Part shown: one piece after another, positions 1-64,000 of the stretch | How positions within the stretch are numbered: position 1 is the stretch's first letter | Layout of the letters: every line of letters starts with the position of its first letter | Source of the DNA: Candidatus Woesearchaeota archaeon | Lineage (GTDB): Archaea > Nanobdellota > Nanobdellia > Tiddalikarchaeales > Tiddalikarchaeaceae | Direction: 5' to 3' | Assembly (NCBI GenBank): GCA_964457955.1 | Contig: CAYWEY010000004.1 | Location: 1,883-65,882 of the forward strand | Length of the DNA: 64,000 bases | Made by a program: the position numbers and the translations under genes | Notes under the pieces: model-generated | Told to the model about the DNA's origin: nothing | Databases searched by the model: none | What the model saw: only the letters and a program-made list of their open reading frames with translations

Positions 1-576
1 TGGCAGGTATTCTCTGGCGAAAGCAAAAATGTGTCTCTGGTCTATACCTCCCCATTGGATGTCTGCATTAAGATATTCTTCATCAAGTGACTGCATTATT
101 GGGTATATTAGTTCAGATACTTTAGGATTTTCCATTCTCGTAACTTCGCTCGCTGCTCTGGTTGCACGATTCACTGTTGCCATTGTACTCATTTTCAGCA
201 CGTCTAATTGGTATTCTTCAGTGAGTTGGAAGTCCGAACCTGTTATGAATGAGGGTTTTTTCTTCCAGGGAAGTGCGAGTTCAATACATTTTTGGGTGAA
301 TTCCGCTCTTTTATCAATTTCTTCCCAAGGCGCTTTCAAGTCATCCATTGCTGCATGAATGTCAGCTATAAGTATTTTTGTTTTTATCCCTGTTTTCTGG
401 AAGTCAAAGACTTTTATTAAAGGTATGATGTGTCCAAGATGGAGTGCTCCTGTTGGTGCTCTTCCTATGTAAGCAGTTATTTTTTTTTTATTTTTTAATT
501 TATTTTTAAGTTCTTCTTCACCAATTATTTCAACAGTGTTTTTTTTAATTAATTCCATTTTTTTAGTAATATTCAT
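1..576 (-). CDS. tyrS: Tyrosyl-tRNA synthetase, N-terminal part (3' end runs off the window start). Not in the supplied ORF track.
   Basis: Reverse-strand translation from ATG (rc of 574-576) reads MNITKKMELIKKNTVEIIGEEELKNKLKNKKKITAYIGRAPTGALHLGHIIPLIKVFDFQ...ILIADIHAAMDD. This contains the class I HIGH motif (HLGH) and matches the archaeal TyrRS N-terminus. The frame stays open to position 1. Confidence 0.8.
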   Translation of the reverse strand, partial: MNITKKMELIKKNTVEIIGEEELKNKLKNKKKITAYIGRAPTGALHLGHIIPLIKVFDFQKTGIKTKILIADIHAAMDDLKAPWEEIDKRAEFTQKCIELALPWKKKPSFITGSDFQLTEEYQLDVLKMSTMATVNRATRAASEVTRMENPKVSELIYPIMQSLDEEYLNADIQWGGIDQRHIFAFAREYLP

Positions 577-615
577 ACTTATTGAGAAGGGATTATTTAT
601 TTTTAATATTTTTTG

Positions 616-1512
616 TTAATTAATATAGTTGGATAATTTTTTAATTAATTTGGGGAGGTTTTTTTTCTTTTTTAGTATGAATCCGCCTCCTTTTCCTCTT
701 CCATTGCCTCCATGCGCTTGGCAGTAACTCACCACATTCATCTTATCTGTTTTTGAAAACACTATTACTGAACCTTTGGGAAAAACAGTCAATGCAATAT
801 CTGCAGAAGAGTACTCGTCCAGAATATATCTTGCTCCTTCCTTCATGTAAAGTATTGGCTCACACTTTGCAGCATAAACACTTAATCCTTTAAATTCTTC
901 AATAATAAGATTCTCATCAATTTTTTTCTTTGCTTCACGTACTATCTTGTCATATTCTCCTGACAGTTTGTTAATCATTGAATGATTAATCTTTCCTTTG
1001 CTTAATGCTTTTGTTATATTATCAAGGTTTTCTTCTTTATTATTTGCCACACTTATTGCTTTCTGTAGTTTAATAGCAGTCAGGTAATACTTATCTTTCT
1101 TCATATTGTAATCAGATGCGCGGGCTATTCTGGTAAGAAGTTCAGAATCCTTATCATTTAATTCCAGTGCTTTTCTTACTAATTCCGCCCCGCATTCATT
1201 TTTTGAAATTTTGTAGTCTTTAAAATATGACAGTATTTCTTCTCCTCCTCTCCAGTCATGATGGTCGTACCATCCTACTAATTCATGCTTGTCTCCAACT
1301 TTTTTGATTATTTTACTGAGTTCTTCAATATTATTCGGCGCAATATCCGCTACAATTACTTTTCCTTTAGGTAGATGGATTAATTTTTCAAACTCTTTAG
1401 TAAGAGAGGGATAATCAACGTAGAAATGAGTGATGTCTTCAAATTTTTTGTGCGCCAGCGCATGGCAGCATAATCCGTCAACATCAATGCCGTGAGCAAC
1501 AAAATAAATCAT
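616..1512 (-). CDS. DHH/DHHA1-family phosphoesterase (NrnA-like)
   Basis: N-terminal H-x-x-D-x-D-G (AHGIDVDG), central DHH (WYDHHDW), and a C-terminal Gly-rich DHHA1-like GGNGRGKGGGF. Confidence 0.5.
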   Translation of the reverse strand: MIYFVAHGIDVDGLCCHALAHKKFEDITHFYVDYPSLTKEFEKLIHLPKGKVIVADIAPNNIEELSKIIKKVGDKHELVGWYDHHDWRGGEEILSYFKDYKISKNECGAELVRKALELNDKDSELLTRIARASDYNMKKDKYYLTAIKLQKAISVANNKEENLDNITKALSKGKINHSMINKLSGEYDKIVREAKKKIDENLIIEEFKGLSVYAAKCEPILYMKEGARYILDEYSSADIALTVFPKGSVIVFSKTDKMNVVSYCQAHGGNGRGKGGGFILKKKKNLPKLIKKLSNYIN

Positions 1513-1582
1513 GAATATTCATTATAGGTAACAGTTTTTTTAACTTTTCCTGTATTTATTTACAATATGGTAAAAAATTAAC

Positions 1583-2368
1583 TTATTTTATCACTAAATC
1601 CACCACTTTCCCCTTCAACCTCTTAAGATTATAATAATAGTATTCACCTTCTTTTTCGTATACTAGTATTTTTCCTTTCACGCACACGATTCTTCCTTCA
1701 CTTAATTTGTTTGTTTTTTTTGGTATGCATGGAACATTATCTAATCCTTTGTAGTATTTTCTTACATCAAAAATTTGTACTGTTTTCAGATTATTTTTTT
1801 CCAGGAATTTTTTCAGTATTTCGCGATTATTTTTTTGAAACATCTTTATTTTTTGTTTTGTGTATATTCTGTCTGTTATTTTTTTTGCTATCTTTGTTTC
1901 TTTCTGTCTTATTTCTTTCCCGTTTCCTGTTCCTAACAAGCAACCATAATCACTTCCCTGTTCTATCCATCTTCTTAAGTATCTTCCGCTCTTTGTTATT
2001 CCTACTTTTAGTTTATTGCCTATTAGTGTTATGTATAAGAAGTGGGGTGTTTTCAGGCATTTCTTTTTTGTCTCTTCATCCGCGTTGCATACGCTCCCGT
2101 CGCATCTTGCGCAAATGTTGAATCCATCCATTTCGTGGCACGTTCTGCACTGGTACCATTTATTTATTTCTTTGTTTTTTGGGCACGGATTCATCTTGTT
2201 ATTATGCCAGAAACCTATGCATTGTCTTCCATATTCTTTCTTTATCCTGAATTCTTTGTTTCTTTTGAGATATATGTATTTTTTTTCTTTTTCTTCTGTT
2301 CTTGCGCTGAGGAATGGTTTTGCTTCTTTGTCAAGTATCCAGAAGTTTCCTGTTAAATGGTATTTCAT
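1583..2368 (-). CDS. Cys-rich hypothetical protein (probable Zn-binding)
   Basis: 261 aa. Cluster CPKNKEINKWYQCRTCHEMDGFNICARCDGSVC. No family recognised. Confidence 0.45.
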   Translation of the reverse strand: MKYHLTGNFWILDKEAKPFLSARTEEKEKKYIYLKRNKEFRIKKEYGRQCIGFWHNNKMNPCPKNKEINKWYQCRTCHEMDGFNICARCDGSVCNADEETKKKCLKTPHFLYITLIGNKLKVGITKSGRYLRRWIEQGSDYGCLLGTGNGKEIRQKETKIAKKITDRIYTKQKIKMFQKNNREILKKFLEKNNLKTVQIFDVRKYYKGLDNVPCIPKKTNKLSEGRIVCVKGKILVYEKEGEYYYYNLKRLKGKVVDLVIK

Positions 2369-2457
2369 TCTTTATTATTATTTTTTTTATTTTATAATCT
2401 TTTTTGATTACTCTTCCCTTATTAATTTATAAATACAGAATTTTTATTTTATTAATC

Positions 2458-3105
2458 ATGTTTAAGATTGTTTTTTTTGACGGTAATGGTGTCATTTATG
2501 ACAGAGATAATAATTATGAATCTGGTTTTTTTAATAAGATTGAGCAAGAGACGGGTTTTAAGAATGTTGAGACTGTTTTTGACATGATTAAGTATGATTG
2601 TATGAAGAATGAGTTTTCAAGAGTTGAGTTATTCAAGATTTTTGTGAAGATTGTTGGTTCTGAAAAGAGTCCTGAAATATTAGATAAGGAGTATGCTGAA
2701 TTAAAAGCAAATAATATTTTTTTGTTGAAGGATTGTGTTCCTGTCCTTAAGTTCTTGAAGAATAATAATATTAAGATAGGTTTGTTGAGTGATGGAATAT
2801 TTAAAAGTGGTGAAAAGAGAGTTTGGCTTAAGAAAATGGGTGTTGCTAAATATTTTGATTATTTGTTTTGTTCAAGGGATTTGGGTTTTACTAAGATTTA
2901 TCCTCAGAATATTAAAAAAGTCTTGAAAGAAGTTGGTGTTGAAAAAAATGAAGTATTATTGGTTGCTCATGAAATGAGTGATTTTCTTGGAGCTCTTCAT
3001 GAAGGAGTCCCAACTTTGTGTATTAATAAGAGTGTTTCAACAGATTATAATGTGGATGGTGTTAGTGAAGTTCCTGACTTTTTGGTTAAAGAGGAATTAT
3101 TGTAG
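2458..3105 (+). CDS. HAD-superfamily hydrolase
   Basis: MFKIVFFDGNGVIYD (HAD motif I-like) at an internal ATG. The track start at 2404 adds an implausible leader of 18 low-complexity residues. Confidence 0.5.
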   Translation: MFKIVFFDGNGVIYDRDNNYESGFFNKIEQETGFKNVETVFDMIKYDCMKNEFSRVELFKIFVKIVGSEKSPEILDKEYAELKANNIFLLKDCVPVLKFLKNNNIKIGLLSDGIFKSGEKRVWLKKMGVAKYFDYLFCSRDLGFTKIYPQNIKKVLKEVGVEKNEVLLVAHEMSDFLGALHEGVPTLCINKSVSTDYNVDGVSEVPDFLVKEELL

Positions 3106-3152
3106 TATTGTAACAATTTATTTTTAAAATACAAATTTTTTATTAGTTATTA

Positions 3153-6100
3153 ATGGTTATTTGTTCAGAGAATTATTTGAATTATATTAATAGTATTGAA
3201 GAAAAGACTCATAAAGCATATAGTGTTGCTGAAACAGCTCGAGCCAAAGGTTTTGATCCTGAGGACAAAGTTGATATTCCTCTTGCTGCTGATGTTGCTG
3301 AACGATGTGTTGAACTTGTGGGTGCTGTTAGTCCTGAAATAATAGGTAAGGGTATTGCTGAGCGTATCCGTGAATTGGAGGAGGAGTATAGTAGCAGTGA
3401 CTGGCGTGTTGCATTCATTATTGGTGCAGAAGTTGCTAAGGAGAAGTTCTGCGAGTTTGAGTCCAAAGAGAAAGCTATTGAGACGGGTGTCAGGATAGGG
3501 CTTGCGTTTATTACTATGGGTGTTACTTGTGCTCCTCTTGAAGGATTTATTGAATTAAGATTGAAGGACAGGAGAGATGGTAAAGGAAAATATTGTGCGG
3601 TTTATTATGCAGGTCCTATCAGGAGTGCTGGAGGAACTGCTTCTGCAGTGAGTGCTTTAATAGCTGATTACGTCAGGAAAGAATGCGGTGTTTTGGATTA
3701 TGACCCTAATCCTAAAGAAGTTAAGCGTTATTTTGCTGAATTACGTGATTATCATGAGAGAGTAAGTCGTCTGCAGTATTTTGGTAATGAGGAGGAGATT
3801 GATTTCTTGGTTAATCATATTCCTGTTGAGTTGAACGGCGACCCCACCTCTCGCAGAGAAGTTAGTAATTATAAGCGTCTTCCTCGTGTTGAAACAGATT
3901 TTATCAGGGGAGGGATGTGTCTGGTTCTTGGTGAAGGAATGTGTTTGAAAGCGAAGAAGATTATTAAGAGGATTAAGGAATGGGGTGAGAGTATGGGTAT
4001 GAATCACTGGTTGTTCATGGAGGATTATATTAAGCTTCAGAAAAAGATTCACAGCAAGTCAGACAGTTCTGATAAAGAAGAGGAGGATGATTCCTGTAAG
4101 GTCAAGCCGAATCATAAATTTATTGAAGAATTAGTTGCTGGCCGTCCAGTATTCACTCATCCAATGGCTCATGGTGGTTTCCGTCTTCGTTACGGCAGGT
4201 GCAGACTAAGTGGGCTTGCAAGTGCGAGCATGCATCCAGCTACTATGCGCATAACTGATGATTTTATTGCTACAGGAGTTCAGTTGAAAGTTGAGCGTCC
4301 TGGAAAAGCATGTGCTATCACTCCTTGTGATACTGTAAGAGGACCGATTGTGAAGTTGAAAAATGGGGATGTGGTTGAAATCAGTGATGAGGAAGATGCT
4401 CTTGAGATTCGCAGGAATATTAAGGAGGTTATTTTTTTAGGGGATATTCTTTTTTGTTATGGTGATTTTGTTGAGAATGGTTCAAATCTTGTTCCTCCTG
4501 GTTATGTTCCTGAATGGTGGATTCTTGAACTTAAAAAAAACATAAGTGATGTTAATAGTTTGAATAAGGAAGTGAATGTTGATTTAGAGGATTTATTTAA
4601 TAATCCTTTATCAACTAAATTGTCTTTATCTGACGCAGCCTTATTGTCTGATAAGACTGGTGCTCCTCTTTATCCTGGTTTTGTTTTTTTCTGGAAGAAT
4701 ATTGAAAATAAGGATTTGAAAAAATTAATCAGTGTTTTAAGCGATTCAGTTATTGAAAAAGATTCTATTGTTATTAAGGATTTGAGTGTTAAGAAAATTC
4801 TGGAGGATTTGTGGGTTGTTCACAAACTTAGTGGAAACAAGATTATGATTGAGGAGGATATTGCCCGTGCTTTACTTCTTAATCTTGGTTATTCTAATAA
4901 TAATGTTTTTGGAAGAGTTGATGATGATAAGAGTGTTTTAGAAAATATTAATTCACTATCAGAGTATGTAATCAAGGATATTGGTGGAGTTTTTGTAGGT
5001 GCTCGGATGGGGCGTCCGGAGAAAGCAAAACTTCGTAAAATGACGGGAAGACCGCATGGTTTGTTTCCTGTAGGAAGAGAAGGAGGTCGTTTAAGGAGTT
5101 TCAATAAGGCTCTTGAGGAAGGCAGGGTTTCTGCTGATTTTCCTTTGTTTTTCTGCAGTAATTGCAAGATTGTAACTGTTTATAGGAAGTGTGAGAATTG
5201 TGGTGAGAAAACAATTAAGTATTATTATTGTCCTAAGTGTGAAAAAATCGGTCCTCAGGAGAATTGCTGCAGTAATTCAGATACTCAGCGTTTCAATAAG
5301 AGAAGTATTTCAATAAAGCATTATGTTGATAATGCTCTTAAGAAGATAAATATGGGTTTTCCTTCATTAGTTAAAGGAGTGAGGGGTGTTATGAACAAGG
5401 ATAAGCTGACTGAAAACTTCACTAAAGTATTGTTGAGGGCGAAAAATAATATTCATGTTAATAAGGACGGAACGGTTCGTTATGATATTATTGAAACCTG
5501 CGTAACTCATTTCAGGCCTAGTGAGATTAATACGAGTGTTGAGAAACTTAATAGTCTTGGTTATACTAAGGATGTTAAAGGCAATCCTTTAAATAGTAGT
5601 GAGCAGTTAGTTGAGTTGAAAGCTCAGGATGTTATACTTCCTGACTGCAGCAAGTCTGAGGATATGAGTTGTGCAGAGATGCTCATTAATACATGCAGTT
5701 TTGTTGATGACGAGCTTGAGTACTTGTATAATCTCCCAAGATTCTATAATATAAGTTCTAAGGATGAATTGGTTGGTGAATTAATAATCAGCATCGCTCC
5801 TCATACTAGTGCAGGGATTATTAGCAGAATAATTGGATTTAGTAAGAGTCAGGGATTTTACGCTCATCCCTACCTTCATGCTGCTTGCAGGCGTAATGCG
5901 GATGGTGATGAGTTAGGACTTATTTTATTACTTGATGGTTTATTGAATTTCAGCAGGCAGTATTTGCCGGACAGGAGGGGTGGAAGAACTATGGATGCGC
6001 CTCTTGTATTGAGTGTCAAGCTTGATCCTTTGGAGATTGATGATGAAGCTTTTAATGTTGATATTGCTAATTATTATCCTTTATCTTTTTATAATGCTGC

Positions 6101-6644
6101 TCTTGAGTGTAAAATGCCGTGGGAAGTGAGTGTTGAGAAAGTGGAGGATAGGTTAGGAACTGATTCACAGTTTGAGGGTTTGGGATTCACTCATGACACA
6201 AAGAGTATGAACAGCGGTCCTTTAATCAGTGCTTACCGCACTCTTGCAAGCATGGATGACAAAGTTAAGGCTCAGATGAATCTTGCGAAGAAATTAAGGG
6301 CTGTGCGCGAAAACCATGTTGCTGAATTAATCATAAACAAGCATTTCATGAAAGATTTGAAGGGCAATCTGAGAAAATTCAGCCAGCAGAGATTCAGGTG
6401 CGTGGACTGCAATAAGAAGTACAGGCGTCCACCATTACTGGGCAAATGCGAGTCTTGCGGGGGAAAAATATTGTTAACTATTCATGAAGGAAGTGTTATT
6501 AAGTATTTTGAACCAAGCATAATGCTCTCAGAAGAGTTTGATATTAATGATTATTTGAAGCAGGATTTGATGATACTCCAGCGCAAACTTGAAGGATTGT
6601 TCGGAAAAGATCCTTATAAACAAGTAAGCCTGAGTGATTTCTAG
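3153..6644 (+). CDS. polC: DNA polymerase II (PolD) large subunit DP2
   Basis: 1163 aa with the conserved DP2 N-terminus and C-terminal Zn fingers (CVDCNKKYRRPPLLGKCESCGG). Archaea-specific D-family polymerase. No intein is evident. Confidence 0.9.
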   Translation: MVICSENYLNYINSIEEKTHKAYSVAETARAKGFDPEDKVDIPLAADVAERCVELVGAVSPEIIGKGIAERIRELEEEYSSSDWRVAFIIGAEVAKEKFCEFESKEKAIETGVRIGLAFITMGVTCAPLEGFIELRLKDRRDGKGKYCAVYYAGPIRSAGGTASAVSALIADYVRKECGVLDYDPNPKEVKRYFAELRDYHERVSRLQYFGNEEEIDFLVNHIPVELNGDPTSRREVSNYKRLPRVETDFIRGGMCLVLGEGMCLKAKKIIKRIKEWGESMGMNHWLFMEDYIKLQKKIHSKSDSSDKEEEDDSCKVKPNHKFIEELVAGRPVFTHPMAHGGFRLRYGRCRLSGLASASMHPATMRITDDFIATGVQLKVERPGKACAITPCDTVRGPIVKLKNGDVVEISDEEDALEIRRNIKEVIFLGDILFCYGDFVENGSNLVPPGYVPEWWILELKKNISDVNSLNKEVNVDLEDLFNNPLSTKLSLSDAALLSDKTGAPLYPGFVFFWKNIENKDLKKLISVLSDSVIEKDSIVIKDLSVKKILEDLWVVHKLSGNKIMIEEDIARALLLNLGYSNNNVFGRVDDDKSVLENINSLSEYVIKDIGGVFVGARMGRPEKAKLRKMTGRPHGLFPVGREGGRLRSFNKALEEGRVSADFPLFFCSNCKIVTVYRKCENCGEKTIKYYYCPKCEKIGPQENCCSNSDTQRFNKRSISIKHYVDNALKKINMGFPSLVKGVRGVMNKDKLTENFTKVLLRAKNNIHVNKDGTVRYDIIETCVTHFRPSEINTSVEKLNSLGYTKDVKGNPLNSSEQLVELKAQDVILPDCSKSEDMSCAEMLINTCSFVDDELEYLYNLPRFYNISSKDELVGELIISIAPHTSAGIISRIIGFSKSQGFYAHPYLHAACRRNADGDELGLILLLDGLLNFSRQYLPDRRGGRTMDAPLVLSVKLDPLEIDDEAFNVDIANYYPLSFYNAALECKMPWEVSVEKVEDRLGTDSQFEGLGFTHDTKSMNSGPLISAYRTLASMDDKVKAQMNLAKKLRAVRENHVAELIINKHFMKDLKGNLRKFSQQRFRCVDCNKKYRRPPLLGKCESCGGKILLTIHEGSVIKYFEPSIMLSEEFDINDYLKQDLMILQRKLEGLFGKDPYKQVSLSDF

Positions 6645-6847
6645 AATTATTAATTAATCGTAATGCATGTAATAACAGTTTCCATTACAATCCCTGCAAC
6701 TCTGTTCCATAATTGCTTGCAGGAGAACTCCAAATAAGTATTTACTGCTTATTGATGAGTTTATCAGAATATTATTTGACTAATTATCTGATAATATATG
6801 GTCCACTTATTTCCAGAATAATAACTGCACAACCAGTCTTCCATAAA

Positions 6848-7474
6848 CTATTTTCTTTTTTTCCCTCTTGTGAAATAATTGGTGAAGTACTTGTTCGGTA
6901 TCTTTATCATTATTAAATAAGCAAACACTATTGTTATTGTCATATCCATTAAGTGATGGAGTAATTCTGGACCTGTAAGGGCAGGAAGTATTCCGCTCAC
7001 ATTTTTTGCTCCAAGAAATACTGCTTCAAGCATATTGTTTAATGGAGTGTTCGTATAGACATAAATATTAATGGGAGCGCTTATTATTGTCGCAATTATA
7101 CTTAGCATTCCTATTGTTGCAAGCACGTCTTTTAATCCGGACTTCTTTGTCAGCCATTTCTTCTGGAATAGTATTCCGCTTGTTATTCCCAGACTCATAT
7201 TTGTTATACTGTACCATCCTGCTAAAGGATTTGTTGTATACATCTGAATAATGTTCGTCAATAATCCTGTTAGTCCTCCAATCAGTGGTCCGGCGAGTAT
7301 TCCTGTAATAATTGTTCCCACACTATTCAGAGGAGTTGATAACCCGAGTCTTAAAGAAATAGTGTTTGTTAAGTAATTAATCAGAATCCCAAGTATTCCT
7401 ATTATTACTCCGCGTCTTGCGGATTCTTCTATTATATTATTTATGAAATTTTTTAGTTTATAATTCAATATCAA
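6848..7474 (-). CDS. Small polytopic membrane protein (ECF-transporter S-component-like)
   Basis: About 5 TM segments. GxxxGxLxGPxxGxxxGLLxN pattern (GTIITGILAGPLIGGLTGLLTNII). Confidence 0.35.
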   Translation of the reverse strand: MILNYKLKNFINNIIEESARRGVIIGILGILINYLTNTISLRLGLSTPLNSVGTIITGILAGPLIGGLTGLLTNIIQMYTTNPLAGWYSITNMSLGITSGILFQKKWLTKKSGLKDVLATIGMLSIIATIISAPINIYVYTNTPLNNMLEAVFLGAKNVSGILPALTGPELLHHLMDMTITIVFAYLIMIKIPNKYFTNYFTRGKKRK

Positions 7475-7498
7475 TATTAGTATAAATTAATATAGTCT

Positions 7499-7693
7499 TT
7501 ATTTAAATTCTTTTTTTATTCTCTTAATTAATTCTTTTCTTTTCAATACAGGTTTTATTCTTAATTCTTCACATATTTTTATTGTTTCAAGGGGTTCAAC
7601 GAATGCTTTTTTAGAATAGTTCAATAGTATTTTATAATCCTGTCCTGTTGCGGGTTCATAAAATATTATTATTTCATGATTCATTGCCAGCAC
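7499..7693 (-). CDS. Small hypothetical protein (64 aa)
   Basis: ORF only; non-repetitive composition. Confidence 0.25.
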   Translation of the reverse strand: MLAMNHEIIIFYEPATGQDYKILLNYSKKAFVEPLETIKICEELRIKPVLKRKELIKRIKKEFK

Positions 7694-7808
7694 GCTTGCT
7701 TAGAAGCATTTTTTTTTGTTGATTTCTTTCTCTGAAACTTGTGAATGCGGCACATTCATCTATGTATTTAAGATTTCTTTAATATTTTTAAATCCTTTTT
7801 TTCCATAT

Positions 7809-8987
7809 TTACAGGTAGAATAGTATTGTTGGTATGACCAGACAACCCAGTAATTGGCTTCTCCTCACATCTTTTTTGATACAGTAATAACCTATTCCAG
7901 TGCTTAATAATAATATGATTATTCCTTTCACTCCCGTAATGTAAGATACAAGAAGTGTTATGAAAATGATTACTCCTTTGCTTAATTTTTCATAATCTAT
8001 CTTATGAATATTTTTTGATATGAATATTGCTGTTTTTTCCAGTATTAATACTCCTATTATACAAGAAGCTACTCCGCTGAATAATAAGATATGATATTCT
8101 TTGTTTGTTACACTTATGATTGTGCTTATTTTCTCAACCACTCCGCTTCTCGCTTTGTTAATACTTATTAGTGCTATGAGGCTTAGTATTGTATCACTAA
8201 TATTTATGCTTGTTATTCCTGTTATCTTCTTCTCTATGCTTGTCTTCTTATTCTTGAACTCCTCCATTATAAGCCCTACTTGGGAAGGAGTGACTGCAGG
8301 TATTAATGCCATTATTATTGAACTTATTATTCCAAGAAAAGTTGTCTTAAGCATCTCCCAAAAATTTATTCTTACAACCACTTGCTTCATTTGTTCAGGT
8401 ATGCTTATCTCATTTTTTATTCCCGTTATTAAACTGCTTATTCCGAAAAGTCCTGTAAGCATTGGCAGGAAAGGATCACTTAATCCAATATTAAAGTTTA
8501 TTATTCCTAACACTCCGCTGGTCAGAAATATTATTAGTGCTGTTTTCTTCTTCTTTTCCTTAATCAATAAATGCAGGCTCATAATGAGCAGGAATATCCA
8601 TGCATAACTCTTGATTGAGTTGTATATTAATGCTATGCTTTCTTTCAGGAGCAACCCTATGCCTGCCAGAATACTTACAGTTATTATGCTTGTGTACCCC
8701 ACTATTCTCATGCCGGCCAAACTCTTCTTATTCATTAATAATTCATGCAAAGGATAAGTTGCCAAACTCTCTCCTTCTTCAGGCAATCCCAAGTAGCATG
8801 CGCTTACGAATTCGAAAATGTTGGAAACAATCAAGCATGAGAAGAGTATTATACTAATATAAATATTATTAACTCCTAAACCAATGAATGACAAACTCGC
8901 TATCGTGTTGGGATGTATTCCAGGAATAATTCCTGTTATTATTCCTAAAAGGACTCCTCCAAGTATTGATAATATGTGATTAATCAT
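7809..8987 (-). CDS. TctA-family (DUF112-like) membrane transporter
   Basis: 392 aa polytopic. N-terminal GGVLLGIITGIIPGIHPNT resembles the TctA GxxPG repeats. Confidence 0.4.
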   Translation of the reverse strand: MINHILSILGGVLLGIITGIIPGIHPNTIASLSFIGLGVNNIYISIILFSCLIVSNIFEFVSACYLGLPEEGESLATYPLHELLMNKKSLAGMRIVGYTSIITVSILAGIGLLLKESIALIYNSIKSYAWIFLLIMSLHLLIKEKKKKTALIIFLTSGVLGIINFNIGLSDPFLPMLTGLFGISSLITGIKNEISIPEQMKQVVVRINFWEMLKTTFLGIISSIIMALIPAVTPSQVGLIMEEFKNKKTSIEKKITGITSINISDTILSLIALISINKARSGVVEKISTIISVTNKEYHILLFSGVASCIIGVLILEKTAIFISKNIHKIDYEKLSKGVIIFITLLVSYITGVKGIIILLLSTGIGYYCIKKDVRRSQLLGCLVIPTILFYL

Positions 8988-9061
8988 ATTAGTGAATTAA
9001 TATTATTAATTTGTTCTATTGGTTTAAAACTTTTTATTCGAATAAAATAAGAAAATAAAGA

Positions 9062-9535
9062 TTAGTTCATTAGTGTTTCTAAGTTGATTGTGTCTTTTTT
9101 TCTGTCAATAATTTCTGCACTAATTATTTTTCCGTTCTCGTCTTTTTCAAATTTGGATTTGACACCGTATTTGTCAAAAATTTCAAGCAGTTTAATTCCT
9201 AATCTGTTCATATATTCTCCTGCCCAATTTCCATAACTCCTTACTCCTACAAATGTTAAACTGGCTAATAACCTGCCTATTCCATTTTTTGTTGGTTGAG
9301 CCCATTCTTCATTTGTTCTAGGATTGTTTGCAGCATTCTCGGGAGTTTGAACATTGTATTTTTCTGCAATTTCTTCTAAAACATTATTAATGTATTCGAA
9401 GTTTTTTCTGTCTTCTTCATCCCCATTTTTTAATGATTTAAGAGATTTATAGAATGTTCCTAAAATATTGCTTTCAAATTCTTCGTACTTGAAATCTGTT
9501 CTAGGCATCTTACCTTTATTATATTTTTCTGTCAT
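9062..9535 (-). CDS. Hypothetical protein
   Basis: 157 aa with diverse composition. No motif recognised. Confidence 0.4.
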   Translation of the reverse strand: MTEKYNKGKMPRTDFKYEEFESNILGTFYKSLKSLKNGDEEDRKNFEYINNVLEEIAEKYNVQTPENAANNPRTNEEWAQPTKNGIGRLLASLTFVGVRSYGNWAGEYMNRLGIKLLEIFDKYGVKSKFEKDENGKIISAEIIDRKKDTINLETLMN

Positions 9536-9753
9536 GATTATTCATAAAGAAAAAAACACATTTATAAATCTTTCCAGTATTCACTACTTCTGAGTGATAT
9601 ATTGATTTTCAAAATTGTATTTGAAAGAAGTCCACTTAAAAAAATCTTCTATCTCCAGGACTTAGCAGAATAATTTCATAATATTCAAATATTTTTCATA
9701 TATGTTCTGTACTGTAATAATAATTATAACAATGTATTGCGATATATATTATT

Positions 9754-10104
9754 GTGGTAAGCGTGGTTGATAGAACTCCTTACAGAATTTTTGGAAAAGT
9801 GAGGGAGGTTGAGGATGTCAGCTATACATTGCTTAAAGGAGTGGATAAGAAGGTGTACCTGAATTGGGTGTTAGTGAATGATTCGGATAAGAAAGTAAGA
9901 GTTAATTTCACTATTAATCCTGATGACAGGGCTTTCAAGTACAAGAAGAGTGTTGTATTGAGTCCTAAAAATTCGTTAGACCACAAATTAGTGGTTAATG
10001 TAGAGAAATTGTCTGATGAGTGGGAGGGTGTTTTAGTACTATCAGCAGAAGATGAGGTTAAGGAAATACCTATGTATTTCAAGAAGAATAAACCAGTTCA
10101 TTAA
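9754..10104 (+). CDS. Hypothetical protein (GTG start)
   Basis: 116 aa beginning at GTG. Non-repetitive. Confidence 0.4.
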   Translation: MVSVVDRTPYRIFGKVREVEDVSYTLLKGVDKKVYLNWVLVNDSDKKVRVNFTINPDDRAFKYKKSVVLSPKNSLDHKLVVNVEKLSDEWEGVLVLSAEDEVKEIPMYFKKNKPVH

Positions 10105-10152
10105 AATTTATGCCAAGGAGTTAGTATCACGGAGTATTGGAGGATGAGAGTT

Positions 10153-11004
10153 TTATAGATGCATCCCTTTAATTATGAAGATTGTTCCTGAAATTGAGTT
10201 TATTATTCTTGCTAAGTTATGAAGATGCATTTGTGATAATTCTATTTTTTTCTTCAGTTTTATCTTGTTCTTTATATCGTATGCTTTTTTGCAGTTCTTA
10301 TCAAATTTTTTTGGACTGTACTTGTAGAAGGTTTCATACATTTCTTTGAATGTTTTCATTATTTCTTTCAACATTTTTTCATCAAAATCTTCTTCAAGTA
10401 TCCATGTTAGTTCATCCCCTGCATTTTCCAACTGGTCTATTAATAAATAGTAGAAAGGTTTTTTCCGCATTTCTTCAGTGCTTTTTGTTATCATTATTCG
10501 CTGGGAGTAATTTGCCAGCCTCTTTATTGTCTTATCATACATTTTTATTTCTGTCTTATCTCTAGTTTTTGATAGTTCTATTATTAGTCGGAATACTCTT
10601 CTTAGTATGGAATTGAAGTCTTCTTCAGATTCTTTTGTTATATCTTTTATAATCACATATTCTTTTTTTTGCTCTATTATTTCATATCCTATGAGTTTTT
10701 TCCGTATTATTTCAACTATTTCTTCTAATTGTCTGCTTTCAGATATTTTTATTTTTATTTCTTTCACACCAAGTCTGTAAAGTCCGGGTATTACTTTAAT
10801 TAATGATTCTTTGTATTCTTCGGCACTAATTTCTGCTTTATGTGTTCTTTTTTTGCAGGGGCTGATTATTATCCTGTCCTTAACTATTTTTAGTTCTACT
10901 TTTTTTGTTTCATCTAGTTTTTGTTTTTTAACCCATTCTTTGGGAATAGTTATTGTATATGAATGCCTGTCTTTCGGGCCTTGAGTTATTAGTTTCTTCT
11001 TCAT
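10153..11004 (-). CDS. PhoU-like phosphate-uptake regulator with N-terminal AbrB/SpoVT-type domain
   Basis: HSYTITIPKEWVKKQKL matches the AbrB swapped-hairpin motif seen in archaeal PhoU homologues. The remainder is helical and PhoU-like. Confidence 0.55.
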   Translation of the reverse strand: MKKKLITQGPKDRHSYTITIPKEWVKKQKLDETKKVELKIVKDRIIISPCKKRTHKAEISAEEYKESLIKVIPGLYRLGVKEIKIKISESRQLEEIVEIIRKKLIGYEIIEQKKEYVIIKDITKESEEDFNSILRRVFRLIIELSKTRDKTEIKMYDKTIKRLANYSQRIMITKSTEEMRKKPFYYLLIDQLENAGDELTWILEEDFDEKMLKEIMKTFKEMYETFYKYSPKKFDKNCKKAYDIKNKIKLKKKIELSQMHLHNLARIINSISGTIFIIKGMHL

Positions 11005-11119
11005 AATACTGAAAAACTATTTTTTAATATATAAAATTTGTCATATTACATTATTTTTGTAATAATATTAAATATTTATTTTGTTTTTTTTATTTTTTGT
11101 ATTGAGGTGATAAAAAAAA

Positions 11120-11383
11120 ATGGGTTTAGAGCATACGCTTGTAAAACAAAAATGGCTTGAAATAGAACTTGGTTGGGGACATAGGCCTGACGGATACTCA
11201 CTGCACAAAACATTAAGGGATTGTGAAAGATTCGTAGCAAGCCATGAAGGTAAACATTATGACTGTGTTTCAAAGGCTTACGGAAAATCATATACTGTCA
11301 GAGTTGATAAAAAAACATATAAAGAAGTTTCAGAAAGTGAATGCGGAATTTGGTATGGTGGTTCCTGGAAAAAATGGGGTTAG
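11120..11383 (+). CDS. Small hypothetical protein (87 aa)
   Basis: GAGGTGA lies 9 nt upstream of the ATG. Composition is diverse (contrast the overlapping minus-strand ORF 11076-11291). Confidence 0.35.
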   Translation: MGLEHTLVKQKWLEIELGWGHRPDGYSLHKTLRDCERFVASHEGKHYDCVSKAYGKSYTVRVDKKTYKEVSESECGIWYGGSWKKWG

Positions 11384-11892
11384 AAATATTTTTTCTCATC
11401 CCAACTTATTCCTCCCTTAATCCATTTTTTTTGTTTTATCTTCTTCACTATTTTTTCCGCGTTTTCTTCAATCTTTCCTATGCTCGTGTCATACTCCACC
11501 ACTTTCTTATTATCACTATAGTATTGTGTGAAATAGTCAAGAATTTCTACATCCATATTGTTTCTTACTTTCTTCTCACTATAACCTCTTTTTTCTAATC
11601 TCTTTTTCAGAACTAATGGATTAGTCCTCAATATCACAACCACGTCCGGTTCAGGAACAAATTCAACCAAGTGAGTGTCTATCACATAATTTTTTGGAAG
11701 CTCTTCTTCCAATATATTCTTAAGTTTTTCATTCACTTCCACACTCCCGTCACTTAATCTTTTGCTTACTGTTTCAGGATGCTCATCAATTAATTTCTTG
11801 ACACTAAAATATTTTAGTTTCAACAAGCCACTAATCTTCTGCGCTATAGTTGTTTTTCCTGTTCCCGGAGCACCAGTGACCAGTATTTTCAT
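11380..11892 (-). CDS. AK6/Fap7-like nucleoside/adenylate kinase
   Basis: MKILVTGAPGTGKTT P-loop at the N-terminus. About 170 aa, the size of archaeal AK6. Confidence 0.6.
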   Translation of the reverse strand: MKILVTGAPGTGKTTIAQKISGLLKLKYFSVKKLIDEHPETVSKRLSDGSVEVNEKLKNILEEELPKNYVIDTHLVEFVPEPDVVVILRTNPLVLKKRLEKRGYSEKKVRNNMDVEILDYFTQYYSDNKKVVEYDTSIGKIEENAEKIVKKIKQKKWIKGGISWDEKKYF

Positions 11893-12485
11893 AAATTTAT
11901 TATTCTTCCTTCAGGACCAGGATTGAAAACAAGAGTATCTCCTATCTTAATCTCTTTACCAGCATTCTCATGAACGTGTCCGCAGCAGCAGTATTTTGGT
12001 TGATTCTTTTCAATCCATTTTCTTATACTGAAACTGCCTATATTAAGTCCCGACAATGTCTTGTCAAGTATTGTGTTTTTAGGAGGATTATGCGAAGCCA
12101 GTACATTAACTTTCTTAAATTCTTTAAGAATATTCCAAATTTGTTCATCACTCAATTCGTAAGGAGTGTCAAAAGGGCTTGGAAGACAACTTCCTATTCC
12201 TAAAAACTTTATTCCTTCATCTTCATAAACTTCTCTCTCTATGTATATGAAGTTTTCAAGTTCCTCCACTGCTTCCTTAATAAATTCAGGTGTTTCATTG
12301 TTGCCAGGTATTATTAAGACTTTTTTGCCTATATTATCCAGTTTTTCTGCGCTTTCTCCGAATCCTGAACCTAATTTGCTTAAGTCTCCTGCACATACTA
12401 ATAAGTCAGCATCATCACTTTTCTTAATTAATTTATCAAGTTTTTCTTTATTTGCATGAACATCCACAAAAAACAATGCTTTCAT
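11889..12485 (-). CDS. Calcineurin-like metallophosphoesterase
   Basis: DVHAN ... CAGDL ... GNNE ... GHVHE metallophosphatase motifs in the canonical order. Confidence 0.7.
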   Translation of the reverse strand: MKALFFVDVHANKEKLDKLIKKSDDADLLVCAGDLSKLGSGFGESAEKLDNIGKKVLIIPGNNETPEFIKEAVEELENFIYIEREVYEDEGIKFLGIGSCLPSPFDTPYELSDEQIWNILKEFKKVNVLASHNPPKNTILDKTLSGLNIGSFSIRKWIEKNQPKYCCCGHVHENAGKEIKIGDTLVFNPGPEGRIINL

Positions 12486-14359
12486 AATAATACCTTAATA
12501 TTTTTATTCTCCATTGTTGCTTCCCGCAATTTTTTACCTAAATCACTGTCTATACTTATTCTCACTTCTCCTTTCTTGCTTATTGTTCCAGTGAATAAGA
12601 ATTCGCCTTCAGTATAGAAATCAACACTCCTGCTTGATAATTCTGAGCTGAATATGAATATTATGCTGCTTTTTGAGAATCTGATATTATAAGGTATTCT
12701 CTCCTGCTGTTCTTTTTTTTTCTCCTTGCTTAATTCATCCAGCTTCCTGATATTTATCCTCACACCGATTCTTTTCTCAATCTTATCAATTCTTTTTCCT
12801 CCTCTGCCTATTATTTTGGGAATCATTTCTCTTGACAAGAATACGTCAGCAGAGTTCTGTGAAGTCACATCAACATGAATATTCTTAACTTTTTTCTTTA
12901 ATTCATTCTTAATCATTTCTTTAATAGTTACTTCAGCTATTTTGGCAATACCAGTTTTTTCTCTTTTCTTTTCACTTACTGGAATAACAACTGTTTCTTC
13001 TCCAAAAACATATATCTCGTTTGTTAATTCTTTTGTCTCAAAATCCCTGACTTCAACAACAGGTCTTGCAAGGTCTGCTTCTGTCATTCCGCTCGGAACT
13101 TTTACAGTCATTTTTAATTCCAACACTCTGCTCACTTTACCATTATTAATGAATATTACTGTATCAATTATGCTGGGAACCATTCCCAATTCAACTCTTC
13201 CTATAAATCTTTGTATGCTGTCTATAGGGCCGGTTGCATGAACAACTCCAATCATGCCAACACCACTGAGTCTCATATCCTTGAATAAGTTAAAGTCTGC
13301 AGTATTCCTGATTTCATCAAATATTGTATAATCAGGCCGACCGAGTAATAATATGTCATGAAGTTCGGTATGGCTCGCCCTGTTTTTTGAGTACTGTGTT
13401 ATTTCATCAGGAAGAATCAAATCTCTCGGTGCTTCAATCGTTTTAATATTTTTATTAAATGTTTGATAAAACTCTCCTAAAGCCTGACAGAAAGTGCTCT
13501 TGCCATTGCCCGGTGCTCCCGCAACTAATATTCCTTCAGCCTTCTCCTTAAGTCTATTCATCAAATCCTCTTTAAGATTATAATCTTTTAATGATAATTT
13601 CTTAACAGGACGAACGCTTGTTATCTCCCAACCATCACTTAACGGCGGACGAGCTATTATTGTCCTGTAATTCCTGAACTGTAGAATCGTGCTCGACTTT
13701 CTCTTAATCTCTATAAAACTATCCTTATCAATCTTTGTTTTTTCAATAATATCTTTAGCAAACTCTTCAACTTCTTCACCAGTCAGTTTTTTCTTACCAA
13801 TATTCACAAACTCCCATTTTCCGGGACTCCCTTTCTTTGCTCTCGGAACAGTATTCTCCTTCAAATGAACGCTCATCGTGTTTTTAGTGAAGAATTTCTC
13901 AATTTTTATTCCCTTAATCTCTTTGCTGAACTCAATTAACTGATTCTTAATGCCCATTACTTCAGCAACTTCTGCCTGAACCCTGTCAGCAGTTATTAAA
14001 GTAGCATTCCTCTCTCCAGCCAGGTCTCTTATCATCCTGTCTATCTCTCCTTCCTTAGCATACTTAATCTGGGCTCCCGTAGGTCTGGCACCATCATATT
14101 CTATTTCTATCCTGTCCTTTTCAGCATAATCATTAAGTTTCTTAACTTCCTCAAGCCCGAGAAAACCAATAGGCTGATTATTATTGGCTTGATGCTCTAA
14201 TTCTGCTATAACCGCATTATGAATAATTATTTTTCCCTTGAACTTCTTCTTCTTAATCAAATGACTTAGGATTCCTTCAATCACTACACTAGTGTCAGGA
14301 ACATAAACTTCCGCACCTTCCAGGTCAGAAACCATTTCTTTAAGTATTTTCTTATCCAT
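12482..14359 (-). CDS. PIN domain + PilT-like ATPase + KH domain protein
   Basis: N-terminal PIN (VPDTSVVIEG), Walker A (GAPGNGKSTF), and a C-terminal KH GxxG (IIGRGGKRIDKIEKRIGVRINI). Confidence 0.7.
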   Translation of the reverse strand: MDKKILKEMVSDLEGAEVYVPDTSVVIEGILSHLIKKKKFKGKIIIHNAVIAELEHQANNNQPIGFLGLEEVKKLNDYAEKDRIEIEYDGARPTGAQIKYAKEGEIDRMIRDLAGERNATLITADRVQAEVAEVMGIKNQLIEFSKEIKGIKIEKFFTKNTMSVHLKENTVPRAKKGSPGKWEFVNIGKKKLTGEEVEEFAKDIIEKTKIDKDSFIEIKRKSSTILQFRNYRTIIARPPLSDGWEITSVRPVKKLSLKDYNLKEDLMNRLKEKAEGILVAGAPGNGKSTFCQALGEFYQTFNKNIKTIEAPRDLILPDEITQYSKNRASHTELHDILLLGRPDYTIFDEIRNTADFNLFKDMRLSGVGMIGVVHATGPIDSIQRFIGRVELGMVPSIIDTVIFINNGKVSRVLELKMTVKVPSGMTEADLARPVVEVRDFETKELTNEIYVFGEETVVIPVSEKKREKTGIAKIAEVTIKEMIKNELKKKVKNIHVDVTSQNSADVFLSREMIPKIIGRGGKRIDKIEKRIGVRINIRKLDELSKEKKKEQQERIPYNIRFSKSSIIFIFSSELSSRSVDFYTEGEFLFTGTISKKGEVRISIDSDLGKKLREATMENKNIKVLL

Positions 14360-15623
14360 TATTTATCACATCCTGACCATTCATGTAAGGCACGAGGACT
14401 TCAGGTATTTTAATACTTCCATCCTCCTGCTGATAGTTTTCAATTATTACTGTAAGTGCTCTTGGAGGAGCAACACACGTACAATTCAGTGTATGAACAT
14501 AGCCTGCAGGAGGTTTTCCTTCCTCAACTCTGAACTTAATACCTAATCTTCTTGCCTGATAATCAGTGCAGTTAGAGCAACTCACTACTTCTCTGTATTT
14601 CTGTTGTCCAGGCATCCATGCTTCAATATCATATTTTTTGCTTGCAACAATACCTAAATCACCTGTACAAATATTAACAACTCTGTAATGTATTCCCAGA
14701 CTCTGCCAGAATTCTTCAGCAGTTTTTATTAATTCTTCATGCTCTTCCCAACTATGCTCTGGTGTTGTGAAACTAACCTGCTCTACTTTAGCAAACTCGT
14801 GAATTCTGAAGACCCCTTTAGTATCTTTACCATGACTTCCTGCTTCAGTTCTGAAACAAGGACTATAACCACAATACCTTAAAGGAAGTTCTGACAATAA
14901 TAATGTCTCATCAGCGTGCTGGGAGACCAAAGTAACTTCTGAAGTCCCTATCAAAGCAAGTTTTTTATTTTTAATATAATAAATATCATCTTTTCCTGCA
15001 GGAAGAAAACCTGTTCCGTAAAACATTTTTTCATAAGCCATGCTTGGAGTTATCATAAAATCCTTATTCTTCTTTCTGAGAAAATCAATAGCGTAAGTAA
15101 GCAAAGCAAACTGTAATCTTGCTAAATCATTCTTCAAATAGTATTGTCTTGCACCACTAACTTTTGCCGCTCTCTTTATATCAAACAAGTCATTCATTTT
15201 ACATAATTCTATATGATCCTTTGGTTCAAAACCAAAATCTGGTTTTTCTCCATAATGCCTTACAGGCACATTATTCTTTTCGTCTTCTCCGTAAGGAACA
15301 CTCTCATCCATAATGTTAGGAATCTTTGCACGATAATCATCCCTCTTCTCTTTCTTCTGTTCTTTCTTTTTTTCTAATTTATTAATCTTCTTACTAATTT
15401 CTTTACTCTTCTTGATTAATTTCTTACTTTTTCTCTTGCTTATTTTTTTTGTGAGAATATTCTTCTCTTCCCTTAATTTGTTTGATTTTTCAACAAGACT
15501 CCTCCACTCTTCATCAAGTTTTACAACTTCATCAACCCATTTCTTTTTCTTATCTTCTTTTCTTCTCTCAAAATTTTTTTTAATAATTTCAGGATTATCC
15601 CTGAATAATTCAATACTTAACAT
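14352..15623 (-). CDS. serS: Seryl-tRNA synthetase
   Basis: N-terminal coiled-coil arm plus a class II core (FRIHEFAKVEQV, GDLG...), 423 aa. Confidence 0.85.
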   Translation of the reverse strand: MLSIELFRDNPEIIKKNFERRKEDKKKKWVDEVVKLDEEWRSLVEKSNKLREEKNILTKKISKRKSKKLIKKSKEISKKINKLEKKKEQKKEKRDDYRAKIPNIMDESVPYGEDEKNNVPVRHYGEKPDFGFEPKDHIELCKMNDLFDIKRAAKVSGARQYYLKNDLARLQFALLTYAIDFLRKKNKDFMITPSMAYEKMFYGTGFLPAGKDDIYYIKNKKLALIGTSEVTLVSQHADETLLLSELPLRYCGYSPCFRTEAGSHGKDTKGVFRIHEFAKVEQVSFTTPEHSWEEHEELIKTAEEFWQSLGIHYRVVNICTGDLGIVASKKYDIEAWMPGQQKYREVVSCSNCTDYQARRLGIKFRVEEGKPPAGYVHTLNCTCVAPPRALTVIIENYQQEDGSIKIPEVLVPYMNGQDVINNG

Positions 15624-15657
15624 AATATTATGATAATAAACCCCTCTTTTTAAATAA

Positions 15658-16350
15658 TTAATCCCAAAACCTTAATATAATATTAGGATACCTCTCACTC
15701 CATCTTTTCAGTATTTTCTCAAAACAATGCTCATAATCCTGTTCAAGCAGTTCCTTGTCTAACACTGTATCCAGTTTCTGGAACCTCTGCAATACAAGCG
15801 TGTCAGGCTTTATCTTATTATTAATATGAAGAATATCCTTCAATAAGTGAATACTTGGAGTCACAGTCATTCTGAATTCGCAAGGAGTATTACTTTTCTT
15901 AACAATACTAAAACTCTCCATCCACTTATTGTAACAATTCTTTTTCTGAACAACTCTTTCAAAAAAATCTTTGTCAAAAACAGATTTGACATCAAGACCA
16001 ATAAAATCTATTTTATTAATTATTCTTTTCAGTCTTTTAGGAAAAGTACCGTTCGTTTCAACACCAACTTTCAAGCCTTTCTCATGACTCCAATTTATTA
16101 TTCTCTTAACAACCTTTTCCTGAATAAGAGGCTCCCCCCCGCTTATCATAACACTATCTATTAACTGCAGATTATTAATCACTTTAGTAAAAACTTCATT
16201 CAGAGAACTCTTATCACTGAATTCCAAATAATCACTGTTCGCGCAGAATCTGCATCTCAAATTGCATCCTTCCAAGAATATTACACTGCATACGTGCCCG
16301 GGATAATCAGTTGTGCTTACTTCCTGAAACCCGCTAATAAATGCTTCCAT
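15658..16350 (-). CDS. nrdG: Radical-SAM activase, NrdG-like (anaerobic RNR activating protein)
   Basis: TTDYPGHVCSVIFLEGCNLRCRFCAN: CxxxCxxC preceded by the DYPG motif typical of NrdG. About 230 aa. Confidence 0.55.
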   Translation of the reverse strand: MEAFISGFQEVSTTDYPGHVCSVIFLEGCNLRCRFCANSDYLEFSDKSSLNEVFTKVINNLQLIDSVMISGGEPLIQEKVVKRIINWSHEKGLKVGVETNGTFPKRLKRIINKIDFIGLDVKSVFDKDFFERVVQKKNCYNKWMESFSIVKKSNTPCEFRMTVTPSIHLLKDILHINNKIKPDTLVLQRFQKLDTVLDKELLEQDYEHCFEKILKRWSERYPNIILRFWD

Positions 16351-16374
16351 AAATTAAGTATAAAAAATTGTAGG

Positions 16375-16941
16375 TTAAAAATATTTAGAGTATTTTGCTT
16401 TCTGCTTTCCAAGACTCTTAATTAACACATTATTCTGCTCTTGATACTTGCCAGAATATCCTTTATTTGTCGGAGTCCTTAAATACTTGAAAGTGATGTA
16501 ACCAACCTCCATGCCTTTCTTCAACAATATAGTGTTCTTCCCAGCTTTGCTTAATTCCAATACAAGATGTCCTTTCCAACCTGGCTTCACTATTCCTGCA
16601 GTGCTGTGAACTTGAATGAATTGTCTTGCTAATGTGCTCTTGCCGTGCAGTTCACCCATCAAGTAAAGAGGCAGTTCAATCCTCTCCTCTACTGTTGCAA
16701 GAATATGCATTCCCGGACTGAACTCAAAACCCTTGTCATCCAACAATACGTCATGATAATAATCTTCTTCATTAAAATCTTCTGTCAAATCAATCAAAGC
16801 ATACGCTTTTTTAGGAATCCTAATCTTACTCCCTAAATGCAGGTCATAACCACAACCATCCAGACAATCATCACTGAAAGGATTTATGACCAAACCATTC
16901 TTCTTTAATTCTTTATTAATATCAATATTGCTCAGAACCAT
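16375..16941 (-). CDS. dcd: dCTP deaminase
   Basis: dCTP deaminase/dUTPase-fold N-terminus (NIDINKELKKNGLVINPF...GYDLHLG). 188 aa. Confidence 0.7.
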   Translation of the reverse strand: MVLSNIDINKELKKNGLVINPFSDDCLDGCGYDLHLGSKIRIPKKAYALIDLTEDFNEEDYYHDVLLDDKGFEFSPGMHILATVEERIELPLYLMGELHGKSTLARQFIQVHSTAGIVKPGWKGHLVLELSKAGKNTILLKKGMEVGYITFKYLRTPTNKGYSGKYQEQNNVLIKSLGKQKAKYSKYF

Positions 16942-16943
16942 TA

Positions 16944-19223
16944 TTATTCATCCTCTTCTAACTCCAGCATAGAATTATGCGCGTTTATTACTTCCTCCAT
17001 TTTTTTTATAAGTTCTTTTTTTTCTTCCTCACCCAAAACCATTTCTTCAATATTTTTTTTAAATTCATTTAATTTATCATTATCCTCTTTTATTTCTTTT
17101 TGTTTTTTCCTCCATTCTATAAAATTTTTGATTATGTTTTTTTTAACACTTTTTTCTTTAACTGCTTTTATTATACCTTCTGCTTTGATGAGTGGTTTAT
17201 AATCTTCTTCTTCAATATTTTCTGGAGAATTTATTATTAATTCCTTATTTTCATGTTTGTATACTATTTTTTCATTACTTGAAGCATATATGAATTTTAC
17301 ATCCACGTCTTTCAAATCCATATTTTTTAAAACACTAATTATCATATTCTTTGCTTCTGAGGATTCATGAATATTAAAAGTCAGTAAAGGCTTACCACAT
17401 TCTTTATTAGGACAAAATTTATCAGTATAACCTACTTCTTCTCCGCAGTAAGGACAGTATCTTATATATTTTACATCAGTTGCTTTTAAGAAAAATACTC
17501 TGATATTATTCTCTTTTTGTTTTTTTGTTCTTCTGTCCAAATCAGTAATTAATGGTTTATCACATTCTGGGCAGGTTTTGTCACTTTCACTTATTTTTTC
17601 TCCGCAGTAAGGGCAGTGTTCCTGCTCCATCCTCTTGAACTCAAATCCTTTATCCACCAATTTCCTTGATTCTTCATCTCCAAAAATTCGGGTGTGCTCC
17701 TCCTTAATTATTCCCATTGTTCCGTATTCTTCCAGAACATTTCTATAATTCTTTATTTTTTCTTCCTCACTCTCTACTTCTTCTAATCCTTCTAACATTT
17801 TTTCATCCATCTCCAGAACATGTTGTTTAAACAATACTTCATTCGTTATTCCATCGTTTTCACTAATCCATTCTTTAAGTCCCTCAATATTTTTATCTAA
17901 CTCATTTTTTAAATTATCCAAATCTTTTACTTTTCCTAATCTTCCTTCTTCATTAAAGTATAAGAATTCTTTTTCCTCTTTCTCCAAGTACTCTCTCACG
18001 TGTTCAACACTTATACTGTAAAGAATGCTAAAGTTAAACTTTGAACTACTTCGATATTTTTCAACAACTTCTTTAATCTCAGGCTTTTCATCAAGTTTTT
18101 TGAAAAGTCTCATCTTATTCTTATCACTCTTGTCATTCTCGCTGTCAATTGTTTCATTAAAAACTTCTTTTACTTTACTAATCAAATATTTCGCTCTTTT
18201 AATAACAAGCGCCCTAATCTTACTGCGACTAATTTTAGGAAAGTCCTTAAAAAGAGTATTGCATACTCTATTAACTCTTTCATCATCAAGTTCGTAATCC
18301 TCAGTTTCAAGACTTATTGGTATTTCAAAATCATCTATATTTCTATCCAGGAATTTTTTATAAGCATTGTATTCAACTTTTTTATCATTAATAATGAAAT
18401 TAGTGTAATTATACAAATCCCTGTATTCCTTAATCACGCTTAATATTTTCTTAATATTCTCGAAAACACTCTTTTTTCCTTTGAATAATAATTTTTCAGT
18501 TTTTTTCAAATATTTTGAGTTCAGTTTTTCTGCAACACTCTCATATTTTTCCATAACTTTTTCTTTTTCCTCACTACCTCGCAAATTATTAATTCGTGCT
18601 TGTTTGAACTTTTTGGAAACATTATCAAAAAAAGCATCTTTACTGAAAGTATTCAGGAAAGCATAGAAATTAAAATAATCATCCTTAAATTCTTTAAGCA
18701 CATATTTTTTCACAAATTTCTTGCTGTCCAACTCCAAACCAAATAATTCATTCATTTCTTCATTTTTTTCAAAGAATTTGGAGAAGTTTTTGAAACAATA
18801 CTTTAAGTACTTAAGGTTTTTTTCAATATTTTCAGCATACTCATTCCATGATTTCTCTTTTTTTGCAAAATCCTTTATTTTTTTGTCATTAACACCTATT
18901 TTTAGTATTCTGTTCTTAATTATTTTTTGTAATTCTTTCTCTATTTCTTCAACACTAAATTCTGTATCAATTCCTTTTTTCCTAATATTCTCTATTTCTT
19001 CTTTTAATTCATCTATATTCTTTTTTTTACTCTCTTCAGAATCCTTTTTTGCTTTCTGAATCGTTTTTTTAATATCTTCATAAACTTTTTTCCAGTGATT
19101 ATTACTATATTTTTTTTTGTTCTTAGTCTTTGTATAAAATTTTTTTCCTAATTCGTCTTTAACTTTTTTACCTAAAAAACCACTCTCTTTGTCAACAAGA
19201 ATATTTTTTAAAATTTTCCCCAA
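16944..19223 (-). CDS. Large Lys/Glu-rich coiled-coil protein with C-proximal double zinc ribbon
   Basis: 759 aa, heavily K/E-rich. Two CPYCGE..x..CPxC-type Zn ribbons (CPYCGEKISESDKTCPECDKP; CPYCGEEVGYTDKFCPNKECGKP). No NTPase motifs. Confidence 0.6.
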   Translation of the reverse strand: MGKILKNILVDKESGFLGKKVKDELGKKFYTKTKNKKKYSNNHWKKVYEDIKKTIQKAKKDSEESKKKNIDELKEEIENIRKKGIDTEFSVEEIEKELQKIIKNRILKIGVNDKKIKDFAKKEKSWNEYAENIEKNLKYLKYCFKNFSKFFEKNEEMNELFGLELDSKKFVKKYVLKEFKDDYFNFYAFLNTFSKDAFFDNVSKKFKQARINNLRGSEEKEKVMEKYESVAEKLNSKYLKKTEKLLFKGKKSVFENIKKILSVIKEYRDLYNYTNFIINDKKVEYNAYKKFLDRNIDDFEIPISLETEDYELDDERVNRVCNTLFKDFPKISRSKIRALVIKRAKYLISKVKEVFNETIDSENDKSDKNKMRLFKKLDEKPEIKEVVEKYRSSSKFNFSILYSISVEHVREYLEKEEKEFLYFNEEGRLGKVKDLDNLKNELDKNIEGLKEWISENDGITNEVLFKQHVLEMDEKMLEGLEEVESEEEKIKNYRNVLEEYGTMGIIKEEHTRIFGDEESRKLVDKGFEFKRMEQEHCPYCGEKISESDKTCPECDKPLITDLDRRTKKQKENNIRVFFLKATDVKYIRYCPYCGEEVGYTDKFCPNKECGKPLLTFNIHESSEAKNMIISVLKNMDLKDVDVKFIYASSNEKIVYKHENKELIINSPENIEEEDYKPLIKAEGIIKAVKEKSVKKNIIKNFIEWRKKQKEIKEDNDKLNEFKKNIEEMVLGEEEKKELIKKMEEVINAHNSMLELEEDE

Positions 19224-19531
19224 AAATTATTCTTATTCTTATTCTTTTCATAAGTATTAATACATTTATCAAGAAATTCCTGAAAATTACTGGATGTTTC
19301 ATCCGCTTTATCCTGGTTTTCTGAATAAGATAAATCTGAAACACTTGCTAAGTCTTTATTATCATCTGTTTCTCTCTTATCTCTTTTTTTTTCTTCCATT
19401 TCTTCTCTTTTTTTCTTTCCTGCTGAGTTCATAATCCAGATTATTGCTCCAAAAAAAGTTATTAAAAAAAGACTTACCAAGATGAGACTAATATTCGCGT
19501 ATACTTCTCCAGGAATACTAAAATAATCCAT
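19208..19531 (-). CDS. Small single-TM protein with charged C-terminal tail
   Basis: 107 aa with one hydrophobic helix then KKREEMEEKKRDKRETDD. Overlaps the preceding gene by 16 nt. Confidence 0.35.
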   Translation of the reverse strand: MDYFSIPGEVYANISLILVSLFLITFFGAIIWIMNSAGKKKREEMEEKKRDKRETDDNKDLASVSDLSYSENQDKADETSSNFQEFLDKCINTYEKNKNKNNFWGKF

Positions 19532-19569
19532 TAAGTATTTATTAAATAATTCATTGCTTATAAAAAATA

Positions 19570-21150
19570 CTAATCCGTGCAGGATTTTACAAAACTAAGA
19601 AACAATGGATTAGGTATTTCAAAACGGCTTGTGAATTCAGGATGAGCTTGTGTTGCAATGAAGAAATCATTATTTCTTAATTCAATGAACTCAACCAGTT
19701 TTTTGTCAGGACTCAAACCGCTCAAGACTAAACCATTCTTCTCTAGTATTTCATGATATTCAGGATTAACCTCGTATCTGTGGCGGTGGCGTTCAAAAAC
19801 CTTGTCTTCACTGTAAATTTTGTTAACAATACTATTCTCCTTCAGAACAGCAGGATATTCTCCCAATCTCATAGTCCCTCCTTTTTTCTTTATTTTTTTC
19901 TGCTCAGGAAGTATGTCAATCACAGGATGTTTTGTATTAGGATTCACTTCTGTACTATGAGCATCACTTAATCCGCATACATTACGACTATACTCAACAA
20001 CTGCCAACTGCAGTCCAAGACATAATCCTAAAAAGGGTTTGTTATTCTCTCTGCAGTACTTTATTGCCTTAATCTTTCCTTCTATTCCTGTCTTCCCGAA
20101 TCCTCCTGGCACTATTACTCCATCCATCTTTTCCAGAATGTCAGAATTTATTCTCTTGCTATTAATCCATTCTATCCTTAATTTTTTATTAAGATGAGAA
20201 CATGAATGAATCAAAGCATGTTTAATACTTATATAACTGTCTTTCAGACTATAATCTCCAATATCCAAGTATTTTCCTACAATACCAATTGTCACTTCTT
20301 TTTCTGCATTATTAAAATTATGAACTAGTCTCCTCCATTCTTTTAAACCATCAGAAGCAGTTTTTATCCCAAGCTTGTTGAATATTATTTTATCAATCTC
20401 CTGCTCTAAGAGTATGAGAGGAACTTCATAAACATTTTTTGTATGAGGACAGCTGAAAATACAGTCATTGCTTACCCCGCAGAATAAACCTATTTTTTTC
20501 TTACGCACTTCATCAAGTTTTTTCTCACTTCTGCCCACAATAATATCTGGCTGGATTCCAATCTCTCTTAATTTTCTTACGCTCTGCTGAGTAGGTTTTG
20601 TTTTCATCTCACCAAGGTTCTTGGGTATGGGCAGGTAACTTACATGACTGAACAAGATATCATCATCATTCTTCAGCTTCATTTGACGCGCTGATTCAAG
20701 GAAAAGAACATTCTGATAATCACCTACAGTACCACCTATCTCAATCACTATTATATCAAAATCTTTTCCACATTCCTTAATCCTTCTTATTATTTCTTCA
20801 GGAATGTGGGGGATTACTTCAACAGTTTTTCCCAAATAATCTCCTTTCCTAATAACATTCTGATAAACTTGTCCTGTAGTAATATTATTCTTTCTCGGAA
20901 AATCTTGATTCAGGAATCGCTCATAATTACCTAAGTCTTGGTCAATCTCTCCACCACACTTAGTAACCCATACTTCACCATGCTCAGTAGGTCTTAAAGT
21001 GCCTGCGTCAACATTAATGTAAGGATCAATCTTAATACAAGTAACTCTGTAACCCCTGCTTTTAATAATACGCGCAATACTGCTCGTGATTATGCCTTTT
21101 CCAAGTCCAGAAATAACTCCGCCAGTAACAAAGATATACTTTTTTGGCAT
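19570..21150 (-). CDS. pyrG: CTP synthase
   Basis: N-terminus IFVTGGVISGLGKGI...DPYINVDAGT plus a C-terminal GATase domain. 526 aa. Confidence 0.9.
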   Translation of the reverse strand: MPKKYIFVTGGVISGLGKGIITSSIARIIKSRGYRVTCIKIDPYINVDAGTLRPTEHGEVWVTKCGGEIDQDLGNYERFLNQDFPRKNNITTGQVYQNVIRKGDYLGKTVEVIPHIPEEIIRRIKECGKDFDIIVIEIGGTVGDYQNVLFLESARQMKLKNDDDILFSHVSYLPIPKNLGEMKTKPTQQSVRKLREIGIQPDIIVGRSEKKLDEVRKKKIGLFCGVSNDCIFSCPHTKNVYEVPLILLEQEIDKIIFNKLGIKTASDGLKEWRRLVHNFNNAEKEVTIGIVGKYLDIGDYSLKDSYISIKHALIHSCSHLNKKLRIEWINSKRINSDILEKMDGVIVPGGFGKTGIEGKIKAIKYCRENNKPFLGLCLGLQLAVVEYSRNVCGLSDAHSTEVNPNTKHPVIDILPEQKKIKKKGGTMRLGEYPAVLKENSIVNKIYSEDKVFERHRHRYEVNPEYHEILEKNGLVLSGLSPDKKLVEFIELRNNDFFIATQAHPEFTSRFEIPNPLFLSFVKSCTD

Positions 21151-21235
21151 AATAAAAAAAATAATTGATTAATTAAAAATTTTTATATAAATATGGAAAT
21201 AAATTTAAAAACAAATTTCTTTTCATAAAAATATT

Positions 21236-22375
21236 ATGGATGAACTGGTAAAAAAGATTAGTATTGATGATAAGGAAATCATAATTGTTGGTACTGCTCA
21301 TGTTTCTGAAAAAAGCAGAAGTTTTGCTGAAAAAATAATTAAGGAAACCAGTCCTGATGCAGTTGGAGTGGAACTATGCCAGAAAAGGTATAATAAGCTT
21401 GTTAATGAAAAAGAATGGGATAATAAGAAATTATTAGAAGTGATAAGTAAAGGAGATTTCAAAATCTTGTTGTACCAGACTATTCTTTATTGGTTTCAGC
21501 AGAAAGTGGGGAAAGATTTGGATGTTAATCCTGGAAGCGAAATGGTTGAAGCATTAAACATTGCAGAAAAAAAAGGAGTTAAGACATATCTTGTTGACAG
21601 GGATATCAATCATACAATGAATGATTTAATAGATTCAATGAGTCTTGTTGAAAAATTAAGATTTTTTGAGCAATTATTTTCAGTAATATTTTTTGATGAA
21701 AAAATAACAAAAGAAGATGTTGAGGAATTAAAAAAAGAAGAAAATATTGACTCCATCATAAAAGAATTTGGAAAAAAAGCTCCTAATATAAAAAAAGTCT
21801 TGGTTGATAAGAGAAACAAGTACATTGCTCAAAAAATAAAGAATATTCCTGAAAATAAAATACTTGTTTTTTTAGGAGCAGGACACGTTAAAGGAGTTAT
21901 TGATTCTTTAAGAAAAAAACAAAAAATTAAGATTGTTAAAAAGAGAAAGAAAAAGAATTTGTTAACTAAAATAATACCATTATCACTAGGATTGTTTTTG
22001 CTTCTTGGTTTTTTAAAATCACCAAATCTTGGTGGAGAAATGCTGATAACTTATTTAATAAGTATTATGGCAGGAGCATTAATTGGTGGAATAATAAGTC
22101 TAGCACACCCATTAAGTATTCTTGCAGGAGTATTCTCTTCACCAGTTACAGTAATTCATCCATTCCTAACCAGTGGAATGTTTTCAGCAATTGTTCAGGC
22201 AAAATATGATTCCCCAAAAATTAAGGATTTGAAAAAACTGCCTGAGATAAAGAATCTGGATAATGTTTATAAGAACAAACTCTCAAGACTTCTCCTAATT
22301 TTCGTACTTGTTAATTTTTTCACAAGTCTTGGGACAATAATAGTCTTCCCTCTTTTCATAAAAATATTAATATAA
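21236..22375 (+). CDS. TraB/PrgY-family protein with C-terminal TM segments
   Basis: IIIVGTAHVSEKS...GAGHV, the TraB-family signature. Followed by membrane helices. Confidence 0.6.
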   Translation: MDELVKKISIDDKEIIIVGTAHVSEKSRSFAEKIIKETSPDAVGVELCQKRYNKLVNEKEWDNKKLLEVISKGDFKILLYQTILYWFQQKVGKDLDVNPGSEMVEALNIAEKKGVKTYLVDRDINHTMNDLIDSMSLVEKLRFFEQLFSVIFFDEKITKEDVEELKKEENIDSIIKEFGKKAPNIKKVLVDKRNKYIAQKIKNIPENKILVFLGAGHVKGVIDSLRKKQKIKIVKKRKKKNLLTKIIPLSLGLFLLLGFLKSPNLGGEMLITYLISIMAGALIGGIISLAHPLSILAGVFSSPVTVIHPFLTSGMFSAIVQAKYDSPKIKDLKKLPEIKNLDNVYKNKLSRLLLIFVLVNFFTSLGTIIVFPLFIKILI

Positions 22376-22397
22376 TGCTTTACTAATTTTATATAAT

Positions 22398-22994
22398 ATG
22401 TTCATTGTTTTTGATGGTATAGACGGAAGCGGAAAAACAACACAAGCAGAACTTTGTAGAGACTGGTTGAATAATAATGGTAGAAAAGTAATACTCACTC
22501 ATGAACCAACAAATAATGTGATAGGTAGTCTTATTAAAAAAAATTTTTTGAAAGGAGAATTAGACACACCATTAATTGATGCTCATTTATTCAGCGCTGA
22601 CAGAGTGCTCCACTGCAAGGAATTTATAAAACCCTATCTTGATAAAGAATATATTGTGATATGTGACAGGTATTATTACAGTACAATATGTTATCAGGCG
22701 AATCAGGGAGTAAGCGAGAATTGGCTTATAAGAATGCAGAAGCCTGCATTAAAACCTGATATAGCAATAATTATTGACAGAGAACCAAGCGTTAGTTATG
22801 ATTCTGTTGTTAAGAAAAAAGGGGAAAAAAACTTAACCAAGTTTGAAAAACCCTTTTTTCTTAAAAGTTTAAGAAAGAAATTCATAAAAATTCCTTCATT
22901 ATTAAAAAAGGATAATATTAAAATTGTAGAAGGCAATAATAGTATACACGAAGTTCATGAAGAGGTTAAAAAAATATTGAGAAAATATTTATGA
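22398..22994 (+). CDS. tmk: Thymidylate kinase
   Basis: FIVFDGIDGSGKTTQ P-loop and a DRY motif (ICDRYYYS). Confidence 0.8.
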   Translation: MFIVFDGIDGSGKTTQAELCRDWLNNNGRKVILTHEPTNNVIGSLIKKNFLKGELDTPLIDAHLFSADRVLHCKEFIKPYLDKEYIVICDRYYYSTICYQANQGVSENWLIRMQKPALKPDIAIIIDREPSVSYDSVVKKKGEKNLTKFEKPFFLKSLRKKFIKIPSLLKKDNIKIVEGNNSIHEVHEEVKKILRKYL

Positions 22995-24028
22995 AAAAGA
23001 GTTACGTGCTTTACATGCTTGGAATGGGAATAAGTGTGGTAGCATTAGCAACAAGGACGAGCATAATATATCCTGATTATTTGGAGTCAATATTTTACGT
23101 AGTTAATATGATACTTCTCTCAAGCGTTTTATTAATATTTTTTCTTGAAGAAAAGTACAAGACTCAGATGAACAAGTTCCTGATACTTACAGGATTCTTT
23201 TTCTTACTCTCATGGGGTTTGAATATACTAAAAAATATAGTTGTGATTAACACGTTTGGTGTTGAAGCAATACAAATGTTTTTGATACTGTTTTTAATGT
23301 GTGGTGTTGGAAGCGCTTTACTTACGAGCATAAGCATGCATGACGAAACTCTTATTAAAAAAAATTCACTTCCAGTACTTGTGTATATTCCTGTAATAAT
23401 TTATACATTATGGATAATTTTCAGCAATCCTTACAGAATTGGTAGAATAATTTATTTGTCAATTAATTTCAGACTTTTTCTTGTACTTTATGTCTCAACT
23501 TATGCTTCAATAACTCTTTTCTTATTCGTGAACAGAGGTTTGAAAGCACTTCCTTTAAGGCAGAAATTGTTTGTTTTAAGCACAGGATTATTCATTACTG
23601 AATTGTCTGATGTGCTGCGAGAAATAGGATTATTCTCACCATTAATGAGTGTTTTCTCATTATGCGGTATAGTGATGGTTTGTTTTTCATTTCTTTTTGA
23701 ACCCACGCTCAAAGTTTACACAAAACTATTTAATAAGATGTTGTCAGAACTAAGTGAGTCTAAAGCAGAAGGTTTTAAAAAAGAACTTAAAAAACAGATT
23801 AATAATAATGAAAAATTACATATTAGAATAAATAATCTTGTTAGAGTAATTGATAATCCCAGAGTAGCGAATGTTGTTGAAAAAAAAGAATATGATGAAG
23901 TATTGCTGAAAATGATAGACTGGTATTCAAAAAATGTTAAGAAAAGTGATAAGATAATAAAAACAATTAAGAAGGATTACAGTGAACAAATGAGGATTTC
24001 AAGACAAACAGCACCAGTATTTATATAA
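22991..24028 (+). CDS. Polytopic membrane protein with C-terminal coiled-coil
   Basis: About 7 TM helices, then a charged, helical C-terminus. No family recognised. Confidence 0.5.
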   Translation: MKKSYVLYMLGMGISVVALATRTSIIYPDYLESIFYVVNMILLSSVLLIFFLEEKYKTQMNKFLILTGFFFLLSWGLNILKNIVVINTFGVEAIQMFLILFLMCGVGSALLTSISMHDETLIKKNSLPVLVYIPVIIYTLWIIFSNPYRIGRIIYLSINFRLFLVLYVSTYASITLFLFVNRGLKALPLRQKLFVLSTGLFITELSDVLREIGLFSPLMSVFSLCGIVMVCFSFLFEPTLKVYTKLFNKMLSELSESKAEGFKKELKKQINNNEKLHIRINNLVRVIDNPRVANVVEKKEYDEVLLKMIDWYSKNVKKSDKIIKTIKKDYSEQMRISRQTAPVFI

Positions 24029-24662
24029 TATTCTTAATATAATTCCATACTTCATCATGAATTTTTTCTATACTTTTCATATTATTATTTTTTGAACAAT
24101 TTATTACATGCCATTTTTCATCATTTCTCGCAATATTCAGGAAAACATTTCTTATTCTTTTTTGATAATCAACATCTTCTTCATGAATATCTTTATCCCC
24201 CCGGTTATTAATTAATTCCTGTGACAAACTTATAGGAATATCAAACAATATAGTGATGTCTGGCATAGGAAGTCTTGAATCAAGACTTTCAAGCCATTTA
24301 AGAATATTAATTCTTTCTTCTTTATCTCCGAACTTTGCTGACTGGAAAGCCATATTGCTGGCAAAATACCTGTCGCATAATACGTGAACACCCTGCTCAA
24401 GATTATTCAATATATTATCCTTCTTATCATACCTGTTTAATGCATAAAGAAGACTGGGGATTTCTGCAGGAATCTCATCCAGACCACCCATTCCGCCATT
24501 AAGATAATTCTTTATTATTCCTCCAGTATAAGAATCATAAACTGGAAAATGTATATATTCATACATTATTCCCATGCTCTTCATCTTCTCACATAAGAAC
24601 TTAATCTGTGTTGTTTTGCCACTCCCACCTATGCCTTCAAAAACAATGAACTTCCCTTTCAT
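24021..24662 (-). CDS. tmk: Thymidylate kinase paralogue
   Basis: FIVFEGIGGSGKTTQ P-loop and LCDRYFASNMAFQ DRY motif. Convergent with the first tmk. Confidence 0.75.
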   Translation of the reverse strand: MKGKFIVFEGIGGSGKTTQIKFLCEKMKSMGIMYEYIHFPVYDSYTGGIIKNYLNGGMGGLDEIPAEIPSLLYALNRYDKKDNILNNLEQGVHVLCDRYFASNMAFQSAKFGDKEERINILKWLESLDSRLPMPDITILFDIPISLSQELINNRGDKDIHEEDVDYQKRIRNVFLNIARNDEKWHVINCSKNNNMKSIEKIHDEVWNYIKNII

Positions 24663-24751
24663 ACTTAAGAGAATGAACTCTTATTTTATAACAATAATTG
24701 TATTAGAATACATAATAAATTATAAAACAATAAGAACTTTTTTTTTAACTG

Positions 24752-26125
24752 ATGAATTGGCCTATTTACAAAAAAGACAACTTAGTGACAGGCAGCAAAG
24801 AATCCAATGTTGGTATAATAACTTTATGGACTAAGAAAGAAAAAATTCTGAAATATCTTGATAAGAAAGATTTTGCTGCAATAGGACAATTATATAGTAA
24901 GTATGAAGGAATAAGTTATCTAATGCGCAACTGCTTAGCTAATAAGAAGATAAGGTATTTAATAATAGTTGGCAAAGACCTCAGTGGAAGCGGTGAATTA
25001 TTAAAAAAAATTTTTGGAAAAAAAGTGAACATTAAAGGAGTTATTCATGAAGAAATACCATTAAGCAGTATGAATGATTTAAGAAAAAATGTGAAACTAT
25101 TGGATTATCGTGAATTAAAGGATTTTTCAAAACTTAAAAAAATAATTAATGATTTAGAAGAACTCCCTAATTATGGCAGTCCTGAACATTTTCCAGAACC
25201 AAAAATAAATATTCCTTCACGCTATCCTTCTGAAGAAAACGTTTTTTTAGTCAGGCAAAAAAATATTGGAGACGCATGGCTTAAAGCATTACGAAATATA
25301 ATAAGGTTTGGATATCATAAGAAGACGGAAGATGGTGGGGAACAATTAGAATTAATTAACCTAGTCACAGTAACAGATGAAGATATTAATAATCTTAGTT
25401 TCAAGAAATACTACTTATTCACGCGCGAAGAACTTAATAATTATTTTCCCCAAATACTCACTTCGAATAGTTTTGAAGGAGTTGAATACACTTACGGTCA
25501 GCGATTAAGAAATTACAAGAGTATTGATCAGATTGAAGAATTAATAAAAAAAATTAAAAAAAATAAGAACACGCGGAGAGCAGTAGGAATAATATGGAAT
25601 GTTCTTAAAGATTTGAAAAGCAGTAAGGCTCCGTGCATTAATCTTATTCAGGCAATAATCCAGGAGAATAAATTATTCTTAACTGCTTATATAAGAAGCA
25701 ATGATATCTTCAAAGCATGGCCCCTGAACGCTTATGGTTTAAGAAAACTTCAGAGAATGATGTCAGAAAAGATTGGTGCGGGTGTGGGCACGCTTACAAC
25801 AATCAGCAACAGTGCGCATATTTACAAAAGTGATTTAGAGAAAGCAAAAAAAATTCTTAAAGAAAATAAAATTAGTGCAGAAAGAACCAATGATTCGCGA
25901 GGAGATTTCATTATTGAAGTAAAGAAAAATAAGATAATAGTTGTTCAACAGGACAAGAAAGGAAAACCATTGAAAAAGTATGAAGGAAAGAATGCTAAAG
26001 AATTATGCGAGAAAATAGTTTTTAATTCAGGAATAAGCAGTATTTATCACGCAACATACTTGGGAAGAGAACTCAAGAAAGCAGAGTATTGCATAAAATA
26101 TGGTGAAGAATACATTCAGGACTGA
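24752..26125 (+). CDS. thyA: Thymidylate synthase (ThyA-type core) with about 165-aa N-terminal and about 90-aa C-terminal extensions
   Basis: The core aligns by eye to ThyA: SIDQIEELIKKIKKNKNTRRAVGIIWN; catalytic Cys in KAPCINLIQ (aa ~295); LTAYIRSNDIFKAWPLNAYGL ~ [30 protein letters not shown] ~ GDTHLY. Confidence 0.65.
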   Translation: MNWPIYKKDNLVTGSKESNVGIITLWTKKEKILKYLDKKDFAAIGQLYSKYEGISYLMRNCLANKKIRYLIIVGKDLSGSGELLKKIFGKKVNIKGVIHEEIPLSSMNDLRKNVKLLDYRELKDFSKLKKIINDLEELPNYGSPEHFPEPKINIPSRYPSEENVFLVRQKNIGDAWLKALRNIIRFGYHKKTEDGGEQLELINLVTVTDEDINNLSFKKYYLFTREELNNYFPQILTSNSFEGVEYTYGQRLRNYKSIDQIEELIKKIKKNKNTRRAVGIIWNVLKDLKSSKAPCINLIQAIIQENKLFLTAYIRSNDIFKAWPLNAYGLRKLQRMMSEKIGAGVGTLTTISNSAHIYKSDLEKAKKILKENKISAERTNDSRGDFIIEVKKNKIIVVQQDKKGKPLKKYEGKNAKELCEKIVFNSGISSIYHATYLGRELKKAEYCIKYGEEYIQD

Positions 26126-26132
26126 TCCTTAA

Positions 26133-26143
26133 TTTTTTTTTTT
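26133..26143 (+). terminator. Oligo-T tract (11 T) immediately after the thyA stop. Archaeal intrinsic-terminator-like.
   Basis: T11 run 8 nt after the TGA at 26123-26125. Confidence 0.3.
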
Positions 26144-26267
26144 ATTCAATAATATTCCTTTATAAAAACCAATTCCGTGTTTCTTAAAATCTTTAATTCC
26201 TTTAACTAATTTTTTGCAAGCACTCTTTTTTTTTCATCCCATAATTCCTGAAGCGAATAATCATCAA

Positions 26268-26885
26268 TTAATTTTTCATAACATCATTATTAATGATGGC
26301 CTTTGGTTTATCCAGGTTCTCTCTTTTAATTTTTTTATAATCCCATCCATTAATTCTGCACAAATACTTGGCACTTTTTCTTAATGTCACTGCTGAAACC
26401 CCAACAATTTCTGACAATTCTTCCTGATATATTCTTTCAGGACTAAACAAGTATAGTAAAGCACCGCACAATCCATTAGGGTCTTTACCTGCTCCTATAC
26501 TAATCTTGTTAATATTTAATGAATCATAACTTATTCCCACATATTCACATATCTTTGTTAAGTAAGTTTTAAAACTATTATTGTTATAAACATACTTCAT
26601 TCCAAGCATTCTTGTTATATGTTTCTCAGTCTGGAAAACTTTTCTTTTTGAACTGCTCTCTCCTTCTTTAACTATTTCGTCAAGACTTAATCCAATATTA
26701 TTTTTTTTCGAAACTATACGTATACTCCCATCAATTATTTGTTCAACGCTTCTTCCAAGAACAACCTTGTTTTTTTTACATTTCTTGTATAACTTCCAGC
26801 ATTCAGTCTTAAAATTTTTATCTAATACCAGATTTTCTGAAACTGAATCCAGATACTTGATTGCTCTTTTATCAACATCATCCAT
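26268..26885 (-). CDS. TFB-like protein with cyclin-fold repeats only (no Zn ribbon or B-reader)
   Basis: The C-terminus (GLCGALLYLFSPERIYQEELSEIVGVSAVTLRKSAKYL) parallels the TFB cyclin repeat of the bona fide TFB at 29793-30677 (AGAIYMV...TQKEISKKVGVTEVTLRSRYKEL). There is no N-terminal Cys4 ribbon. Confidence 0.5.
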   Translation of the reverse strand: MDDVDKRAIKYLDSVSENLVLDKNFKTECWKLYKKCKKNKVVLGRSVEQIIDGSIRIVSKKNNIGLSLDEIVKEGESSSKRKVFQTEKHITRMLGMKYVYNNNSFKTYLTKICEYVGISYDSLNINKISIGAGKDPNGLCGALLYLFSPERIYQEELSEIVGVSAVTLRKSAKYLCRINGWDYKKIKRENLDKPKAIINNDVMKN

Positions 26886-26926
26886 AATGCTGTAATTAAA
26901 AAAAAAAATCTTTTTTTTAAACTTTA

Positions 26927-27448
26927 TTATTCAAGATTCTTATACCTGCCTTCATAACCTTTTTCTGATTCTTCATACATTTTCATAAAAACAATCTGAA
27001 CAATACGAGCATTCTCTTTGAGCGAGAAGCCTTCAGGATTCTGAACCATGAGTAAGAATTCCATCTTGCCTTCAAAACCCGGATCTATTACTCCTGTATC
27101 AACAGTTGCTCCACACCTTAATAACGTGCTCCTAGGCCTCATAATTCCTAGAGTGTTCTTGTCAAGAATTATTTTCTCATTTGTTCTTAGTTTGTAACAA
27201 CCAGGTTCTAAGTGAATCCATCCATACTCGTCACCAGGATTCTCCTTCTCCCACTTAATTATTTTTGTTTCAGGCAGCTTTCTTTCACTGTTGCTGAAAT
27301 CAACTCTGCCTCTTGTCTTGAAAGAATAAACCTTTTTTACTGTGACATCAAATCCTCCCGGGCTGACCTGAGTGCCTAAGTCTACGTAATTCTCCACTAA
27401 TTCACCTTCTTTTATTCTCTTTTTTATCTGATTATCTGACAGTATCAT
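26927..27448 (-). CDS. dut: dCTP deaminase/dUTPase-family protein (probable archaeal dUTPase)
   Basis: 173 aa with the dCTP deaminase/dUTPase fold N-terminus (ILSDNQIKKRI...). It is the second paralogue of this fold in the window and sits in the nrdD operon. Confidence 0.6.
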   Translation of the reverse strand: MILSDNQIKKRIKEGELVENYVDLGTQVSPGGFDVTVKKVYSFKTRGRVDFSNSERKLPETKIIKWEKENPGDEYGWIHLEPGCYKLRTNEKIILDKNTLGIMRPRSTLLRCGATVDTGVIDPGFEGKMEFLLMVQNPEGFSLKENARIVQIVFMKMYEESEKGYEGRYKNLE

Positions 27449-27699
27449 TTCAAAAACCTCCTTACTTCTTTTTTTAACTCTTTTTTGTCCGGAACTTTTC
27501 CGAAAAAAATTGTTTCATCATTAACAGCAATGCTTGGTGTCTCCATAACTTGGTGCATTAATCCTTCATACAAATCTTTCTTAATATCCACAATTCTGAA
27601 ACCTGTTTTTAATTCTTCACTAATTTCTCTGCATAACTTTTTTGCTTTAGGACAATTAGGACAAGTTGGCATAGTGAAAACAGTTATAATGTTTTTCAT
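27445..27699 (-). CDS. Glutaredoxin/NrdH-like thioredoxin-fold protein
   Basis: 84 aa with a CPNCP active site near the N-terminus. Overlaps nrdD by 4 nt. Confidence 0.6.
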   Translation of the reverse strand: MKNIITVFTMPTCPNCPKAKKLCREISEELKTGFRIVDIKKDLYEGLMHQVMETPSIAVNDETIFFGKVPDKKELKKEVRRFLK

Positions 27700-29753
27700 A
27701 AATCATACCTCTTACGGTCTTTTAATTCTGCTTTTTTACCTTTATTCCATGCTTTAATCCTGGTTAAATAACCAGTCACTCTTGAATACCATTCTATTTT
27801 TTTACTCCTACAGCTTGGACACTTATTCTTCAAACCCCCGCTCACTTTATTGCAGTCCATGCATACACTCATGTCTTTAGTGAACGCCCAGTAAGAACAT
27901 AAAGTCTTATTTGCTATCTTCTTAATCATTTTTGTTATAGCATGCGGGTCAGGACTCTTCTCACCCAACCAGATATGGCTTATCGCTCCACCCATTAAAA
28001 GCGGGTGGAAACTGCTCTCTATCTTCAGCCTCTTCCATAAAGGAATATCAGCACCAACAAATACGTGGCTGCTGTTAGTGTAGTAAACACTGTTTGTTCC
28101 TTTCTTCCCTTTAGCAACTGTCCTGCCGTTGAATTTTTTATCAAGCTTGGCGAATCTCTGCGCAGTGCTTTCTGCAGGAGTCTGAACAAGACTCCATCTC
28201 TGCTCCGTCTTATTCTGCATTTCAATAGTCTTCTTTTTAAGAACATCAATTATTCTTAATCCAAACTTCCATGCATCCCTGCTTTCATGAAGTTCTTCAC
28301 CAGTCATTATCTTAACAAGTTCATTAAGCCCTACAAAACCAATACTATTAGTGCTTGATTCAAGATTAAAATAAGGTTTCCCGTCAAACTCTTGAGTCAG
28401 GAAAGGAGCACCACCATTCAATAAGTATTTTCTTAAAAACTTTCTTTTAGCATCAAAAACTAACTGCGCAACTTCGAAACGCTCACTTATTATTTCACGC
28501 ATCCTGTCTTCATCTCCTTCACACTGGTAACCAATATTGGGCAGATTAATAGTTACAGTCTGAAGGCTTCCAAACCTGAACTCTCCTTTCTCCACTTCCT
28601 TCATCTGCTTACTGTCCGGAATTAAGAAATACCTGCAGCACTGGCTTTGCACAGCATTAGGCATATATGGTGCTGCAAGATTTAAAAAATAAGGCGCTCC
28701 GTACTTGCTCACTAACTCGCTTATTTTATTTAAAGTATTATCATATTTTTTTGTCTTAACAACATTTCTTCTCAGCTTGAACTCTGGTTTAGGAAAACTG
28801 AAACACTTGCCAGTATAATCTCCTTTCATATAAACATCAATGAAAGCATTCATTAATTCTTTAGCCTCATCCTCGAACTGGGAGTAGGTTAATCCTTCTT
28901 TCTCCACACCTCCTGGAAGCAGGGCATTAGTATTCTTCAAGAAGTCAGGACAACTGAATTCCAGACTGATGCTTGTGAATGCTGTTTGTCCTCCCCTGCT
29001 GAAATTACTCATATCAAGTTCGTAAATAAAGTACTGAATAATTTGTTTAATCTTTTCATAACTCAAGTCATCCACATATGGTGCGAGAACGTAATTAATG
29101 AAGTCATAACCCTGCCCACCGCTGAAAGTTGTCTGACTTGTCTGCAAGACTTTCGCCAACTGCATAACTGCACTGTTCAAGTGTTTTGCAGGACCAGCAG
29201 TAGCAGTATACACTCCCATACCATCAGTTTTTAATCCGTGCTTGAGAAAAAGTCTTGCAGGAACTTCAAAACAGAAAGGACGGGTTATGAAATAATCCAT
29301 GTCATGGATGTGAATCTCTCCTCTCATATGAGCTCTTGAGGCTTTTTCAGGAATCACGTTTAAAAGAGCGTACTCTCTTGACACTTTATCACCCATTGCT
29401 TTATGAACGAATTCAGGATTATAATAAGTATTAGCATTCTCTTTATCCATATTATATATTAATTTGGTAACGTCATGAACAGGCATTCCTACACGAGTAT
29501 ACTTGTCTCTAGCATCCTTCAATCCTAGTTCTAATAATTTTATATTAACCAATTCTCTTATTAAGGGTCCTGAAACGTATTCAAAACCAAGCTTCTCAAG
29601 TTGTTTATGAACATTCTCCGCTACTTTTCTTGCAATATTTTTAGGAAGCCCAGCTTCATGAATAAGAGTATTCTCTATTCTCTTATTGCTCTGTTTCTCA
29701 ATCCTCCCATCACTAGTCTTTACATAAACAACCATTAAGTTATTAATTCGCAT
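27696..29753 (-). CDS. nrdD: Anaerobic (class III) ribonucleoside-triphosphate reductase
   Basis: C-terminal Zn site CMDCNKVSGGLKNKCPSC and glycyl-radical motif YSRVTGYL. 685 aa. Confidence 0.9.
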   Translation of the reverse strand: MRINNLMVVYVKTSDGRIEKQSNKRIENTLIHEAGLPKNIARKVAENVHKQLEKLGFEYVSGPLIRELVNIKLLELGLKDARDKYTRVGMPVHDVTKLIYNMDKENANTYYNPEFVHKAMGDKVSREYALLNVIPEKASRAHMRGEIHIHDMDYFITRPFCFEVPARLFLKHGLKTDGMGVYTATAGPAKHLNSAVMQLAKVLQTSQTTFSGGQGYDFINYVLAPYVDDLSYEKIKQIIQYFIYELDMSNFSRGGQTAFTSISLEFSCPDFLKNTNALLPGGVEKEGLTYSQFEDEAKELMNAFIDVYMKGDYTGKCFSFPKPEFKLRRNVVKTKKYDNTLNKISELVSKYGAPYFLNLAAPYMPNAVQSQCCRYFLIPDSKQMKEVEKGEFRFGSLQTVTINLPNIGYQCEGDEDRMREIISERFEVAQLVFDAKRKFLRKYLLNGGAPFLTQEFDGKPYFNLESSTNSIGFVGLNELVKIMTGEELHESRDAWKFGLRIIDVLKKKTIEMQNKTEQRWSLVQTPAESTAQRFAKLDKKFNGRTVAKGKKGTNSVYYTNSSHVFVGADIPLWKRLKIESSFHPLLMGGAISHIWLGEKSPDPHAITKMIKKIANKTLCSYWAFTKDMSVCMDCNKVSGGLKNKCPSCRSKKIEWYSRVTGYLTRIKAWNKGKKAELKDRKRYDL

Positions 29754-29792
29754 CCCTTAATTAAAAATAATTATGTATATTGGTTATTGTTT

Positions 29793-30677
29793 TCAATTAT
29801 ACAATATATATCGATTTTTTAGTTCTTTGTAACGGCTTCTCAGAGTAACTTCTGTAACACCAACTTTTTTACTAATTTCTTTCTGTGTTAAGTAACCTTT
29901 TCTCACCATGTATATCGCGCCAGCAACAATTCCTTTAGGGTCTTTTCCACTTATTTGGTAATTATTCTTCAATGCATTTATTATTATTTCACGAACTTTA
30001 TTCTCACTAGCACATAAATTACTGCAGTACTTGCTAACGTATTGAAGTAACTTGTTTTTTAATGATAATGTTTTGGGCTTCCCTAAACTCTTAACAACTG
30101 TTTTGTAAGCCTTTAAAATATCTTTAACGCTTTCTCCGGATTTTTCTGACAATTCACTGAATTCTATGTTATTTCCATTATTGTTTCCAGCATATTTTAT
30201 GCACGCACTTATCATACTTTCATAACTCCTTCCCCTGCATAAATTCTTGTCAACTATTTTTTTATAATATCTTAAAGCATCATTCTCAATTATATTATTA
30301 ATCCTTAACTGGCTTATTATTTTTTGAAAAATTCTTCCACTGCGTCTCAGGTTGTGTTCTATTCTTTTTGTTGAAGAATTATTTATTTTCCTCAATCTTT
30401 TATAATAAATAATTTTTTCTGGAGATAAAAGCCTGTTATAACCATCCTTATCAGCATTCTTGTTGATTGTTGTTCTGGAGCCTGAGAGATACTTGCTAAC
30501 AGTCTCTGTTCTTAACCTTTTTCTTCTTTCTTCTTTGTTGAAAGCCATTTTCTCATTACTAACAAAAGAGTAGCCGTAAACAGTCCCACAATTCCTGCAT
30601 ACAATCTCTTTATTATTAGCTGAAATAATCTTTTTATTCTTGCAACAATCAATTATTTCTTCAAGATTTGAAGTCAT
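29793..30677 (-). CDS. tfb: Transcription initiation factor B (TFIIB homologue)
   Basis: N-terminal Zn ribbon (CC...CRNCG) and two cyclin repeats ending ...KEISKKVGVTEVTLRSRYKEL. Confidence 0.85.
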   Translation of the reverse strand: MTSNLEEIIDCCKNKKIISANNKEIVCRNCGTVYGYSFVSNEKMAFNKEERRKRLRTETVSKYLSGSRTTINKNADKDGYNRLLSPEKIIYYKRLRKINNSSTKRIEHNLRRSGRIFQKIISQLRINNIIENDALRYYKKIVDKNLCRGRSYESMISACIKYAGNNNGNNIEFSELSEKSGESVKDILKAYKTVVKSLGKPKTLSLKNKLLQYVSKYCSNLCASENKVREIIINALKNNYQISGKDPKGIVAGAIYMVRKGYLTQKEISKKVGVTEVTLRSRYKELKNRYILYN

Positions 30678-31365
30678 CCAATTCTTTTCTTAATTTTTTG
30701 TTTTTATAAATCTTTATTATTTCAGGAGTGAATAATTTTTCACCTTTCCTTGTTTCTAAATCAGCAAGTCCGAGCCAGCATTTAATAAACAGTTTTTTCT
30801 TAACTCCAATATATCTTTTTTTAGGTGTGTTAGGTATTCTTATGAAACCTCTTCCTTTAAGAATCTCCATATAATATCTTGGGTTATATATTATTATTTC
30901 TTTATCATTATAATCCAGCACTATAATCCAGTTAATACCTGCATCCACTCGATGATATAACTTGTTAGAATTAATCATAATCATAACAGGAGTTTTTTTC
31001 ACAAATTCAAATAATTTTTTCTTAATATTTTTTTCAACAAATTCAATCATTCCTTTTTTTTCACACAAACGTCTCTTCTTGTATTCATATGAGCTTACAT
31101 CATAACTGATTCTTTTTTTAACAACGTGTTCAACACTATAATCATGGTTAAGTGCGTGATTGATTAAGTCATAATTCTCCAAAAAAGAATAAGGACTATT
31201 CTTTGTTATGAAATTTTTTATATTCTCTGCTTTCTGAGTCAAGTCATCAGGTTTTTTTTCATAAACAGGGGCATTCTTAAAATAATCCATTAAGCATATA
31301 AGACAAACTATTCCTGTATGCTCTTTTTTCTTGCAAGTATAATGAGGTATTTTAATATCTTTCAT
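30661..31365 (-). CDS. Hypothetical protein (possible papain-fold Cys peptidase)
   Basis: 234 aa. Cys in TGIVCLICLMDYF and a downstream His in HRVDAGINWIIVLDYND resemble the C39-like Cys...His order. Weak. Confidence 0.35.
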   Translation of the reverse strand: MKDIKIPHYTCKKKEHTGIVCLICLMDYFKNAPVYEKKPDDLTQKAENIKNFITKNSPYSFLENYDLINHALNHDYSVEHVVKKRISYDVSSYEYKKRRLCEKKGMIEFVEKNIKKKLFEFVKKTPVMIMINSNKLYHRVDAGINWIIVLDYNDKEIIIYNPRYYMEILKGRGFIRIPNTPKKRYIGVKKKLFIKCWLGLADLETRKGEKLFTPEIIKIYKNKKLRKELDDFKS

Positions 31366-31400
31366 AAATTTATTAAAGTAATATACTATTTATTAAGATT

Positions 31401-31934
31401 ATGCGTTGTTTTTTTAGCATTAATCTTCCTGAAAAAATAAGAGAAAATGTTTCTCATTTTATTTCACTGCTGAAAAGGAAGGAGTCTTCAATTTCATGGA
31501 TTCCTGAAAAAAATCTTCATATAACTATTAAGTTTTTAGGAAATGTTTCAAAAGTAAATGTTGAAAGACTAATAAAATACTCTAAAGAAATCAGCATGAA
31601 TGATTTTAAAGTAGTTTTTAGTAATCTTGGTGTTTTCCCTTCATTAAATAAGCCAAGAGTTTTATGGATAGGGGTTTCAGAAGGAAGAAATGAGTTATTA
31701 AAACTTTTTAACAGTCTTGATGAAAAAAGTTATTTAATAGGTGTTAAGAAAGATAAAAGAGAGTACGTGCCCCATTTAACAATAGCGAGGTGCAGAAGCG
31801 GAATGAGTAATAAAAAAATTTTAGAAAAAAATTTTGTTTCACCACCTTTTTTTGTAAAAAATTTCAGTCTGATGAAATCTGTTTTTGATGATAATGGAGT
31901 TCATTATGAGAAAATTCACTCGTTTAATTTATAA
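31401..31934 (+). CDS. 2H phosphoesterase (LigT/ThpR-like RNA 2',3'-cyclic phosphodiesterase)
   Basis: Two H-x-T/S-x motifs, LHITIKFLG and PHLTIARC, at the expected spacing. 177 aa. Confidence 0.7.
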   Translation: MRCFFSINLPEKIRENVSHFISLLKRKESSISWIPEKNLHITIKFLGNVSKVNVERLIKYSKEISMNDFKVVFSNLGVFPSLNKPRVLWIGVSEGRNELLKLFNSLDEKSYLIGVKKDKREYVPHLTIARCRSGMSNKKILEKNFVSPPFFVKNFSLMKSVFDDNGVHYEKIHSFNL

Positions 31935-31958
31935 AACAATAAATCTTTAATAATTATT

Positions 31959-33437
31959 ATGAAGAAATTCTTAACTTTGTTGGTATTATTGATTATTTTA
32001 AACACTGGATTCTGCTTTTTTGACTCAGTTTTACTAGTTAATGACACTGAATATTATGATTATTTTGCTTCAGTTCCGGTTAGTTATAAGATTGGTGCAC
32101 CAATAATAACTACTTCCCAGATTAATTCTTCAATAAATAAATTAATTAATTTTGATGTTAGTGAAATAATCATAATAGGTGGTTCAAAAGCAGTTTCTTT
32201 AAGAATGGAGGATGAATTGAAAAAAAGTTTTAAAGTAGAAAGGATTGGTGGAGCAACTTTTTACGGAACATCTTCTCTTATTGCCCGAAGATTCTTTAAT
32301 AAAACAAATATTACTCTTGTAAACCCATTAGATTACAAAGACGTTTTTAAGGCAACTGTTTACAGCAAGACAAGAAAACAACCACTCATTTATTATAAGA
32401 ATGATTCAGGACAACTATTTGAAACAATCAATATTCTTAATTCATCAAAAATTTATTGTTTCAATAATCATTACTGTTCTGGATTTAACCAGGAATTTTT
32501 TAATACTTCAAGATTAAGAGGACTCTTCTTTAACAAAAGCAAAGAATTCAGGATTTTACGTCCTCAAAATTTCAGAGAATTGCTTAACGCATTCACTCAT
32601 CACACTTATGATTTTGTATTAATGGATGATGATTCTGACCTGGTTTATGCATCAAGTTTTTTATCCCGACCAAAGTATGAAAAAATTGTTCTATATGGTA
32701 TTGTGAATTATTCAAAATCGGATGAGAGAATAAGTTTTCCTTCTAATGATTTTATTTTTTCTTCAAAAGAACTTCTTGGTTTTGAGGAAAAGAACAGATT
32801 ATTCTCTTACGTAAATATATCTTTTGATTATTTTATGCAGGATTTTTTTAACAAATCATTCTATGTAAGAGATAATAATTTAGAAAAAATTGTTAGTTAC
32901 CAGAAAAAATTCAGCTGGGCTGAAAGTCTTCATAAGTCAGGAAAATACAATATGGCTAATGATTTATTATTCTCAGCATATAGTGAAGTAATCAACAATG
33001 CATGCAGTAATACCTGCCACTCATTGATTCTTTTTTATGAAAGAAAAGACTTACATCATGAAATAAGGGATATGAACAAATCTTTAAAAAACATAGCTAA
33101 TGATGTTCGTTACTTCTTAGGTGATGAAACACTGATTTATGATTTGATTGATAGGACAAGAAAAGTTTATGATTCTGCACTCACAAGTTTTAACAAAAAG
33201 AATTATTTCCAAACATCTTATTTTTTATATAATTCTGATTTAAGATTTAATGGACTGAAAAAACTTCTTAATTATGAAGAAGTTGAAAATATTGATGAAT
33301 TGCTTGACAATACTTCTCTTTATAAAACTAAAAATAAGTGTATTTCTTCAAATTCTAGTGCAAGAAATCCCTTCACCGGCAACTGTATTTCTTTTCCAAC
33401 ATCTTGTGACATTCCTCTGGGATGGAAAGAATGCTGA
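31959..33437 (+). CDS. Secreted/surface protein, N-glycosylation sequon-rich
   Basis: N-terminal hydrophobic signal/anchor and at least 13 N-x-S/T sequons in 492 aa (NDTE, NSS, NKTNIT, NDS, NSS, NTS, NKS, NYS, NIS, NKS, NTS, NSS...). Cys-rich C-terminus. Confidence 0.55.
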   Translation: MKKFLTLLVLLIILNTGFCFFDSVLLVNDTEYYDYFASVPVSYKIGAPIITTSQINSSINKLINFDVSEIIIIGGSKAVSLRMEDELKKSFKVERIGGATFYGTSSLIARRFFNKTNITLVNPLDYKDVFKATVYSKTRKQPLIYYKNDSGQLFETINILNSSKIYCFNNHYCSGFNQEFFNTSRLRGLFFNKSKEFRILRPQNFRELLNAFTHHTYDFVLMDDDSDLVYASSFLSRPKYEKIVLYGIVNYSKSDERISFPSNDFIFSSKELLGFEEKNRLFSYVNISFDYFMQDFFNKSFYVRDNNLEKIVSYQKKFSWAESLHKSGKYNMANDLLFSAYSEVINNACSNTCHSLILFYERKDLHHEIRDMNKSLKNIANDVRYFLGDETLIYDLIDRTRKVYDSALTSFNKKNYFQTSYFLYNSDLRFNGLKKLLNYEEVENIDELLDNTSLYKTKNKCISSNSSARNPFTGNCISFPTSCDIPLGWKEC

Positions 33438-33488
33438 TTTTAAAACCAAAAAACAAAAAAACACTGAATTCATTAATTTTTGTTATAA

Positions 33489-34517
33489 ATGGGAGTTAGT
33501 TTAGGAGAATTAGTTAATCCTGTGGAGATTGGTTTAGATATTCTTGCTAGAAAAAAAATCGCTGTTGATGCTCTTAACGTGATTTACCAGTTTTTAGGAA
33601 GCATAAGACAATATAACGGGACTCCATTAATGGATAGTCAGGGAAGAATCACAAGTCACTTAAGCGGATTGTTTTACAGAACTTTTAAACTAATGAACAA
33701 GGATATTAAGCCATGTTTTGTTTTTGACGGCAAACCTCCTAGTTTCAAAAGTAAAACAATACAGTCCCGCATTGAATCCAGAAAAAAAGCAAGGAAAGAA
33801 TATAAGAGAGCGTTAAGAAATGGCAATATTAAGAAAGCAAGGATGAAGGCAGGACAGTCCTCAAAATTAACTGATGAAATGATTAAGGAGAGCAAGGAAT
33901 TATTAGAATATATGGGTGTTCCCGTAGTTCAGGCGCCGAGTGAAGGTGAAGCACAGGCAGTGCGAATGGTTAAGAATAAAGATGTTTATGCCTGTGCAAC
34001 CCAGGATTATGATAGTTTATTATTTGGATGCCCTGTTCTAATAAGAAATCTTAATATAACAGGAAAACGTAAGGTTCCGGGAAAAGATGAATATATTGAT
34101 ATTGGTCCTGAAAAACTTGTTTTAAAAGATGTTCTTAATGAATTAGGATTATACCATGACCAATTAATAATGATGGGCATTCTTATTGGAACAGATTTTA
34201 ATCCTGGAGGAGTTTATGGAATAGGGCCGAAAAGAGCGTATGATTTAGTGAAGGAATCCGGAGGAAATTTTGATTTAGTGTTCAAAAACGTTGAATGGGA
34301 TTTTAATATAAACCCCAAAAAAATATTTGATTTTTTCAAGAATCCTAAAATAACCAATAATTATAATCTTAAATGGAAGCATTTTGATGAGGAGAAAATA
34401 AGAGAATTATTATGCGAGAAGCATGGATTCAGTGCTAAGAGAGTGAATAATGCTCTTGAAAGAGGCAGACAAGCTCTTAAGAAGAGAAGCCAGACAGGGC
34501 TTGACAAGTTCTTATAA
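33489..34517 (+). CDS. fen: Flap endonuclease 1
   Basis: MGVSLGELV...IAVDALNVIYQFL N-terminus and a GIGPKRA helix-3-turn-helix motif. 342 aa. Confidence 0.9.
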   Translation: MGVSLGELVNPVEIGLDILARKKIAVDALNVIYQFLGSIRQYNGTPLMDSQGRITSHLSGLFYRTFKLMNKDIKPCFVFDGKPPSFKSKTIQSRIESRKKARKEYKRALRNGNIKKARMKAGQSSKLTDEMIKESKELLEYMGVPVVQAPSEGEAQAVRMVKNKDVYACATQDYDSLLFGCPVLIRNLNITGKRKVPGKDEYIDIGPEKLVLKDVLNELGLYHDQLIMMGILIGTDFNPGGVYGIGPKRAYDLVKESGGNFDLVFKNVEWDFNINPKKIFDFFKNPKITNNYNLKWKHFDEEKIRELLCEKHGFSAKRVNNALERGRQALKKRSQTGLDKFL

Positions 34518-35179
34518 GAATCTTTTTTTTCACTTTATCAATAGTTTTTAACAACATATTATTAAAACTTGATAAATAAGGTATTATGAAATGTTTAAAC
34601 ACTTTTCTGATAATAAAAATATGAGACAATAAGAGCAATAATTAACATCAATCTCTTCATTAACAAACAATCCTATTCCGAAAGAAAAAATTACTCCCAT
34701 AAAAATAAATGAAACTATTAAGATGTAAATGATTATGGTTAAAAAATCCATTACTGCAAGCAGGAATAAGTGTGCTATCCCGAATTTTTTTTTGTTCTCC
34801 TTCTCTTCTAAGTAAAAGATAAAACACTATGGATAATATTATTGTAAATATCAGAGCAATCATCGAGTTTTTTTGGAAGAGGATTTTTTATAAAAAAAAG
34901 CATGAAAAAACCATATAATAATAGCACAAACTAAAACTATTGTAATATAGTGTAGTACGGGGTTTTTCACTTAAATCAATAATTATTGTTCTTCCTCTTA
35001 TTTTTGAAAAATATTTTTTTTTCTATTTAATAACAAAATATGCCAAGAAAGTGATAAATTATCCGGTTATTCCGAACATGAAACCAACTATTATTTCAGC
35101 AAATAAACTCATTAAATAATAATTTTTCTAAAGACATTATTTAAATCTTTTTAAAGAATTAAATAATTGAAGTGTTCTA

Positions 35180-36415
35180 ATGATTTATGCAGACCTTCAT
35201 ACTCATTCAAAATATAGTAGAGCAACAAGCAATAAGATGAATATTAAGCACTTAAGTATTAATGGATGTGTTAAGGGACTTAATCTTATTGGCACAGGAG
35301 ACTTCACTCATCCAGAATGGCTTAAAGAGATTAAAGAAAACACTATTCATAAAGAATCAGGAATTCTTGAATCAAAACACAATGATATGAAATTCATGCT
35401 TACCAGTGAAATAGCAACTATTTACTCACAGAATCAGAAAGTCAGGAAAATACATCACATCATCATACTCCCAAGTCTTGAACATGTTGAACAATTCAAC
35501 GACTTATTAAGAAAAAAACTATACAAAAAAGGAAAAAAGTGCAACTTAACTCATGATGGTCGTCCAATAATAGGTATGACTAGTATTGAACTTGCTGAAA
35601 CAGTTTTCAGTGTTCATGATAAAGCATTATTAATACCTGCTCATATATGGACTCCTTGGTTTTCTTTATTCGGAAGCAAAAGCGGTTTTAATAATATAAG
35701 TGATTGTTACGGAGAATATACGAAAAAGATTCTTAGTGTTGAGACAGGATTAAGCAGCGACCCGTTGATGAACTGGAGACTTAGCATGCTGGATGATTAC
35801 ACTCTTATAAGTAATAGTGATTGTCACAGCCCGTATGTTTACAGGATAGGAAGAGAATGCAATGTCTTTACATGGGACCGAATCAGTTATGATAATCTTT
35901 ACAATACTCTGAGAACAAGAAAAGGTTTTGAACACACTATTGAAGTTGATCCTGGTTATGGAAAATACTATTTTGACGGGCACAGAAAATGTGGTGTATG
36001 CCTAAAACCGAAAGAGAGTATGAAGATGAATAATGAGTGTCCTGAGTGCGGTAAGAAACTGACAATAGGAGTCCTGCACCGTGTTGAACAACTGGCTGAC
36101 AGAGAAGAAGGATATAAACCAAAAAAAAGGATTCCCTTCAAGTATCATATTCCTTTAATAGAGATTATTTCAAAAATTCTTGGTTATGGTGTTAAGACAA
36201 AAAAAGTTAATAATTATTATAATAATCTTATTAAAAAATACGACAACGAATTCAACATAATGTTTAACATAGACACTAAGGAATTGGATAATAAATTACT
36301 TGCTCACACTATTAATGAGTTAAGGAATAATAATCTTAAAATTAGTCCGGGTTATGACGGTGTTTATGGAGAACCAGTAATAGAAAAACAGCAGAGTTCT
36401 CTGTCATGTTTTTAA
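35180..36415 (+). CDS. Endonuclease Q-like (PHP domain + Zn finger) deaminated-base DNA endonuclease
   Basis: ADLHTHSKYS (PHP), LIGTGDFTHPEW, HHIIILPS, PAHIWTPW, SNSDCHSP, DPGYGKYYFDGHRKCGVC...CPECGKKLTIGVLHRVEQLAD, and C-terminal PGYDGVYGE. The order matches the EndoQ family as I recall it. Confidence 0.65.
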   Translation: MIYADLHTHSKYSRATSNKMNIKHLSINGCVKGLNLIGTGDFTHPEWLKEIKENTIHKESGILESKHNDMKFMLTSEIATIYSQNQKVRKIHHIIILPSLEHVEQFNDLLRKKLYKKGKKCNLTHDGRPIIGMTSIELAETVFSVHDKALLIPAHIWTPWFSLFGSKSGFNNISDCYGEYTKKILSVETGLSSDPLMNWRLSMLDDYTLISNSDCHSPYVYRIGRECNVFTWDRISYDNLYNTLRTRKGFEHTIEVDPGYGKYYFDGHRKCGVCLKPKESMKMNNECPECGKKLTIGVLHRVEQLADREEGYKPKKRIPFKYHIPLIEIISKILGYGVKTKKVNNYYNNLIKKYDNEFNIMFNIDTKELDNKLLAHTINELRNNNLKISPGYDGVYGEPVIEKQQSSLSCF

Positions 36416-36673
36416 TTAGTCAGGAAGTTTTGACTCTGATATACTGAATATTCCATAAGTATAAGTTATTATTATAACTATTAAAAAAACATTCTTCAAA
36501 AAATTAGGCAGTATTTTAAAGATTAAACCAATACTGTGAATCAGAAGCAGTATTGAACCAGCAAGCAGGAAAAAGAATCCTTCCCTCCACTTCCTTATCA
36601 CTGATTTCTTAATCCCTTTAATACTTATATTAAGCAATAATAATCCTATTATTCCTCCAATGATTTCAAACAT
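36416..36673 (-). CDS. Small 2-TM membrane protein
   Basis: 85 aa with two hydrophobic helices. Confidence 0.3.
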   Translation of the reverse strand: MFEIIGGIIGLLLLNISIKGIKKSVIRKWREGFFFLLAGSILLLIHSIGLIFKILPNFLKNVFLIVIIITYTYGIFSISESKLPD

Positions 36674-36765
36674 TAAGTGAAATAAATTAAAAAAGAATTT
36701 AAAAACTTTATCCCAGCATTTTTTTTCAAAAAACTTTAATTATAAAAAAACATAATAAATAATTA

Positions 36766-37296
36766 ATGAAAATAAAAAATTTAGGCAGTTCTGGTGTGAA
36801 AATAGTTTTTGATAACAATATTGTTGTTTATTTTAATCCTTCCACTGCTGAAAATGAAGATAAAGCAGATATGATTTTCCTCACCAATAAAGATAATAAT
36901 CCGGAACTGACGAGTTTGATAAAACCAGACACTCATTTATTCTTCCCTGATAAGACTGGTTTTAATTCCAATAATATTCATGTTATGGAAGAGAAACAGG
37001 TTTTATCAGTTAATAATTTCCAAGTAATAGCTTTTCCTGCAAAAAAAACCTTATTAGGATATGTAGTCTCGTATAAAGGAAAAACGATTTATTATTCAGG
37101 AGAAAATAGTATTATTCCTGAAATGAAGAATTTAAAAAATATTAATATCGCATTCTTCCCTTCATGGAATAATAATTTTTCTGAAATTGCAAGTTTTTTT
37201 AAACCGGACGCCCTGATATTGCTGGATAATGATGATAATAATATTGATTACAAAAATTCTGTTGTTTTAAAAAAAAATGAAATAAAAATTATTTGA
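36766..37296 (+). CDS. Hypothetical protein (possible degenerate MBL-fold)
   Basis: 176 aa. N-terminal beta-rich pattern without a clear HxHxDH. Confidence 0.3.
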   Translation: MKIKNLGSSGVKIVFDNNIVVYFNPSTAENEDKADMIFLTNKDNNPELTSLIKPDTHLFFPDKTGFNSNNIHVMEEKQVLSVNNFQVIAFPAKKTLLGYVVSYKGKTIYYSGENSIIPEMKNLKNINIAFFPSWNNNFSEIASFFKPDALILLDNDDNNIDYKNSVVLKKNEIKII

Positions 37297-37492
37297 CTCT
37301 TATAGCATCTGAAGGACAATTATTCTCACATGCTTTGCAGTTTATGCAGTCCTCAGGTCTCGCTACTTTCGGGCACTTATCATCTGAGATTTTGTCAAAT
37401 ACTTCTGAAGGACATATATTCACGCATATGAATGCTTTTGTGCACTTCTCGCAGTCAATGTAAGGTCTTGGTTTTTCTTCTTTTTCAGCCAT
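37289..37492 (-). CDS. 2x[4Fe-4S] ferredoxin
   Basis: Two CxxCxxCxxxCP motifs (CEKCTKAFICVNICP; CINCKACENNCP) in 67 aa. Confidence 0.7.
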   Translation of the reverse strand: MAEKEEKPRPYIDCEKCTKAFICVNICPSEVFDKISDDKCPKVARPEDCINCKACENNCPSDAIRVK

Positions 37493-37557
37493 AACTAATT
37501 ATAAAATATTTATATTTTTTAATACTTTCTATAATGCAGGAGAATATGTCAACTTTA

Positions 37558-39705
37558 TCATACTTTTTTAATATTCTTGCATTTTGGGAAATTATTGCAT
37601 CCGAGAAAGAATTGTTTCTTTTTTGATATTCTTAAAACCATTTTACCGTCGCACTTGTCGCAATCAGATTTAATTCTTGATTCACATTTATTATTAACAC
37701 ATATTTCTTTATCATTAATTTTAATAATTGGTGCACCGCATTCCTTGCATAATTTATCGACTGCTTCAAAATCCTTATGAGGAAGAGGATAAGAATTCTT
37801 GCATTCCGGATAATCAGTGCATCCTATGAATTCGCTTTTGTACTTTTTCGAATACATCACAACCATCTTGTTCCCGCACTTATCGCATTTACCAACATAT
37901 TCACCCACACTGCTGTTATTATCCCACATTTTTTCAAGCCCTTTATTCAAATCCTTACCTATTTCTTCTTCATTGTCCTTGAAATCCCTGCTTATATCCA
38001 TAATGATTTCCTGTGCTTGTGAAATAACTTCTTCTTTAATTTCTTTTTTATCAATTATCATCCTCATTTGTTTCTCGAATTTTCTTGTTAATTCCTTGTT
38101 TATTATTCTAGGACAGTGTTTTTCAAGCGTTTCAATAACTTTAAGCCCGTAATCAGTTACTCTTATACTCTTTTTTCCTTTAATATAATTCCTTTTCTTT
38201 AACTTTTCAACAATGTTTGCTCTTGTAGATTTTGTTCCGAGTTCTAATTTCTCCATCTTCTTTATTATTCCTGCATAAGAATATCTTCCAGGAGGTTTTG
38301 TCTCATCTTTGTTCATCCTGATTTCATAATCACTTATTTTTTCTCCTTCCTTAATTTCAGGAAAAATTGTCTGCTCATAATTTGCGTAAGGCTTGTAATA
38401 ATTTATCCAATTATTCTTCAATATTTTGTAACCACTTGTTCTGAAATCGTGTTCTCCTATATTAAGAACTATTCTTGTAGTTTCCTTAACTGCAGGTTTT
38501 CCAAAAACGCTCATGAAACGCTTCACTATTAAGTCATAAACTTTTTTCTGACTCTTTGTTAATTTTTTAGGAACCTCGCCTGTAGGATAAATGGCTGTAT
38601 GAGCCCGGTCTTTTTTCTTACCCTGTCTGGGTTTCAAAATTTTTTTCTTAACTAATTCTTCCCCGAATTTTTTGTACTCTTCCTGTTTTTTTAATTTATT
38701 AAGTATCTTCCTATAATCTATTTTTTCAGGAAGTTTCTGACTGCTTGTTCTCGGATAAGATATTAATGCTTTCACATAAAGTTTTTGTGCAATACTTTGG
38801 GTGATGCGCGGATTGTATCCCAATCTCCTGTATGCTTCAGACTGTAATCCTGTAAGGTTAAAAGGTACAGGAGGATTTATTTTACCCTTCTTTTTATTCA
38901 CTTTCTTAACAAAGCATTCTACTTCTTCTTTGCATTCACTAATTATTTTTTCAGCAACTTTTTTATCAAATATTCTTTTCTTCTTATAATCCAGGCTGAA
39001 ATCATTCCATAATAATTTTATAGTCCAGTAATCTTCAGGCACAAAATTTCTTATCTTCTTCTCTTTATCGCACAAGATTTTTAGCGCGGGTCCCTGAACT
39101 CTTCCAGTACTGATTATTCTGAATCCTTTCCTGACTTTTTTAAGACTAAGTGTTAATGCGCGCGTAATATTAACGCCATACATCCAGTCAAGATGATGTC
39201 TTGCAAGTCCGGCATTAACTTCACCCATATCTATATTTCTTAACCTGTGATTGAAACTTTCTCTTATCTCCTCCTCTGTAAGTGTTGTGAACCTCATCCT
39301 CTCAGCTTTTTTAGTCTTGCATATGAATCTTAATATATTGTAAGCAATCACGCTTCCTTCATTATCCCAGTCAGTGCATACAATAAAATTATCCGCATTT
39401 TTGTATAATTTTTCGAAATTCTCATAATATTTTTTTGCATAATAACTCTTTTTATTGATTTCAAAAATAGGATGCCATTCTGGATTAAAAACAGGATAAT
39501 GCCATCCTTTCTTGTCCTCAATCTTAAGCCCGTAAAGATGACCAACAGCAGGCACGACCACGTATTCTTCACCACTTATTGTGAACGTGTAATAAACACT
39601 CTTGTTCTTCTTTCTTTCTTCATAAAAAGTATTTTCATCACATAAACTCTTCGCTATCTTCTTAGCAGCTGCAGGCTTTTCCGAAATCATTAAAGTATAA
39701 CTCAT
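37558..39705 (-). CDS. topA: DNA topoisomerase I (type IA) with C-terminal Zn ribbons
   Basis: N-terminal Toprim (LMISEKPAAAKKIA), active-site region ISYPRTSSQ, and C-terminal C4 ribbons. Confidence 0.85.
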   Translation of the reverse strand: MSYTLMISEKPAAAKKIAKSLCDENTFYEERKKNKSVYYTFTISGEEYVVVPAVGHLYGLKIEDKKGWHYPVFNPEWHPIFEINKKSYYAKKYYENFEKLYKNADNFIVCTDWDNEGSVIAYNILRFICKTKKAERMRFTTLTEEEIRESFNHRLRNIDMGEVNAGLARHHLDWMYGVNITRALTLSLKKVRKGFRIISTGRVQGPALKILCDKEKKIRNFVPEDYWTIKLLWNDFSLDYKKKRIFDKKVAEKIISECKEEVECFVKKVNKKKGKINPPVPFNLTGLQSEAYRRLGYNPRITQSIAQKLYVKALISYPRTSSQKLPEKIDYRKILNKLKKQEEYKKFGEELVKKKILKPRQGKKKDRAHTAIYPTGEVPKKLTKSQKKVYDLIVKRFMSVFGKPAVKETTRIVLNIGEHDFRTSGYKILKNNWINYYKPYANYEQTIFPEIKEGEKISDYEIRMNKDETKPPGRYSYAGIIKKMEKLELGTKSTRANIVEKLKKRNYIKGKKSIRVTDYGLKVIETLEKHCPRIINKELTRKFEKQMRMIIDKKEIKEEVISQAQEIIMDISRDFKDNEEEIGKDLNKGLEKMWDNNSSVGEYVGKCDKCGNKMVVMYSKKYKSEFIGCTDYPECKNSYPLPHKDFEAVDKLCKECGAPIIKINDKEICVNNKCESRIKSDCDKCDGKMVLRISKKKQFFLGCNNFPKCKNIKKV

Positions 39706-40164
39706 AAAATTAGGGATTAGAACTGCTAGTTTTTAAATCTTATTCTAAATTTGGTTTTGTAAAAATATTTTGTTTTATCAGGACTTGTTGTTATTTTTTT
39801 CAGTAGTGTTTGGTTTCGTTTTCAAATCTTCACTCCCATAATTCATATCAATATTCTCCTAAATAAAGCATGCTGACTAAAAATTTAATCCAAGACCCAT
39901 CTTTTCAGTCAAAATCATTATCTTTCACCAAACGAGTATAAAAGATTCAGTAAGATAAATTAATGAGGATTTCTCCAGTACAAATATTTCATAACTTTTT
40001 TTTTTATATAAAAATGATTATACTGTTTACTTATTTGAAGGAGTTTATGAAAGTTATAATTGGGAGTTGAGTTTTGAATAACCAAGAAATTATTTATTTA
40101 ATATTCTTGTTTATGATATCGGAAGTGATTGTGTCTTGCGGTGATTCACTATAATAATTTTCTT

Positions 40165-41415
40165 TCACCAGCAGAGTCCTTCATAATTTTCTGCATTTAT
40201 ATTCATATGCCTTCCGTCTATTACTAATTTGTCTTTATAATCAAGTTTTTTGAATTCATCCCATTCAGTAACTATTAAAACAATATTGCTTTTGTTTATT
40301 ACTTCCTGCCCATTCTTTGAGTACTTTATTCTGTTTCCAAAAACATTCTTAATATTCTTAGTTGCTTTCGGGTCGTAAACTATTATTTCTGCTTTCTCAT
40401 CCAATAATTCTCGTATTATTTTCCTGCTAGGTGCTTCACGAATATCATCTGTTCCGGGTTTGAAACTTAATCCAAGTATTCCAACTTTTTTGTTCCTTAA
40501 ATCCGGATATTTCTTTTTTAATAATTCAACCAACTTATATGGTTGTTCTTCATTGACTCTTATAACTGTTTCCAATAATTCAGGATTCACTTCTAAATCC
40601 TTGCTTCTTGCTATAAGTGCTTTAACATCTTTAGGAAAACAACTCCCGCCAAATCCTGCTCCAGCATTAAGGAATCTTCTTTCAATCCTCTTATCCCTGC
40701 CAACACTATCCATTACGTCATAAACACTGATTCCTAATTTTTTACACATATTCCCGACTTCGTTCGCAAAACTTATTTTTGTAGCCAAGAAACTATTATT
40801 TGCGTATTTTATCATTTCTGCAGTTGTAGGATTCGTCAGTATTATTTCTTCTGCATTGAAGTTTTTGTAAACTTTCTTCAACAATTTTTCTGCATTCTTT
40901 GTTTCGCAACCAAGCACTATCTTATCCGGATTCAAGTAATCACTTACTGCTCTTCCTTCACGCAGGAATTCAGGATTCATACAGAAATCAACATTCTTAT
41001 TTTTTAATCTCGGCTTCACCATATTCATTGTTGTTCCAGGAACAACAGTGCTCTTAACAACTATTATTCTGTACTCTTCATCCCTTATCACATTGTTTAA
41101 TTCCTCGCTCGCTTTCTTAATATAATTAAGTTTTATGCTTCCATCTTTTCTTGAAGGTGTTCCAACACAGATGAAAACTATTTTCGCATCCTTTACTGCT
41201 TTTTTAAGATTTGTTGTTGCTCTGAAACTTTTTTTTCTTAAAACATTTTTCAATAATTCTTCAAGCCCTTCCTCATAAATGGGGCTTTCTCCATTGTTTA
41301 TTTTTTTTACTTTTTCAGGCATTATATCTACGCAAGTAACGTCGTGTTTTTTGCTTGCTAAACAAACACCTATTGTGAGTCCCACGTATCCCGCACCTAT
41401 TACACAAATATTCAT
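40165..41415 (-). CDS. Nucleotide-sugar dehydrogenase (UDP-glucose / UDP-ManNAc dehydrogenase family)
   Basis: NICVIGAGYVGL Rossmann N-terminus and a catalytic GFGGSCFPKD-like segment (GAGFGGSCFPKD). Confidence 0.8.
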   Translation of the reverse strand: MNICVIGAGYVGLTIGVCLASKKHDVTCVDIMPEKVKKINNGESPIYEEGLEELLKNVLRKKSFRATTNLKKAVKDAKIVFICVGTPSRKDGSIKLNYIKKASEELNNVIRDEEYRIIVVKSTVVPGTTMNMVKPRLKNKNVDFCMNPEFLREGRAVSDYLNPDKIVLGCETKNAEKLLKKVYKNFNAEEIILTNPTTAEMIKYANNSFLATKISFANEVGNMCKKLGISVYDVMDSVGRDKRIERRFLNAGAGFGGSCFPKDVKALIARSKDLEVNPELLETVIRVNEEQPYKLVELLKKKYPDLRNKKVGILGLSFKPGTDDIREAPSRKIIRELLDEKAEIIVYDPKATKNIKNVFGNRIKYSKNGQEVINKSNIVLIVTEWDEFKKLDYKDKLVIDGRHMNINAENYEGLCW

Positions 41416-41439
41416 AAATATTTTTTAGAATCGTATTGT

Positions 41440-42327
41440 TTATATTTTTGTTGTTATTACCGGCTCGTCTTCAATTATTATTGTATGCTCAAACTGACTT
41501 ACTATTCCATCACTCTCTTCCTTGAGCAAGGAGTACTCATGGATTATTTTCTTTTTGACAAGTTCTCTTAGTCCGAAGATTATTTCCGATTTACTGAATT
41601 CTTTATGAAGCCATCTTTTTGTGAAAGGCAGTGTTTTATAATTATTAACTATATGCTTGAGTATTTTTCTCGCATTTCCTGAACGAACAGGTCTTGACTT
41701 AACTAAATTATATATCTTCACCTTATTGCTGTTTATTACTCTTCCCTTACCTGTTGTAGCGAAAGGTTCTATAGCAATGACTTGTCCTTTCTCTAATTCT
41801 CTGTTATTTCCATTGTCATAATTGGGGATGAACAGTCCTGAGTGCTGAGTGTACTTTTCTAACCCATGCCCTCCTAAATTAATAATAGGATGATAATCAT
41901 AACTCTTAATCGTTTCACTTATTATCCTGCCTATTTCTCTTATTTTAACTCCCGGCTTTATTATTCCAATACTATTATTTAGTGCTTCTTTGCTGCATTT
42001 TATCAGTTTTTTGTATTTATTCGTTTTTATTTCTTTTGTGAATGCAGAATCTCCTATTGCTCCATTAATTTCTGCTCCTAAATCAACTTTTACAACCATT
42101 CCTTTCCTGAAAACTCTTGCATCCTCATAACTTGCTGTGTCATGCGCAGCGTATTCATTGATACTAATATTTGGTGGGAAAGCCATTCCTGCTCCTTCAT
42201 CTTTTATTCTTTTTTCTATTTCTTCAGCATAATCAAGAATTCTGACTCCTTCTCTTAATTTCTTCTTTGCGTACTCCCTGACTCTTCCTGTTATTCTTCC
42301 TGCTTTAATCCAGTCTTTTTTATTCAT
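41440..42327 (-). CDS. map: Methionine aminopeptidase, type 2 (archaeal)
   Basis: 295 aa with the pita-bread fold and an insertion. Metal-binding D...D...H...E...E pattern. Confidence 0.8.
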   Translation of the reverse strand: MNKKDWIKAGRITGRVREYAKKKLREGVRILDYAEEIEKRIKDEGAGMAFPPNISINEYAAHDTASYEDARVFRKGMVVKVDLGAEINGAIGDSAFTKEIKTNKYKKLIKCSKEALNNSIGIIKPGVKIREIGRIISETIKSYDYHPIINLGGHGLEKYTQHSGLFIPNYDNGNNRELEKGQVIAIEPFATTGKGRVINSNKVKIYNLVKSRPVRSGNARKILKHIVNNYKTLPFTKRWLHKEFSKSEIIFGLRELVKKKIIHEYSLLKEESDGIVSQFEHTIIIEDEPVITTKI

Positions 42328-42371
42328 TAGAGTAAATATTATATTTCAATATTTTATTAAATTATTTACTT

Positions 42372-42620
42372 ATGGATGTGGTGAGAGAGGATAATAATTT
42401 TTATATTGAACTGGGTGAGGACTTAGTTGCAGAAATAATTTGTGAAAAAAAGAATAATAAATTAGTTGTTCTTTCTGTTTTTGTTCCTGAAGATTACCGC
42501 GGGCAGGGTATAGCGACTAAGATGATGGAGGAAGTTGTGAATTATGCTAAGAAGAATAGTTTAGAAATAGTTCCTGAATGCAGTTTTGCCCAAAAATACT
42601 GCGAGGCTTATGAATGCTGA
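42372..42620 (+). CDS. Small GNAT-fold N-acetyltransferase
   Basis: 82 aa with an R/QxxGxG/A-like segment (RGQGIATKMMEEVV). Confidence 0.45.
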   Translation: MDVVREDNNFYIELGEDLVAEIICEKKNNKLVVLSVFVPEDYRGQGIATKMMEEVVNYAKKNSLEIVPECSFAQKYCEAYEC

Positions 42621-43498
42621 ATAATTTTTTTAATCCTGCACACACTACAATCTTCATGCTTTATATTACCGCACTCGCATTTTTTTAATTCTATGCACTC
42701 GTGTTCATCCTTTAAAGGTTTTATTAATTTGTCAAAACCATTAATAATTTTTTTCTTCACAGGATTATCTTTCTCTATCTTGTTTAACTCATTTCTTACT
42801 CTTGCCCTGAAACTAACTCTTGCGTAAGGACAGTCCTTCATAGGTGTTCTGAATCTTTTGCTGATGAAGTAAGTCATCACTTCTTTCTCGCTCAAATTCC
42901 TGAAAGGCTTGATTCTCGGGATGAAGTGCTCTGTCTCCTGCACCCCGCTCTTTACACCTAATCTTATCATCCTGTTATAATCGTTTGTGAAGAAGTTCAT
43001 CATAACTGACTGTGCTTCATCATCCAAATTATGTCCAGTGAGAATGCATTCAACACCTAAATCTTTACTTTTTATATTAAGCAAGTGTCTTCTGAGTATT
43101 CCGCAATAACTGCAAGGATTGCCAGTATTCTTTATCTTATCAGTCATGTTGTCAAGCGTTTCTCCGAATTCTTCTCTGAAACTGAAAACGTAATATTCAA
43201 TATTCCATTCTTCACAGTATTTTCTTAATCTTTCAAGAGTTTGTTCACGATAATTACTTATTCCTTCATCAATACATATTCCTACTATTTTTTTTTCAGG
43301 CAAAATTTTTTTACATAAGTATAATAAAGTAAGACTGTCTTTCCCCCCGCTAACACCAACTCCTATATTGTCATAATCTTTAAGCAAGGGAAGGTTTTTT
43401 CTGAACTCTTCTTCAAACATTTTCTGAAAATGTTCTTTGCATAAAACAACTTCTTGTTTATGATATATTCCCTTATTACTGCATTTACTGCATTTCAT
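42608..43498 (-). CDS. ncsA: PP-loop tRNA 2-thiolation enzyme (NcsA/TtuA/Ctu1 family)
   Basis: SGGKDS PP-loop flanked by N- and C-terminal CxxC...C clusters. 296 aa. Confidence 0.75.
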   Translation of the reverse strand: MKCSKCSNKGIYHKQEVVLCKEHFQKMFEEEFRKNLPLLKDYDNIGVGVSGGKDSLTLLYLCKKILPEKKIVGICIDEGISNYREQTLERLRKYCEEWNIEYYVFSFREEFGETLDNMTDKIKNTGNPCSYCGILRRHLLNIKSKDLGVECILTGHNLDDEAQSVMMNFFTNDYNRMIRLGVKSGVQETEHFIPRIKPFRNLSEKEVMTYFISKRFRTPMKDCPYARVSFRARVRNELNKIEKDNPVKKKIINGFDKLIKPLKDEHECIELKKCECGNIKHEDCSVCRIKKIIQHS

Positions 43499-45026
43499 GA
43501 AAATAATACTCTTTTTTTATAGTTTTAAGTATTTCTCCAAAATTTTTTTATTTAATCTTTTAATTCATTATTCTTTAATGAGAATAAATATTTCCAGAAT
43601 TAAAAGAGGATTCAATAAAATAAGGTTTTTTTTAATTCCTTTATTTCTTATTTATATACTGTTCATAAATAATATGCATTATTTTTATGACTGGGATAGT
43701 CTTGCAGCGTGCATAGATGTTGAAAAATCTTCATTTAAAGTTTTAGGAAGTTTTGAAAAATATCATATGATTATAAAGCCATTAATTTTTATAACTAATT
43801 TCTTAACAGGAGATTCTTTATTATCTTTTAAACTCATAATAATGGTTTCAAACATTTCCGTCTTTTTACTGACAATTTTTTTTATACACAAACTTACAAA
43901 CAACTTAAATTATGCTATACTGGGTGCTTGCGGAATGTTTTCTTTTGGATATGTTTTTCTTTCATTAAGGTATGAGGACAATATATTAAATCACTTGTTC
44001 AATCTTTTTTTCTTGTTATTTTTCTTTAATTCTTTAGGAATCATAAAAATTTTTGAAAAATACAAGCATTTTGTGACAGGATTATTCCTTGGAATAAGCG
44101 TATCTGTTCATCTTAATTCAATTTTATTATATATTTATGTATTTTTTTCTTTGTTTTTATTGCAGAAAAATTTCAAGAATTTTTTAACAATCATTTCTAA
44201 AATAATATTAGGTTCTTTAATCATTATCGGCCCAATCATGTTAATAAATGCTTTTTATTATAATTGGAATAGTTTTTCGGACTTCACAGGTTATTTTACT
44301 TCAAAATATCATGAGTCGGAGAATTGGTTTTTTGCACGGGAAGAAAGAAATATTCTTAATCAATTAAAACTAGTGAATTATGGAATAACTTCTTTGTTTT
44401 TTCAGAGATACCAATTCTTATTATATTCTTTTCCTTTTTTTCTAAGCATAACTCCTTTTCTGAATCTGCTTATTATTTCAATTTTTGGACTTAATGTTTT
44501 TTACTTAAGGAACAAGAAAATTGTTTTGCTTCTGGTTTTATTCTTACTCACTTATTCCGTTAATTCCTTATTTTTGGGGTCTCAAACTTCTGAACGCTGG
44601 CTTTTCTTAATGACTCCTATTGTTTTAATTCTTTCTTATTCTCTTAAGTATAGTAAAGGTTTTCTTAAGAAATATTCAATAATTGTTTTATGTTCTCTTC
44701 CAATAATTGGTTTTATGGGGTTGTACTTTCTTACAAATTTTTCACCTAACCAAAATTTTCTTATTGTTGATAATTCAGAAAGATTTATTGTTGATGATTC
44801 AGTGATTGTTCTTCCTTTCAGGGAAGATTCTGAATTCGGATTATATGCTTCTTATGTTCTTGGAAGTGATAACATAATATTTAGTTATAATAATCCTGAT
44901 TTATTAAATAATATTAATGAAATAAATAAAACAATGTATATTACTAATATGGATAACATAAATTTGTTCAAAACAGTTTATGTTAATAAATTAACAAAAG
45001 ATGTCTCCTTATTCAGAATAAAATAA
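43497..45026 (+). CDS. Polytopic membrane protein (possible GT-C-fold glycosyltransferase)
   Basis: More than 10 TM helices and a DWD motif in the first loop (YFYDWDSL). Family not assigned, and the start is uncertain. Confidence 0.4.
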   Translation: MKIILFFYSFKYFSKIFLFNLLIHYSLMRINISRIKRGFNKIRFFLIPLFLIYILFINNMHYFYDWDSLAACIDVEKSSFKVLGSFEKYHMIIKPLIFITNFLTGDSLLSFKLIIMVSNISVFLLTIFFIHKLTNNLNYAILGACGMFSFGYVFLSLRYEDNILNHLFNLFFLLFFFNSLGIIKIFEKYKHFVTGLFLGISVSVHLNSILLYIYVFFSLFLLQKNFKNFLTIISKIILGSLIIIGPIMLINAFYYNWNSFSDFTGYFTSKYHESENWFFAREERNILNQLKLVNYGITSLFFQRYQFLLYSFPFFLSITPFLNLLIISIFGLNVFYLRNKKIVLLLVLFLLTYSVNSLFLGSQTSERWLFLMTPIVLILSYSLKYSKGFLKKYSIIVLCSLPIIGFMGLYFLTNFSPNQNFLIVDNSERFIVDDSVIVLPFREDSEFGLYASYVLGSDNIIFSYNNPDLLNNINEINKTMYITNMDNINLFKTVYVNKLTKDVSLFRIK

Positions 45027-45047
45027 TGTTCTGCCAAAAATTTTGTT

Positions 45048-46691
45048 TTAACTTTTTCCCAGTTTTTTAATAGTTTCTTTTATTTTATCAATAACTTTAT
45101 TTTCTATGCTTACAGGGTTTATTTTAAAATAGAATCCGGAAATATCAGTGCATTTATACTTAATATTTTGAAGAGTCTCTTTTATTATTGTTGGATGCTC
45201 TTCGGATATTGCTTTATCATATTTTGCTATTAATCCACCAATTGTAATAATAATTTCTTTAATTTCATTATCTTCAAAACCTGTGTCTAATACATAAATG
45301 CTTTCATAGTTGTGCTTTATTATTCCAGGTCTTGTTTTTTTATCAGTTAATACTTTCTTAATTCTTTTCATGGAAGGCATCAAAGGTTTTGTTTTTTCAG
45401 GATGATAATCCCTTACTAATATTTTCATTTCTCTTAAAATATTTATTATGCTTAATTTCTCCCTGAAATAATTTTTAATCATTTTTTCTGTTTCTTCAGA
45501 AACTTCATCACTTTTTAGATGATTTATGATTCTTGTTTTTATTTCGCCCCGAAGGAATTTTTCGCTTTTTTTTATTAGTTCTTTCTTTGTTGATTCATCT
45601 TTTTTAGGGTTTTTTAAGTAACTTGATATTTTTTCAATAAATTCTTTTCCTTTTTCCAAACTTTCTAAAGCTTTTTCTGTTTCATTATTTAATCTTTCAT
45701 TTAGTTTTGCTTTATGTTCCATACGAATTAACTGAGTATCTTTTGCAGAGTCTTTGTATAACTTAATATAATCATTTAATAGTTTCAATCTTATTTTTTT
45801 ATATTTCTTAAAAAAATTTTTTTCATAATGTTGATTGAATTCTTTTTTTTCTTTTTCTTTTATGAAATTAATATAATATTCTGTTAGAAAAACTATGTAT
45901 TTTTTATAAAATTTTTTAACAAGTTTTAAAAATTTTTTTTGATAATTTATTGAAGTATTGTATATTTTTTTAACTGTTCCTTCATCAGTGCTCCAGTACT
46001 CGAGAGTTTTAATAATATCTTTTTTTGTATCAAAATAACTTAAAGGAGTTTTGAATTTAAACCCGAAATTCAAGGAAGGCATCTGGCTTGCCCTTCCACC
46101 TATTGCAAGAGCTTTAACTAATTCTCCTTTTGAAGTCTTTAATTTTTTCATATCCTTCCTGATTTGTTTAATATTGCCTAATTCCCATTCTTTTACTTTT
46201 TCTTCCGGTTTTTTTCTTTCAATACGCAAATCGATAGATGTGAATGTATCTGTGTAAGGTGCTTGCTTTTTTTTAACAGGGAAATTATACAATAAGTGCT
46301 GGTTTATTAGATAAAGATATGACACTAGTCTAAACACACTGGAATAATGAACATAAACCATTGCCAAGTACCATTTTGTTTTTTTGTCATAAGGATCTTT
46401 TTTTAATTCAAGATTAGCGTGCCCTATTTCACCTGATTTCTTAACAACTGTTCGTAAGTATTTTTTTTCTTCCCATTCAATATTTATATCAGGGATTATT
46501 TTTTTGAACTTGTCTAAAACAGGGTCTTCAATGCTTAAACAAAAAAGGCAATTATTAAGAATATGTTTAGGAAAATTGTTTTGAATAAATATTTTCGGAA
46601 GGTTTACTGTTCCCGTAATTTTTCTTTTATCTTTCCAAATATCAATTTCAGGAATTTTTTCTTTCTTAGTTATTTCCGGCGAAATTACCAT
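45048..46691 (-). CDS. Hypothetical Lys-rich protein
   Basis: 547 aa with no motif recognised. Confidence 0.5.
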   Translation of the reverse strand: MVISPEITKKEKIPEIDIWKDKRKITGTVNLPKIFIQNNFPKHILNNCLFCLSIEDPVLDKFKKIIPDINIEWEEKKYLRTVVKKSGEIGHANLELKKDPYDKKTKWYLAMVYVHYSSVFRLVSYLYLINQHLLYNFPVKKKQAPYTDTFTSIDLRIERKKPEEKVKEWELGNIKQIRKDMKKLKTSKGELVKALAIGGRASQMPSLNFGFKFKTPLSYFDTKKDIIKTLEYWSTDEGTVKKIYNTSINYQKKFLKLVKKFYKKYIVFLTEYYINFIKEKEKKEFNQHYEKNFFKKYKKIRLKLLNDYIKLYKDSAKDTQLIRMEHKAKLNERLNNETEKALESLEKGKEFIEKISSYLKNPKKDESTKKELIKKSEKFLRGEIKTRIINHLKSDEVSEETEKMIKNYFREKLSIINILREMKILVRDYHPEKTKPLMPSMKRIKKVLTDKKTRPGIIKHNYESIYVLDTGFEDNEIKEIIITIGGLIAKYDKAISEEHPTIIKETLQNIKYKCTDISGFYFKINPVSIENKVIDKIKETIKKLGKS

Positions 46692-46729
46692 AATATTAAT
46701 ATTTTTTTAATGAATTAAAATTATTTTGT

Positions 46730-47425
46730 TTATTCATCTGTTTCAATAATTCCTTCTTCTTTGAATCTTCCTGCATCTTTTCCATGGGATTTGGTTTTAA
46801 AAAAACCTCCTTTCATTGCAGTGCATAAGTTGTTTTTAACACTTTTTTTAACATAAATCTCTCCTCCTTTCATACCATCTCCTGCGTAATTACCTGCTTT
46901 CCCATTAACTATTATTTTCCCGCCATTCATCCATGCACCCAAGTAATTGCCAGCATCTCCCTGAATTAGTATTGAAGATTTTTTTGTTAAATAAGCTCCT
47001 GCATAATCTTTAACAGAACCATTAACTTTGATGTTGCTTTTTTTTATTCTCCACCCAATCTTGTTTCCAGCGTTTCCTTCTATTTTAAGTTCAGAATCAT
47101 TCATGAATAATCCTGCATAATCACCAACATCACCAACTACTTTCATCTTCCCCTTTAATTCATAACCAACATAATCGATAGGTTCATTATTTGTTAAATC
47201 GATTTCAACATATTCGTCACTACATAATTTATTATTTATTAACGCCATTAAAACTAATCCTGATTTTTTTTCAAAAATCTTATGATTATTGAAGTATTTT
47301 TTAACATCATTTAAATCATAATTTATACTTTCTGCATAGTCTTTCATCTCATTGTATACTCTTCTTGGACTGTTTTCTGTTTTCAATCTTTTAACAAGGG
47401 AATCAAACATAAGATTAAGTATCAA
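46730..47425 (-). CDS. GXGXG-motif beta-helix protein (GltB C-terminal / FwdC-like)
   Basis: Repeated GDxGxYxG units (GDVGDYAG, GNAGNKIG, GSVKDYAG, GDAGNYLG, GKAGNYAG). Confidence 0.55.
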   Translation of the reverse strand: MILNLMFDSLVKRLKTENSPRRVYNEMKDYAESINYDLNDVKKYFNNHKIFEKKSGLVLMALINNKLCSDEYVEIDLTNNEPIDYVGYELKGKMKVVGDVGDYAGLFMNDSELKIEGNAGNKIGWRIKKSNIKVNGSVKDYAGAYLTKKSSILIQGDAGNYLGAWMNGGKIIVNGKAGNYAGDGMKGGEIYVKKSVKNNLCTAMKGGFFKTKSHGKDAGRFKEEGIIETDE

Positions 47426-47541
47426 AAATTCAGACTTATAAACATTACTACTAATGAGTAATAATTTATTTTTTTTTAAGTTGTTGAACTGTCTTTCTGC
47501 TGAAATATTTATTAATCAACAGATTTTAAAAATTATTTGTT

Positions 47542-47949
47542 ATGAAGGTTTTCTGCCTCGGCAATATCCTGCACAGTGATGATGGAGTTGCTGTTCACTT
47601 ACTTCCTGAATTAGAAGAGAAACTCTCGAGTCATGATTTTGTTGAAGCAGGCACGAGCGTGAGCAGCATCAAACTCCCTGATGAAGGAGTTGTTTTTATT
47701 GATGCTGTGTATTCAGAAAAATATAGTGAAGGAAGAGTATTGTTTCTTCATAAAAAAAAAGTTATTGATTTCTTGTCAAGCAAGTCATCGCACGATTTTT
47801 ATCTTAAAGATATTATGCGCGAAGAAGACGTCCTTATTGGAATAATTGTTAAAGACACGAGTTTTGGCGATAAGTTGTCATCATCCCTTTTGTCAAAGAA
47901 GAACAGTATCCTGAAAAGTATTATTAGTTTATTTACCAAAAACTTTTAA
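47542..47949 (+). CDS. HycI/HyaD-family maturation endopeptidase-like
   Basis: CLGNILHSDDGVAVHLL...EAGTS...VVFIDAV matches the GNxxxxDDGxG...AGT...IDA hydrogenase-maturation-protease signature. Confidence 0.5.
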   Translation: MKVFCLGNILHSDDGVAVHLLPELEEKLSSHDFVEAGTSVSSIKLPDEGVVFIDAVYSEKYSEGRVLFLHKKKVIDFLSSKSSHDFYLKDIMREEDVLIGIIVKDTSFGDKLSSSLLSKKNSILKSIISLFTKNF

Positions 47950-47977
47950 AATATCTTTTTTCTTAATTAATTTACTT

Positions 47978-49228
47978 ATGAGTAAGAAATTAAAGAAATA
48001 TTACAATATGAATGCAAGGCCTTTAATTAAGGCTGTTAATAATGACAAATTCAGTGATGAAGAATTAAGAGAATTATTAGAACACGAGAAAAAGAATAAA
48101 GACAGAAAAACAGTGGTTGAAGTAATGGAGAATAAACTGCCGGAAGAAGTTGATGAACTGGAGGAAGCAATTCCTATTGACTGGAAGATTCCTGTTGCTT
48201 TTGTTGCAGGAGTCATAATAACCAGCATTTTCTTCATGTTGTCTGGTGGTTCGGGAGCAACAATACCTCAGAGTGGAAGTCCAACAACAGGTGCAGTAAC
48301 AAGCAGTCCTTTAGTGACACTTACAATATTGAATGATGACGACTGTGCTTTATGCGATGCGAGCTGGGTTTCTCAGAGAGTTGGGATGGATTTTCCTAAC
48401 TTAACTGTTGATTATGTTGATATTAGTTCAAGCAGAGGGCAGGAATTGAAAGAAAATCTTGACATAAATAGTGTTCCTGTAGCTTTTTTTGACGACAGTG
48501 TTGAAGAAGCATCCAACTTCACAAGTTATAGCCAGAATGGCTGGATAGTTCAGGACGGAGAGTACTGGAAGATTAATATGCAGGGAACAAAATTATTGGA
48601 CAGACAACCTACAAGTAAGCCAACAGTGAGTTTATTCGTGATGAGTCAGTGCCCTTACGGGACTATTGCTCAGGAGAATATGGTGCCTGTAATGGAAGCT
48701 TTCGGAGACAGCATAGATTTCGAGATGCATTTCATAGGAAACGTTTTTACTGAAATAGAATGGAATACTATGAGCAGTGAGCAGAAGCAATATTATGAAA
48801 TGTATAATATGTGTGTTGAGAAAGAAAATGGAAAGAAATATTGCAGTCTGCACGGAGAACCAGAACTAATAGGGGATATTGCAGAATTATGTGCTATAGA
48901 ATATTATCCTGATAAAGCACTGGATTATGCATTGAGTTATATTAATAATGAATATGACTGGGAGCAGGCAGTAAGTGACACAGGATTAAGTATGAGTGTT
49001 ATGAGTAATTGCGTGAATGGCAGTGAAGGATTAGAACTTTATGAAGAAGATATTAAACTTGCAGAAGAACTGATGATTGGAAGCAGTCCAACATTCTTTT
49101 ACGACAATACAACCATGAGCAGAGCAAGTCCGGAAATAGCAATATGTACTTTGCATCCTGACTTAAGCGCATGCAGTGATATTTCATCAATAAATACGAA
49201 TACAGAACAGCCGCAGGGAACCTGCTAA
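47978..49228 (+). CDS. Membrane protein: N-terminal SAP/HeH-like 'YYxMNARPLI' module, one TM, two extracytoplasmic thioredoxin-like domains
   Basis: aa 6-53 KKYYNMNARPLIKAVN...ELRELLEHEKKNKDRKTVVEVM. TM at IPVAFVAGVIITSIFFML. Then CALC...VPVAFFDD and SQCPYG...SPTFFYD, i.e. CxxC plus cis-Pro thioredoxin-fold signatures twice. Confidence 0.6.
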   Translation: MSKKLKKYYNMNARPLIKAVNNDKFSDEELRELLEHEKKNKDRKTVVEVMENKLPEEVDELEEAIPIDWKIPVAFVAGVIITSIFFMLSGGSGATIPQSGSPTTGAVTSSPLVTLTILNDDDCALCDASWVSQRVGMDFPNLTVDYVDISSSRGQELKENLDINSVPVAFFDDSVEEASNFTSYSQNGWIVQDGEYWKINMQGTKLLDRQPTSKPTVSLFVMSQCPYGTIAQENMVPVMEAFGDSIDFEMHFIGNVFTEIEWNTMSSEQKQYYEMYNMCVEKENGKKYCSLHGEPELIGDIAELCAIEYYPDKALDYALSYINNEYDWEQAVSDTGLSMSVMSNCVNGSEGLELYEEDIKLAEELMIGSSPTFFYDNTTMSRASPEIAICTLHPDLSACSDISSINTNTEQPQGTC

Positions 49229-49255
49229 AAAAATTTTTTTTATTTTATTTTTTTT

Positions 49256-49441
49256 TTATCCGCCACTAATTACTTTTATCACTCTTACATCATCATTCTG
49301 ATTGAATTCTTCATCCTCCAGAACTATCTCCCCATTCTTAACCACAAGAACTGTTTCTTTGTTAACACCTAATTCATTCAGCAAGTTCTTAACACTATTT
49401 GAATGAATTTTTTTATCTTCACCGAATAGTTTAATATTCAT
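49256..49441 (-). CDS. ThiS/MoaD/SAMP-like ubiquitin-fold sulfur carrier (C-terminal GG)
   Basis: 61 aa ending ...DDVRVIKVISGG, the beta-grasp pattern with a diglycine terminus. Confidence 0.55.
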   Translation of the reverse strand: MNIKLFGEDKKIHSNSVKNLLNELGVNKETVLVVKNGEIVLEDEEFNQNDDVRVIKVISGG

Positions 49442-50361
49442 TTTGCAAAATTAGGGATTACTTGAGTCTTCCTGCTCATTATTCCTTTAATATAAATACT
49501 ATTATTCTCTAGTTCTACATTGAAAGCTTCTTCGAATAATTTTTTCTCCGGACCAACAACTATTAATTCACTTCCTTCCTTAATCAAGTCAGTCACCATA
49601 TTAATGAATATGTCATAACCTTCTTTTTCTGCAGTCTTCTTCATCTCTTTTATTAATTCATTTTTCTTCTCTTTCAGAAACTTTTCCACACCCATCAGTT
49701 TTATCTGATTAACCGCGAGTTTAATATCTCCAGGAAGAGAATATTCCTTAAAATCTCCTCTTATTAATTCTTTGATTGTTTTCTCATCTATCTTAGTTTT
49801 TGCTTTAAACATTGCTTCAGCATGTTCTTCAATATCAACATCCGCTATTTCTGCCAGTTTTTTTGCTGTTTTCTTATCAAGTTCTGTTGTTACTGGTGAT
49901 TTGAACATATCCGTATCACTTATTATTGCGCTTAATAATATTCCTGCAATATTCTCAGGCATTTCAAGCCCGTGGTCAAAATAATAATTAGCCACTATAG
50001 TGCTTGAACTCCCTACTGGTTCAGCATGATACCTTATTGGCTTACTTGTGCATATATTACCTATTTTATGGTGGTCTATTATCTCTATCACTTCCGCATC
50101 ATCTCCTCCGCTGACCATCTGCTTCTTCTCGCCGTGATCAACAAGCACTATTCTTTTTCCTTTAGCACTCTTCAACTCTTCAGGACTTGGTGTCTCAAAT
50201 CTTTCCAGAACAAATTTTGTTTCTTCATCAATTCTTCCTGCACGCGCAGGAATGAAGTGTTTATGTCCTTTAAGTTTCTTAAAATTAGCGAGAGCTATTG
50301 CACTCGCAATACTGTCCATATCAGGATGTTTGTGCCCTACTATATAAATAACTTCTTTCAT
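49438..50361 (-). CDS. ppaC: Manganese-dependent inorganic pyrophosphatase (family II, DHH)
   Basis: Near-colinear match to B. subtilis PpaC: IYIVGHKHPDMDS, LVDHGE, IDHHKIG, AEPVG, LLSAIISDTDMFKSPV, KGIMSRKTQVIP. Confidence 0.85.
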   Translation of the reverse strand: MKEVIYIVGHKHPDMDSIASAIALANFKKLKGHKHFIPARAGRIDEETKFVLERFETPSPEELKSAKGKRIVLVDHGEKKQMVSGGDDAEVIEIIDHHKIGNICTSKPIRYHAEPVGSSSTIVANYYFDHGLEMPENIAGILLSAIISDTDMFKSPVTTELDKKTAKKLAEIADVDIEEHAEAMFKAKTKIDEKTIKELIRGDFKEYSLPGDIKLAVNQIKLMGVEKFLKEKKNELIKEMKKTAEKEGYDIFINMVTDLIKEGSELIVVGPEKKLFEEAFNVELENNSIYIKGIMSRKTQVIPNFAK

Positions 50362-50519
50362 AATTATTAAAGAATAATATTTTTTATTAAAAATTTATCT
50401 AAAAATTTATAAAAAACATTTTTTTATAATCCATGTTGTTATGCTTGAAAAAATTGTTAAAAATATTGAATTAAATAGTGAAAAATTATTCAATATTTAC
50501 AGAATAATTCCTGAAATAA

Positions 50520-51326
50520 TTGATGAGAACAAGTATTCTGTGGGGGCTGGAAAATATTGATGAAGAAATAGAGAGTTTGGAGTGTGAGTTAACAACTGAC
50601 AGCAATGATAATATTATGTTTGTGTATGAAGAGCCGGAAGTTCACGAAAGACTGGTGGAGAAAAGAGAAGAATTAGAGAAGAGTTTGAAAAATTATTGCA
50701 GGCAGGTTTTCTCTTCATTATCAGGTTATGATTATCTTTCTGACAAAATCAAATTATCCTATTTTGATAATGATACTATTTTTTACTACAATCATGTAAT
50801 TAAGTTGAGCAGTGAGTTATATGAAGAAGTTGTCAGTATTGAGAAAGAAAACACTGAATTAATGATTGAACTGGTTAATAATGCTCTAAAAGTCTTAAGA
50901 CCTTGTGTTGTTCTTGACGGAACATACTGGTGCGGAGGAAGTGATTATGAATGGAGAAGGATTAAGGGAGTTAACAAGTTTTTAGGACTTTACGAATCCA
51001 CTTCTTCTGAATACGAAAATATTGTTCTAGTTAATCATGACTTATTCTCAGAAGATTATGCTTTCAGGGAATCCTCGCAAAATCTTGCGCTTGTCAAGAC
51101 TGTTGGACAATTTTCAGATGATTTAATAAATTGTTTATGGAATAATATTAGTCATGCATTGGTGCAGGAAGGAATTATTGTTTCTGACAGAATAATACCC
51201 GAAAATCTTAGTTTTAAAGAAATTACTCCTGAAGAGATTAAGAATATGAAAGAGCTTTTCTGGATTACTAAAAGAATAGGAGAGTATTATCATCCGAATA
51301 AGTTTAAAATATATGAGAAGTTATAA
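50520..51326 (+). CDS. Hypothetical acidic protein
   Basis: 268 aa with no motif recognised. Confidence 0.45.
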   Translation: MMRTSILWGLENIDEEIESLECELTTDSNDNIMFVYEEPEVHERLVEKREELEKSLKNYCRQVFSSLSGYDYLSDKIKLSYFDNDTIFYYNHVIKLSSELYEEVVSIEKENTELMIELVNNALKVLRPCVVLDGTYWCGGSDYEWRRIKGVNKFLGLYESTSSEYENIVLVNHDLFSEDYAFRESSQNLALVKTVGQFSDDLINCLWNNISHALVQEGIIVSDRIIPENLSFKEITPEEIKNMKELFWITKRIGEYYHPNKFKIYEKL

Positions 51327-51332
51327 ATTATT

Positions 51333-51965
51333 ATGAGTAAGGAATCATTGCTTGACTACTGGAGGAAGAGTGGAATAATCACTGATGAAAAAGTTTTGAA
51401 AGCTTTTAAGGAAGTTCCTAGAGAAGATTTTGTTCTTGAAAAAGATGGTGATGCTGCTTACGCCGACCACCCATTACATATAGGTGGTGGCCAGACAATA
51501 AGCCAACCCACTACAGTTATGATTATGACTCAGGCTCTTGAACTAAAGGAAGGTATGAAAGTACTGGAAGTAGGTGCTGGAAGTGGTTATCAGGCAGCAC
51601 TTATTTCAAGAATAATAGGGAGTGAGGGGAGAATAATTACTGTTGAGTTTTTAGAATCATTATATTCTTTTGCTAAAAAAAATCTTAAGGATTGCTCGAA
51701 TGTTAAAGTAGTTAAGGGTGACGGGAGCAAGGGTTATGAAAAAGAAGCGCCTTATGACAGAATAATCGTGACTTGTGCGGCTCCAAGTATTCCTCCTCCA
51801 TTGTTTGAGCAGTTAAGAATGAAGGGTATAATAGTCATACCTGTAGGAAGTTTGTACACTCAGAAAATGATAAAAGCAAAAAAAACAAAAAAAGGAATTG
51901 ATAAGAAAGATTTAGGTTCTTTCGCATTCGTGCCTCTCAGAGGAGAGTATGGTTTCAAAACTTAG
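51333..51965 (+). CDS. pcm: Protein-L-isoaspartate O-methyltransferase
   Basis: VLEVGAGSGYQAA SAM motif I in the PIMT context. 210 aa. Confidence 0.85.
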   Translation: MSKESLLDYWRKSGIITDEKVLKAFKEVPREDFVLEKDGDAAYADHPLHIGGGQTISQPTTVMIMTQALELKEGMKVLEVGAGSGYQAALISRIIGSEGRIITVEFLESLYSFAKKNLKDCSNVKVVKGDGSKGYEKEAPYDRIIVTCAAPSIPPPLFEQLRMKGIIVIPVGSLYTQKMIKAKKTKKGIDKKDLGSFAFVPLRGEYGFKT

Positions 51966-52186
51966 AAAAAACCTTTCTTTTTCTTCTTTTTTGGACTGAA
52001 CAAAACCATTAATAATATGAAGATTGGTATTCCAACAACTGACAATATTAGAAGCATTAAGAATAGTCTCACCACCATTATATCAATACCTGTCTGTTCA
52101 CTTATTGGTTTTGAAATTCCCAGAAATAATTTGTTTTCTTTCTTTATTTTTCTAGCCTTTTCTTTTAATGGTTCAGGCTTCAACAT
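51962..52186 (-). CDS. PspC-domain small membrane protein
   Basis: GIDIMVVRLFLMLLILSVVGIPIFILLMVLFSP fits the PspC pattern GID..VRL.F.LL...G...I.L....P. Confidence 0.4.
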   Translation of the reverse strand: MLKPEPLKEKARKIKKENKLFLGISKPISEQTGIDIMVVRLFLMLLILSVVGIPIFILLMVLFSPKKKKKKGFF

Positions 52187-52219
52187 CTTAATACTTAAAC
52201 TCTTAATCTCTTCTTTTTT

Positions 52220-52531
52220 TTAAGTCATTTCTTCTTTTATTGCTTCAATAACTGTCTTACGATTCTTATTCTTTTTCTCGTGTTCTAATAATTTCTTCAA
52301 TTCTTTCTTACTTAATTCTCCTTTATTAACCTCTTTAATTAATGGGCGTGCATTCATTCTGTAATATTTTTCAAGTCCAGATATTTCTTCTTTTATTGCT
52401 TTAATTACTGTTTTTCTGTTTTTGTTCTTTTTTTCATATTCAAGCAGTTTTTTTAATTCCTTATCTTTTAATTCTTTGTTTTTGATTTTATTAATTAACG
52501 GTCGAGCGTTCATTTCATAGTATTCTTTCAT
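52220..52531 (-). CDS. Tandem-duplicated SAP/HeH-like 'YYxMNARPLI' module protein
   Basis: Two copies, KEYYEMNARPLINKIKNKELKDKELKKLLEYEKKNKNRKTVIKAIKEE and EKYYRMNARPLIKEVNKGELSKKELKKLLEHEKKNKNRKTVIEAIKEE, that are paralogous to aa 6-53 of the 47978 protein. Confidence 0.55.
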   Translation of the reverse strand: MKEYYEMNARPLINKIKNKELKDKELKKLLEYEKKNKNRKTVIKAIKEEISGLEKYYRMNARPLIKEVNKGELSKKELKKLLEHEKKNKNRKTVIEAIKEEMT

Positions 52532-52575
52532 AAATAAAAAATAAAATATGATTATTTAAAAATCTAATTTTTTTT

Positions 52576-52656
52576 TTAATAATCTTCTAAATCATCATCT
52601 TCATCATCGTCTTCGTCATCATAGTCTTCATCGTCTTCGAATTCGTAAAATTTCAT
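52576..52656 (-). CDS. Tiny acidic ORF MKFYEFEDDEDYDDEDDDEDDDLEDY (26 aa) with a Shine-Dalgarno-like GGAGGT
   Basis: rc of 52576-52656; GGAGGTATAATTAACT immediately precedes the ATG. Below the ORF-track length cutoff. Confidence 0.25.
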   Translation of the reverse strand: MKFYEFEDDEDYDDEDDDEDDDLEDY

Positions 52657-52716
52657 AGTTAATTATACCTCCATAAACTTTTTTTAGAATAATCATTTTA
52701 ATTAGCTGTATTAATA

Positions 52717-52768
52717 TTTAAGATTTTCTACAACAAATTTTTAATGGGAAGTTTTTTAAAATCTTAAA
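52717..52768. promoter_or_regulatory. 11-bp perfect inverted repeat (TTTAAGATTTT ... AAAATCTTAAA, 30-nt spacer) overlapping the TATA-like TTTTTTAAAA 16-32 nt upstream of the orc1 ATG
   Basis: Left arm 52717-52727, right arm 52758-52768; the orc1 ATG is at 52784. Confidence 0.3.
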
Positions 52769-52783
52769 AATTCCTTTATTATT

Positions 52784-53842
52784 ATGAGTTTGTTTGATGA
52801 TTTTCTTGCAAGTGATCAGACTATTTTCAGAGATGAAACAATTCTTGATTATGATTATATTCCTGAAACTATTAATTTCAGGGATGAAGAGATTAATACT
52901 ATTGTGAGTAGTGTTAAACCATTATTTTTTAACCGTCTTCCAGTAAATTTGTTCATTCATGGTATTCCTGGAATAGGCAAGACGCTCGTTGTTAGGCATG
53001 TATTTGATGATTTAAGAAGTACAAGTAATGAAATAGTTCCCTGCTATATTAACTGCTGGAAATGCCAGACATACCATAGTGTTTTTGTTGAATTAAGTAA
53101 ATTCTTTGGTGTTCCATACCCTAGCAAGGGAGTGAGCACGGAAGAGATTATTAAAGGAATTACTAAAAAGACGGAGAATAAGAAAGGTGTTGTTATCTGC
53201 TTTGATGAAGTTGATAAGTCAAAAAGTCTTGATTTTATTTATCCTCTTGTTGAAGGATTTGGTAAAAAAGTAAGTATTATGATGATATCAAATTACAGTG
53301 ATTTCCTTGCAAGAATGGATTCAAGATTATTATCACGTCTTAATCTTGAAAACCTGAGTTTTGAGAAATATGATTATAATTCCTTTAACAATATTCTGAA
53401 GCAGAGGAAAAAATATGCTTTTTATCCTAATGTTGTTAAAGAAGAATCTTTTAAGAAAATTGTCAACTATTCTTATAAATCAGATGATGTTCGTGCAGGC
53501 ATCAGTTTGTTATTGAAGTCAGGAAGAATTGCTGAGAAGAATTCTTCAAAAAGAATAATTCCTGATTTTGTTGATGAAGCGATTAATTCATTGCAAGGTT
53601 TCAAGAACAAGAATAAATTAAGTGTTTTGAAAGATTATGAAAAAGAATTACTCGATATTATTAAGAATAATTTAGGGAGTATTACGGGAGAACTTTATGA
53701 AATTTTTAAAGAAAAAGTTAAGGATGTTAGTATCAGGACTTTCAGGAAATATTTAAATCATCTTGAAACATTGGATTTAATAAGAACTGAAGAAACCAGT
53801 TCTGGTTTCAGAGGAAAATCCCGTAAAATATACACGAAGTGA
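52784..53842 (+). CDS. orc1: Orc1/Cdc6 replication initiator
   Basis: AAA+ Walker A FIHGIPGIGKT, Walker B ICFDEVD, and a C-terminal winged-helix region. 352 aa. Confidence 0.85.
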   Translation: MSLFDDFLASDQTIFRDETILDYDYIPETINFRDEEINTIVSSVKPLFFNRLPVNLFIHGIPGIGKTLVVRHVFDDLRSTSNEIVPCYINCWKCQTYHSVFVELSKFFGVPYPSKGVSTEEIIKGITKKTENKKGVVICFDEVDKSKSLDFIYPLVEGFGKKVSIMMISNYSDFLARMDSRLLSRLNLENLSFEKYDYNSFNNILKQRKKYAFYPNVVKEESFKKIVNYSYKSDDVRAGISLLLKSGRIAEKNSSKRIIPDFVDEAINSLQGFKNKNKLSVLKDYEKELLDIIKNNLGSITGELYEIFKEKVKDVSIRTFRKYLNHLETLDLIRTEETSSGFRGKSRKIYTK

Positions 53843-53848
53843 TAATTA

Positions 53849-54685
53849 TTGGTTGTTGAAAGTATTGTCTCCCCAAAATATGCTCGTAGAAATCCTTATT
53901 TCTTATTCTTTTTAGGCATGATTTATTCAAGTCTTGGAATAATATTTTCATTAATTATTTTTCCCTCAAACGCGAGCATAACAAGTGTTTTCTTAACTAC
54001 AATAGGGTGCATTCCTTTATTCTTCTCTCTTCTTCGTTCAGAGGAGAAGTTTGAAATACGTTTTTTAGAAGACACTTTTTTTCTTGCAAGAGAACATATT
54101 CACGTGCTTGGTGTTTTCTTCTTCTTATTCATGGGTTTTACAATAAGTTATTCTTTATGGTTTAGTTTTCTTCCGGATTGGGCGATGGATAGTGTTTTTA
54201 ACGACCAGTTATTAACGCTTGTGAATATTTCAAACATTACAGGAGGTTTTTTTAGTGATGCATTGTTCAATATTATTCTCAGAAACAATCTCAGAGTATT
54301 ATTCTTCTGCTTTTTTTTCAGTTTTGTTTATGGAACTGGAGCAATATTTATTCTGTCATGGAATGCCAGTGTTCTTGGAGCAGCAGTGGGTAGTTTTATC
54401 AGAAAAGAATTGGAGAAGGTTGCTTCATCAACTCATTTAATGAATCTCGCGATTTATTTTCAGCATCTTCCTGTAAGTCTCGGGAGTTATATGGTGCATG
54501 GAGTTTTTGAAATCTTGGCTTACTTCATAGCTTGTTTTGCAGGGAGTATTATTAGTTTTGTTTTCATTACAGAAGATTATAAGAATACTAGTAAGTTTTT
54601 TAAAGTTCTCAAAAATACCATAATCTTATTAGCAACAGCGGTTTTATTATTGGTTTTTGCCGCTTTTTTGGAAACAGGTGTGTAA
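53849..54685 (+). CDS. DUF95/SpoIIM-like polytopic membrane protein
   Basis: 6-7 TM helices and a conserved HGVFEILAYF motif near the C-terminus. Confidence 0.4.
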   Translation: MVVESIVSPKYARRNPYFLFFLGMIYSSLGIIFSLIIFPSNASITSVFLTTIGCIPLFFSLLRSEEKFEIRFLEDTFFLAREHIHVLGVFFFLFMGFTISYSLWFSFLPDWAMDSVFNDQLLTLVNISNITGGFFSDALFNIILRNNLRVLFFCFFFSFVYGTGAIFILSWNASVLGAAVGSFIRKELEKVASSTHLMNLAIYFQHLPVSLGSYMVHGVFEILAYFIACFAGSIISFVFITEDYKNTSKFFKVLKNTIILLATAVLLLVFAAFLETGV

Positions 54686-54690
54686 AAATA

Positions 54691-57333
54691 TTGAATGAGG
54701 ATATTGATGAAGAAGTAATCGAATTTAATTTTGATGAAGTCTTGGATGCTTTATCTAAATACAGTAATCCTTTGACTATTGCTGGAATAATAATAAGTGT
54801 TATAACCTGCTGGTATGTTAGGACTCAGAATATAATCAACTTGAAAAATAAGTACTTATTAGCTCTTGACCCTTACATTTTTCTGCGTTATGCGAGAACA
54901 ATTGTTGAGAAAGGATTCCTTCCTGCGATTGATAATATGAGGCATTATCCTATATTTTTTGATACATCAAGAGAGCTCTTACTTCCCACCCATTTCATAG
55001 TGTTCATATACAGGATTCTTCATTTTTTTAATTCAAGTGTTACAGTTAATTATGCTGCAATCATTTATCCTCCTATTGTTACTTGTATTGGTATAATATT
55101 TTTTTATCTGCTTGTTAAGGACTTGTTTAATAATTCAACAGCTTTTATTGCTACAATGCTCTTGGCAACTATTCAGGGATTCTTGTTCCGTACCAGTGCG
55201 GGTTTTGCTGAAAAAGAGCCTGTCGCAATATTTTTCATATTCCCTTTTGTTTTCTTTTACTTAAGAAGTTTGAGAAATAAGAATTTGAAGAAGAAAATAA
55301 TATATGGTGTGCTGGCGAATATTTTCTTAATAGGAACAGTATTATCTTGGGGTGGAACAAGTTTTAATCTTATCAGCATAGGATTCTTAATACTTGCTTC
55401 AATTCTTTTGAATAAGACTTCCAGAGAGGACAGTATTATTATTTTTTTAAGTTGTTTATCAATTTTTACTGTTACATTTATTACAGGCAGATTTGGTTCA
55501 GGACTTAATATTTTCAAATATTATGCTTTTTTATGGTATCCTCTTGTTTTATTCCTTAACTTATTCAAGTTTGAAGTTTATCCGAGGATGAAGAATATTT
55601 TCAAGGATTATAAGCCGAAGTTTCTTTCAGAAAATTTTTATTCAATAATTTTAGGAATCGGATTTTTGTTAATAATTACTTTAATATTTCCCGGCCCTTC
55701 ATATTATAATACCATGATGAATTTCGTTTTTGATAAATTAAACCATCCTATGGGTTCAAATCCTTTCTCTATGAGTGTAAGCGAGAACCAGCCTCCTTAT
55801 TTTATTGACCCAATCCAGCACGTTGACTGGTGGAGTCCTCTTAATTATGCTTTCTTCACTATGCTTTTCGGCAGTTTGTTATTGTTTTATCACATGCTTA
55901 AGCATTTTAAGAAATCAAGATGGGTTCTTACAATAACTTATTCTCTTACAATATTATTATTCATCTTCTCAAGATACTCTTCAGAGAATACTCCTGTAGC
56001 CCAGTTTATTAATAGTCTGTTCAGTTTTAGTTTTTTAGGACTTGAACTTCATCATTATATATTGTTTGCTTTTTTAGGGTATTTGGCTTTTTTTTATTTT
56101 GTTCATAATAAGCAATTATCCAAACTTAAGAATATTAATATTGATTACTTGTTCGTTTTCATATGGTTTCTTATCACAGTTATTGCAGCAAGGGGAGGAG
56201 TTAGAATAATATTCACTGTTATTCCTCCTGCAATGATACTTTCTGCTTTTTTTTTCACAAAATCATACGAATGGCTTTCAAAGTTTTTGGATTCAAAATC
56301 TCTTGCAAGCATTGTGTACGTGATGGCAGGAATTATAATAATATTTAATTTTATAGGTTCAGCATCTGCTAATGCTAATTTTTATTCTAGTTTTACACCA
56401 GAATGGGATGAATCAATGACATGGGTTCAGAATAATACTCCTGAAGACAGTGTTTTCATACATTGGTGGGATTATGGTTACTGGGTTCAGACTATGGGCA
56501 GGCGTACAACAATTCTTGACGGAGGTAATTATTATGTGGGATGGAATCATCTTACAGGCAGGTATATTTTCGCATCCAGAGTTTATAACCCTGTTAATGA
56601 TACTTATAATATGACTGAACCAGCGACTGTGCTGGCAGAGAATTTTGAAAAGCCAGATTATTTCTTAGTCATTGATGATGATGTTTTCAAATACGTTCAG
56701 ATGGGAAGAATAGGTAAGAGACCAACTTATTACAGCGCTGCTGCTTTTGAACAAAAAATAGATAATAATGAAAAAATAGGTAATACTACTATTTTTCCAG
56801 AAATAGCGGTTTACAGACCCTTAAGTGGTGGGATAAGGATGCATGAAGAATTCTTTTATGATGATTTCATATTCTCACCCGATAAGACTTATATTATTAA
56901 TATACTGGTTCCTTATAATTCGGATTCAGGTGCGGCTTCTGCACAAATGTATGCAGCAGTTTATAATCCTGTCTATAATCCTAATAATTATGTTGTGCTT
57001 CCTTACAACTGCAGGTGTGTTCATGAAGAGGGATGCAAATTCATCCGTAATGATGGTATACCTGCGTGTGCTATAAGCATGCCTGATGGCATTGTTCATA
57101 TTCCTAAGAATGCGAGCAATAACTTGTTCACTCAATTATATCTTGTGAAAGATGATGTTCCTGGTTTCGAGCTTGCTTATGATAATCCGCGTCCTCTTAA
57201 TCTCAGGGGCATGTATAGTCAATCAATTACTGATTTAAAGATTTACAGGATTAATTATTCTGAAATGAATGAATACATTCTTGATGAGCCTCTTCCAAGT
57301 TATTGGAAGGAAGAAGGACTGGTGTACTGGTGA
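54691..57333 (+). CDS. aglB: Archaeal oligosaccharyltransferase AglB (STT3 homologue)
   Basis: 13-TM N-terminal domain and the catalytic WWDYG motif (HWWDYGYWVQTMG). 880 aa. Confidence 0.9.
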   Translation: MNEDIDEEVIEFNFDEVLDALSKYSNPLTIAGIIISVITCWYVRTQNIINLKNKYLLALDPYIFLRYARTIVEKGFLPAIDNMRHYPIFFDTSRELLLPTHFIVFIYRILHFFNSSVTVNYAAIIYPPIVTCIGIIFFYLLVKDLFNNSTAFIATMLLATIQGFLFRTSAGFAEKEPVAIFFIFPFVFFYLRSLRNKNLKKKIIYGVLANIFLIGTVLSWGGTSFNLISIGFLILASILLNKTSREDSIIIFLSCLSIFTVTFITGRFGSGLNIFKYYAFLWYPLVLFLNLFKFEVYPRMKNIFKDYKPKFLSENFYSIILGIGFLLIITLIFPGPSYYNTMMNFVFDKLNHPMGSNPFSMSVSENQPPYFIDPIQHVDWWSPLNYAFFTMLFGSLLLFYHMLKHFKKSRWVLTITYSLTILLFIFSRYSSENTPVAQFINSLFSFSFLGLELHHYILFAFLGYLAFFYFVHNKQLSKLKNINIDYLFVFIWFLITVIAARGGVRIIFTVIPPAMILSAFFFTKSYEWLSKFLDSKSLASIVYVMAGIIIIFNFIGSASANANFYSSFTPEWDESMTWVQNNTPEDSVFIHWWDYGYWVQTMGRRTTILDGGNYYVGWNHLTGRYIFASRVYNPVNDTYNMTEPATVLAENFEKPDYFLVIDDDVFKYVQMGRIGKRPTYYSAAAFEQKIDNNEKIGNTTIFPEIAVYRPLSGGIRMHEEFFYDDFIFSPDKTYIINILVPYNSDSGAASAQMYAAVYNPVYNPNNYVVLPYNCRCVHEEGCKFIRNDGIPACAISMPDGIVHIPKNASNNLFTQLYLVKDDVPGFELAYDNPRPLNLRGMYSQSITDLKIYRINYSEMNEYILDEPLPSYWKEEGLVYW

Positions 57334-58357
57334 TAAGGTTTTGCTGGTTTCTTTAATAACTTTATTTGCTGGTTTTTTCACAACTTATTTTATTACTCCC
57401 ACATTTATTAGTTTTTTAAAAAATATAGGTGTTTTAAGTACTGATGTGCATAAGTCTAAAAAGCCTTTAATTCCTATCAGCGGAGGATTATGCGTTGTTA
57501 CAGGATTACTCGCAGGATTGTTTGTTTATATTGGTATTAATACTTTTGTTTATAACCGAACTGCTGAACTTACAGACTTGTTTGCTGCATTAACAAGTAT
57601 TCTAATCATTACCTTCACTGGTTTTTTAGATGATTTGAACTGTAAGCTTGAGGAGCATGAAGGATTTAAGTATAAGAAAGGTTTAAAACAGTGGCAGAAG
57701 CCTCTTCTTACACTGCCTGCTGCTATTCCTTTAATGGCGATTAGTGCAGGAACAACAACTATGAGTATTCCTTTTCTGGGACCGGTTAATTTCGGAATAT
57801 TATATCCTCTATTTATTGTCCCGGCAGCTATTGTGGGAGCAGCGAATATGGTTAATCTTCTCGGAGGATTCAATGGGATCGAGGCGGGCATGGGCATTAT
57901 CTATACTTTCAGCCTCGGAATGTATTCATTATATATTAATGAGTCCATTTCAGCAATACTTTTCCTTACATCAAGTGTTTGTCTTGCAGCTTTCTTCATG
58001 TTCAACATGGTTCCTGCAAAAATATTAAGCGGAGACAGCCTTACTTATTTATTGGGTGGCGTTGTTGCTGTAGGAACAATCATAGGTAATATTGAGAAAT
58101 TCGCTCTTTTCACAATGGTATTATTCATTTTTGAAGGAATTCTTAAATTCAAATCATATTTTGAAATGGGTAAGTTCGCAACCAGTCTGGGTGAGCTGGG
58201 TAAGAAAGGGTTGTTGAAACCAAAATATGATAAAGTTTACAGCCTAACTCACTTAGCTATGAGTGAGGATGGAAGCACTGAAAAAGAAGTTGTGATAAAA
58301 CTCGTACTCGCACAAGTAGTTGTCAGCATTATTCCATGGATTCTTTTCGTATTCTAA
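57269..58357 (+). CDS. aglH: GT4-family polyprenyl-phosphate HexNAc-1-phosphate transferase (AglH/WecA/MraY-like)
   Basis: NMVNLLGGFNGIEAGMGI and multiple TM helices. The track start overlaps the aglB 3' end by 65 nt, so the true start is probably internal (e.g. TTG 57341). Confidence 0.65.
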   Translation: MNTFLMSLFQVIGRKKDWCTGDKVLLVSLITLFAGFFTTYFITPTFISFLKNIGVLSTDVHKSKKPLIPISGGLCVVTGLLAGLFVYIGINTFVYNRTAELTDLFAALTSILIITFTGFLDDLNCKLEEHEGFKYKKGLKQWQKPLLTLPAAIPLMAISAGTTTMSIPFLGPVNFGILYPLFIVPAAIVGAANMVNLLGGFNGIEAGMGIIYTFSLGMYSLYINESISAILFLTSSVCLAAFFMFNMVPAKILSGDSLTYLLGGVVAVGTIIGNIEKFALFTMVLFIFEGILKFKSYFEMGKFATSLGELGKKGLLKPKYDKVYSLTHLAMSEDGSTEKEVVIKLVLAQVVVSIIPWILFVF

Positions 58358-59232
58358 TTTTGTTTAGTGCTCTCCACTCTTTTCCATATTTCCCCGAATT
58401 TCTTGCCTGAAAATTTGTCATAATATGTGAGTATCCATAAATATAGTCTTGCAGGAAACAATACTAGACTCCACACTAATTGTCTTATAGTTTTTGCATA
58501 ACTTAGCACTCTTTTAGGGCCTCTCAGGATTTCAGTCCATACTGTTCTCATTCTCGGATTTTTTGGAAAATATTTTTTTAACTGGTGGTATCCTCCCGCG
58601 CTTCTTCTTTTCTGCTTAATCCAGTCATTAAAGTTTGTTGGATACTTAACATATACTTTTGCTTTAGGCTCGTAATTTATATCATAACCCATTTTCCATA
58701 TTTTGTGGCTGATATAAGCATCCTCACTTAATAAATCCTCAGGTATTTTTTTAAATAATTTTTTAAAACCATACAAGTATCCTGTGCAGATTAGGAAATC
58801 ATTATTCTTATCTCTCCTCAGTCTTTCCTTATGAGCAGCACTTGTTAATAAGTGGCTCCAGTAATCCATCATATTTTTTTTCTTATTCGTGCTTATTACT
58901 CTGCCACTAACTGCACCTACTTGTTTTTTCTCCAAATGTTTTAACAAGTTATCAATACTATTCTTTCCTAAATAAACATCACCATCAGTTAATATTATTA
59001 AATCTCCCTTACTTTTTTTTAATCCAATATTAAGGGCTGCTGGTTTTCCTTTTCCTTTATCCTTGAATGTTATTACTTTTTTACTTGCTTTTTTTGCAGC
59101 ATTTCTTGTTTCTTTGTCAGGAGCTATAACTATTATTTCATAATTTTTTTTAATATCCTGACTAGTTATGCTTTTAACGCATTTCTTTATTGTTTCCGCT
59201 TCTTTGTAAGCAGTGATTATTATGCTTAGCAT
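58354..59232 (-). CDS. GT2-family glycosyltransferase
   Basis: MLSIIITAYKEAETI...DGD GT-A N-terminus with a DxD motif. Confidence 0.7.
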   Translation of the reverse strand: MLSIIITAYKEAETIKKCVKSITSQDIKKNYEIIVIAPDKETRNAAKKASKKVITFKDKGKGKPAALNIGLKKSKGDLIILTDGDVYLGKNSIDNLLKHLEKKQVGAVSGRVISTNKKKNMMDYWSHLLTSAAHKERLRRDKNNDFLICTGYLYGFKKLFKKIPEDLLSEDAYISHKIWKMGYDINYEPKAKVYVKYPTNFNDWIKQKRRSAGGYHQLKKYFPKNPRMRTVWTEILRGPKRVLSYAKTIRQLVWSLVLFPARLYLWILTYYDKFSGKKFGEIWKRVESTKQN

Positions 59233-59268
59233 AAGAGTTTAAATAATAGTATAATCTTTATATTTCTT

Positions 59269-60177
59269 ATGAAAATTGATTTCAGAATTTTTTCAATCAT
59301 AGGAGTATTAATATTTTTATACATTTTAATAACATCTGACGTTTCTCATATTCTTTCCCTTCTTTCAAGTATTAATCTTTTATTGCTTATTTTTGCTTTT
59401 TTTCTCAGTTTTGTTTCAGCTTTCATTAAATCTGAAAAGTGGCGTTTACTGCTTAATATTGCAGGCAAAAAATACGGCACGCTCCGTGCTTTTATTGTAT
59501 GGATGATTAGTTATGGTTTTGGTTTCATAACTCCTGCGCGTGCAGGAGATTTTGTAAGAGTTTTTTATCTTGATAAAGATATTGGTTTAAGCAAGGGCAG
59601 GGGTTTCATTATTTGTTTTCTTGACAGGCTTCTTGACCTTTTTGGTTTAATGATTACAGGACTTTTTTTCTACACTATTGTTTTTAACTTCCCCCAGTTT
59701 ATTTTCATTCTCTGTTTTTCATTCCTTATCTTTTTTTATATATTATTAATGCTAACTGACAGGTATATTCATTTATTCCCTGCAAAGATTAAGGATTTTT
59801 ATAAAAAAGCGAAGAGTTTTGTTAAGAGTGTTTCAAAATATTATTCTTTTAATTCTCTTATTATTCCTTTTTTAATGAGTATATTTGCATGGCTTTTTAG
59901 TTTTTTACAGATGTACGTTATTATTATTGCTCTTAATAAAACACTCTCTTATTTCCTTGTTGGTGCAGGATTATCTGTTAGTTTGTTAATATCTCTTCTT
60001 CCAGTAAGTATAGGTGGGCTTGGAACAACCGAGTTATCCTTGTTCACTATTTTCAGAACTTTCACTATGGAAGAAGTTGTTGCTTTAACATTTGTTTTCA
60101 ACCTGGTTTCTTTATGGATTCCCGCACTTATTGGTTTCGTGCTTAACAGTTTTTATGGGGTTGAGATGGATTTATGA
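59269..60177 (+). CDS. UPF0104 (LPG-synthase-TM-like) polytopic membrane protein; candidate lipid-linked glycan flippase/accessory protein
   Basis: 8 TM helices with a GFITPARAGDF-like conserved loop. 4-nt overlap with the downstream GT2 gene. Confidence 0.45.
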   Translation: MKIDFRIFSIIGVLIFLYILITSDVSHILSLLSSINLLLLIFAFFLSFVSAFIKSEKWRLLLNIAGKKYGTLRAFIVWMISYGFGFITPARAGDFVRVFYLDKDIGLSKGRGFIICFLDRLLDLFGLMITGLFFYTIVFNFPQFIFILCFSFLIFFYILLMLTDRYIHLFPAKIKDFYKKAKSFVKSVSKYYSFNSLIIPFLMSIFAWLFSFLQMYVIIIALNKTLSYFLVGAGLSVSLLISLLPVSIGGLGTTELSLFTIFRTFTMEEVVALTFVFNLVSLWIPALIGFVLNSFYGVEMDL

Positions 60178-60830
60178 TTAGTATTATTATACCAACGTAT
60201 AAAGAAGAAGAGAGCATTCCATTATTGCTTAATAAGATAAAAAAAATTCTTTCTGATTTTGAAGTAATTATTGTTGATGACAGTCCTGATAATAAGACTT
60301 TTATGATAAGTAAACAAGTCTGTGAATCACTGAGTATTCCTCATAAAATAAAGCATCGGAAAAAAAAAGGCAAAGGAGGAGCAGTTTATGAAGGGATTAA
60401 TATGAGTTCGGGAAACATTATTGTTGTTATTGATGCTGACTTAGAGTATAATCCAGAATATATTTCTGAAATGATTGGATTATTGGATGATTATGATGTT
60501 GTTACTGCTGTTCGGATACGCAGAGACCCTTTCTATCGACAGGTTCTTTCAAGATTCTTCCACCTCTTTGTATTTATTCTTTTCGGAATATCTTTCGAAA
60601 CCCAGTCAGGACTGAAAGTTTTTAAGAAGAAAAAAATAGATGATATTGTTATTAATACTGAGGGATGGGTTTGGGATGTTGAATTCTTATACAAGTGTTT
60701 AAGGAAAGGCTTGAAAGTAACTACGTATAAAATAGAATATATTTCAAGAAATATGGGCAAGTCAAAAATAAATTTATTGACTCCTTTCAAAATGTTTTAT
60801 GAATTAATCCGTCTTCGTTTCAAGATATAA
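60174..60830 (+). CDS. GT2 dolichyl-phosphate hexosyltransferase-like (DPM1/AglJ/AglD-type, short form)
   Basis: ISIIIPTYKEEESI...VIDADL, 218 aa. No TM helices. Confidence 0.65.
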   Translation: MISIIIPTYKEEESIPLLLNKIKKILSDFEVIIVDDSPDNKTFMISKQVCESLSIPHKIKHRKKKGKGGAVYEGINMSSGNIIVVIDADLEYNPEYISEMIGLLDDYDVVTAVRIRRDPFYRQVLSRFFHLFVFILFGISFETQSGLKVFKKKKIDDIVINTEGWVWDVEFLYKCLRKGLKVTTYKIEYISRNMGKSKINLLTPFKMFYELIRLRFKI

Positions 60831-61724
60831 TTCGCGTCCTTCACTGATTTTCTTAATCTGAGTTAAGTAGTATTGATTATTGTATATTACTGCCTTCATT
60901 ATTCCGTAAAATAATTCTCTGAGTAAGAATATCATTAATTGTAAAGGATTTTTATAGATGTGTTTGAAGAAGAAATAACTTGTATTCCTATAATACCAGT
61001 ACGCCCATTCCTTCTTCTTTGAAGGATCAATATTTCCTCCTTTACTGGAGGGTTTGTGTATTACTCTGGCTCTCGGCTCGAACATAATATTATGTCCTTC
61101 TTTGTAAACTCTGTATACGTATTCTGTTTCATCTCTGTAATGTCCTTTCATCTTCTCATCCATTAATCCTATCTTATCTATTATTTTTTTCCTGATACTG
61201 AAGTTGCTTCCATGCAAGTGTTTGACTTTCATACTTTTCTTAATATTAGGGGAGAAGTTGCTTATTATGTCCCCACTCCATGTCACATCTCCTGTCTTCT
61301 TTATTTTGAATAATATTTTATGCAGGAAAGATTGTTTATTCTTTATCTCGCTTCCGCCGACTGCTCCTGTACGCTTATTATCATAATGCTTCATTAAGTA
61401 AGTGAAGTATTTCTTCTTCACTATGACATCGTCATCAAAGAAAACTATTATATCTCCTTTTGATTTTCTTATTCCCTTATTCCTTGCTTTTACAGAACCT
61501 AATACTTTTTTTGTCTTTATTTCTTTAATATTTAATTTCTTGTATTTATTACATACTTTGCTTGTATTCTCATAATCTTCTTTTTTTTCATTATTATTTA
61601 TGACTATAATCTCAAAAGGTTTAATACTATTATAATCTTTTTTCTTCAAATTATTTAATGATTCCAGGCACTTGTTCAATACTTCCGGACGTCCGTAACT
61701 TGGTATTATAATGCTTGTTTTCAT
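60804..61724 (-). CDS. GT2-family glycosyltransferase
   Basis: TSIIIPSYGRPEVL...FFDDD. Confidence 0.65.
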   Translation of the reverse strand: MKTSIIIPSYGRPEVLNKCLESLNNLKKKDYNSIKPFEIIVINNNEKKEDYENTSKVCNKYKKLNIKEIKTKKVLGSVKARNKGIRKSKGDIIVFFDDDVIVKKKYFTYLMKHYDNKRTGAVGGSEIKNKQSFLHKILFKIKKTGDVTWSGDIISNFSPNIKKSMKVKHLHGSNFSIRKKIIDKIGLMDEKMKGHYRDETEYVYRVYKEGHNIMFEPRARVIHKPSSKGGNIDPSKKKEWAYWYYRNTSYFFFKHIYKNPLQLMIFLLRELFYGIMKAVIYNNQYYLTQIKKISEGRELYLETKTD

Positions 61725-62785
61725 AATAATTCTTCATATACTTTTTTATATTTTTTATAAATTTTATCCCACCCGTATTTTTTAACTCTTCTTAGTCCTT
61801 TCTTTATTTTTCTTTCTCTTAATTCTTTATTCATATACATCTTCTTAATATTATAAACAAGTTCTTCCCCATCTCCTTGTTTGAAGTAAACACATGCATC
61901 TCCTCCTGTTTCTTTAAGAACATCCTGTTCACTAGCGAGTACTGGAGTGCCGCACGCCATACTTTCCAATAGTACGAGTCCGAATCCTTCTTTCATGAAA
62001 GTAGGGTATATCATTAAGTCTGCTTTGTTTATCATATCAACTATTCTTTCTTCTTTTTCTATATTCGTTATTATTTCCACATCATTTGAGACATTTTTTT
62101 TTAATTCATCATAGTATTCTTCATCACTAACGTATCCCGCTATTTTCAATTCTGTATTTTTTCTTATTCTTTCAGGAAGTTTTTTATAACTATTTAATGC
62201 GAATAATTGTCCTTTTTCACGGCTTATTCTTGAAAGTATTATTATAGTGAACTTATTATTTTTTTTCACTTTCTTTTTCCTGAAAGTATTGAGGTTTATT
62301 CCGTCAGGAATAACTATTATTTTTTCATCACTCACTCCTATTTTTTTTAAGTCTTTTTTTGTCTCCTCGCTCACTGTTATTACTTTATCCGCTTTCCCTG
62401 CCTGCATTTTTATCATCCTTCTCCATAACTTATTCATTATTCCTTTCTCCATGAAGTGGCTTACGTGGTGAATGCTTAGTACGAAAGGCTTTTTGCTTAA
62501 TCTCACGCATTCTATATTATTAGCGTGTATTAAGTCAGGATTATTCTTTAAAGCTCTTAAGCTCATGTTTAATCCATTATATAAATAATTCATTATTTTA
62601 GGTATTTCATAATATTTCCATACTGAACTTTTTTTGGGGAATACTTTTTTCTTTTTCTTATAACTGCTTATTATTCTAACATCATAATCTTTAATAGCCT
62701 GCCTGTATATTTCATAGAATACTTTCTCGCATCCTCCGGGACTATCGGGATAATAAAATCTTGATACAAAATTCAGTTTTTTCAT
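61721..62785 (-). CDS. GT1 (GT4-clan 'group 1') glycosyltransferase
   Basis: C-terminal EGFGLVLLESMACGTPVLAS, the E-x7-E donor-binding motif region. Confidence 0.7.
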   Translation of the reverse strand: MKKLNFVSRFYYPDSPGGCEKVFYEIYRQAIKDYDVRIISSYKKKKKVFPKKSSVWKYYEIPKIMNYLYNGLNMSLRALKNNPDLIHANNIECVRLSKKPFVLSIHHVSHFMEKGIMNKLWRRMIKMQAGKADKVITVSEETKKDLKKIGVSDEKIIVIPDGINLNTFRKKKVKKNNKFTIIILSRISREKGQLFALNSYKKLPERIRKNTELKIAGYVSDEEYYDELKKNVSNDVEIITNIEKEERIVDMINKADLMIYPTFMKEGFGLVLLESMACGTPVLASEQDVLKETGGDACVYFKQGDGEELVYNIKKMYMNKELRERKIKKGLRRVKKYGWDKIYKKYKKVYEELL

Positions 62786-62809
62786 AATAATATTTAATAT
62801 TCTTGTTTT

Positions 62810-63487
62810 TTAAGAAAATTTGCCTATTATTATTGCTTTAATGAATAAGTAACAATTCTTGATAAAGTTTAGTTTTGATTCTCCTTCTCTTTTCTCAACT
62901 TTTATAGGTGATTCACCATACTTTAACCCTTTACTTATCACTCTTGAAGTTATTTCAGCCTCGTACTCCAGATTATGCGCTTTTACTTCTATACTCCCTA
63001 CTTTTTTATTCATAACTCTTAGACCGCTTGTTAAGTCAGTCACTTTTCTTCTAAGTATTATGCTTGCTAGTGCGGAGCCAGTCATATTAGCTATTGACCG
63101 GGTTATGCTTGCATTTTCAGGTATTCCTTCCATGAACCTGCTTCCGACAAGCAGGTCATAATTTTCTTTTTTGAATTCTTCAACAAGCTTTGGAATATCT
63201 TCAGGACGGTATGTTCTGTCAGCATCTATTGTTGCAATAATATTTTTTCCAGCATTAATGTAACCTGTTCTTAATGCATGCGCCTTGCCTTTATTCTTTT
63301 TATGACTGTATATTCTTATCTTCTTGTTTTTTGACATTTTTTTCATTATTTTCCATGTATTATCATTGCTTCCGTCATCAACAAGAATTATTTCACTTTC
63401 AGGATTGTTCTTAACAGTTCTCTTAACAGTTTCTTCCAATCCTTCTTCTTCATTATATGCGGGTATTATTATCGAATAATTTTTCAT
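62810..63487 (-). CDS. GT2 dolichyl-phosphate hexosyltransferase-like
   Basis: YSIIIPAYNEEEGL...DDGSND...IDADR. Confidence 0.7.
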   Translation of the reverse strand: MKNYSIIIPAYNEEEGLEETVKRTVKNNPESEIILVDDGSNDNTWKIMKKMSKNKKIRIYSHKKNKGKAHALRTGYINAGKNIIATIDADRTYRPEDIPKLVEEFKKENYDLLVGSRFMEGIPENASITRSIANMTGSALASIILRRKVTDLTSGLRVMNKKVGSIEVKAHNLEYEAEITSRVISKGLKYGESPIKVEKREGESKLNFIKNCYLFIKAIIIGKFS

Positions 63488-63493
63488 AAAATT

Positions 63494-64000
63494 TTAGTTT
63501 TCCTCACTATTAAATAATTTAATTAATATTATAAAAAAGCAGAAAGAAGTGGTTGTAAGGCTTAAAAATGCACCTTTTTTGAAAGATTCTGGTTCAAATA
63601 CGAATCTTATTTTATGATATCCTTCGTTTATTCTTATGCTTCTGAAAACTTTGAAACCACGATATATTTTAGTTCTTTCACCATCAACATATGCTTTCCA
63701 TCCAGGGTAGAAAACATCTGTTAAAATTAAAAAACCTTTATGGGATGAGTTAGTTTTAATTATTATTTCATTCTCTGAATAATAATCAATTGTTGATTCG
63801 TTGTAAATACAATAATTACTTATATCTTCTTTTTCGACAAAACTGTAATTTTTTATGGTTAGATTGCATTCTGAATCATTTGATATTATGAATGAGCGGG
63901 GAAAAACTTCTTTGTTTTCGTAAAGGTAATAAGGATTTGAGTAATATAAGAATTTTAAACCACTATTATTCAATTCATAATCTGATACAATGAACTTAAC
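63494..64000 (-). CDS. C-terminal part of a large membrane protein (YfhO/GT-C-like C-terminal domain); the 5' portion lies beyond the window end
   Basis: FYPGWKAYVDGERTKIYRGFKVFRSIRINEGYHKIRFVFEP plus a terminal TM helix, as in the YfhO-type C-termini. The track's TTG 'start' at 63973 has an open frame upstream through 64000. Confidence 0.4.
   Translation of the reverse strand, partial: VKFIVSDYELNNSGLKFLYYSNPYYLYENKEVFPRSFIISNDSECNLTIKNYSFVEKEDISNYCIYNESTIDYYSENEIIIKTNSSHKGFLILTDVFYPGWKAYVDGERTKIYRGFKVFRSIRINEGYHKIRFVFEPESFKKGAFLSLTTTSFCFFIILIKLFNSEEN

Follow-up and report, generated by a model that had tools for sequence, protein, structure and literature searches.

A membrane-anchored protein with thioredoxin-like and GILT/DsbA-like domains and a widespread three-helix module on its predicted cytoplasmic tail in a DPANN archaeon

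The locus and its module-bearing genes

In the window, the 64,000-nucleotide stretch of Candidatus Woesearchaeota DNA analysed here, a complete open reading frame (ORF) on the forward strand (47978–49228) encodes a protein of 416 aa. The ORF is given by the ORF listing and by database records: an identical protein (P0001) is found both in NCBI and in an independent Logan assembly, which matches the window with 100% identity across 46978–50228, and homologues were collected as P0002–P0032. From the N- to the C-terminus, the protein comprises a module of about 45 aa, an acidic linker, a transmembrane (TM) helix, a thioredoxin (Trx)-like domain with a CxxC motif, a GILT/DsbA-like domain and a C-terminal cysteine. 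About 29 nt 5′ of the ATG, the A/T-rich stretch TTTTAAAATAT (47944–47954, forward strand), read from the sequence, is a possible archaeal TATA box, in which case the mRNA may be leaderless or have a short leader; as a TATA box, it would favour M1 as the start.

The module itself (aa 6–57; 47993–48148, forward strand) was matched by a hidden Markov model (HMM) at E=4e-31 and is modelled by AF2 as three helices; its net charge is 0, and that of the cytoplasmic tail overall is −2. It runs into the acidic juxtamembrane linker PEEVDELEEAIPIDWK (48140–48184, forward strand; net −6), of which the segment IPIDWKIPVAF is kept in P0002 and P0003, and then into a lone TM helix of signal-anchor type at about aa 70–92 (48185–48253, forward strand). 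That one TM helix follows the N-terminal module had already been proposed in a first-pass annotation of this DNA, and it agrees with the single hydrophobic segment found in the protein (Kyte-Doolittle peak of 2.3 at aa 71–89; AF2 helix at 73–89). The predicted topology is that of a type-II, N-in and C-out, membrane-anchored protein. An outward position of the Trx domains is backed indirectly by the N-termini of homologues, which consist of either a short basic tail with a signal-anchor or a signal/lipoprotein-like peptide, by the GILT/DsbA fold, and by the placement of N-x-S/T sequons, four of four being downstream of the TM helix.

A paralogous ORF of 103 aa (52220–52531, reverse strand; net charge +13) consists of two tandem modules, as recognized by the HMM; an acidic peptide of 26 aa is encoded upstream. 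The stop codon of the double-module ORF, TAA, is in frame with a downstream ORF that begins 11 codons past it and encodes a PspC-domain membrane protein of 74 aa (51962–52186, reverse strand; 28 bits for Pfam PspC, cut-off 25). In two proteins of other DPANN archaea (P0044 and P0101), the module is fused at the cytoplasmic N-terminus of a small PspC membrane protein; the window holds the equivalent arrangement from 52531 to 51962 on the reverse strand, with the parts split by the in-frame TAA. The partner of the module is thus PspC in P0044 and P0101, whereas it is the Trx/GILT ectodomain in the 416-aa protein. Reading of this TAA as a sense codon was considered and rejected, as TAA ends 25 of the 43 long ORFs of the window and is their commonest stop.

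Thioredoxin-like and GILT/DsbA-like domains

Two thioredoxin-fold domains had been expected after the TM helix, and the AF2 model, with pLDDT >90 across aa 110–410, bears this out for both. The first, delimited by AF2 confidence and conservation at about aa 111–205 (48308–48592, forward strand), shows a Trx-like beta-alpha-beta-alpha-beta topology, with weak, sub-threshold Pfam matches to Trx-family and glutaredoxin entries (E 0.02–0.18). It carries the motif CALC at aa 123–126 (nt 48344–48355); in an alignment of 30 sequences, conservation is at least 90% for C123 and C126 and complete for P167, a cis-Pro candidate.

The second domain, at about aa 212–405 (48611–49192, forward strand), was assigned by Pfam, Foldseek and AF2. 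It matches Pfam GILT (PF03227) over aa 217–315 with 24.8 bits against a gathering cut-off of 22.4, and its best Foldseek match is mouse GILT (6nwx; E=1e-7, target-normalised TM-score 0.75), followed by many DsbA structures (for example, 3bci at E=5e-7). It bears a monothiol CPYG motif (aa 225–228; nt 48650–48661), CP[YF]G in the aligned homologues, and an SPT cis-Pro motif (aa 370–372) in which P371, presumably in the cis conformation, and T372 are at least 90% conserved. Invariant in the same 30-sequence alignment are C225, P226, G228, H292, G293, C305, C345, S370, C390 and C399. The cis-Pro claimed earlier for each domain therefore has invariant or near-invariant candidates in P167 and P371. 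The accompanying claim of two CxxC motifs must be corrected: C123-A-L-C126 is the sole one, and the second domain has C225-P-Y-G. As the second active-site cysteine, and with it the CxxC of GILT/DsbA, is absent from this domain in the 30 homologues, the domain may not be a classical oxidoreductase. The protein closes with a low-complexity tail ending in G-T-C (49193–49225, forward strand), with G414 and C416 at least 90% conserved; the terminal cysteine is family-wide, homologues finishing in GSC. Altogether, conservation across the 30 homologues covers the CxxC, the CPYG, the two cis-Pro positions and another five cysteines.

With GILT and DsbA, the protein shares a score above the GILT threshold, a Trx fold with a helical insert, a conserved cis-Pro and, as predicted from its topology, an extracytoplasmic placement. 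It differs from them in its monothiol CPYG instead of a CxxC active site, a separate Trx-like CxxC domain in front, the C-terminal G-S/T-C conserved in its family, and an N-terminal TM anchor with a structured cytoplasmic tail; larger relatives of 520–620 aa have two GILT-like domains each. We infer that the catalytic part is of an ordinary kind, an extracytoplasmic DsbA/GILT-type oxidoreductase with a redox role. The ectodomain falls in a monothiol CPYG branch that has received little study and that keeps a cysteine at the C-terminus.

The module as a domain: copies, spread and fusion partners

Three copies of the module lie in the window, one in the 416-aa protein and two in the ORF at 52220–52531 (reverse strand). 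The motif L-x3-EL-x2-LL-x8-RK-x2-(I/V), noticed earlier at the N-terminus, is indeed present: both copies of the double-module ORF match L-x3-EL-x2-LL-x8-RK-x2-I exactly, and that of the 416-aa protein reads F-x3-EL-x2-LL-x8-RK-x2-V, with F at the first position. Local HMM E-values are about 1e-31 for the three copies, placing the motif far above chance. At the DNA level, identity between the module of the 416-aa protein and a copy 4 kb distant is 79.5%. The copies differ synonymously (for example, AGG/CGA/CGC for Arg and CCT/CCG/CCA for Pro) with the peptide kept, and all three are under purifying selection. AF2 modelled a 54-aa query with pLDDT 86 as three helices (residues 9–17, 23–35 and 40–49) with a 4-residue turn, and the conserved residues form a buried-looking hydrophobic pattern and an E...NR.T turn. 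Since the peptide is kept in three copies, 74 profile matches were obtained and the model is confident, the module is a real, autonomous domain.

The 74 matches are cluster representatives found at E<1e-3 among 1.84 billion; with the three-copy profile, the same representatives yielded P0045 (9e-10), P0091 (3e-4) and P0105 (8e-4). A word-indexed search with the three-copy profile returned P0033 alone. A first scan of genome contigs gave no match for the module, and later scans of genome and metagenome contigs gave eight module loci (four each), a number kept low by narrow back-translated search patterns.

The module occurs in DPANN archaea, in Actinobacteria and other bacteria, and in phages. 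In DPANN proteins, where Lys-rich linkers often adjoin it, the module is fused to ribosomal proteins uS3 (P0037) and eL31 (P0043), to RNA polymerase A'' (P0039) and to KaiC/RecA-like ATPases (P0059, P0081). Many fusion partners, these and the repeat proteins below included, act on nucleic acids, in keeping with the nucleic-acid link proposed for the module. Other fusions put the module on the cytoplasmic side of membrane proteins, namely a YgaP-like TM domain (P0040) and a 4-TM protein (P0050) besides the PspC proteins P0044 and P0101. Proteins with three or four copies have, by eye, a CxxC-rich N-terminus (P0036) or an HTH-like C-terminus (P0035, P0038), ends for which Pfam gave no detection. 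In bacteria, the module accompanies Phasin_2 and is carried by Rv1109c-like proteins, and some actinobacterial proteins, P0089 among them, join modules to a TM segment and an AKKA tail resembling histone H1. Tandem arrays range from 2 to 15 copies, alongside promiscuous terminal fusions. Furthermore, among phage proteins with one common N-domain, some carry HeH/Rho_N and others the module: P0056 and P0063 bear it where their homologues Javan90 and Javan407 bear HeH/Rho_N, making the two interchangeable by position in this protein family. Phage-like proteins of the P0077 type had no relatives in the phage collection.

Some of these relatives carry a recent name. The A4 profile of the module matches four proteins bearing PF26450 (P0114, P0140, P0143 and P0147; E 4e-13 to 1e-10), the name DUF8129 coming from precomputed annotation in which those PF26450 matches are marked weak. 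Moreover, the double-module ORF matches NF033649, a 'lipid droplet-associated protein' model of the Rv1109c type, at 2.7e-5, and P0109, P0053 and P0049 match its positions 146–196. DUF8129 and the last 50 residues of NF033649 share with the module the signature Y..(L/N)(T/A)v.ei...l..LS..EL..h..YE...KNR.Th...I...L; the link of the window copy to DUF8129 is transitive only, and the DPANN branch differs from DUF8129 in its own N-terminal signature, YY.MNARPLI. Judged by these profile matches, the window module appears to be a distant relative of DUF8129 within a large superfamily that includes PHROGs 22690 and 1983. A literature search on PF26450, DUF8129, Rv1109c and DPANN ribosomal-protein extensions returned nothing on the domain. 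The first-pass view of a family not described in archaea holds only in part: bacterial relatives carry DUF8129/PF26450 and match the NF033649 C-terminus, both being entries of unassigned function.

The module-Trx architecture is confined to one cluster with one member, the closest orthologues have a Lys-rich tail in place of the module, and a syntenic Nanoarchaeota locus with the same gene order encodes a Trx protein and a PspC protein with K/R-rich tails and no module. From this comparison of sequences, the module of the 416-aa protein would be a lineage-specific acquisition.

A docking module on the cytoplasmic tail?

With moderate confidence, we propose that the protein is a membrane-anchored thiol-disulfide ecto-oxidoreductase with a docking module on its cytoplasmic tail, the docking, the redox activity and the topology all being predictions. 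Most likely, the ectodomain would form, reduce or shuffle disulfides in surface or secreted proteins; catalysis would rest with the ectodomain, the module not being the catalytic part. Where archaeal relatives have a Lys/Arg-rich tail, the tail of this lineage may have gained one copy of the locally amplified module. As a cytoplasmic docking domain, the module would engage a nucleoprotein partner (the ribosome, RNA polymerase or the nucleoid) or, alternatively, other module-bearing proteins. A nucleic-acid tether by the module is unproven. Net charge varies widely among the modules of the family, from −8 to +11 around a median of −1, and fewer than half of them (42%) are positive, which makes a general nucleic-acid-binding surface doubtful; together with the neutral copy and the −6 linker of the 416-aa protein, this spread argues against generic electrostatic nucleic-acid binding.

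The same charge data suit a somewhat unlikely alternative, in which the module is purely a protein-protein or self-association three-helix bundle that gathers its carriers or brings in a single shared protein partner without touching nucleic acid. The charge differs greatly between copies and is in many cases negative, the four P0035 copies from Undinarchaeota being all negative; what is conserved is the hydrophobic pattern and the turn; and the arrays and promiscuous terminal fusions are adaptor-like. However, nucleic-acid machines are enriched among the fusion partners, and the module takes the HeH/Rho_N position in phage proteins, both of which count against this alternative.

The first-pass annotation had read the module as a SAP/HeH/Rho_N-like domain. 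The module does share with SAP/HeH/LEM/Rho_N domains its size, its place at a protein end, a pattern rich in Leu, Glu and Lys, and a tendency to be fused to nucleic-acid proteins, but the searches do not support the identity. None of the window copies matched SAP, HeH, LEM or Rho_N in Pfam at E<=10 (PF02037, PF12949, PF03020 and PF07498), and none of these four was among the 25 most-matched Pfam families listed for 82 family members; the positive controls Javan90 (33.7 bits, HeH) and Javan407 (28.9 bits, Rho_N) were recognized. By hhalign, A4 reached probabilities of 0.1–4.6% against 11 SAP/LEM/HeH/Rho_N sequences; against the HeH C-termini of actual phage proteins it reached about 1%. The PHROG families matched by the module and those matched by HeH domains showed no overlap, PDB sequence searches with 3- and 82-sequence profiles returned no SAP, Rho or LEM chains, and a fold search with the module returned no similarity to SAP/HeH/LEM/Rho_N. 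With none of these families among the Pfam matches listed, hhalign values of at most 5% and disjoint PHROG sets, the assignment is not supported. Other Pfam/NCBIfam matches to the module (among them S_100, SAC3, bZIP_Maf and HTH_ParB) were set aside as sub-threshold chance matches, HTH_ParB reaching 21.8 bits, short of its cut-off of 22.6, when summed across three P0036 repeats.

It is improbable that the module is a divergent, DNA-binding SAP/HeH/Rho_N domain that would tether the chromosome to the membrane by analogy with HeH/LEM proteins. The L-x3-EL-x2-LL-x8-RK-x2-(I/V) motif resembles the SAP/Rho_N pattern, MAFFT can align helices 1 and 3 of the module with the two HeH helices, the exchange seen in Javan90 and Javan407 involves genuine HeH/Rho_N domains, and some actinobacterial proteins of the P0089 kind have a comparable build. 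Against these likenesses, beyond the negative searches, stand a predicted model with three helices and a short turn rather than an evident helix-extension-helix, an invariant Arg and a near-invariant Glu (YE..NKNR.T) that set the module apart from SAP/HeH, the missing loop Gly of SAP, and the neutral copy followed by an acidic linker. Similarly, the comparison drawn earlier with inner-nuclear-membrane HeH/LEM proteins survives as an architectural likeness only: Heh1/2 and MAN1 begin with a LEM/HeH domain and have two TM segments plus a winged-helix MSC domain, whereas the 416-aa protein has no HeH/LEM match, one TM segment and a Trx/GILT ectodomain.

Most improbable is a neutral passenger of intragenomic duplication, with the tail merely a cytoplasmic spacer or topogenic segment: simple K-rich tails suffice in the closest orthologues, the layout is limited to one cluster member and the DNA of a nearby copy is similar, but the peptide is kept despite synonymous divergence, the pairing of module and membrane protein recurs independently (PspC, YgaP-TM, P0050), and the tail is net acidic and hence a poor positive-inside signal.

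Overall, the 416-aa protein appears to be a known kind of ecto-oxidoreductase in a lineage-specific fusion with an orphan domain. The tail module, which represents a domain of very wide distribution, is a more useful result than the catalytic part, and its fusion partners together with the HeH/Rho_N interchange in phages suggest a specific role for DUF8129-type domains that can be put to the test. Should the module dock onto nucleoprotein, the placement of certain granule, membrane and capsid proteins would be explained; otherwise, the fusion is routine lineage-specific domain accretion. A broader version of the docking proposal, which we regard as a long shot, is that the module is a common DPANN address tag on uS3, eL31, A'', KaiC-like ATPases and the tails of membrane proteins (PspC, YgaP-like and the 416-aa protein), which would physically couple transcription, translation and the membrane in these very small cells. 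Soluble proteins with several copies, for instance the double module of 103 aa and the Undinarchaeota proteins with 3–4 copies, would then serve as multivalent connectors. In bacteria (phasin and lipid-droplet proteins) and in phages, the domain would likewise attach cargo to the nucleoid or nucleoprotein.

A possible eukaryotic carrier

The best match of the 82-sequence module profile among PDB sequences was human STEEP1/CXorf56, residues 175–222, at a marginal E=0.009, and hhalign gave a probability of 76% for the module against the STEEP1 C-terminus. The two share the pattern Y..NA..I...L....hS...L.EL.E.E..K and differ in that STEEP1 has Lys where the module has its invariant Arg. STEEP1 is associated with spliceosomes (PMC9984181); in the spliceosome structure, its aa 28–120 alone were placed, so residues 175–222 are not modelled (PMC9984181). 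Going by this match, STEEP1 is possibly a eukaryotic carrier of the module domain.

Architecture and topology of the membrane protein

The 416-aa protein encoded at 47978-49228 (+), identical to a protein on record (P0001), carries a roughly 45-residue module in its N-tail (residues 6-57), followed by an acidic linker (residues 55-70, net charge -6), a membrane anchor and two probably external domains. As the first-pass annotation had proposed, one TM helix follows the module, residues 70-92 being the only hydrophobic segment. AlphaFold2, supplied with 30 homologues, models approximately aa 110 to 410 at pLDDT above 90, and both external regions adopt the anticipated thioredoxin folds, the first as a thioredoxin-like domain (aa 111-205) and the second with a helical insert (aa 212-405). 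The accompanying claim of two CxxC motifs was wrong, since CxxC is confined to the first domain (C123-A-L-C126) and the second carries C225-P-Y-G, its homologues likewise showing CP[YF]G.

Pfam GILT matches the second domain (24.8 bits against a threshold of 22.4), and within the PDB that domain most resembles mouse GILT (6nwx), followed by many DsbA structures. Invariant in the homologue alignment are C225, P226, G228, H292, G293, C305, C345, S370, C390 and C399. Sequences throughout the family also close with a conserved G-S/T-C, preceded by a tail rich in Ser, Gly and Thr (window 49193-49225 (+); C-termini of the homologues P0002-P0030), with G414 and C416 conserved at 90% or more. Because the GILT-like domain has a single active-site cysteine, the tail cysteine might be its resolving partner. 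The redox centre is likely the CxxC domain. More speculatively, the CPYG domain, together with the C-terminal cysteine, could serve as a partner, either monothiol or resolved by the tail.

We read the protein, with fair confidence, as a membrane-anchored thiol-disulfide oxidoreductase whose N-terminus would lie inside the cell and whose C-terminal part would act outside the cytoplasm. Four observations favour this topology: its homologues begin with either a short basic tail and signal-anchor or a signal/lipoprotein-like peptide; extracytoplasmic oxidoreductases share its fold; none of its four N-glycosylation sequons precedes the TM helix; and other membrane proteins bear the module on their cytoplasmic ends. 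The enzyme part is of an already known kind, and the module on its cytoplasmic side belongs to a superfamily catalogued as a DUF.

The module family and its carriers

Three copies of the module occur in the window, one in this protein and two in tandem in the ORF at 52220-52531 (-), with 48-61% protein identity among them. Run with no word index on 1.84 billion cluster representatives, a three-copy profile matched 74 of them at E<1e-3, including 12 below 1e-10. The resulting alignment of 82 sequences has the consensus Y...NA..vi..i....LS..EL..LL..E...KNRKTV..AI...L, in which the Arg is invariant and Leu and Glu are near-invariant; AlphaFold2 models it as a compact fold in which three main helices follow a short N-terminal helical turn (mean pLDDT 86). 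The first-pass annotation knew of no such family in archaea, which is only partly right: some of the numerous stand-alone bacterial module proteins (46-90 aa) have precomputed matches to PF26450/DUF8129, an entry of which we found no mention in the literature. The family is catalogued only as a DUF.

In DPANN-type archaea, the module is fused to partners that Pfam identifies, namely ribosomal proteins uS3 (P0037, two C-terminal copies) and eL31 (P0043), RNA polymerase subunit A''/Rpb1 domain 5 (P0039, two copies) and KaiC-like ATPases (P0059, P0081). It also accompanies a DUF5752 protein (P0042) and, by eye and with no Pfam match, a CxxC-rich N-terminal region (P0036, three copies) or an HTH-like C-terminus (P0035 and P0038, 3-4 copies). 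Archaeal membrane proteins combine it with a YgaP-like TM domain (P0040), a 4-TM region (P0050) or PspC (P0044, P0101), and eight copies are spread over three proteins in one Undinarchaeota genome. In bacteria, tandem copies lie C-terminally in Rv1109c-type 'lipid droplet-associated' proteins (NF033649 positions 146-196), and other fusions involve Phasin_2 (locus L006) and DUF2795 (P0073); the phage counterparts are phrog_22690 and phrog_1983. Two large bacterial proteins rich in Ala/Gly/Pro/Arg, P0041 (1381 aa) and P0052 (771 aa), contain 7-15 tandem divergent copies separated by Ala/Pro-rich linkers. The similarly rich, probably actinobacterial P0089 (294 aa) adds a histone-H1-like tail of AKKA/PAKK repeats to N-terminal TM segments and two copies, which brings it nearer than the protein studied here to a DNA binder tethered at the membrane.

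Among PDB sequences, the module profile scores best against human STEEP1/CXorf56 (PDB 8c6j chain j, sequence verified), at C-terminal residues 175-222, with marginal statistics (hmmsearch E=0.009, hhalign probability 76%). STEEP1 occurs in C* spliceosomes, where aa 28-120 alone were placed (PMC9984181). The C-terminal tail, unmodelled in that structure, resembles the module and may represent a eukaryotic member of the family.

Role of the module

Given its fusion partners, the module most likely serves docking, either to nucleoprotein or to other module-bearing proteins. Association with nucleoprotein is the reading we tentatively favour; a pure protein-protein interaction is possible, if less probable. 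Over 130 instances of the module, net charge spans -8 to +11 (median -1, only 42% positive), and the copy in the membrane protein is neutral within a tail of -2, which together count against a generic nucleic-acid-binding role. The double-module ORF has a net charge of +13.

The module was initially read as a SAP/HeH/Rho_N DNA-binding fold, and no direct test supported this. Pfam SAP, HeH, LEM and Rho_N gave no match to the window copies at E<=10 and are absent among the 25 most-matched Pfam families listed for the 82 members. Furthermore, hhalign returned probabilities of 0.1-4.6% against eleven manually entered SAP/LEM/HeH/Rho_N sequences and of about 1% when two genuine HeH domains from phages were compared, the PHROG families matched by module and bona fide HeH sequences are fully disjoint, and the model shows three helices with short turns between them, not helix-extension-helix. 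Foldseek found no match below E=4.6. Because folds so tiny are hard to recover by any search, the fold evidence does not refute the assignment.

One indirect argument for a HeH relationship comes from a phage protein family with a shared N-domain, whose gene directly follows that of the major capsid protein (L012 2501-2794, L015 401-682, L013 1498-1683, L014 1501-1653, L016 401-553). Its C-terminus is bona fide HeH/Rho_N in some members (Javan90 HeH, 33.7 bits; Javan407 Rho_N, 28.9 bits), the module in P0056 and P0063, and missing in phages D4446, Taco and vB_BhaS-171. Interchange at a single site suggests comparable function without showing homology; that the module is a true HeH homologue tethering DNA is improbable. 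Databases label these small proteins 'Arc-like repressor' (the PHROGs name for the shared N-domain) or 'transcriptional terminator', both doubtful because the gene sits in the head gene block. A neutral passenger is likewise unlikely; synonymous positions of conserved residues differ between the window copies, which indicates purifying selection on the module peptide.

Genomic context and acquisition of the module

The window (G+C about 31%) has archaeal gene content. Around the target ORF are encoded a DHH phosphoesterase, a SAMP2/ThiS-like protein, an Orc1/Cdc6-like protein (assigned by eye and by synteny with locus L001, described below) and STT3/AglB-like and PCMT-like proteins (assigned by synteny with L001), and the closest relative of the membrane protein is labelled Nanoarchaeota. 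Window 46978-50228 recurs with 100% identity in an independent Logan assembly of run SRR7048220, so the module fusion is not an artefact of one assembly. An A/T-rich TTTTAAAATAT element about 29 nt 5' of the ATG is compatible with a leaderless transcript that would begin at M1.

Gene order is largely conserved with a Nanoarchaeota contig (L001, GCA_016931175.1), which runs Trx/GILT protein, DHH phosphoesterase, PCMT, PspC, Cdc6, SpoIIM, STT3. There, neither PspC nor the Trx/GILT protein (P0002, 46% identical) has the module, and the N-terminal tails of both are rich in Lys/Arg, whereas in the window the module is fused to the Trx/GILT protein and, for PspC, forms a separate 103-aa ORF. The module was therefore gained in this lineage, and by at least two membrane proteins, in their cytoplasmic tails. 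In the databases searched, the fusion to a Trx/GILT tail is unique to this lineage.

The double-module ORF ends in TAA at 52222-52220, and the 74-aa PspC-domain ORF (51962-52186 (-)) lies in frame 11 codons downstream (whole arrangement 52531-51962 (-)). TAA is the commonest stop codon in the window and is therefore a stop here rather than a reassigned sense codon. Since module-PspC fusions exist elsewhere, the arrangement looks like fission of such a fusion; alternatively, the TAA may be a nonsense change or sequencing error.

Three further ORFs accompany these genes. A 61-aa SAMP2/ThiS-like ubiquitin-fold ORF (49256-49441 (-)) comes after the Trx/GILT gene, where L001 has an unrelated 85-aa ORF on the opposite strand (6303-6560). 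The 268-aa ORF at 50520-51326 (+), flanked by the genes for the DHH phosphoesterase and PCMT, has no Pfam match; the otherwise syntenic L001 lacks it, which makes it a lineage-specific insertion. Finally, the acidic 26-codon ORF MKFYEFEDDEDYDDEDDDEDDDLEDY (52656-52576 (-), net charge about -17) shares its strand with the strongly basic double-module ORF and precedes it by about 45 nt. The acidic ORF has a Shine-Dalgarno-like motif, GGAGGT, in front of it and could encode a partner or neutralising peptide, or be a chance ORF.

Follow-up and report, generated by a model that had tools for sequence, protein, structure and literature searches.

The 103-amino acid (aa) ORF that lies head-to-head with orc1/cdc6 in a stretch of DNA from a Candidatus Woesearchaeota archaeon (64,000 nucleotides in length, hereafter the window) is best read as the N-terminal, cytoplasmic half of a split gene whose other half encodes a membrane anchor of the PspC type. 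The ORF consists of two successive copies of a small module which is uncharacterised and found across domains of life, and its gene model is corrected here. The best explanation, which joins the gene structure to a function and is held with about as much confidence as doubt, is that of a split PspC-type membrane protein whose module would bind a polyanion, most likely nucleic acid, as a tether. The features of the locus and of its surroundings are collected in Table 1.

Table 1. Features of the tandem-module locus, the third module copy and the orc1 neighbourhood. Positions are those of the window unless another sequence is named.
Feature	Position	Strand	Remarks
Tandem-module ORF, 103 aa	52220..52531	-	two ~48-aa modules; TAA stop at 52220-52222
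Module copy 1, residues 1-51	52379..52531	-	hmmsearch domain 1-51
Module copy 2, residues 53-103	52223..52375	-	hmmsearch domain 53-103
Eleven in-frame codons (KKEEIKSLSIK) between TAA and PspC-ORF ATG	52187..52219	-	homologous to the linker of fused orthologues
PspC-domain membrane ORF, 74 aa	51962..52186	-	Pfam PspC 28.0 bits (cutoff 25)
Third module copy, residues ~5-55	47990..48142	+	cytoplasmic N-terminus of a 416-aa protein, 47978..49228(+)
orc1/cdc6, divergent neighbour	52784..53842	+	NCBIfam TIGR02928 213 bits (cutoff 181); Pfam Cdc6_lid 50.6 bits
Dyad AGGAA/GGAA-N19/20-TTCC(T) around a TATA-like TTTAAAA box	52745..52776	.	just upstream of orc1; four-genome intergenic alignment
Same dyad in relatives	L006 5908-5945; L010 700-738; L021 5922-5958		approximate coordinates
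Acidic mini-ORF, 26 aa (MKFYEFEDDEDYDDEDDDEDDDLEDY)	52576..52656	-	GGAGGT ribosome-binding motif ahead; window-specific

The first-pass annotation described the ORF as a tandem duplicate with copies about 75% identical to each other, and the alignments bear this out. At the protein level, 35 of 49 residues are identical in local alignment (71%), and the value reaches 76% over a core of 46 residues. The DNA of the two copies is 72% identical, with a spacing of 156 nt (repeat family D1). The repeat is not due to chance or low complexity. Synonymous differences between the copies are saturated (pS 0.92) and nonsynonymous differences are few (pN 0.15), which argues for an old duplication whose two copies have both been kept under purifying selection. 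The pS value exceeds the ~0.75 expected at saturation, in a comparison of 46 codons only, and this excess may be noise or may result from selection against recombination between the repeats. The encoded protein is basic, with a pI of 9.8 and a net charge of +13. An identical protein, P0001, is present in the NCBI-derived collection, and an exact look-up returned no contigs for P0001 and P0004. Rfam and tRNA scans of the window found no RNA genes.

The whole window contains three module copies according to tblastn and six-frame searches, the next best match having E = 0.2. The third copy is carried by a membrane protein in which the N-terminal module is followed by one transmembrane (TM) segment and by an extracytoplasmic Cys-rich domain of thioredoxin/GILT-like type (Pfam GILT, 24.8 bits). 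It shares 52-54% identity with repeat 1 and 62-63% with repeat 2; the earlier estimate of about 65% is therefore close for the second repeat and slightly high for the first. Orthologues of this protein in the relatives L006 and L021 bear short polybasic tails where the window protein has the module, which suggests that the module was gained or swapped in within the lineage of the window.

The 103-aa ORF had been regarded as a stand-alone protein, a view that does not hold: it is in frame with an adjacent PspC-domain ORF from which one TAA separates it, and its relatives encode one fused protein. The ORF itself is without a PspC domain. The two ORFs are encoded on the same strand and in the same frame, 33 nt apart, and the minus strand from 52531 to 51962 reads as one frame with a single internal TAA (...EEMT-stop-KKEEIKSLSIK-MLKPEPLKEKARK...). 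In the NCBI annotation, the product of the PspC ORF is a separate 74-aa protein (P0121). An exhaustive profile search recovered single-chain fusions of one module with a PspC domain, namely, P0014 (131 aa) and P0033 and P0111 (136 aa), and the fused orthologues pass the Pfam PspC threshold with 35.9 and 37.6 bits. In BLASTP, the PspC ORF of the window matches the C-terminal halves of P0014 and P0033 at 6e-10 and 2e-11, and a three-way alignment with P0111 and P0014 is collinear across the TAA of the window, including the linker motif (K/R)PEP(I/L). The fused orthologues at the syntenic locus and the common strand and frame in the window identify module and PspC anchor as one unit.

The internal TAA is known from a single assembly, where it stands on one contig, and the split may represent a true fission, a recent decay into a pseudogene, or an error of assembly or sequencing. 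Should the stop have arisen through such an error or through recent nonsense mutation, the gene would properly, or ancestrally, encode a single module-module-PspC protein of ~189 aa. This is a real possibility, although we judge it the less likely outcome. Neither half is disrupted, both are conserved, the PspC ORF has its ATG at exactly the place that a restart would require, and TAA is a normal codon of termination in the window. On the other hand, the continuity of the frame is perfect, the stop does not interrupt the homology to the fused orthologues, the 103-aa protein was found on only one contig in a collection of 5.8 billion clusters, and the PspC ATG is without a clear ribosome-binding signal upstream. 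An artefactual or decayed stop alters the gene structure only, not the proposed function. Because TAA is an ordinary stop, and the commonest one in the window (29 of 48 genes), recoding is unlikely and a reassignment of the internal codon was rejected.

As a whole, the locus encodes a PspC-anchored protein and in this respect resembles the small membrane proteins of the PspC family (PF04024). In contrast to these, it was seen without PspA/B partners and without a psp operon context, and nothing ties it to the phage-shock response.

Judged from sequence searches, the module is a rare, mobile domain. A profile search, which the first-pass annotation had proposed, was performed with six modules as the basis of the profile and 1.84 billion cluster representatives as the database. 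It found homologues beyond the window; 109 proteins reach E ≤ 1e-3, and 14 reach E ≤ 1e-10. The family is thus real but rare. A second, word-indexed search with a 79-sequence profile gave 3 matches only. Among 110 members, no Pfam family of the local library covers the module at E ≤ 1e-4, and Pfam and NCBIfam gave no match to models of chromatin proteins (Alba, histone fold, Sul7d/Cren7, MC1, and similar). Sub-threshold Pfam and NCBIfam matches to SAC3, Tlp, and Rv1109c were dismissed as noise. PF26450.2 appears in a precomputed table for P0001 only and is absent there for P0002-P0004, despite their near-identical modules; local Pfam scans of the module proteins gave no PF26450 match, and no mention of this family was found in the searchable papers. 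The only significant library matches to the module are phrog_22690 (1.7e-9) and phrog_1983 (2.6e-8), and in BFVD uncharacterised tailed-virus proteins share its predicted fold with TM values of 0.7-0.83. These PHROG families are without annotated function, and the match consequently gives no mechanistic information. No matches were obtained by tblastn of phage records with the window protein, P0017, P0051, and P0026.

The carriers of the module are diverse. It forms a C-terminal appendage of ribosomal protein eL31 (P0004, P0012), is present in two copies in uS3 (P0009) and in RNA polymerase A'' (P0010), and occurs in KaiC-like (KaiC/DnaB-like) ATPases (P0022, P0067). In the ribosomal and RNA polymerase fusions, it is embedded in K-rich linkers. 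YgaP-like, PspC, and other membrane proteins bear it at their cytoplasmic end (P0002, P0013, P0014), other proteins consist of arrays of three to four modules (P0005-P0007), and many virus-like proteins of ~100-135 aa have it at the C-terminus. Distant relatives belong to Actinobacteria, haloarchaea, and tailed viruses. They include acidic haloarchaeal proteins (P0040, P0057) and proteins of high-GC bacteria, which have either histone-H1-like tails (P0043, P0066) or ten or more degenerate repeats (P0008, P0024); the tails of two actinobacterial members are of the histone-H1-like HC2/PAKKA type. The high-GC bacterial proteins P0008 (1381 aa) and P0024 (771 aa) contain six to ten or more degenerate repeats, which match the C-terminal two-thirds of the module only (...L..LAYEKAH.NRK.I...IETQ...) and in each case follow an LPF.GY motif.

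One genome, that of the Undinarchaeota MAG CAZGQF01 (L005 3434-4162), encodes at least four distinct proteins with the module. Three modules are found in a zinc-ribbon protein (P0006), and single ones in a YgaP-like TM protein (P0002) and in a KaiC-like ATPase (P0022). A further protein, P0005, has four modules in its 530 aa and, by eye, a possible C-terminal winged-helix-like region. The set looks like a lineage-specific expansion.

Of the AlphaFold models of the tandem protein that had been proposed, with and without DNA, the one without DNA was run. AlphaFold2 predicts three helices per module for the tandem protein (mean pLDDT 87.4, pTM 0.54). For a single module (copy 2), the pLDDT is 88.4 and the predicted helices span residues 7-16, 21-33, and 38-48, joined by 4-residue turns. 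These pLDDT values of 87-88, the low pN relative to pS, and the fold shared with viral proteins identify the module as a genuine folded domain. Foldseek, which is weak for 49-residue queries, returned nothing with E < 1 from the PDB for the tandem or the single model, and no SAP, HeH, or Rho structure for either. A profile search of PDB sequences gave nothing significant. The best match of that search, STEEP1 (STING ER exit protein; 8c6j_j residues 173-208, E = 0.0025), covers helices 1-2 and not the KNRKT turn; it reflects either chance similarity or a remote, partial relationship.

Two sets of columns are conserved in the family, N-A-(R/K) where helix 1 begins and E-x3-K-(N)-R-K-T-V in the turn between helices 2 and 3. 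The conserved residues cluster in one small polar patch, and the conserved E, K, and R could merely stabilise the helix 2/3 turn. The net charge of the module ranges from -12 to +12 across the family; hence, what the family conserves cannot be a generic electrostatic binding.

In several respects the module resembles the HeH, SAP, Rho_N, and LEM domains (PF12949, PF02037, PF07498, PF03020). It is a small helical appendage (35-50 aa) that has been joined promiscuously to the termini of ribosomal, polymerase, membrane, and phage proteins, and it holds exactly the same position as HeH/Rho_N in homologous capsid-adjacent phage proteins. However, it is predicted to consist of three helices with 4-residue turns and not of two helices with an extended linker, and it has a signature of its own, NA(R/K)...E-x3-KNRKTV. 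None of the four Pfam families matched the three window modules (E ≤ 10) or the 110 members (1e-4), whereas the same scan finds HeH and Rho_N in the Javan90 protein used as a control. In hhalign, the module profile was compared with an approximate HeH/SAP reference set, giving a probability of 1.6% and a pairwise P of 0.031 over 31 columns; the best pairing, which is not significant, places module helices 2-3 on HeH helices 1-2. The assignment of the module as HeH was not adopted on the basis of this result.

The function of the module can be approached through three independent domain displacements. The first concerns P0122, an orthologue at the same locus, which has kept the PspC-like half and in which a polybasic, K/S/T-rich tail of 55 aa replaces the module. 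The second is that of the orthologues of the 416-aa protein described above. The third involves P0028, in which a small phage domain is followed by the module on its C-terminal side. This domain has homologues directly after the major capsid gene in the Streptococcus phages Javan90 and Javan407, and these homologues bear a HeH/Rho_N domain (Pfam HeH, 33.7 bits) where P0028 has the module. Taken with the fusion partners that are nucleic-acid machines and with the PAKKA tails, which have been found experimentally to bind DNA (PMC5504291), these displacements point to a polyanion-binding adaptor, most likely for nucleic acid. Known nucleic-acid-binding domains gave no significant sequence or structure match to the module in Pfam, NCBIfam, PDB sequences, Foldseek searches of the PDB, or hhalign.

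The kinship of the module with polybasic DNA-binding tails (histone H1-like, PAKKA/KKS) is one of position, such tails replacing it at the same place in orthologues. Unlike them, the module is folded, has conserved positions that are not basic, and does not conserve its overall charge. In Rhodococcus, a PAKKA-type tail of MLDS tethers DNA to a lipid surface (PMC5504291), and a membrane-anchored DNA binder of the kind considered here would be similar in concept, as an analogy only. Homology with MLDS and the lipid-droplet proteins was dropped, as DNA binding there resides in PAKKA tails that are not module-like (PMC5504291). The NCBIfam match to the Rv1109c lipid-droplet family (24 bits, cutoff 110) is far below threshold.

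The same module could instead serve protein-protein docking or self-association, or could bind anionic lipid headgroups, recruiting its carriers to the membrane or to a partner that they share, with no binding of nucleic acid. We consider this a live alternative, though a less likely one. Membrane topology and the binding of anionic lipids are other possible functions of polybasic juxtamembrane tails, and two of the three displacement cases, in which such tails replace the module of membrane proteins, consequently fit lipid binding equally well. Yet topology signals need far fewer residues than the 55 of the K/S/T tail of P0122, and the HeH/Rho_N replacement in the phage homologues is left unexplained by docking or by lipid binding. 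A variable overall charge combined with a single small conserved polar patch would suit docking or lipid binding, and so would the cytoplasmic position of the module in several membrane proteins and the presence of several different carriers in one genome, as in the Undinarchaeota MAG. The recurrent fusions to ribosomal proteins and RNA polymerase within K-rich linkers, however, find no explanation in either role.

With the polyanion-binding adaptor as the preferred reading, the following course of events can be proposed. In the lineage of the window, the N-terminal module would have been duplicated in tandem. A single in-frame TAA would then have separated the module pair from the PspC anchor, leaving either a broken gene or a pair of neighbouring genes in the same orientation. 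The module would bind a polyanion, most likely nucleic acid, as a tethering appendage, and the 103-aa protein would hold DNA or RNA at the membrane via the PspC anchor.

A different role had been proposed from the position of the ORF beside orc1. In that proposal, it would encode a soluble DNA-binding protein associated with the nucleoid or the origin, which the duplication makes dimeric and which acts at an origin next to orc1. The distance itself is confirmed: the start codons of the two genes are 252 bp apart, close to the 250 bp first given, and the neighbour is indeed an Orc1/Cdc6 gene. The protein is basic, nucleic-acid binding is plausible from the architectures, and the intergenic region is AT-rich (19% GC), all of which would accord with an origin factor. 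We nonetheless regard this role as improbable, since the 103 aa make up the N-terminal half of a membrane protein and since the adjacency to orc1 is probably a matter of block synteny.

The co-occurrence with orc1 was examined in the window and in three syntenic relatives, namely, the P0111 locus (CG07/CG_4_10 'Archaea_38' genomes), the P0014 genome, and the P0122 genome. All four share a block in which STT3, SpoIIM, and Orc1/Cdc6 are followed by the orthologous gene, designated X, and then by PCMT, DHH/DHHA2, and a thioredoxin-like membrane protein. Gene X is head-to-head with orc1 in four of four genomes, all of one clade, and the association was to this extent upheld; however, it lies each time inside the same larger block. 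The Orc1 proteins of the relatives are 62% (P0111 genomes) and 67% (P0014 genome) identical to that of the window. Given the synteny of the larger block among relatives with Orc1 proteins of such identity, the adjacency to orc1 carries little independent weight. The other, paralogous module-bearing genes are not near orc1, and one orthologue, P0122, is without the module altogether, both of which speak against an origin factor. A scan of genome contigs yielded only one Undinarchaeota MAG and a scan of metagenome contigs only identical P0111 loci; these scans of representative genomes and metagenomes added no further lineage with gene X beside orc1.

The spacer itself had been put forward as an AT-rich candidate origin region. 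Its composition agrees with this description, but other features of the spacer do not. The spacer between orc1 and gene X measures 97, 78, and 83 bp in the relatives against 252 bp in the window, and a spacer of 78-97 bp leaves little room for an origin. In the relatives this room is filled by a promoter-like dyad, the invariant AGGAA...TTTA.AAA..TTCC, which is found in all four intergenic spacers. From its conservation and position, the dyad is probably the promoter of orc1 or an (autoregulatory) operator, and it may be a single Orc1 site. No ORB-like repeat family was found in positions 51900-53000, and GC-skew profiles gave no clear or interpretable switch. Elsewhere in the window, the longest intergenic region is 34518-35179 (662 bp, 23% GC), and the most AT-rich divergent spacer is 50362-50519 (158 bp, 13% GC).

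The acidic mini-ORF lies within ~155 bp of the window spacer for which the three syntenic relatives, with spacers of 78-97 bp, have no equivalent. Its product might be a small acidic partner of the basic module protein, or the ORF might have arisen by chance in a GAT/GAA-rich insert.

For annotation, these results correct a tempting but weak call of an origin factor and turn two adjacent small genes into one split gene. A more far-reaching proposal is that the module founds a new nucleic-acid-tethering family of DPANN-type archaea, haloarchaea, Actinobacteria, and tailed viruses, whose membrane-anchored form, kept head-to-head with orc1 in the present archaeal clade, would fasten the origin-proximal chromosome, or nascent transcripts and ribosomes, to the cell membrane; this proposal must be considered quite improbable and highly speculative. 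If polyanion binding is nevertheless the role of the module, it would be a new, small adaptor domain that functionally belongs with HeH and SAP, rare yet spread over archaea, bacteria, and viruses. Archaea with tiny genomes would have recruited it repeatedly for their ribosomal proteins, RNA polymerase, and membrane proteins, and it would offer a handle on how these archaea organise DNA or RNA at the membrane.
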